IMG/VR virus record: IMGVR_UViG_3300043430_000167
DNA length: 20,000 bases
Source of the DNA: an uncultured virus (IMG/VR IMGVR_UViG_3300043430_000167)
Taxonomy: Duplodnaviria > Heunggongvirae > Uroviricota > Caudoviricetes
Reading direction: 5' to 3' (one strand)
Below are positions 1 to 20,000 of the stretch, piece by piece. Position 1 is the stretch's first letter. Each line of letters starts with the position of its first letter. The notes beneath the pieces are model-generated. The model saw only the letters and a program-made list of their open reading frames with translations, ran no database searches and was not told the origin of the DNA. A program made the position numbers and the translations under genes.

Positions 1-915
1 GGTCGGGACTTCGAAGCAGTATTTGAATCCTTCTGGGTTGTCAATTTCAAAAACAGAAGTAGCCCGTCCTGGACCAATGAGCTGATCCTTAGCGCGAGCA
101 TGAACAACATACTCCAACATTTTTCCACGACCTTCAGCTGTTCTATCGCGATAACTGAACGTCAAAGAGCTTGGGCGTTTCGCTGCAGAAAACGCGTACT
201 GAGCAAAATTGGCTGTTGATTCAATGAACGTGCTAAAACGTGTTCCTGAGCTGGGGCGCTTGTCTTCAGCTGAATCCCAGTGAGGCAGTTCATCTGCAAT
301 TACTTCAAGTTGGTTTTGCGTGCTTCTCCACCAATCTGATTCAAATTCTTTTTGCCTACGCGGTGCTTCGAACGTAATGACTTGAAAATCAGGAGTACCA
401 TTGCATTGGCGCTCGTGGAACGGGATATTTGCTTGTTCAAGCAGCGCTTTAATCCGAACGATTTTGCGTGCTTTTTTCAAGCGCATCGTACAACGCAGAG
501 TTTTGCTGCCAAAGTGCCCATCTGCAATTACGGCGACCATTACTCTCAAATCCGCATCGCTTAAATCGAGCACGTTATGTCCTCGAACAGAGAAGGTGCT
601 GCAGAACTTGGCGTTAAAATGGCCAGGGCCTTTTTGATGCAGTGCTGCTTTGTAATCGGATGCACTCATTACGTCGTATGATCCGTCTTGCTTATAGAAC
701 AGCACTCGATGCTCATGTGATAACCGTTGCGATGTACCTCGCACGGGAGCTATCGCTATCATTTTCGAGCAGGGGCGTTTCACGTATGCAATTGGCTCAA
801 TGAATTCTATTTCACGTGAGTCGGGGTAGAACTGAGCTACTTTGTCGCCATTTGAATAGGCGTCAATTCTTTTCCATCCGTTTGGCGTTAAGAACTCAGT
901 ATCAGCGCTCACGCA
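1..915 (-). mobile_element. Intein with LAGLIDADG-type homing endonuclease, inserted in the helicase Walker A motif (C-terminal end lies off-window)
   Basis: Block A CVSADTEFLTPNGWKRI (Cys codon 915-913), block B LSHEHRV, LAGLIDADG-like helices MVAVIADG and IADELPHWDS, block F FKYCFEVPT at the window edge. Confidence 0.9.
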
Positions 916-1041
916 CCCAGGGTCGCTCATATCGAAAACTTCGGGCTGAGTTCTCAGTAGCGCGAGACTTTGTTTCTGGTGCTTGAATAAACTTGGCACT
1001 GTGGAAGTGGGTTTGGCAGACCGGGCAGCCTTGGCGTTCAT
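1..1041 (-). CDS. SF2/SNF2-like DNA helicase, N-terminal part, intein-containing (continues beyond window start)
   Basis: My translation from ATG 1041 (AAAGGTG upstream) is open to position 1: MNAKAARSAKPTSTVPSLFKHQKQSLALLRTQPEVFDMSDPG|CVSADTEF... The LFKHQ Q-motif and DMSDPG (start of Walker A, expected to resume as TGKT) are typical of phage SF2 helicases. Missing from the ORF track because there is no stop in the window. Confidence 0.8.
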   Translation of the reverse strand, partial: MNAKAARSAKPTSTVPSLFKHQKQSLALLRTQPEVFDMSDPGCVSADTEFLTPNGWKRIDAYSNGDKVAQFYPDSREIEFIEPIAYVKRPCSKMIAIAPVRGTSQRLSHEHRVLFYKQDGSYDVMSASDYKAALHQKGPGHFNAKFCSTFSVRGHNVLDLSDADLRVMVAVIADGHFGSKTLRCTMRLKKARKIVRIKALLEQANIPFHERQCNGTPDFQVITFEAPRRQKEFESDWWRSTQNQLEVIADELPHWDSAEDKRPSSGTRFSTFIESTANFAQYAFSAAKRPSSLTFSYRDRTAEGRGKMLEYVVHARAKDQLIGPGRATSVFEIDNPEGFKYCFEVPT

Positions 1042-1098
1042 GAGTGGCACCTTTAGAGCAACGTGATTTACGAGCGTTAACTGCGAAGCATCTGGCGC

Positions 1099-1266
1099 TC
1101 ATGCGTCAGGGCCTTTGATCCATCCTTCGCGGATACAGCGCTCGTAAGCCTGTTGTGAGCGCTTGAGGTCTATGTACATCGTTGTTGAGATCACGACGAC
1201 TGCTAGTGCAAAGAGGACCGCCAGCAGCAGAAATACGCCGGCCAAAGTTGTGATGATGGTGATCAT
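1099..1266 (-). CDS. Small single-pass membrane protein (55 aa)
   Basis: AGGAG SD before ATG 1266; MITIITTLAGVFLLLAVLFALAVVVISTTM hydrophobic segment; sits tightly behind the upstream nuclease stop. Confidence 0.7.
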   Translation of the reverse strand: MITIITTLAGVFLLLAVLFALAVVVISTTMYIDLKRSQQAYERCIREGWIKGPDA

Positions 1267-1268
1267 TT

Positions 1269-1967
1269 TCAGACTCCTGATTTGCAGTGGCCCGTGCCGC
1301 CTGGTCCGTACGGACACCAGCGACAGCTGTGCTCATTTGGGTTTGGTTTGAAGTCCGTCGCGGATGTCATGCGAAGACCTCGTCTGTCGAAGTTCTTAAG
1401 GTATCTGAGGCCTTGTTCACGAGAGAGTGTCAGAGTCGTGATGTCGTCTGCGTCGAGATACCAGAGTTCTGCCGTCACCTTGGTGATCTTGTCGTTACGC
1501 AAGAGCATGGCCAGTGCATAGAGCTGCAGCTGTTCGGCGTGCTTGAGTTCGTTGCCGAACTTCTTGCCTGTTTTGTAATCAATCACCACAGCGTGTGTTG
1601 GGCTCAGCATGACGGATGCGTCCAGCTTCATACGAAGCCATCCCGTCTTCCAGTCGTGTGGGGTCCACAGATTGTTGAACGCCCAGTCTTCTTCCAATGT
1701 GGCTTGCTTGGCGAGGAACTTCTCGCGCAGGCTCTTGTATTCATCAGCGAACTTGTTCAGTTCTTTCGGCAAGGTCTTGATCTTGCCGCGGACAAAGTCT
1801 TCAGCCAGTTGGTGTATGGCTGTTCCACGTTCTGCGGCTGGACTGGGTCTTGGATCAGGGATGCGTTCCCCGTACTTGAGCCAGGCTTTGAAACGACAGC
1901 TTTCAAAGTCAATGAGGCGCGAGTAGGACCAGGACTTGATTGTTTGATTTGGGCGGGGCGCGTTCAT
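1269..1967 (-). CDS. PD-(D/E)XK nuclease, Cas4/RecB-like phage exonuclease
   Basis: WSYSRL..FESC, RGTAIH, KLD..VIDYKTG, QLQLY and C-terminal CRWC..C, giving the 1+3 Cys pattern of Fe-S-binding Cas4/AddB-type nucleases. Confidence 0.88.
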   Translation of the reverse strand: MNAPRPNQTIKSWSYSRLIDFESCRFKAWLKYGERIPDPRPSPAAERGTAIHQLAEDFVRGKIKTLPKELNKFADEYKSLREKFLAKQATLEEDWAFNNLWTPHDWKTGWLRMKLDASVMLSPTHAVVIDYKTGKKFGNELKHAEQLQLYALAMLLRNDKITKVTAELWYLDADDITTLTLSREQGLRYLKNFDRRGLRMTSATDFKPNPNEHSCRWCPYGPGGTGHCKSGV

Positions 1968-2467
1968 TTTAAGAGACCTTTCGATGCTTTTCGTTTTTGA
2001 TAACTGACTGCTTCTCGTTTACGCCGCTGTTCTCTTGCTTCACGACTTTCGTTTTTTACCCGTTTTGAGTCGCATGCTTTGCAGATCGTGGATTTTCCGG
2101 TTGTTCGTCTGTTGTCAGAAACGAAGTCATTGAGTGTTTTTTGTTGTTTGCACACATAGCATCTACAAACCCCGTTATTGGCTAAGCGTTTGTCTTTTGC
2201 GATGTTTTCTGTTAGAGGTATAACTTGCATATTTAAAAGATCGTAGTGGCCGTTGTTATCTATTCGATCAATAGAACATCTCTCGAAATCTCTCGCCATG
2301 AACCATTTAACAAAATCTTCTTTTGATACCAACACTTGAACGCCTTTATAGGATGCGTTCTTCGACGTACGGGTGTTTTTCACTCGGTGGCACATCATGT
2401 AATAACGTGCCAGCGCTCGATGTCTTCCGCCGATAATCTTGTGCCGATTGTCATTTTTGCTCGGCAT
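1964..2467 (-). CDS. HNH-type homing endonuclease with C-terminal zinc finger
   Basis: SIDRIDNNGHYDLLNMQVIPLTEN matches the phage HNH variant (SIDRIDN.G.Y...N); CYVC...CKAC zinc finger; more AT-rich than its neighbours. Confidence 0.8.
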   Translation of the reverse strand: MPSKNDNRHKIIGGRHRALARYYMMCHRVKNTRTSKNASYKGVQVLVSKEDFVKWFMARDFERCSIDRIDNNGHYDLLNMQVIPLTENIAKDKRLANNGVCRCYVCKQQKTLNDFVSDNRRTTGKSTICKACDSKRVKNESREAREQRRKREAVSYQKRKASKGLLK

Positions 2468-2469
2468 GT

Positions 2470-2910
2470 TTAACGGCCTGTATGGCCGAAGCCGCCAGCG
2501 CCACGTTCAGTTGAACTGAGTTCGTCGACTACTTCAAAGACCGCCTGTTGGATGGGCAGGATCATGGCTTGGGCGATGCGGTCGCCGTGTTTGATGTGAA
2601 GGCCGCAATCAGGTGTGTCTACTGTGAGTTTCACTTTCACTTCACCGCGGTAATCGCTGTCAATCACACCAACGCAGTTGGCCAGACGCACACCGTAGTT
2701 GAACCCGTGGCCACTGCGGCTAAAGACCAGCATGACGTGATCTTGAGGAACTTCGAACGCCAGGCCTGTGGCGATAACATCAGGCGCGTATTGACCCACA
2801 TGGTATGTTGCACTCAATGAGAGGGCATGTAGGTCAAAGCACGCTGCACCGGGTGTTGCATAGGTAGGAATGATTGCTTCGGGGTGCAGCTTCTTGATTT
2901 TGACTTGCAT
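2470..2910 (-). CDS. dut: dUTP diphosphatase (trimeric dUTPase)
   Basis: All five motifs present: AACFDL, SRSG, GVIDSDYRGE, GDRIAQ, RGAGGFGHTG; GAGG SD upstream. Confidence 0.97.
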   Translation of the reverse strand: MQVKIKKLHPEAIIPTYATPGAACFDLHALSLSATYHVGQYAPDVIATGLAFEVPQDHVMLVFSRSGHGFNYGVRLANCVGVIDSDYRGEVKVKLTVDTPDCGLHIKHGDRIAQAMILPIQQAVFEVVDELSSTERGAGGFGHTGR

Positions 2911-3147
2911 GACTTTGTCCTCGTTAAAGTTGAAGTGAGTGGGCGACTAGGAACCCCTGATCCGACACAACTGTCCTTGCTTTCATCGGCACCTTTATCC
3001 GAATGCACGGAGGTACAAGGTAAGGCGATTCAGTGTGCTTAACCCACAAAGCAGCGCCCTTCTCCGGCCGGAACGGCTACCGTGCAAGTCTGTTTGGTCT
3101 CTTGCGGATTCCAAGGCCAGTATGCAACTCGCCAAAAGGGTGCTGCT

Positions 3148-3183
3148 TTGTAGGTGCTGGTTTCTTTCCCACCAGCAAAGTCA
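3148..3183. repeat. 36-nt repeat copy A, TTGTAGGTGCTGGTTTCTTTCCCACCAGCAAAGTCA
   Basis: Identical to 3378-3413; internal hairpin GCTGG/CCAGC. Confidence 0.95.
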
Positions 3184-3377
3184 TGTGGGTGACCTATTCA
3201 TCATCGAGGTGCTTCCTCAGATTGGCATAATTGTCGATTAGCTCAGTCTCGCAGGCATGCCCTGCGAAACATAGTTACAGCGTCCTGTAACGATCCTCTT
3301 TTACCCACAAGTCAAGCGCACTGGTCGCTACTCCAGTTGTCGGCATTCCGACGCACGCCTGCGTCTTCTGCGCTTGC

Positions 3378-3413
3378 TTGTAGGTGCTGGTTTCTTTCCC
3401 ACCAGCAAAGTCA
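3378..3413. repeat. 36-nt repeat copy B
   Basis: Identical to 3148-3183, 230 nt apart. Confidence 0.95.
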
Positions 3414-3458
3414 CCGATTCATGAGACTTGCGCTTTCGGTTAGCGAGTACGCCCGCTC

Positions 3459-3494
3459 ATGTGGGGGCAGGTTTCTTCCCAGCCTGCAAAGCCA
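3459..3494. repeat. 36-nt repeat copy C (diverged)
   Basis: ATGTGGGGGCAGGTTTCTTCCCAGCCTGCAAAGCCA; stem changed to GCAGG/CCTGC, a compensatory pair relative to copies A and B. Confidence 0.85.
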
Positions 3495-3586
3495 TGTGGG
3501 CACATCTAATTAGATGGATCTAGCCCTACCCACAGAACTGCATCCGAATGCCGCAAGTCGACATTATTGGCACTCAGTTGCAGTTC

Positions 3587-3614
3587 TGTAGGTGCTGGGG
3601 AGACGGCCAGCACC
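3587..3614. repeat. Partial repeat copy D
   Basis: TGTAGGTGCTGG-ggagacgg-CCAGCACC; same stem and flank, different loop. Confidence 0.75.
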
Positions 3615-3656
3615 GTTGTTGGTATTTGATCTACATAGCTAGCCCCCTCCGTGTTG

Positions 3657-4184
3657 TTAAGTCAGAGAATCGAAAAGTTCGAAGAGGTGCAGAACCTGGT
3701 CTTTAGCATCGTCGAGCGCGTTGTGGTGTGTGCCACTCCGCGTCATCTTGATGCTTGGGTTCATGTTCTTGAGTGTGCGATAGCAGCGGTTGTTGTAGAA
3801 CATCCACGGCTGTTCGATACCGCAATTGCGTAACGCGCTGCCCAGGATCACGTTGTCGAAGTCAGCCCCGTTACCCCATACAACCATGTCCTTCTTGACT
3901 GCGCAGCCGAGAGCGAAGTGCATGAACGCGATGAGTGCGTCCGGCATGGTCTCGCCTTTACGTTGGAACGCAGCCCGTGCCTCGTCGCTCTGCTGCATCC
4001 ACCAGAGTACCGTGCTCGGGTCCATAGCTCCGCCGTATTCAACAGCGGATGCAAGGTCGATGACTTTGTAGAACTCCTTGCCGAGTTTCATCTTGACCGG
4101 GTCGAATTCCACAGCGCCGATGGCGATGATGGCTGCATTGGGTGTGTTACCCATGGTCTCCAGGTCGATCATGAGGTTCTTCAT
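3657..4184 (-). CDS. DEDDh 3'-5' exonuclease (RNase T/Rv2179c-like phage family)
   Basis: ExoI MIDLETMG, ExoII WGNGADFD, ExoIII HHNALDDA. Confidence 0.92.
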   Translation of the reverse strand: MKNLMIDLETMGNTPNAAIIAIGAVEFDPVKMKLGKEFYKVIDLASAVEYGGAMDPSTVLWWMQQSDEARAAFQRKGETMPDALIAFMHFALGCAVKKDMVVWGNGADFDNVILGSALRNCGIEQPWMFYNNRCYRTLKNMNPSIKMTRSGTHHNALDDAKDQVLHLFELFDSLT

Positions 4185-4330
4185 TTCTTTTCCCTTTTAG
4201 CGAGTTTGCGCATATGCCCGTCATGACAGACGAGGTATTCCGTGTCGTCGATGATGCGGATCTTCACGATGGTCAGACCGAAGTCTGTTGCCCATTTGCG
4301 CATGAGATGCGCCTTGAGTTTGGTCAGCAT
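4181..4330 (-). CDS. Hypothetical protein (49 aa)
   Basis: MLTKLKAHLMRKWATDFGLTIVKIRIIDDTEYLVCHDGHMRKLAKREKK; fills the gap and has an ATGA overlap with the exonuclease start. Confidence 0.7.
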   Translation of the reverse strand: MLTKLKAHLMRKWATDFGLTIVKIRIIDDTEYLVCHDGHMRKLAKREKK

Positions 4331-4333
4331 GGT

Positions 4334-4705
4334 TCAGAGCACCAACAAGGTCGGTTGATGTTCATTTTCATACCACGACCAACCGATGCAATTGCCCGGC
4401 TCATCGTCTAGATATTGAGTCAGCCAATTGATGAAATGACTAATCTCATCGTCGTAGTTTTTCAAATCACTGCGACTGAAGATGTACCCGTCGGCATATC
4501 GGCTGTTCGTCCACGGCACGTGGTAGTAGCTGTTCGAACGTCCAAGGGCCTGCCAGCGATCACACTTAAAGAATTGATGATCAGGCCATGTTTCTGGAGC
4601 AGGTTCCCCCGCGTCGTTAAACATGAAGTTCAAAATTGCCTCGACGTTGTCAGGGATTATTGATTTCACACGTGCTTTGAGCACAAGTTCTGTGTAGCTT
4701 CCCAT
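4334..4705 (-). CDS. Hypothetical phage protein (123 aa)
   Basis: Start reassigned to ATG 4705 (MGSYTELVLKA...), immediately after the primase stop. Confidence 0.75.
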   Translation of the reverse strand: MGSYTELVLKARVKSIIPDNVEAILNFMFNDAGEPAPETWPDHQFFKCDRWQALGRSNSYYHVPWTNSRYADGYIFSRSDLKNYDDEISHFINWLTQYLDDEPGNCIGWSWYENEHQPTLLVL

Positions 4706-4706
4706 T

Positions 4707-7103
4707 TCATTTAACCCTCTTGAGTGTTTGACGTTGTGTTGTGGGCATGAGTGCCTTGCGTTCACGAGATGGCGTCTGCCATTCAATTTCTAATCCATAG
4801 AACGCGCCGTTATCCACCTTCATCTTTTTTGTGCTGATGCCATGGTGACGAAGCATGCTTGTGAGCTTGTTCGGACTACGTGGTGTGCCGCCACAGCAGT
4901 GCTCGAAGATCACACCCAGCTCGTCACGTGTAGCGCGGGTTATGGCTTCCTCGCTCCAGCGTTTCATCAAGGCTGCATACCCACGGGCGATCATGTTCTG
5001 GTCACCCATCTCCATCAGCAGGTTCTCGTCTGGCATGCAGCTGTGTAGTTGCTCAAAGTCCCCTGTGAGCAACGCACGTGCTGTTTCGTCGATGCTGGTG
5101 AGTGACAGCTCTTGAACCTTTGCTTTCGCCTCGGTCATCAGTGCTGTAGTTGCCGTGGTGACGCATGCTTTGCGCGTCATCAGGTAGTGAGTAAATGCAC
5201 CCAACTCGCTTTGGAGTTTCTTGATGAATTCAACCGGGGTTATGCTGTAGCGCGTGCTCAGCATTTCTTTGAGCATGACTGTCTGGTAATCACCCACGTT
5301 GTAGCGACGATCATTCGGCGGGATGCGTACGGGCTGTGGCCTGTTTGCACTCATGATGATCATGGTGTAGCTACGGACTTCCTTTGCCGCCTCACGCATG
5401 CGCCTGACGCTGAACGTAGGCTCTGTCACCATGTTGCGGAGCATGCCTTCAGTGCTCTTGTTCGTCAGAGCGTCTGCTTCTATTTCGTCGATGAAGCCAA
5501 TGAGAGCGCGTTCAATCCATTCGTTGAATTGATCTTCAAGCTGACCAGCTGGTTTGATGGCGACGTAGTGGCCCAGGATTCCTCTGAGCACGACGTTGAC
5601 CAAGATCCCTTTCCCTGTGCCTTCTATGCCGTGTAACACCCATGCAGTACCCGGCTTTTCACGTTTTTGAAACACCACAGCCAGGTGGTTCAAGAAGTGC
5701 TCAACACAATCCTTGTTCCCTCCGAGGACATGTTCGATCAGTGCTCTGACGCTATCCCACGACTTGCCTACATACTCTGTGTGACAACGTAAGAGTGGCG
5801 GACAAATGAAAGTGTTGATGGTTTTGCCTTCAACATTCACCACGATGTCTGACTGTGGGTCGAAGGTGATTTCCCATGTCGGGATGAATGGCCCTGGGTT
5901 CCTGCCATGGCTCAACACCCAGTCGTTGAGTGCGTCCTTGCTCTTGACTCGTTTGAGCCAGAGCTGATGAGCTTCTGCGTTCCAGAGACAGCTGTAATAC
6001 TCACTGTCTTCGCTGTTGCGGAACGCCAGCATCACATCGCCGTCTTCAGAGACTGAGGCGAGGTCGCCTTTCAGTTCACGTGTCAGCTCTGCGTAACGCT
6101 CAGGCATCACTTCCTTCATGAGCATTGAATCTTCGCCCTTGAAGTTGTGGATGAGTTCGAAGTTGTTGCGTGGATGGTAGTAAGCGCGAGAGTCACCCAT
6201 GGTGCCGTCAGTGCGCATGAAATTGTAGTAGATGAACTCACTATCAAGGCTATCGAATACTTCGTAGCCGTTAACTTCCCCCAGGCCTTTCTGAATTGTG
6301 TATTCGCCTTGCTGTGTGCTCTTTGTTGCGATCTTCTTCATTCCAGCAGCTTCACGCAGCTGGTTCCAGATCTCGCGTTTTTCCTTGGTCAACGCATCCA
6401 GTGCTTTGAGTGCGATGCGTGTGTGGGGCAGGGTGGCCAGTGATTTCTTTACGAGCTTCAGCCGGTCACTGGTTTTGATCGGACTGGTCATGTTCACGAA
6501 GATCGGCTCTGCGATGTAGAGCAGGCGGTCGTTCTGACAGAGTGTGATGTCCAAGCTGAAGTGCAGTCCTGATCCGGCAGAGTTTGTCAGAGTCAGTGCG
6601 TTGCGCAACGGCTTCAATGTGAAGTTGCTGTACATCAGCCAGGCTTTGAGCTGGCTCGGTTGCATGGCTTTGTCGAGCATGCAGATGATGTGACAGCTGA
6701 GGGTTTTGTCCTTGGGATTGAGCTTGTAGCTGGAGCTGTACTGGATGATGTAGCTCACATCATCGAGCTTCATGGCCAGCATGAACTCTTCAGGACTGCT
6801 GAATGGCGCTTTGTCCAGGTCGAAGCAGACCCATGTTGTGTTGGTGTTACTGCTGGTTGATCCAGCACGTGACTCGTTTCTGAGTTCCCGCTGGATAGTG
6901 CCTTTGAGCAGGCATGGCTTGGCCGGGTCATTCACAGCCGCCTGGATGACTTCAAACATGTCGTTGAGAGACTTCACCGTGTGAGTCTTGCTGGTGAAGT
7001 TGGCTACATGAGGGTAGCTGTCTTTCGTGATTGAACCATCACGGTTCTTCACTATCCGCTTGGTCAGCGGCACAGAAGCGTAAAGAAAGGTGAGTTTGAT
7101 CAT
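4707..7103 (-). CDS. Primase-helicase (N-terminal prim-pol-like domain, C-terminal SF3 / NrS-1-like helicase)
   Basis: N-terminal CFDLD and SCH motifs; C-terminal Walker A GIEGTGKG, Walker B FIDEIE, motif C MSAN, arginine finger DRRY. Confidence 0.85.
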   Translation of the reverse strand: MIKLTFLYASVPLTKRIVKNRDGSITKDSYPHVANFTSKTHTVKSLNDMFEVIQAAVNDPAKPCLLKGTIQRELRNESRAGSTSSNTNTTWVCFDLDKAPFSSPEEFMLAMKLDDVSYIIQYSSSYKLNPKDKTLSCHIICMLDKAMQPSQLKAWLMYSNFTLKPLRNALTLTNSAGSGLHFSLDITLCQNDRLLYIAEPIFVNMTSPIKTSDRLKLVKKSLATLPHTRIALKALDALTKEKREIWNQLREAAGMKKIATKSTQQGEYTIQKGLGEVNGYEVFDSLDSEFIYYNFMRTDGTMGDSRAYYHPRNNFELIHNFKGEDSMLMKEVMPERYAELTRELKGDLASVSEDGDVMLAFRNSEDSEYYSCLWNAEAHQLWLKRVKSKDALNDWVLSHGRNPGPFIPTWEITFDPQSDIVVNVEGKTINTFICPPLLRCHTEYVGKSWDSVRALIEHVLGGNKDCVEHFLNHLAVVFQKREKPGTAWVLHGIEGTGKGILVNVVLRGILGHYVAIKPAGQLEDQFNEWIERALIGFIDEIEADALTNKSTEGMLRNMVTEPTFSVRRMREAAKEVRSYTMIIMSANRPQPVRIPPNDRRYNVGDYQTVMLKEMLSTRYSITPVEFIKKLQSELGAFTHYLMTRKACVTTATTALMTEAKAKVQELSLTSIDETARALLTGDFEQLHSCMPDENLLMEMGDQNMIARGYAALMKRWSEEAITRATRDELGVIFEHCCGGTPRSPNKLTSMLRHHGISTKKMKVDNGAFYGLEIEWQTPSRERKALMPTTQRQTLKRVK

Positions 7104-7128
7104 GGGAGTCTCTCAGCGCGAGGTTCGT

Positions 7129-7158
7129 ACTCTGACAGAAAGCATCAGAGAGTGTCAA
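7129..7158 (-). promoter_or_regulatory. Putative sigma70-like promoter/operator for the primase-helicase operon
   Basis: Minus strand TTGACA-N17-TCAGAGT (TG-extended -10 like), overlapping the repeated ACTCTGACAGA motif. Confidence 0.55.
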
Positions 7159-7190
7159 ACAAGAAAAGTGGGGACAGAGTTGGGTGAGGG

Positions 7191-7406
7191 TTAGTAGTTT
7201 CCGTCAGCCAGTATTCTTACATTTGGCTCTTTTACTGGGAAATGTTCAAAGTCCGCAGCTTTGGCTGTTGGTTTTAATCCAACTTTTACCAGTTCATTGT
7301 TCAAAAGATTTGCAGCTTCTTCTTTTGTTTTTGTTTTTGCTGCAACCACGGCTGATGTTCCTACAGGGTAGAAGCCTTCAAATTTGGTATTGATCCAGGT
7401 TTTCAT
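7191..7406 (-). CDS. Hypothetical protein (71 aa)
   Basis: ORF track; ATGA overlap with the upstream gene. Confidence 0.75.
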   Translation of the reverse strand: MKTWINTKFEGFYPVGTSAVVAAKTKTKEEAANLLNNELVKVGLKPTAKAADFEHFPVKEPNVRILADGNY

Positions 7407-7627
7407 TTCAAGTGCTCCAAGACATTCAGTGCGCGGATGTGATTCTCTTGGTTATTTCGTAGAGGATTCATCTTGTTGTGCAGGACAGCCACGCATTCGA
7501 GTAAATAGGGCATGAGTTCGTATGCGTGTCGGGTAAACGTCTGGCTCAGGTTGTATCTTATTCCCGGTTCCCATTCACTTCGAAGAAGCTCTTCATAGGC
7601 TGTGCGTAAGGCGTCGATTTTGGTCAT
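7403..7627 (-). CDS. Hypothetical protein (~74 aa)
   Basis: ORF track 7403-7639; ATG 7627 (MTKID) preferred as start. Confidence 0.65.
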   Translation of the reverse strand: MTKIDALRTAYEELLRSEWEPGIRYNLSQTFTRHAYELMPYLLECVAVLHNKMNPLRNNQENHIRALNVLEHLK

Positions 7628-7661
7628 TTTTAACCCCAAAAATATTAGAACCAGATTGGAA

Positions 7662-7944
7662 CCAAAGTTCCGAAATTTGGGCTAAATTTCGGAACTTTGG
7701 GTGATTTTACTGTCAGTTTCAAGTTGACAAAGTGTCAGGTGCAATCTGACAGTAAAACTGGTCAAAAACAGGTCAAATTTCGGAACTTTAGAACTTTTTG
7801 GAACCTCTGAGAGCCTTGCTGCGTAAGGCTGGTACCGAAGTTCCAAAAAGTTCCGAAATTTATAAGTTAATGTGTGAAGAAAAATAAAAGGACTTTCTGT
7901 TTTTACTATACTAATGCGGACAAAGATCGGAACATTTCGGAACC
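7662..7944. repeat. AT-rich inverted/direct repeat cluster, candidate replication origin
   Basis: Perfect 17-bp IR CCAAAGTTCCGAAATTT 7662-7678/7684-7700; 12-bp IR 7705-7716/7746-7757; AAATTTCGGAACTTT 7775-7789 vs 7847-7861; further TCGGAAC copies at 7927-7943. Confidence 0.7.
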
Positions 7945-7947
7945 GGC

Positions 7948-8193
7948 CTATTTTCGCACTGTAGCCTGTCGTCCCATGAATATGCCAGCCAGAAGTGCTG
8001 CGACTGTCGCTGAAAAGCCACCTGTCATGGTTCCACCATGTAGCGAAAAAACGAGAATAAAGATTCCAACTTCTATGCAGAATGAGAATAGCTTCAAGCG
8101 ACGCAGTTTCCACCACATGGAGTAGATGCCGAAGAAGATCACCACGCCGTAGATGAGGGGCATGATGTCGATGTGAGCGAGGAATGCGTTCAT
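7948..8193 (-). CDS. Small multi-pass membrane protein (81 aa)
   Basis: Two to three hydrophobic segments; GGA SD upstream. Confidence 0.75.
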   Translation of the reverse strand: MNAFLAHIDIMPLIYGVVIFFGIYSMWWKLRRLKLFSFCIEVGIFILVFSLHGGTMTGGFSATVAALLAGIFMGRQATVRK

Positions 8194-8224
8194 GATGTCC
8201 GTCCCATGTTCGGTTGATCAATGC

Positions 8225-8256
8225 AAAAACTCACCACCATTAACTTGGTGGTGAGT
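8225..8256 (-). terminator. Rho-independent terminator
   Basis: 11-bp perfect stem ACTCACCACCA/TGGTGGTGAGT followed on the minus strand by a U-run, just downstream of the 8265 stop. Confidence 0.75.
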
Positions 8257-8264
8257 GGTCACAA

Positions 8265-9236
8265 CTAGCTGAGTGCAACCTCGCCAGTCTTGACGCGGAT
8301 GCGCTTGGTGGGCACTTTGATTCCCAGTGACTTCGCCAAGAGCTTGTCATTGGGAGACAGCGTGTCGCCAGAGGCAATGGCTGCTTCGATACGAACGCGG
8401 TGGGCTTTCTCTTCCTGATGAAGTTTGAACTCTTCATCATTCTGCTGGTTGATCTCTTCGTCGACCTTAGCCGGCAAGCGACCTTCGGCGTTCTTCAGAG
8501 CCAGCTCGACTTCCTTCATCGCTGCGTTGATCAGCGGGATGTCGGAGAGCGAGGCACCGCGGCTGCGACGCATGACTGCGAGCAGGGCGTTGTCACGCGC
8601 CTTGTTGAGCGAGTCGCTCAGCTTGCTGACCACGCTGACCTGCGTGTCGTGCGAGAGCCGGTCGAACATGTCGGTATCCTCGTCGTAGAGGAAGCCAATG
8701 TCGCCAGGGCGAGGCAGGGACTGGATCACTTGCATGATGTCGTGACGCTTGGCAGCGAGTGCGGCGCGTTGTTGCGCTTGGTCGATGCTGTTGAGGCGAG
8801 CCAGATCCTCGGCGGTGATACCGCAGTCGAGCGCCGCGGCCAGCCCTTCGAGCATTTCCTTGGGCATGGCACGTGCCTCGCCCGAGATCATGAACTTCAT
8901 GGTGTCGTTGAAGGGCAGGACTTCGTTGTCGTTGACTTCCAGCGCGAGCATCTCGCGGTAGTCGTCACGCAGTGCGCTGAGCCAGAGCAGGTCGTGCCAC
9001 GTGTTGTGGCCGGTGCCCAGCTCAGCACGGAGCATGGCGTCCTCTGCGGTCTTGGCAAAGCCGTTGACCACTTCGGTGCTCACGTCGCTGTCGTTACGCT
9101 CGATAGCTTGAACGATGCGCGAGCAGGCGCCGATGATACGAGCGTTGAGGGAACCAACGATGCCATAGAGAACAGTGCGCTTGGCTTGTTCAGGCAGGTT
9201 GTTGGCAAGGTTCTTGATGTCGATATGTACAGTCAT
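8265..9236 (-). CDS. Hypothetical early protein (323 aa, predicted largely helical)
   Basis: AAGGAG SD; strongly GC3-biased codon usage; no recognised motif. Confidence 0.85.
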   Translation of the reverse strand: MTVHIDIKNLANNLPEQAKRTVLYGIVGSLNARIIGACSRIVQAIERNDSDVSTEVVNGFAKTAEDAMLRAELGTGHNTWHDLLWLSALRDDYREMLALEVNDNEVLPFNDTMKFMISGEARAMPKEMLEGLAAALDCGITAEDLARLNSIDQAQQRAALAAKRHDIMQVIQSLPRPGDIGFLYDEDTDMFDRLSHDTQVSVVSKLSDSLNKARDNALLAVMRRSRGASLSDIPLINAAMKEVELALKNAEGRLPAKVDEEINQQNDEEFKLHQEEKAHRVRIEAAIASGDTLSPNDKLLAKSLGIKVPTKRIRVKTGEVALS

Positions 9237-9379
9237 GATGAAGCTCCTTGAGATTGCTTTACGTAGTAATGAGGTTATGTGCTGGTTACAGCGTCCAGCG
9301 CCGTTGGGCTGTGATGCACGGCTGTTGGGTAGAGGTGAGCAGGTGATCCTACGGCCACGTCATGACCGATCTCCTGTGA

Positions 9380-9550
9380 CTACTTGAGTAGCGCGACAAG
9401 CTGTGCCATCAGCTCGGGTTGCTTCTCGACGAGAGCAGTGAATTCTTCCGGCGTGTACTCGACTTCCACATCAATTGGACCAACGTTGACGTCAACGCCT
9501 TCGCTGGCCTTCTTCGCAGTGAAGCCTTGCATGGTGAACTTGAGGTGCAT
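9380..9550 (-). CDS. Hypothetical protein (56 aa)
   Basis: AAGGAG SD; MHLKFTMQGFTAKKASEGVDVNVGPIDVEVEYTPEEFTALVEKQPELMAQLVALLK; below the ORF-track length cutoff. Confidence 0.8.
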   Translation of the reverse strand: MHLKFTMQGFTAKKASEGVDVNVGPIDVEVEYTPEEFTALVEKQPELMAQLVALLK

Positions 9551-9561
9551 GGTGTTTCTCC

Positions 9562-9753
9562 TTAGTGGAACGTGACGCGTTTGCGAGCAGTGCGCTCTTT
9601 GAGCAGCTCCGCCAGCGCGGTGAAGAACGCTTCGTCAGCGTCCTCTTCACGCGCCAGCAGGATGTGCAACGGATCAAGCGTTTCATCCGCTGGATCAAGG
9701 ACGAACTGGGCAGCCTCGCCCAACTCGTCTTCAGTCATGAAGATCTTGGCCAT
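9562..9753 (-). CDS. Small acidic hypothetical protein (63 aa)
   Basis: ORF track; tight packing with neighbours; biased codons. Confidence 0.75.
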   Translation of the reverse strand: MAKIFMTEDELGEAAQFVLDPADETLDPLHILLAREEDADEAFFTALAELLKERTARKRVTFH

Positions 9754-9755
9754 GA

Positions 9756-9962
9756 CTAGCGACGTGCGCCGCGTGCCTTGGGTGCAGGCATTTGGTCGTC
9801 AGGGATGTAGACGTTGCCGCGCAGTCCCTGCCAGAAGCCGCGACCGGATGCCTGAGTAGCCTTGATGCTGCTGTGGATCATGAGGCCGGCAACGTTTGCT
9901 ACTTGCTCAGCATCCAAAGGACGGGATTCTTCGGTCTTCGCTACTTGATTGAGGTAAGCCAT
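9756..9962 (-). CDS. Hypothetical protein (68 aa), first gene of the leftward arm
   Basis: GGAG SD; ORF track. Confidence 0.75.
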   Translation of the reverse strand: MAYLNQVAKTEESRPLDAEQVANVAGLMIHSSIKATQASGRGFWQGLRGNVYIPDDQMPAPKARGARR

Positions 9963-10012
9963 GATGTGTATCTCCAGATGATTGAGAAGGAACTACACAA
10001 CAAGAGATCAAG

Positions 10013-10037
10013 GGATTCGGGTGCTTTTCCCGAATCC
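10013..10037. other. Hairpin in the divergent intergenic region
   Basis: GGATTCGGG-tgctttt-CCCGAATCC, 9-bp perfect stem; a second CACCCC/GGGGTG stem follows at ~10058-10080. Confidence 0.6.
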
Positions 10038-10168
10038 AAAAACGAAATCCGAACCCACCACCCCGTTTTTAGAAGGGGTGGGAGGGATGTACCGCGAATA
10101 AATTAGAGCTATATATTTGGAATTCACTCTGATAGAATCGAAATACGAAATACAGAGAGTGTAAGAGA

Positions 10169-10741
10169 ATGAAGAAATGCACGCGGTGCGGGGTTGAAAA
10201 GACGAGTGATTGCTTCAGTGTGAGGCGGGCGTCAAAGGACGGGCTTAACGCCGCGTGCAAAGACTGCCGATGCGCAACGGATAAAGCTAAGTACGCTGAA
10301 GACGTTTCATTCAGAGACAAAGCTAAGCAGCGCTCTCGGGACAGGGCAAAGACTGATGAAGGTAAAGAGTCGTCAAAAAGGTGGTACGCAACTCATTCCT
10401 CTTCGCACAAGAAGCGCGTGTATTTGGCGCAAAGAACGCGTAAAGACAATGACCCTGCATGGAGAAACGCTGACAACGTATGGCGCGCCATGCGGGCAGT
10501 GGGTCGTGTACCTGGGTGGGCAAATAAGTCCGACACAATGCCTTTCTATGATCTGGTGGCGATCTTAGGGCCGGGTTGGGTGGTTGATCACATTGTCCCC
10601 ATTAACGGTGAAACAGTTTGTGGGTTACATGTTCGTCAAAACCTGCAGGTGGTGAGCGCTCATACCAATTCCACAAAAGGGAACCGCTTCAACGGTGAGC
10701 TTGAAATCATGGGTGTTACTGAACCGAAAGTGCGTAGGTGA
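10169..10741 (+). CDS. HNH endonuclease with N-terminal zinc finger
   Basis: CTRC...CKDC; VDHIVPINGETVCGLHVRQNLQVVSAHTNSTKGN HNH motif; lies upstream of terS. Confidence 0.9.
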   Translation: MKKCTRCGVEKTSDCFSVRRASKDGLNAACKDCRCATDKAKYAEDVSFRDKAKQRSRDRAKTDEGKESSKRWYATHSSSHKKRVYLAQRTRKDNDPAWRNADNVWRAMRAVGRVPGWANKSDTMPFYDLVAILGPGWVVDHIVPINGETVCGLHVRQNLQVVSAHTNSTKGNRFNGELEIMGVTEPKVRR

Positions 10742-10899
10742 GCACCGCAAACAACTTCATCCCAAATTTCTCAGAACTTCGTACCTAGAATATGACATTT
10801 AGAACTTAGCTTCAAAGAGGATATTTCCCTCTTTGATTCCAATCCCAACCTACCCCGTACCTCGTCCAAAGTCAGGCCTCTCAAAATTTTTCTAAAAAA

Positions 10900-10928
10900 T
10901 TGACGGTGAACTCGGCTTGCGCTAGTCT
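10900..10928 (+). promoter_or_regulatory. Putative sigma70 promoter for the packaging genes
   Basis: TTGACG-N17-TAGTCT preceded by an A/T tract (UP-element like). Confidence 0.55.
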
Positions 10929-10957
10929 CTGACGAACTCCGACACACTCTGACAGAG

Positions 10958-11422
10958 ATGGCCAAGCGCAAGAACTCCGTACTCACCGAGAAGCAGGAAG
11001 CCTTCAAAGAGGCAGTGCTCGACGGTATGACCCCTGCCCAGGCGGCAGAGGCTGCTGGGTACTCACATCCAAGTACCGCCGGCCAAGTGCTCATGGCTCC
11101 AGATGTGAAGCGGGCGCTGGCCGAGGCACGCAACGAGTTGTCCAGCGCTGCACAGATCACCCGAGGCGACATGCTGTCAGTGATGATGGATGCCATCGAC
11201 ATGGCCAGGCTCCTGGCTGATCCGCAGTCGATGATCAAAGGTGCTTCCGAGGTCTCGAAGATGCTCGGTTTCTATGCTCCAGAGGTGAAGAAGGTCGAAT
11301 TGAGCATGAGCCAGGCCCGTGTGCGCTCGAAGCTGATCTCCATGACCGACGAAGAGCTTCTGCTCATGGCTTCAGGCCAAGAACCCCTCACGATTGACAT
11401 GGAGCCTCCCGTTGAGCACTGA
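10958..11422 (+). CDS. terS: Terminase small subunit
   Basis: LTEKQEAF...TPAQAAEAAGYS HTH typical of TerS; directly precedes terL. Confidence 0.88.
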   Translation: MAKRKNSVLTEKQEAFKEAVLDGMTPAQAAEAAGYSHPSTAGQVLMAPDVKRALAEARNELSSAAQITRGDMLSVMMDAIDMARLLADPQSMIKGASEVSKMLGFYAPEVKKVELSMSQARVRSKLISMTDEELLLMASGQEPLTIDMEPPVEH

Positions 11423-13229
11423 ATTCCGCGAGTGCTCGGTGTGCCACACCCAGCGAGACCGCGCCACGCTGGTCTACGGGGTCTGTCCTTTTTGCACAGA
11501 TGCAACAGCTGTTGTAGAAGAGCCACTCAAAAAGACCCGTCAGAAGCGGTCTACCTCTGTAAAACTGGCAGAAACACCCACGCCAAGCCCCTCAGAACCG
11601 CTTCCAGGCGCTCAAACGGCTCCGGACGCCCCATACACGCCCCCGGCCTTCGATAACGCGGCAGCGGCGGCAAATCCACAGGCGGAATTGGCTGCCCGTG
11701 AGCTGGCCAGGCGCCGGTTGATGCACTTCATCAAGCGGTTCCGGCCCAAGTATCTGGCCGGCTGGGTCCACGAGGACATTTGTCGTCGGCTGGAGAGGTT
11801 TCTTCGTGCTGTTGAGGCTGGAAAAAGCCCCCGCTTGTTGATCCTATGCCCTCCACGCCTGGGTAAATCGGAAATAGGATCAAGACACTTCGTACCTTGG
11901 GCGCTGGGTCAGCATCCTGATTGGGAGATCATCGCTGCCAGCCACACCGCCAGCCTAACCCTCTCATTCAGTCGGTATATTCGGGATCTTCTGCGCGATC
12001 CTGCATATCACGCACTGTTCCCGGACTGCAAGTTGGACCCGTCTAGCCAGAGCACTGAGAACTGGAACTTGACCATGGGTGGCGGGTATTTGGCCGCTGG
12101 CGTGGGCTCAGGGATTACTGGAAGGGGCTGTCATATCCTTTGTGTGGACGACGTGGTAAAAGACATGGAGTCGGCAGACTCCCAGACGATACGCGACAAC
12201 ATCTGGGAGTGGTACTGCTCGACGGCATACACCCGCCTCGCCCCAGGCGGTGGAGTGCTGGGGATTTTGACCCACTGGCATGAGGAAGACTGGGCCGGAA
12301 AGATCATGCAAGCGATGGATACGGGCGACGGCGATACGTTTGAAATCGTGCGTTACCCAGCCATCAACGACCACGGCGACGAGTATCTCCTGCCTGACGA
12401 CAGGATTTTGCAGATAGCTCCACCTGATGTTGTGCCAGAGGGCGCGCGGTTGACCCGCGCACATGGCACGGCGCTACATCCAGCGCGCTATGACACCGAG
12501 GCGGTCACGCGAATCAAGCGGAATCTGTACGCCAGCGGCCAGCAGCGGGTGTGGTCAGCCCTATACCAGCAGAGCCCCGCTCCAGACGAAGGGTTGTTCT
12601 TCACGAAGGACATGTTCCGCTATTACGGCTCGCCGCCCCCGCGCCAGGATCTCTACATCTATCAGGCATGGGACTTCGCAATCAGCACTGGCAAGGAGAG
12701 CGACTACACCGTGGGCGTGACCTTGGGCCAGGACCACCGCGACAATCTGTACGTGCTCGACGTGCGGCGGTTCCGCTCGGACAACTCTCTCATCATCGTG
12801 GACCAACTCGTTGAGTACGCCCGCGAGCACGACGCCACCTTGGTGGGGTTTGAGGACGGTCAGATATGGAAGACGCTTGAAGCTCAGTACTTGAAGCGCT
12901 GCGACGAACTGCGTTACTACCCCAGCTACGAGGTATTAAAACCGCTGACAGACAAGATGGTCCGGGCCAGCCCCCTGCGAGGGCGCATGCAGCTAGGCAA
13001 GGTGTACTTCGACGAAAAAGCACCTTGGTTCCGGGACTTGTTCTTTGAGTTCACGCGTTTCCCGGCAGGCAAGCACGACGACATCATAGATTCCATGGCC
13101 TGGGCCGTGCGCCTCACGCTCACGCGCGCCGCGCCAAGGCAGAAGGACACACAACCCAAGACGAAGAGCTGGAAGGACAAGCTCAACCAGTACACCGGCG
13201 AGGCCGGTGGCTCCCACATGTCAGCGTAA
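11394..13229 (+). CDS. terL: Terminase large subunit (start may be TTG 11412)
   Basis: Walker A PPRLGKS, GVGSGITGRG, Walker B LCVDDVVKD, motif III THW, RNase H-like AWDFA and KHDDIIDSMAW. GGAG precedes TTG 11412. Confidence 0.95.
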   Translation: MTWSLPLSTEFRECSVCHTQRDRATLVYGVCPFCTDATAVVEEPLKKTRQKRSTSVKLAETPTPSPSEPLPGAQTAPDAPYTPPAFDNAAAAANPQAELAARELARRRLMHFIKRFRPKYLAGWVHEDICRRLERFLRAVEAGKSPRLLILCPPRLGKSEIGSRHFVPWALGQHPDWEIIAASHTASLTLSFSRYIRDLLRDPAYHALFPDCKLDPSSQSTENWNLTMGGGYLAAGVGSGITGRGCHILCVDDVVKDMESADSQTIRDNIWEWYCSTAYTRLAPGGGVLGILTHWHEEDWAGKIMQAMDTGDGDTFEIVRYPAINDHGDEYLLPDDRILQIAPPDVVPEGARLTRAHGTALHPARYDTEAVTRIKRNLYASGQQRVWSALYQQSPAPDEGLFFTKDMFRYYGSPPPRQDLYIYQAWDFAISTGKESDYTVGVTLGQDHRDNLYVLDVRRFRSDNSLIIVDQLVEYAREHDATLVGFEDGQIWKTLEAQYLKRCDELRYYPSYEVLKPLTDKMVRASPLRGRMQLGKVYFDEKAPWFRDLFFEFTRFPAGKHDDIIDSMAWAVRLTLTRAAPRQKDTQPKTKSWKDKLNQYTGEAGGSHMSA

Positions 13230-13239
13230 GGACAGGATC

Positions 13240-13434
13240 ATGTACCAGATGCCTCTGCAGTTGGACAACACCTACGGGGTCTCAAGAGAGACGCTGAACC
13301 TGGTCAAGCGGTACTCGTCGAGGGCGTTTACGCGTGACGAGCTGCTCATGGTGTGGTTCGAGGATGAGCATGCGGAGTTCGAGACGGTGTGCGGCAAGCG
13401 CACCTCTGTGCGCTACGAGGACATGCAGCCATGA
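13240..13434 (+). CDS. Hypothetical protein (64 aa)
   Basis: AGGA SD before ATG 13240 (MYQMPLQLDN...); ATGA overlap with the next gene. Confidence 0.7.
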   Translation: MYQMPLQLDNTYGVSRETLNLVKRYSSRAFTRDELLMVWFEDEHAEFETVCGKRTSVRYEDMQP

Positions 13435-13622
13435 GGCTACTCCCCCACATCCGCAAGCAGGGCTCGCGCTGGCTCTGCACGACGTGCTGGCTCCCGGAGT
13501 ACGAGGGAGCGGGGCCCACGCCGCGCGAGGCGTACGAGAGCTGGAAGCAGGTGCACTTCGCCACACCCCCGTCGGTCGTGGTGAACGCGCTGTGGGCGTA
13601 CAGAGAGCGGAGCACAGCATGA
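13431..13622 (+). CDS. Hypothetical protein (63 aa)
   Basis: MRLLPHIRKQGSRWLCTTCW...; ATGA overlaps at both ends. Confidence 0.7.
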   Translation: MRLLPHIRKQGSRWLCTTCWLPEYEGAGPTPREAYESWKQVHFATPPSVVVNALWAYRERSTA

Positions 13623-16219
13623 CCCTTCCGCGCTTGATACTCCCGGATAGCGAGCAGGAGACCGTCGCAGCAGGTGTGCTCGGCGTAGGCCTCTGGCGCA
13701 GGCTCGTGGCCACATTGAAGCTCCTTGGCGGCGGCTCGCGCAAGCAGGTCATCGAGCACGACGGCTACGAGGTCATGGTAGAGGCCACGCACCAGCACGG
13801 CCAGGACTCAGGGCGGGTGAGGGTGGAGGGTGGCGGGTATGCTTCGTTCATACACTTGCCGGACGTAACGCCTTACAAGAAATTGATGATCGAGCGCAGC
13901 ATGCGGCCAACAAGCGGAAACGTAGCGGGTTTCTTTTCAACAGGCACATACCCGAACCATCAGTATTACGACCTTGTGACTCGTCTGGTTGTAGGGACTA
14001 CGGGCGAGGTTTTGGCTGAGGTCGTCACGCGAATGGATCAAACTATAGACGGCCGCTTGTACGACGTATTTTGCTTCATGTATGAAGACTGGTATTTCGA
14101 CGATTTCTACCTTGAGGGTTTCGGCTTGGTGTTTCAGAACATCAAGTCTCTTGCTTCAGCAGGGCCAGAGAACAGCTATAGGCGAGCTGATCTAAACTTG
14201 ATTCCCGGTTCATTTAGATATGCCAATTGGACGTATGCGTACCCTAGCGACCCTGCTTATAGCAGCAGTGATACTGAGTGGAACGGCGGCACGACAAAGA
14301 TAGCCGTCCCTCTGCGCGAGGACGTGTTTTACAATTTCAATTACGCAGTCTTGTTTCGGAATTCGCTAAGCGAGTTGTACGCCAATGATTGGATGGGTGA
14401 CGCGGGCTATCATCTTTGGCCGGAGGATATGAGCGAGCAGCGCGGCGAAAATTTTCACGAAGTTACGCTGTTATATGAGCGCGCGGCATCCAGTTATTAT
14501 GGTTATGCCGGTAATTTGGCCACAACCAGTGTGGTTGGGCGAGTGGAGTGGGAGTCCTCCGTAGCAGACGAAAAGGTTTACGGAAAAGGTCTCACGTTAG
14601 ATCAAGTCACTTATAGCGACTTTCCCACTCGTACTACGTTCAATAAACAGAAGGGGTTACCGTGCGCGTCACCACTTATAAAGTTGCTCAACGGCAAGGC
14701 GACGGTTTTGAGAAAAACGGAGGACGCGGTTGGGGAAGGGGTGGTAATCAAGTCGAACGTGTCGTGGCGAACGCCGTTTGAACACAGCGCATTTGACGAA
14801 ATGGCAGGGGCGACTTCCCCTGTCGGGAATGCGAATTTGGCTGCGGGCGACTTGGTAGATGTACGAACCTCAATTGGACCGGTGCGTGATCTAAGAAGAA
14901 AGCAGGGCGTAACGGCGACTAAAGTTGTGCTGGACCAGCTACGAGACGGGTCGGCGCCAGCTAAGTGGTTAGACACTTGCAGGGAATACTTGTATGACAA
15001 CTATGTAGATAGGGCGAAGTACGAATTGGCGCAAGGATCGACTGAGTGGGACTATTCGGTTGCAGTAGCTGAATACGGCCCGAGGTATTCGACGCCAGTA
15101 TCCAGTGTCCCAGCGTACGAGTGGATTAAGTTTGAAGCAGTGAGCACTTTGACGTTAAAAAGTAAAATGTCAGAAAAAGCGTTTGCTGCATTGGTTGTAC
15201 CTGATGGGGTGAGCCCGAGCTGGGGCAGCGGCGAAGCGAAGCTTGTTTGTGAGGTCAGGGGCACCTTGATTGTTTCCGGTGGGAATCCTGTTACCGGAAG
15301 CGCTCCCCGCCTGATGTTTGATGATTTTCCCACCCCACCTGCTGGTTCATCAGAAGACGTGTATTTTTTTGAGTCACATGACGTATCCGCGGCATCTTGG
15401 GCCAAGCGTAAGCGCGGGTGGTGGTCCACCTCATTCATGCAGGACGAAAGCTCTATCTGCCCGCCAGGGCGAGTGAGCGGCGAGTACGTGTACGGTAGGT
15501 TTGACCACTTGGCGTCATCCAAGGTTCTATCCAGCGACCTGATTTATCAACTATTCCGTAAGTTTGATATCTCAGGCGACTGGTGGTACTCGTATTCGTT
15601 ATCTAGCCGAGATAGTTATATAAACACAAGTTCTTCGGCTTATATCTCTTCTTTGTCTTTCAAGCCGGCGAGTATCGTGGAGCTTCTACCTCAAGTTACA
15701 CATCCGGTGAAACGGTTAGGGCCAGTTGAGCCCTTAACGGACTCGGCGGTTGCGTTTTGTATCCCAGACGGCTTAAGGATTACTTTAGAGTTGTTCGGCA
15801 CAAAAAACGGGGGATTGTATGGAGACCCCTCTCAGGAAGAAGATCTGGTGGTTTACGGCACTCTGCATTTGAAATGGAGCGCAAAGGACCATAGGTGTAT
15901 TTTTGAGCGGTGGCAAGGGTTGTTAAAAGCAGACGGGTCTCCCGTCGAAGAATTTGGCGTTCCTTATGACAACCAGCACGCCCGAATGGGTAAAAATAAG
16001 ATAAACCCTGTAACTAGCACTTCTTTCCGATACCGGTATTACTTATTCCAAGGGGATGTGCTGTACCCGTTTGACGGCGGGGAGCTGAAGAACGCTATTA
16101 TCAGGTTCGCTTGTGCGACAGGGTCTGAAGATAACGTTGAGGGCGAAAAAGGGCTGTTTAAGTCGTTCGGTCTTTACGCGGATGTCCAGCGGGCTTTCCA
16201 AGCGTGCGCTAAGAGTTAG
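13619..16219 (+). CDS. Large hypothetical protein (866 aa), possibly virion-associated
   Basis: Start reassigned to ATG 13619 (GGAG SD, ATGA overlap); aromatic/Ser/Gly-rich, beta-rich looking; located between terL and portal. Confidence 0.8.
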   Translation: MTLPRLILPDSEQETVAAGVLGVGLWRRLVATLKLLGGGSRKQVIEHDGYEVMVEATHQHGQDSGRVRVEGGGYASFIHLPDVTPYKKLMIERSMRPTSGNVAGFFSTGTYPNHQYYDLVTRLVVGTTGEVLAEVVTRMDQTIDGRLYDVFCFMYEDWYFDDFYLEGFGLVFQNIKSLASAGPENSYRRADLNLIPGSFRYANWTYAYPSDPAYSSSDTEWNGGTTKIAVPLREDVFYNFNYAVLFRNSLSELYANDWMGDAGYHLWPEDMSEQRGENFHEVTLLYERAASSYYGYAGNLATTSVVGRVEWESSVADEKVYGKGLTLDQVTYSDFPTRTTFNKQKGLPCASPLIKLLNGKATVLRKTEDAVGEGVVIKSNVSWRTPFEHSAFDEMAGATSPVGNANLAAGDLVDVRTSIGPVRDLRRKQGVTATKVVLDQLRDGSAPAKWLDTCREYLYDNYVDRAKYELAQGSTEWDYSVAVAEYGPRYSTPVSSVPAYEWIKFEAVSTLTLKSKMSEKAFAALVVPDGVSPSWGSGEAKLVCEVRGTLIVSGGNPVTGSAPRLMFDDFPTPPAGSSEDVYFFESHDVSAASWAKRKRGWWSTSFMQDESSICPPGRVSGEYVYGRFDHLASSKVLSSDLIYQLFRKFDISGDWWYSYSLSSRDSYINTSSSAYISSLSFKPASIVELLPQVTHPVKRLGPVEPLTDSAVAFCIPDGLRITLELFGTKNGGLYGDPSQEEDLVVYGTLHLKWSAKDHRCIFERWQGLLKADGSPVEEFGVPYDNQHARMGKNKINPVTSTSFRYRYYLFQGDVLYPFDGGELKNAIIRFACATGSEDNVEGEKGLFKSFGLYADVQRAFQACAKS

Positions 16220-16241
16220 TGGAGGCTAAACCACCTGCTTC

Positions 16242-16295
16242 TTGACAAGCCGTAAACCTCTCTGTCAGACTCTGACGGACTCTGACAGAGAGGTT
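16242..16295 (+). promoter_or_regulatory. Putative promoter plus 15-bp inverted repeat (operator-like)
   Basis: TTGACA-N17-TCAGACT; AACCTCTCTGTCAGA 16255-16269 / TCTGACAGAGAGGTT 16281-16295. Confidence 0.6.
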
Positions 16296-16297
16296 CT

Positions 16298-16654
16298 ATG
16301 ATCGGCGAACTCATCATGCGGTTGTTTCATGCACGGACAGCAGCTCACGTCCTGCATTTGAAATCACGCTCCTACGCGCAACACAAGGCTCTCAACGAGT
16401 TCTACGACGAGGTCGTAGGCCTGGCCGACACCATCGCCGAGGCATGGCAGGGTGCGCACGGTCTCATTTCAGAGTACCCAGGCCGCTTCACTCTGCCCGC
16501 AGAGCCAATTCCCATGCTCGAAGAGCTTTGTGCCTGGGTCAAGAACAACCGGTACAAGGAAGTCGACCGCGCCGAGACGAACATTCAGAACGAGATCGAC
16601 AACGTCGTGACGTTGATCGACTCCAAGCTATACAAGCTGAGGCACCTCAAGTGA
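16298..16654 (+). CDS. Ferritin/Dps-like four-helix protein (DUF5856-like)
   Basis: HVLH...SYAQHKALNEFYDEV..LAD..AEAWQG and C-terminal LYKL resemble Dps-like ferroxidase-site spacing. Confidence 0.8.
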   Translation: MIGELIMRLFHARTAAHVLHLKSRSYAQHKALNEFYDEVVGLADTIAEAWQGAHGLISEYPGRFTLPAEPIPMLEELCAWVKNNRYKEVDRAETNIQNEIDNVVTLIDSKLYKLRHLK

Positions 16655-16872
16655 AAACCCTCTTGATCGACGCAATCGTCGGCGTTGGCTTCCCATCAGC
16701 GCTGCTGGCTGTTGAAGCTGAGCGAGCAGGTATGGCCTCTGGCGGTGAGTGGATGCGAGAGCGGCTTATTCACTGTGAAGAACCCCAGCTTCAGGCTCTC
16801 TATCAGGCTCTGAGAGAAGCTCGTGAAGAGGCTGCAGCCGAGCCGGAAAGTGTGATCATCCATGCCCATTGA
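16651..16872 (+). CDS. Hypothetical protein (73 aa)
   Basis: GTG start with GTGA overlap: MKTLLIDAIVGVGFPSALL...; overlaps the portal start. Confidence 0.7.
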   Translation: MKTLLIDAIVGVGFPSALLAVEAERAGMASGGEWMRERLIHCEEPQLQALYQALREAREEAAAEPESVIIHAH

Positions 16873-19318
16873 TGCCGACAAGACGAACGAGCAGTGGGCG
16901 CGATTCCAGTTCTGCGTATCTGGAGAGGCAAAGGTGGTCACTTCCGTGGGCTACGTGGCCTTGAAGAACATAACCGCTGAGCATTTGGTATTTGACGGTG
17001 TGGAGTTTGTGGCTTGCGACGGGGTGGTGTCAAAAGGGGAGAAGCCCTGCGTTCGAATTGACGGCATAGAGATGACCCCAGACCACAAGGTGTTATCAGA
17101 GGGTGAGTGGGTGGAGGCTCAAACATTCCCGCACCTGGGCCGTGACTATGCGCTGCGCTTCAACGTGGGTTCCAGATCGGTGTTCGACATTCTGAACTGC
17201 GGCCCTCGCGCGCGTTTCGCAGTGGTTGGCGATACAGGCTTGGTGATCGCGCACAACTGTCGTGACAGAGGGCATCTGGATTTCGTCCAGAAAGCCGACA
17301 AGTGTGACAAGTACGTCATTGGCGAGCAGTGGCTCCAGACGGATCTGAACACGCTGCAGCTACAGCGCAGGCCGGCAATCACTGTGAACAAGATTTTGTC
17401 CACGATCAGCACGATCCTGGGTGAGCAGATATACAACCGCACTGAGGTGTTGTTCCGCCCGTCCAACGGTGCGCCGGACGGTGTGGCTGAGGCGCTGAAC
17501 AAGGTGTGGATGCAGATCAGCCAGGACAACCAACTGCCTTGGGTACGCTCTGACGTGTTCTGCGACGGCATCATCCGCTCACGGGGCTTCTACGATGTCC
17601 GCATGGACTTCGCTGACGATATGCAGGGTGAGGTCAGCATAGACCTGCTCAACAGCAAGAACGTCATTGTCGACCCGGATGCCGAGGAATACGACCCGGA
17701 CTATTGGAATGACGTGTTCATCACCAAGTGGCTCACTTGGCAGGATGTGGCGGTCCTCTACAACGAGGAAGACGCGGAGTACCTGCGTGACTTCGACGTG
17801 TCAGGTTACCCGTACGGCTACGACTCTATCGAGCGCGTGCGTGATCGCTTCGCCGGGGCCATACCCATGGGCGGCTACTACGGTGTCGGCGACAGGGTAG
17901 GTGAGCGCCGGAATATCCGCGTGCTGGAGCGCCAGTACCGCAAGCTCGACAAGCAGGAGCACTTTGTCGACGTGGTGACGGGTGACATGCGCCCCATCCC
18001 GCTTGACTGGGACCGCAACCGGATCGCTGCGCTGCTTGAGAAGGCAGGTGGTCAAATCTCAACGGTGAAGAAGCTCATCAAGCGCATCCGCTGGATGGTC
18101 ACTGCAGGCAACGTCGTGCTGCATGACGACTGGAGCCCGTACAAGCACTTCACCGTCGTGCCTTTCTTCCCCCACTTCCGCTACGGCCGCACGGTCGGCA
18201 TTGTCGAGAATCTGCTCGGGCCACAGGAGATACTGAACAAGGTCTCCAGCCAGGAACTGCACATCGTCAACAGCACAGCGAACGGCGGCTGGAAGATTGA
18301 GGAAAACAGCCTCGTCAACATGAGCGTTGAAGAGCTTGAAGTCTCCGGTGCCCAGACAGGGCTCGTCATTGAATACAAGAAAGGTGCTCAGCCGCCTGAG
18401 AAGATCCAGCCAAATCAGACACCGACAGGTCTTGACCGGGTGTCATACAAGGCTGAAGAGCACATCAAGACGATCAGCAACGTCAGTGACTCGATGCAGG
18501 GCTTTGACCGCGAGGACGTAGCTGCCAAGGCTATCGCGTACAAGCGCCAGCAGGGCTCGGTCAATCTGACCAAGGTCATGGACAACCTGCAGCGCACGGA
18601 CTGGATCCTGGCCAGGAACGTGCTGGATCTGGTGCAGCAGTATTACACCGAAGAGCGGGTCATCCACGTCACGCACGAGGATGTCACCCGTGAGGCTGAG
18701 CGGATCACAGTCAATCAGCCTGACCCTTCCACAGGGGCCATCCTGAACGACCTTACGCTGGGTGAGTACAACATAGTCATCACCACCACGCCGTACCGCG
18801 ACAGCCTGGAAGATAGCCAGTTCGAGCAGGCGCGAGCCCTCCGTGAAATGGGTGTGGCGATCCCTGATGACGTGCTTATCGAGAACAGTCGCTTGCAGCG
18901 CCGTCAGGAAATCATCAAGCGCATGGCCGGTGATGAGGCCGCTGCCGCACTCAAGCAGCGGGCAGACGAAGCCAACGTGGCGAACCTGGAAGCAGATGTC
19001 CAGACGAAGCAGGCCGACGTGCTGCTCAAGCAGGCCAAGGCTCAGAAGGAAGCGCAACCAGAAGGCGACCAAGACCCGCAAGCGGAGTTCGACCTCGAAC
19101 GCTACAAGATTGAGCAAGACGCGGCGCTTAAGCGCGAACAGATGGATCAGGAGTTCGCTCTCAAGCGTGAGCAGATGGAGCGCGAATTCGCCCTCAAGCA
19201 AGCCCAAGCAGCCCAGGAAGCTGAGCTGCGTGCGCGCGAAAGCGCCGCACAACAGGAAGCGCAGCGGGCTGCCGCGCTTCGTCAGAGTTCTCAACCCACC
19301 CCCACAAAAGAGGAATGA
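16862..19318 (+). CDS. Portal protein (P22-like), intein-containing
   Basis: GEQW...RRPAITVNKI, DPDA..YD, YGRTVGIVENLLGPQEILNK, long Q/E/A-rich C-terminal helical barrel; position between terminase and scaffold. Confidence 0.9.
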   Translation: MPIDADKTNEQWARFQFCVSGEAKVVTSVGYVALKNITAEHLVFDGVEFVACDGVVSKGEKPCVRIDGIEMTPDHKVLSEGEWVEAQTFPHLGRDYALRFNVGSRSVFDILNCGPRARFAVVGDTGLVIAHNCRDRGHLDFVQKADKCDKYVIGEQWLQTDLNTLQLQRRPAITVNKILSTISTILGEQIYNRTEVLFRPSNGAPDGVAEALNKVWMQISQDNQLPWVRSDVFCDGIIRSRGFYDVRMDFADDMQGEVSIDLLNSKNVIVDPDAEEYDPDYWNDVFITKWLTWQDVAVLYNEEDAEYLRDFDVSGYPYGYDSIERVRDRFAGAIPMGGYYGVGDRVGERRNIRVLERQYRKLDKQEHFVDVVTGDMRPIPLDWDRNRIAALLEKAGGQISTVKKLIKRIRWMVTAGNVVLHDDWSPYKHFTVVPFFPHFRYGRTVGIVENLLGPQEILNKVSSQELHIVNSTANGGWKIEENSLVNMSVEELEVSGAQTGLVIEYKKGAQPPEKIQPNQTPTGLDRVSYKAEEHIKTISNVSDSMQGFDREDVAAKAIAYKRQQGSVNLTKVMDNLQRTDWILARNVLDLVQQYYTEERVIHVTHEDVTREAERITVNQPDPSTGAILNDLTLGEYNIVITTTPYRDSLEDSQFEQARALREMGVAIPDDVLIENSRLQRRQEIIKRMAGDEAAAALKQRADEANVANLEADVQTKQADVLLKQAKAQKEAQPEGDQDPQAEFDLERYKIEQDAALKREQMDQEFALKREQMEREFALKQAQAAQEAELRARESAAQQEAQRAAALRQSSQPTPTKEE
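16913..17257 (+). mobile_element. Mini-intein, 115 aa, no endonuclease
   Basis: Cys1 (CVSGEAKVVT), block B MTPDHKV, block F VFDILNCGP, block G IAHN followed by +1 Cys; removal restores ...WARFQF-CRDRGHLDF. Confidence 0.92.
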
Positions 19319-19320
19319 TC

Positions 19321-20000
19321 ATGCTCGCGGAAGACATTGACCTGGACACAGCTGACCGTGGTAACGACGTAGTGGGCGCTGTAGAGGCGCCGGACCGCAC
19401 GGACACCGACGCACAGGCTGAGAAGGATCTGGCCGACCTCAAGCAAGAGGCTGTTGAAGAAAAGGTCGAAGAGAAAGCCGACGACACTCCCGAAGACAAA
19501 CCCCGGAATGACAAGGGTCAGTTTGAGGCCAAGATCCCCAAGTCGCGTTTCGACGAGGCGGTGGGCAAGGAGCGCGCAGCCCGTGAGGCGGCTGAGCAGC
19601 GCTTGGCCGAGGCTGAGCGCAAGCTCAACGAGCGTGAGGCGGAGCAGGCGAAGAGCGTCAAGTTCGACGAGATGGAAGAGGCAATCTCGGAGCTTGAGAA
19701 GAAGCACACGAAGCTGCTGCTTGATGGAAACGAAGACGAGGCGGCGAAGGTGATGAAGCAGATTCGCCACTCTGAGCGCCAACTGGCTGCAGCAGAGGGT
19801 GAGGCCCGTGCAGTCGCGCGAGTCTCCGAGACCCTTGAGCGAGAGCGCCTGAACCTTGTTGTTGCTCAGCTGCAGGCGGACCACCCGGTTCTCAACGACA
19901 AGTCGGAAGAGTACGACGACGACATCACTGAGTTCGTGCTTGCTAAGCAACGGACCCTGATGAACAAAGAAGGGCTCAGCCCGTCTGTGGCGTTGAAGCG
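19321..20000 (+). CDS. Probable head scaffolding protein (truncated by window end)
   Basis: Open frame from ATG 19321 (AGAGGA SD) to the edge: acidic N-terminus, RNDKGQF, IPKSRFDE, then coiled coil; directly after the portal. Confidence 0.75.
   Translation, partial: MLAEDIDLDTADRGNDVVGAVEAPDRTDTDAQAEKDLADLKQEAVEEKVEEKADDTPEDKPRNDKGQFEAKIPKSRFDEAVGKERAAREAAEQRLAEAERKLNEREAEQAKSVKFDEMEEAISELEKKHTKLLLDGNEDEAAKVMKQIRHSERQLAAAEGEARAVARVSETLERERLNLVVAQLQADHPVLNDKSEEYDDDITEFVLAKQRTLMNKEGLSPSVALK

What the first reader, a model, noticed from the sequence alone, without database searches (positions are those of the whole stretch)
2911..3656. Array of conserved 36-nt hairpin units, each followed by a different structured RNA domain
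Seen: on the minus (operon) strand the unit UGACUUU-GCUGG-UGGGAAAGAAA-CCAGC-ACCUACAA occurs twice identically (3148-3183, 3378-3413), once with a compensatory stem change GCAGG/CCUGC (3459-3494) and once partially (3587-3614). In three copies the 3' ACCUACA begins a 15-20 bp stem that closes with UGUGGGU around unrelated interiors (3528-3593, 3303-3385, 3042-3155). The stem ends are conserved while the stem bodies differ yet stay paired. Inference: a polycistronic precursor of small RNAs with a common processing or protein-loading handle plus variable cargo. Candidate roles are anti-defence decoys (RNA anti-CRISPR or type III antitoxin mimics), antisense RNAs of the P1 C4/P4 CI kind, RNase III-released sRNAs, or antitermination sites. 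I do not recognise it as a named family.
Basis: partly seen in the sequence, partly recalled or inferred. Interest (0 to 1): 0.85.

Follow-up and report, generated by a model that had tools for sequence, protein, structure and literature searches.

The report
Conserved phage hairpin handle before structured RNAs
A 746-base non-coding stretch of a phage operon carries three to four copies of a short hairpin motif that recurs almost unchanged in unrelated phages, often beside tRNA genes, and probably acts as a tRNA-like handle marking off structured RNAs.

Summary
Window 2911-3656 (minus strand) is non-coding, lies between an exonuclease gene and a dUTPase gene, and folds far better than shuffles. 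It holds two identical 36-mers, one 75% copy with a compensatory stem change, and one partial copy. Three copies are followed at once by 9-25 bp closing helices with conserved ends (ACCUACA/UGUGGGU) and unrelated interiors.

The unit is not private to this phage. The same motif (UGACUUUG, a covarying 5-6 bp stem, the loop UGGGAAAGAAA, then an ACCNACA box) occurs in about 25 distinct viral or metagenomic loci and in the Gordonia phage Orchid group. It was found once in each of five phage records searched whole. It is about ten times enriched beside tRNA/tmRNA genes, and it has no Rfam match.

In five loci it is fused to a much commoner unannotated phage cloverleaf. That element has a 7-bp acceptor-like helix of 30 covarying types, a D-like arm and a T-like arm, and occurs for example in the HK620 late leader.

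Best reading (about 0.35): the hairpin plus the conserved 7-bp helix mimics a tRNA acceptor/T-arm minihelix in permuted topology, and host tRNA-processing nucleases use it to cut out variable stem-loop RNAs. Processing itself is not shown. CRISPR-repeat mimic, ToxI-like, C4, boxA and promoter readings failed their tests.

The parts
2911..3656 (-). Whole non-coding, highly structured region inside the minus-strand operon
   Evidence: No minus-strand ORF of 50 aa or more lies within it. MFE is -299.6 kcal/mol, z = -7.4. No sigma-70-like promoter was found (0, against 1.8 expected), and the only terminator-like site on this strand is weak (3291-3274, 3 G-C pairs).
3595..3612 (-). Copy A hairpin (GCUGG, 8-nt loop, CCAGC): a partial unit that lacks the conserved 5' flank and loop
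   Evidence: model R1 E 3.9.
3528..3593 (-). Module A closing helix and cargo: ACCUACA (3587-3593) to UGUGGGU (3528-3534)
   Evidence: Inverted repeat I1. 24 of 25 positions pair, 3 of them G.U.
3459..3499 (-). Copy B unit: UGGCUUU, GCAGG, loop CUGGGAAGAAA, CCUGC, CCCCACA. Its box can pair upstream with UGUGGG at 3529-3534 (6 bp), enclosing the hairpin at 3499-3526
   Evidence: 40.5 bits. The upstream pairing is read from the sequence and is inferred.
3421..3464 (-). Stem-loop after copy B (CAUGAG...CUCAUG)
   Evidence: MFE fold.
3378..3418 (-). Copy C unit: exact 36-mer at 3378-3413, hairpin at 3386-3406
   Evidence: 60.6 bits.
3303..3385 (-). Module C closing helix and cargo: ACCUACA at 3379-3385, UGUGGGU at 3303-3309
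   Evidence: In a related phage variant the interior (3323-3369) is diverged while the ends are kept.
3246..3291 (-). Two further hairpins between modules C and D (3274-3291, 3246-3270)
   Evidence: Inverted repeats I12 and I4; MFE fold.
3148..3188 (-). Copy D unit: exact 36-mer at 3148-3183, hairpin at 3156-3176, preceded by ACCCACA at 3185-3191
   Evidence: 60.0 bits.
3042..3155 (-). Module D closing helix and cargo: ACCUACA at 3149-3155, UGUGGGU at 3042-3048
   Evidence: Inverted repeat I2. 20 of 21 positions pair. Contigs of related phages in three runs join across all or part of 2938-3302.
2911..3041 (-). 3' terminal structured segment, ending at the dUTPase ribosome-binding site
   Evidence: MFE fold.
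3657..4184 (-). Upstream gene: Rv2179c-like 3'-5' exonuclease
   Evidence: Pfam PF16473, E 8.4e-55.
2470..2910 (-). Downstream gene: dUTPase
   Evidence: Pfam PF00692, E 1.7e-23.

Best explanation
The region is read through as part of the minus-strand early/replication operon. Each unit is an RNA handle: a 5-6 bp hairpin whose 3' arm runs without a gap into a conserved 7-nt strand (ACCNACA). That strand pairs with UGUNGGU. Hairpin and helix together give a 12-bp stack with the 5 + 7 geometry of a tRNA T-arm plus acceptor stem. The topology is circularly permuted: the variable 'cargo' stem-loop sits where the tRNA termini would be. I infer that host tRNA-processing endonucleases use this stack as a punctuation mark: RNase P on the 5' side of UGUNGGU, and RNase Z or RNase E beyond ACCNACA, possibly after RNase III has opened the long duplex. 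The cuts would separate the flanking mRNAs and release discrete structured RNAs whose interiors evolve fast. Shown here: the repeats, the covarying stem, the helix start at the hairpin edge, the strand, the link with tRNA/tmRNA genes, and the fusion with a cloverleaf element. Inferred: transcription, which nucleases act, and what the cargo does.
For: (1) The motif recurs in unrelated phages. There are 12 viral contigs with the strict pattern, and more with patterns that leave the inner stem free. 26 distinct copies were aligned. BLAST finds only the ~25-45 nt motif shared between most loci. Four phage genomes that carry it share almost no proteins.
(2) The stem pairs by covariation. Among pattern hits classed only by the 5' flank TGA/TGG, 20 of 25 have all three free stem positions paired, against 5 of 22 with other flanks and about 5% expected by chance; six alternative stems are fully paired. 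On the alignment, 95.5% of cells are paired and 0 of 500 shuffles reach this.
(3) A perfect helix scoring 9 or more starts within 1 nt of the hairpin end in 9 of 27 loci, against 44 of 1020 control positions. At a score of 12 or more the figures are 5 of 27 against 2 of 1020. The first 7 bp keep their sequence class: ACCUACA, ACCAACA, ACCAUCA, ACUAUCA, AUCCACA.
(4) The strand is the motif strand: 6 G.U pairs against 1 A.C in the window's three helices, and a lower folding z-score on the minus strand.
(5) tRNA or tmRNA genes lie in 8 of 26 motif loci, against 5 of 158 control phage loci. In one locus a tRNA-Gln starts 7 nt after the motif. In Gordonia phage Orchid the motif lies in a non-coding gap upstream of tRNA-Leu and a tmRNA.
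(6) In 5 of 24 non-window loci the motif is fused to the 'Y' cloverleaf, and in 4 of them the 3' strand of the motif's closing helix is that element's acceptor-like 5' strand. In the Y element, 64 of 71 distinct loci have a perfect 7-bp helix formed by the 7 nt that follow a 5-bp hairpin. There are 30 helix types, and 60 of the 64 partners are followed by the D-like hairpin.
(7) The motif is phage-borne and needs no shared phage protein, which fits a universal host partner. It was found once in each of 5 phage records searched whole, in 1 of 151 and 1 of 121 bacterial or archaeal genomes, and in loci of widely different G+C.
(8) Modules behave as cassettes. Contigs of close relatives in three other runs join across all or part of 2938-3302, one carries a diverged interior of module C, and the 36-mer and 3282-3311 are contig break points with raised depth.
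Against: There are no RNA-end data. The only RNA-labelled run laid is 'a guess: may be DNA' and consists of contigs, so neither transcription nor cleavage is shown.
The loop (UGGGAAAGAAA, 11 nt) is not a canonical 7-nt T-loop. ARAGORN and the Rfam tRNA model see nothing here.
The most conserved part, the 5' flank UGACUUUG, and the invariant loop are not explained by a minihelix model. They point to a sequence-specific partner or a fold of their own.
The helix continues as a duplex beyond the 7 conserved pairs. From recalled knowledge, RNase P prefers an unpaired leader.
About half of the copies have no closing helix and are followed by a tRNA, by a ribosome-binding site and start codon 25-60 nt on, or by a terminator.
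Much of the motif's invariance (CTTTG, the GG, AAGAAAC, and the terminal G-C pairs) was imposed by my search patterns.
Confidence: 0.35

Rival explanations
1. The motif is a binding site (sponge, decoy or recruitment site) for a conserved host protein or RNP. The invariant loop and 5' flank are the recognition surface, and the neighbouring helices are only context. Possible roles are anti-defence or takeover of a host RNA-binding factor.
For: The loop and the 5' flank are the most conserved parts, while the stem varies. The motif is conserved in phages that share no proteins and have widely different G+C, and in an actinophage. It is usually single-copy. A motif-like hairpin replaces the last pseudoknot in three phage-type tmRNA loci, so it can be part of a mature RNA. 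One high-G+C phage carries tandem hairpins with the same loop.
Against: No partner is identified. The tight junction with the long-range helix and the fusion to the cloverleaf are not explained. Three variants keep the flank and stem but have other loops. Much of the apparent invariance was forced by the search patterns.
Confidence: 0.2
2. The motif is a cis-acting co-transcriptional element of the nut/put/rrn-leader kind. It binds the elongating RNA polymerase or Nus factors, protects the long untranslated stretch from Rho, and holds the 5' strand until the 3' strand of the long-range helix emerges.
For: The architecture resembles the rrn leader: a hairpin, a conserved single strand, then the 5' strand of a leader-trailer helix (PMC10250234, passages read). 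The element sits at untranslated islands inside operons, on the motif strand, with no promoter or terminator of its own. Repeated copies fit reloading after each processed helix.
Against: The gamma-proteobacterial boxA consensus GYTCTTTAANA (PMC5725501, passage read) is not met; only CTTT aligns. In two tRNA arrays the motif lies inside the array, not at its head. In four or more loci a gene starts 25-60 nt downstream.
Confidence: 0.15
3. The motif, with its closing helix as a variable peripheral stem, is a small autonomous RNA such as a new self-cleaving ribozyme or a ligand-sensing fold. It cuts or switches the transcript without host factors.
For: The pattern is typical of such RNAs: invariant unpaired nucleotides, covarying stems, and a peripheral helix with insertions from about 18 to about 380 nt. 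It is independent of host and phage lineage. It lies in RNA-gene islands that need processing. A 4-bp pairing between the flank CUUU and the loop AAAG is possible, read from the sequence.
Against: No known ribozyme or riboswitch model matches. The flank-loop pairing cannot be tested because both sides are invariant, and three variants keep the flank with unrelated loops. Downstream contexts are too varied for a riboswitch.
Confidence: 0.1
4. The element works as DNA: a Chi-containing protective site, an origin or iteron element, or a protein operator in the replication module.
For: The two exact copies contain GCTGGTGG; that this is the E. coli Chi octamer is recalled, not tested. The octamer is 3-5 times over-represented in three other motif-bearing phage genomes. 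One copy per genome and a place among replication genes would suit an origin.
Against: Stem changes are compensatory and destroy the octamer in copy B and in many loci. G.U pairs favour one RNA strand. Origins and operators are not expected to be conserved between phages that share no proteins. The over-representation may be a codon effect.
Confidence: 0.07
5. The units are RNA mimics of a CRISPR repeat (RNA anti-CRISPR) or of a type III antitoxin.
Against: All 21 loci of the metagenome scan and all non-self loci of the viral scans hold a single match, so no array with this repeat was seen. Copies are 81-230 nt apart, not tandem. No ToxN/AbiQ-like or Cas gene was found in the window.
Confidence: 0.03

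Closest known systems
tRNA-like processing signals: plant mitochondrial t-elements, MALAT1 mascRNA, gammaherpesvirus tRNA-like/miRNA units
   Same: A tRNA-like acceptor/T-arm stack embedded in a longer transcript is used by RNase P or RNase Z to make the ends of neighbouring RNAs. That is the mechanism proposed here. The handle has the same 5 + 7 bp geometry and sits beside real tRNA genes.
   Different: There is no canonical T-loop and no tRNA-model hit. The topology is permuted, with the cargo where the termini would be. A conserved 5' flank is present. Cleavage is untested. For t-elements (PMC1920247) and mascRNA I saw only titles and abstract starts in the listing; the herpesvirus case is recalled.
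The 'Y' phage cloverleaf element found here (HK620 late leader, Klebsiella phage SBP, more than 120 IMG/VR contigs)
   Same: The grammar is the same: a G+C-rich 5-bp hairpin runs directly into a CACCNACA-type strand that pairs with UGUNGGUG. It is physically fused to the window's motif in 5 loci.
   Different: In Y the partner strand lies upstream (normal tRNA topology), followed by a D-like hairpin. Its loops differ, and the window contains no Y or D-like hairpin. It is itself unannotated.
P1/P7 C4 and P4 CI antisense RNAs (Rfam RF01695)
   Same: These are structured RNAs embedded in phage operon transcripts and cut out by RNase P (recalled). A true C4/isrK/c4-a1b1 set lies about 800 nt downstream of the motif in one prophage. 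In the window, a 10-mer occurs twice and a 13-of-15 complement lies between the two copies (D8 and I5), which recalls the CI seqA/B/C layout (recalled).
   Different: No C4-clan match in the window at gathering score or at E up to 10. The helix lengths and the junction differ from the C4 consensus shown.
rrn leader boxB-boxA-boxC with leader-trailer helix; lambda nut
   Same: A conserved element lies just upstream of the 5' strand of a long-range helix that encloses a structured RNA, and that helix is a likely RNase III substrate (PMC10250234, passages).
   Different: The boxA consensus is not met (PMC5725501, passage). The G/U-rich strand is the 3' strand here, whereas boxC is on the 5' strand.
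CRISPR repeat mimics (RNA anti-CRISPRs) and ToxI-type antitoxin repeats
   Same: 36-nt hairpin repeats carried by phages.
   Different: No matching array, not tandem, no partner gene. The properties of these families are recalled.

Membership tests
Any Rfam 15 family (including C4, tRNA, tmRNA, known ribozymes, riboswitches, GOLLD, ROOL) | Covariance-model score at or above the family's gathering score | tested here: not met
   0 matches in the window. Only two chance-level hits at E 4-7 in 2800-3750. Nothing at the motif in 11 + 11 related loci.
tRNA | Cloverleaf with canonical D- and T-loops, detectable by ARAGORN | tested here: not met
   0 genes in the window.
tRNA-like processing element | Hairpin stacked without a gap on a roughly 7-bp helix (acceptor/T-arm geometry) | tested here: met
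   5-6 bp stem, 0 +/- 1 nt, then a conserved 7-bp helix. The same junction in the Y element has 30 covarying helix types.
tRNA-like processing element | Cleavage by RNase P or RNase Z at the borders | not testable with these tools
   Only contigs could be laid.
boxA / nut-type antitermination site | Match to the boxA consensus GYTCTTTAANA | tested here: not met
   The consensus comes from PMC5725501. The motif's TGACTTTGCTG aligns only at CTTT.
CRISPR repeat mimic (RNA anti-CRISPR) | Near-identity to the repeat of a CRISPR array | tested here: not met
   21 of 21 metagenome loci and all non-self viral loci hold a single match.
Type III toxin-antitoxin antitoxin (ToxI-like) | Tandem direct repeats next to an endoribonuclease toxin gene | tested here: not met
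   Spacing is 230 and 81 nt. None of the 17 ORFs scanned matched a toxin family, and 8 of them matched nothing.
Sigma-70 promoter | -35 and -10 hexamers at 16-18 bp | tested here: not met
   0 sites in 2300-4400, against 1.8 expected.
Chi site | The octamer GCTGGTGG (identity recalled) kept across copies | tested here: not met
   It is present in the two exact copies but lost in copy B and in 11 of the 26 aligned copies through compensatory stem changes or loop changes.
tmRNA | tRNA-like domain plus a tag reading frame | tested here: not met
   ARAGORN finds none. No tag-like frame in three frames.

The most novel reading that the evidence does not exclude
The hairpin-plus-7-bp helix is a circularly permuted tRNA-like handle, part of a so far undescribed and widespread phage RNA 'grammar' (box CACCNACA, anti-box UGUNGGUG, several hairpin types, and a cloverleaf found in well-studied phages such as HK620). 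Phages would use it to produce families of fast-evolving, exchangeable stem-loop RNAs from inside operons. Alternatively, the invariant flank and loop form a new autonomous catalytic or protein-capturing RNA module.
Probability: 0.2. Interest if true: 0.9.

Novelty: new variant of a known kind. Interest (0 to 1): 0.72.

Why it matters
Phage genomes are compact, so 746 non-coding bases inside an operon must earn their place. This work shows that the repeated unit is not a local curiosity. It belongs to a conserved, unannotated RNA motif shared by phages that have almost no genes in common. The motif is tied to tRNA/tmRNA islands and to an even commoner cloverleaf-like element that sits unannotated in textbook phages, such as the HK620 late leader, and in 107 of 5426 complete E. 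coli genomes. If the handle is a tRNA-like punctuation mark, it reveals a general way for phages to make small structured RNAs with exchangeable cargo. It would also give two new RNA families for Rfam and for phage annotation. Cultured systems exist in which to test it: Gordonia phage Orchid, HK620 and Klebsiella phage SBP.

Tried and rejected
- Rfam at gathering and at E up to 10 gave nothing relevant.
- BLAST of the 746 nt against GenBank phages gave no match. The 41-nt motif found only the six Orchid-group records. Two other motif variants gave only chance hits in coding DNA.
- Only one near relative exists in IMG/VR, and it is identical over the region, so it carries no covariation.
- Pairing of the 5' flank with a downstream CAAAGUCA near a start codon occurs only in the window and in L167: 3 of 26 copies, from 2 places. 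It was rejected as a general feature.
- A cis complement of the loop was found only as a 7-mer beside a terminator in L168 and as scattered 6-7-mers elsewhere.
- Antisense targets in the 22-kb record: the best is 16 of 17 at E 0.2.
- The flank-loop pseudoknot (CUUU:AAAG) is untestable and is not kept in three variants.
- Sigma-54 spacing and the -12 element were checked by eye on alignment A1. The GC is part of the varying stem, so this was rejected.
- No shared phage protein was found as a partner.
- An upstream anti-box for the motif's own box is present in some loci, at about the chance rate.
- The tmRNA reading of the window was rejected.
- Pas sRNAs: the paper (passages read) says strain HS has none, yet HS carries the Y region at 100% identity, so they are different.
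- Reads: all four runs are contigs, and the RNA label of X18 is a guess. Parts without cover, and depth, are not used as evidence of expression or absence.
Full report
**Setting**

The window is the minus strand of a 22,167-base IMG/VR phage record estimated 34% complete. On the window's minus strand lies an operon. It encodes a DUF5906 NTPase-domain protein (likely primase/helicase, 4707-7103), an Rv2179c-like 3'-5' exonuclease (3657-4184), a dUTPase (2470-2910) and a PD-(D/E)XK nuclease (1269-1967). Terminase and a P22-type portal are on the other strand.

The stretch 2911-3656 lies between the exonuclease and the dUTPase. No minus-strand ORF of 50 aa or more lies within it. It has no tRNA and no sigma-70-like promoter. 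The only terminator-like site on that strand is a weak one at 3291-3274. It therefore has to be read through from upstream.

**Check of the observation**

- The 36-mer occurs twice exactly, at 3148-3183 and 3378-3413; no shuffle gave 2 matches.
- A third copy at 3459-3494 is 75% identical, with GCAGG/CCTGC replacing GCTGG/CCAGC.
- A fourth copy keeps only the stem and the 3' box (hairpin at 3595-3612) and is not significant on its own (E 3.9).
- Copies A, C and D are each followed without a gap by a helix that starts ACCUACA and ends UGUGGGU. The helices are 24 of 25, 17 of 18 and 20 of 21 positions paired, around unrelated interiors.
- The region folds with z = -7.4 on the minus strand and -5.9 on the plus strand.
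- The three helices hold six G.U pairs against one A.C, which points to RNA of the minus strand.

**The unit is a family**

No Rfam family matches. The only close relative in IMG/VR is identical.

A degenerate pattern of the unit, however, hit 11 other viral contigs. Patterns that leave the three inner stem pairs free hit further viral and metagenome contigs, and one prophage in a Lysobacterales MAG. BLAST found the motif in six Gordonia phage records of the Orchid group.

Twenty-six distinct copies align without gaps. The consensus is UGACUUUG, a 5-6 bp stem, UGGGAAAGAAA, the stem, then ACC(A/U)ACA.

Pairwise BLAST shows that unrelated loci share only these 25-45 nt. Four motif-bearing phage genomes with G+C of 47-60% share only a dUTPase, a portal and three weak matches.

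CTTTG, GG, AAGAAAC and the two outer stem pairs were fixed by my patterns, so their invariance is not evidence. The free positions are informative. Classing hits only by the flank (TGA/TGG), 20 of 25 have all three inner pairs formed, against 5 of 22 of the rest and about 5% expected by chance. Six different stems are fully paired. The pair counts agree: 95.5% paired, and 0 of 500 shuffles as high.

Three variants keep the flank, stem and box but have other loops.

**Distribution**

- The model built from the alignment (R1) finds one copy in each of five phage records searched whole, four of them complete.
- It finds one copy per ~3-kb locus elsewhere, though one phage has a second, divergent unit that the model misses.
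- It finds the motif in 1 of 151 genomes of the class of the Lysobacterales MAG, and in 1 of 121 genomes of another phylum. In both cases the one hit is the genome that brought the locus in.

The motif is thus phage-borne and usually single. The window, with three to four copies, is the exception.

**Context**

The motif lies among replication and nucleotide-metabolism genes: SSB, a Cas4-type exonuclease, DNA polymerase and a dNMP kinase.

tRNA or tmRNA genes lie in 8 of 26 motif loci, against 5 of 158 control phage loci of equal size. Examples:
- A tRNA-Gln starts 7 nt after the motif.
- The motif lies inside two tRNA arrays.
- It lies upstream of tRNA-Leu and a tmRNA in phage Orchid.
- It lies upstream of a permuted tmRNA in another contig.

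A perfect long-range helix starts within one base of the hairpin's end in 9 of 27 loci at a score of 9 or more, against 4.3% of control positions. At a score of 12 or more it is 5 of 27 against 0.2%. The first seven pairs stay within one sequence class while covarying. The other copies are followed by a tRNA, by a ribosome-binding site and start codon, or by a terminator.

**A wider grammar**

BLAST between loci exposed two further conserved hairpins. One of them (Y: GCCGG, AGAUCAGCA, CCGGC, then CACCACA) was taken to the databases.
- It is in 123 GenBank phage records.
- In HK620 it lies in the late leader, between qut and the late terminator.
- In Klebsiella phage SBP it lies in a 560-nt gap, antisense to its neighbours. 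There it has its own TTGACA-17-TAATTAT promoter-like site and a strong terminator.
- It is in 107 of 5426 complete E. coli genomes, without annotation in the rows shown.

In 64 of 71 distinct loci, the seven bases after the Y hairpin pair perfectly with a 7-mer 50-190 nt upstream. In 60 of those 64 the 7-mer is followed by the second conserved hairpin (AAU GCGC AGGCUGAU GCGC). There are 30 different helix types.

This is a cloverleaf-like element of 64-214 nt. It has a 7-bp acceptor-like stem, a 4-bp D-like arm with GG in an 8-nt loop, a variable arm, and a 5-bp T-like arm that runs straight into the acceptor-like 3' strand. An N-CC tail follows in 19 of 71 loci, against 1 in 16 by chance.

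Rfam has no match in 20 such loci, and its sequence strings are in no paper searched. It is not one of the Pas sRNAs: strain HS carries it, but the paper says HS has no Pas genes (passages read).

**Link to the finding**

In 5 of 24 non-window motif loci the window's motif and the Y cloverleaf lie within 300 nt of each other. In four of them the 3' strand of the motif's closing helix is the acceptor-like 5' strand of the cloverleaf, followed by the D-like hairpin.

The motif therefore uses the same junction as the T-like arm of the cloverleaf: a 5-bp hairpin running directly into a CACCNACA strand. The difference is that its partner strand lies downstream. Topologically this is a permuted acceptor/T-arm minihelix, with the variable stem-loop sitting where the tRNA ends would be.

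The window itself has neither Y nor the D-like hairpin. It does have three anti-boxes (UGUGGGU) and at least six boxes. Copy B's box can pair upstream with the UGUGGG of module A across a 28-nt hairpin, giving a tRNA-sized three-arm element. This last point is read from the sequence and is inferred.

**Variation between strains**

Contigs of public metagenome runs were laid on 2850-3750.
- Contigs of close relatives in three runs join across all or part of 2938-3302, which removes module D and/or the hairpins before it. Depending on the run, the missing part is replaced by 35-40 or by 85 other letters.
- One relative has a diverged interior of module C (3323-3369), while the 36-mer and the helix ends are unchanged.
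- The 36-mer and 3282-3311 are contig break points with raised depth, and different sequences continue beyond them.

Modules thus behave as cassettes with conserved ends. Because these are contigs, and the one 'RNA' run is only guessed to be RNA, nothing can be said about expression.

**Mechanism**

The coherent reading is that the hairpin plus the conserved 7-bp helix is a tRNA-like handle, and that host tRNA-processing nucleases use it to punctuate the operon transcript and free the structured cargo. This accounts for:
- the 5 + 7 geometry;
- the gapless junction;
- the company of tRNA and tmRNA genes;
- the fusion with a cloverleaf;
- the lack of any shared phage protein;
- conservation across hosts.

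It does not account for the invariant loop and the UGACUUUG flank. These may be a second recognition surface, a fold of their own, or a cleavage site. From recalled consensus motifs, GA/CUUU would suit RNase E. I hold this mechanism at about 0.35.

The rivals are listed with their tests: a protein-binding decoy, a nut/rrn-like co-transcriptional element, an autonomous ribozyme or switch, a DNA-level site, and a CRISPR or ToxI mimic.

**Novelty**

Neither the motif nor the cloverleaf is in Rfam 15. Neither appears as a sequence string in the papers searched, nor in the word searches. The library covers open-access papers only, and supplements were not searched. As a kind, tRNA-like processing signals are known. 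This topology, its family and its spread in phages appear to be new.

Noticed in passing
L386-L465; L507 (HK620) 1440-1536; L508 (Klebsiella phage SBP) 1425-1540: A widespread, unannotated cloverleaf-like phage RNA. It has a 7-bp acceptor-like helix (30 covarying types; perfect in 64 of 71 loci), a D-like hairpin AAUGCGCAGGCUGAUGCGC, a variable arm, and a T-like hairpin GCCGG-AGAUCAGCA-CCGGC. It is in more than 121 IMG/VR contigs, 123 GenBank phage records and 107 E. coli genomes. It has no Rfam match.
   Followed up: partly
window 3156-3176 and 3386-3406 (motif hairpins); G001-G003: The motif contains GCTGGTGG; that this is the E. coli Chi octamer is recalled. The octamer is over-represented in three other motif-bearing phages: 20 + 5, 5 + 6 and 5 + 2 occurrences, against 3.9, 1.45 and 0.8 expected per strand.
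   Followed up: partly
L224 1435-1753; L304 and L312 around 1501: Three phage-type contigs, one of them binned in an archaeal MAG, encode tmRNAs in which a motif-like hairpin (the same flank and loop, stems GUUAG or GUCAG) takes the place of the last pseudoknot.
   Followed up: partly
L246 473-671 (minus strand): The Lysobacterales prophage has a P1-type immunity set about 800 nt downstream of the motif: C4 at 67 bits, plus isrK (47.1) and c4-a1b1 (39.9), both just below their gathering scores.
   Followed up: no
L356 520-620 (minus strand): A high-G+C phage carries three to four tandem short hairpins whose loops read GGGAAAGAAA or GGAAA. They may be a related use of the same loop.
   Followed up: no
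window 2997-3006, 3542-3551 and 3341-3355: The 10-mer GCAUUCGGAU occurs in module A and in the 3' segment. A 13-of-15 complement sits in a hairpin of module C, between the two copies (D8 and I5). This could be internal antisense pairing.
   Followed up: no
window 3185-3191 and 3495-3499: Copies B and D are preceded by CCCACAUG. ACCCACA could pair perfectly with the UGUGGGU strands, giving alternative folds.
   Followed up: no
window 3629-3656: Directly after the exonuclease stop codon comes a ribosome-binding-like GGAGGGGG, then ATG followed at once by TAG: a start-stop pair.
   Followed up: no
L307 1564-2598: A transposase gene (phrog_4285) starts 36 nt after the motif in one contig. It may be an insertion sequence that targets the hairpin.
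   Followed up: no
L170 1995-2067; L298 2263-2693: A suppressor-type tRNA (anticodon tta) lies in the tRNA array beside the motif. A permuted tmRNA lies about 750 nt downstream of the motif in another phage.
   Followed up: no
window 13334-16219: A 961-aa ORF between the terminase and portal genes has no Pfam match.
   Followed up: no
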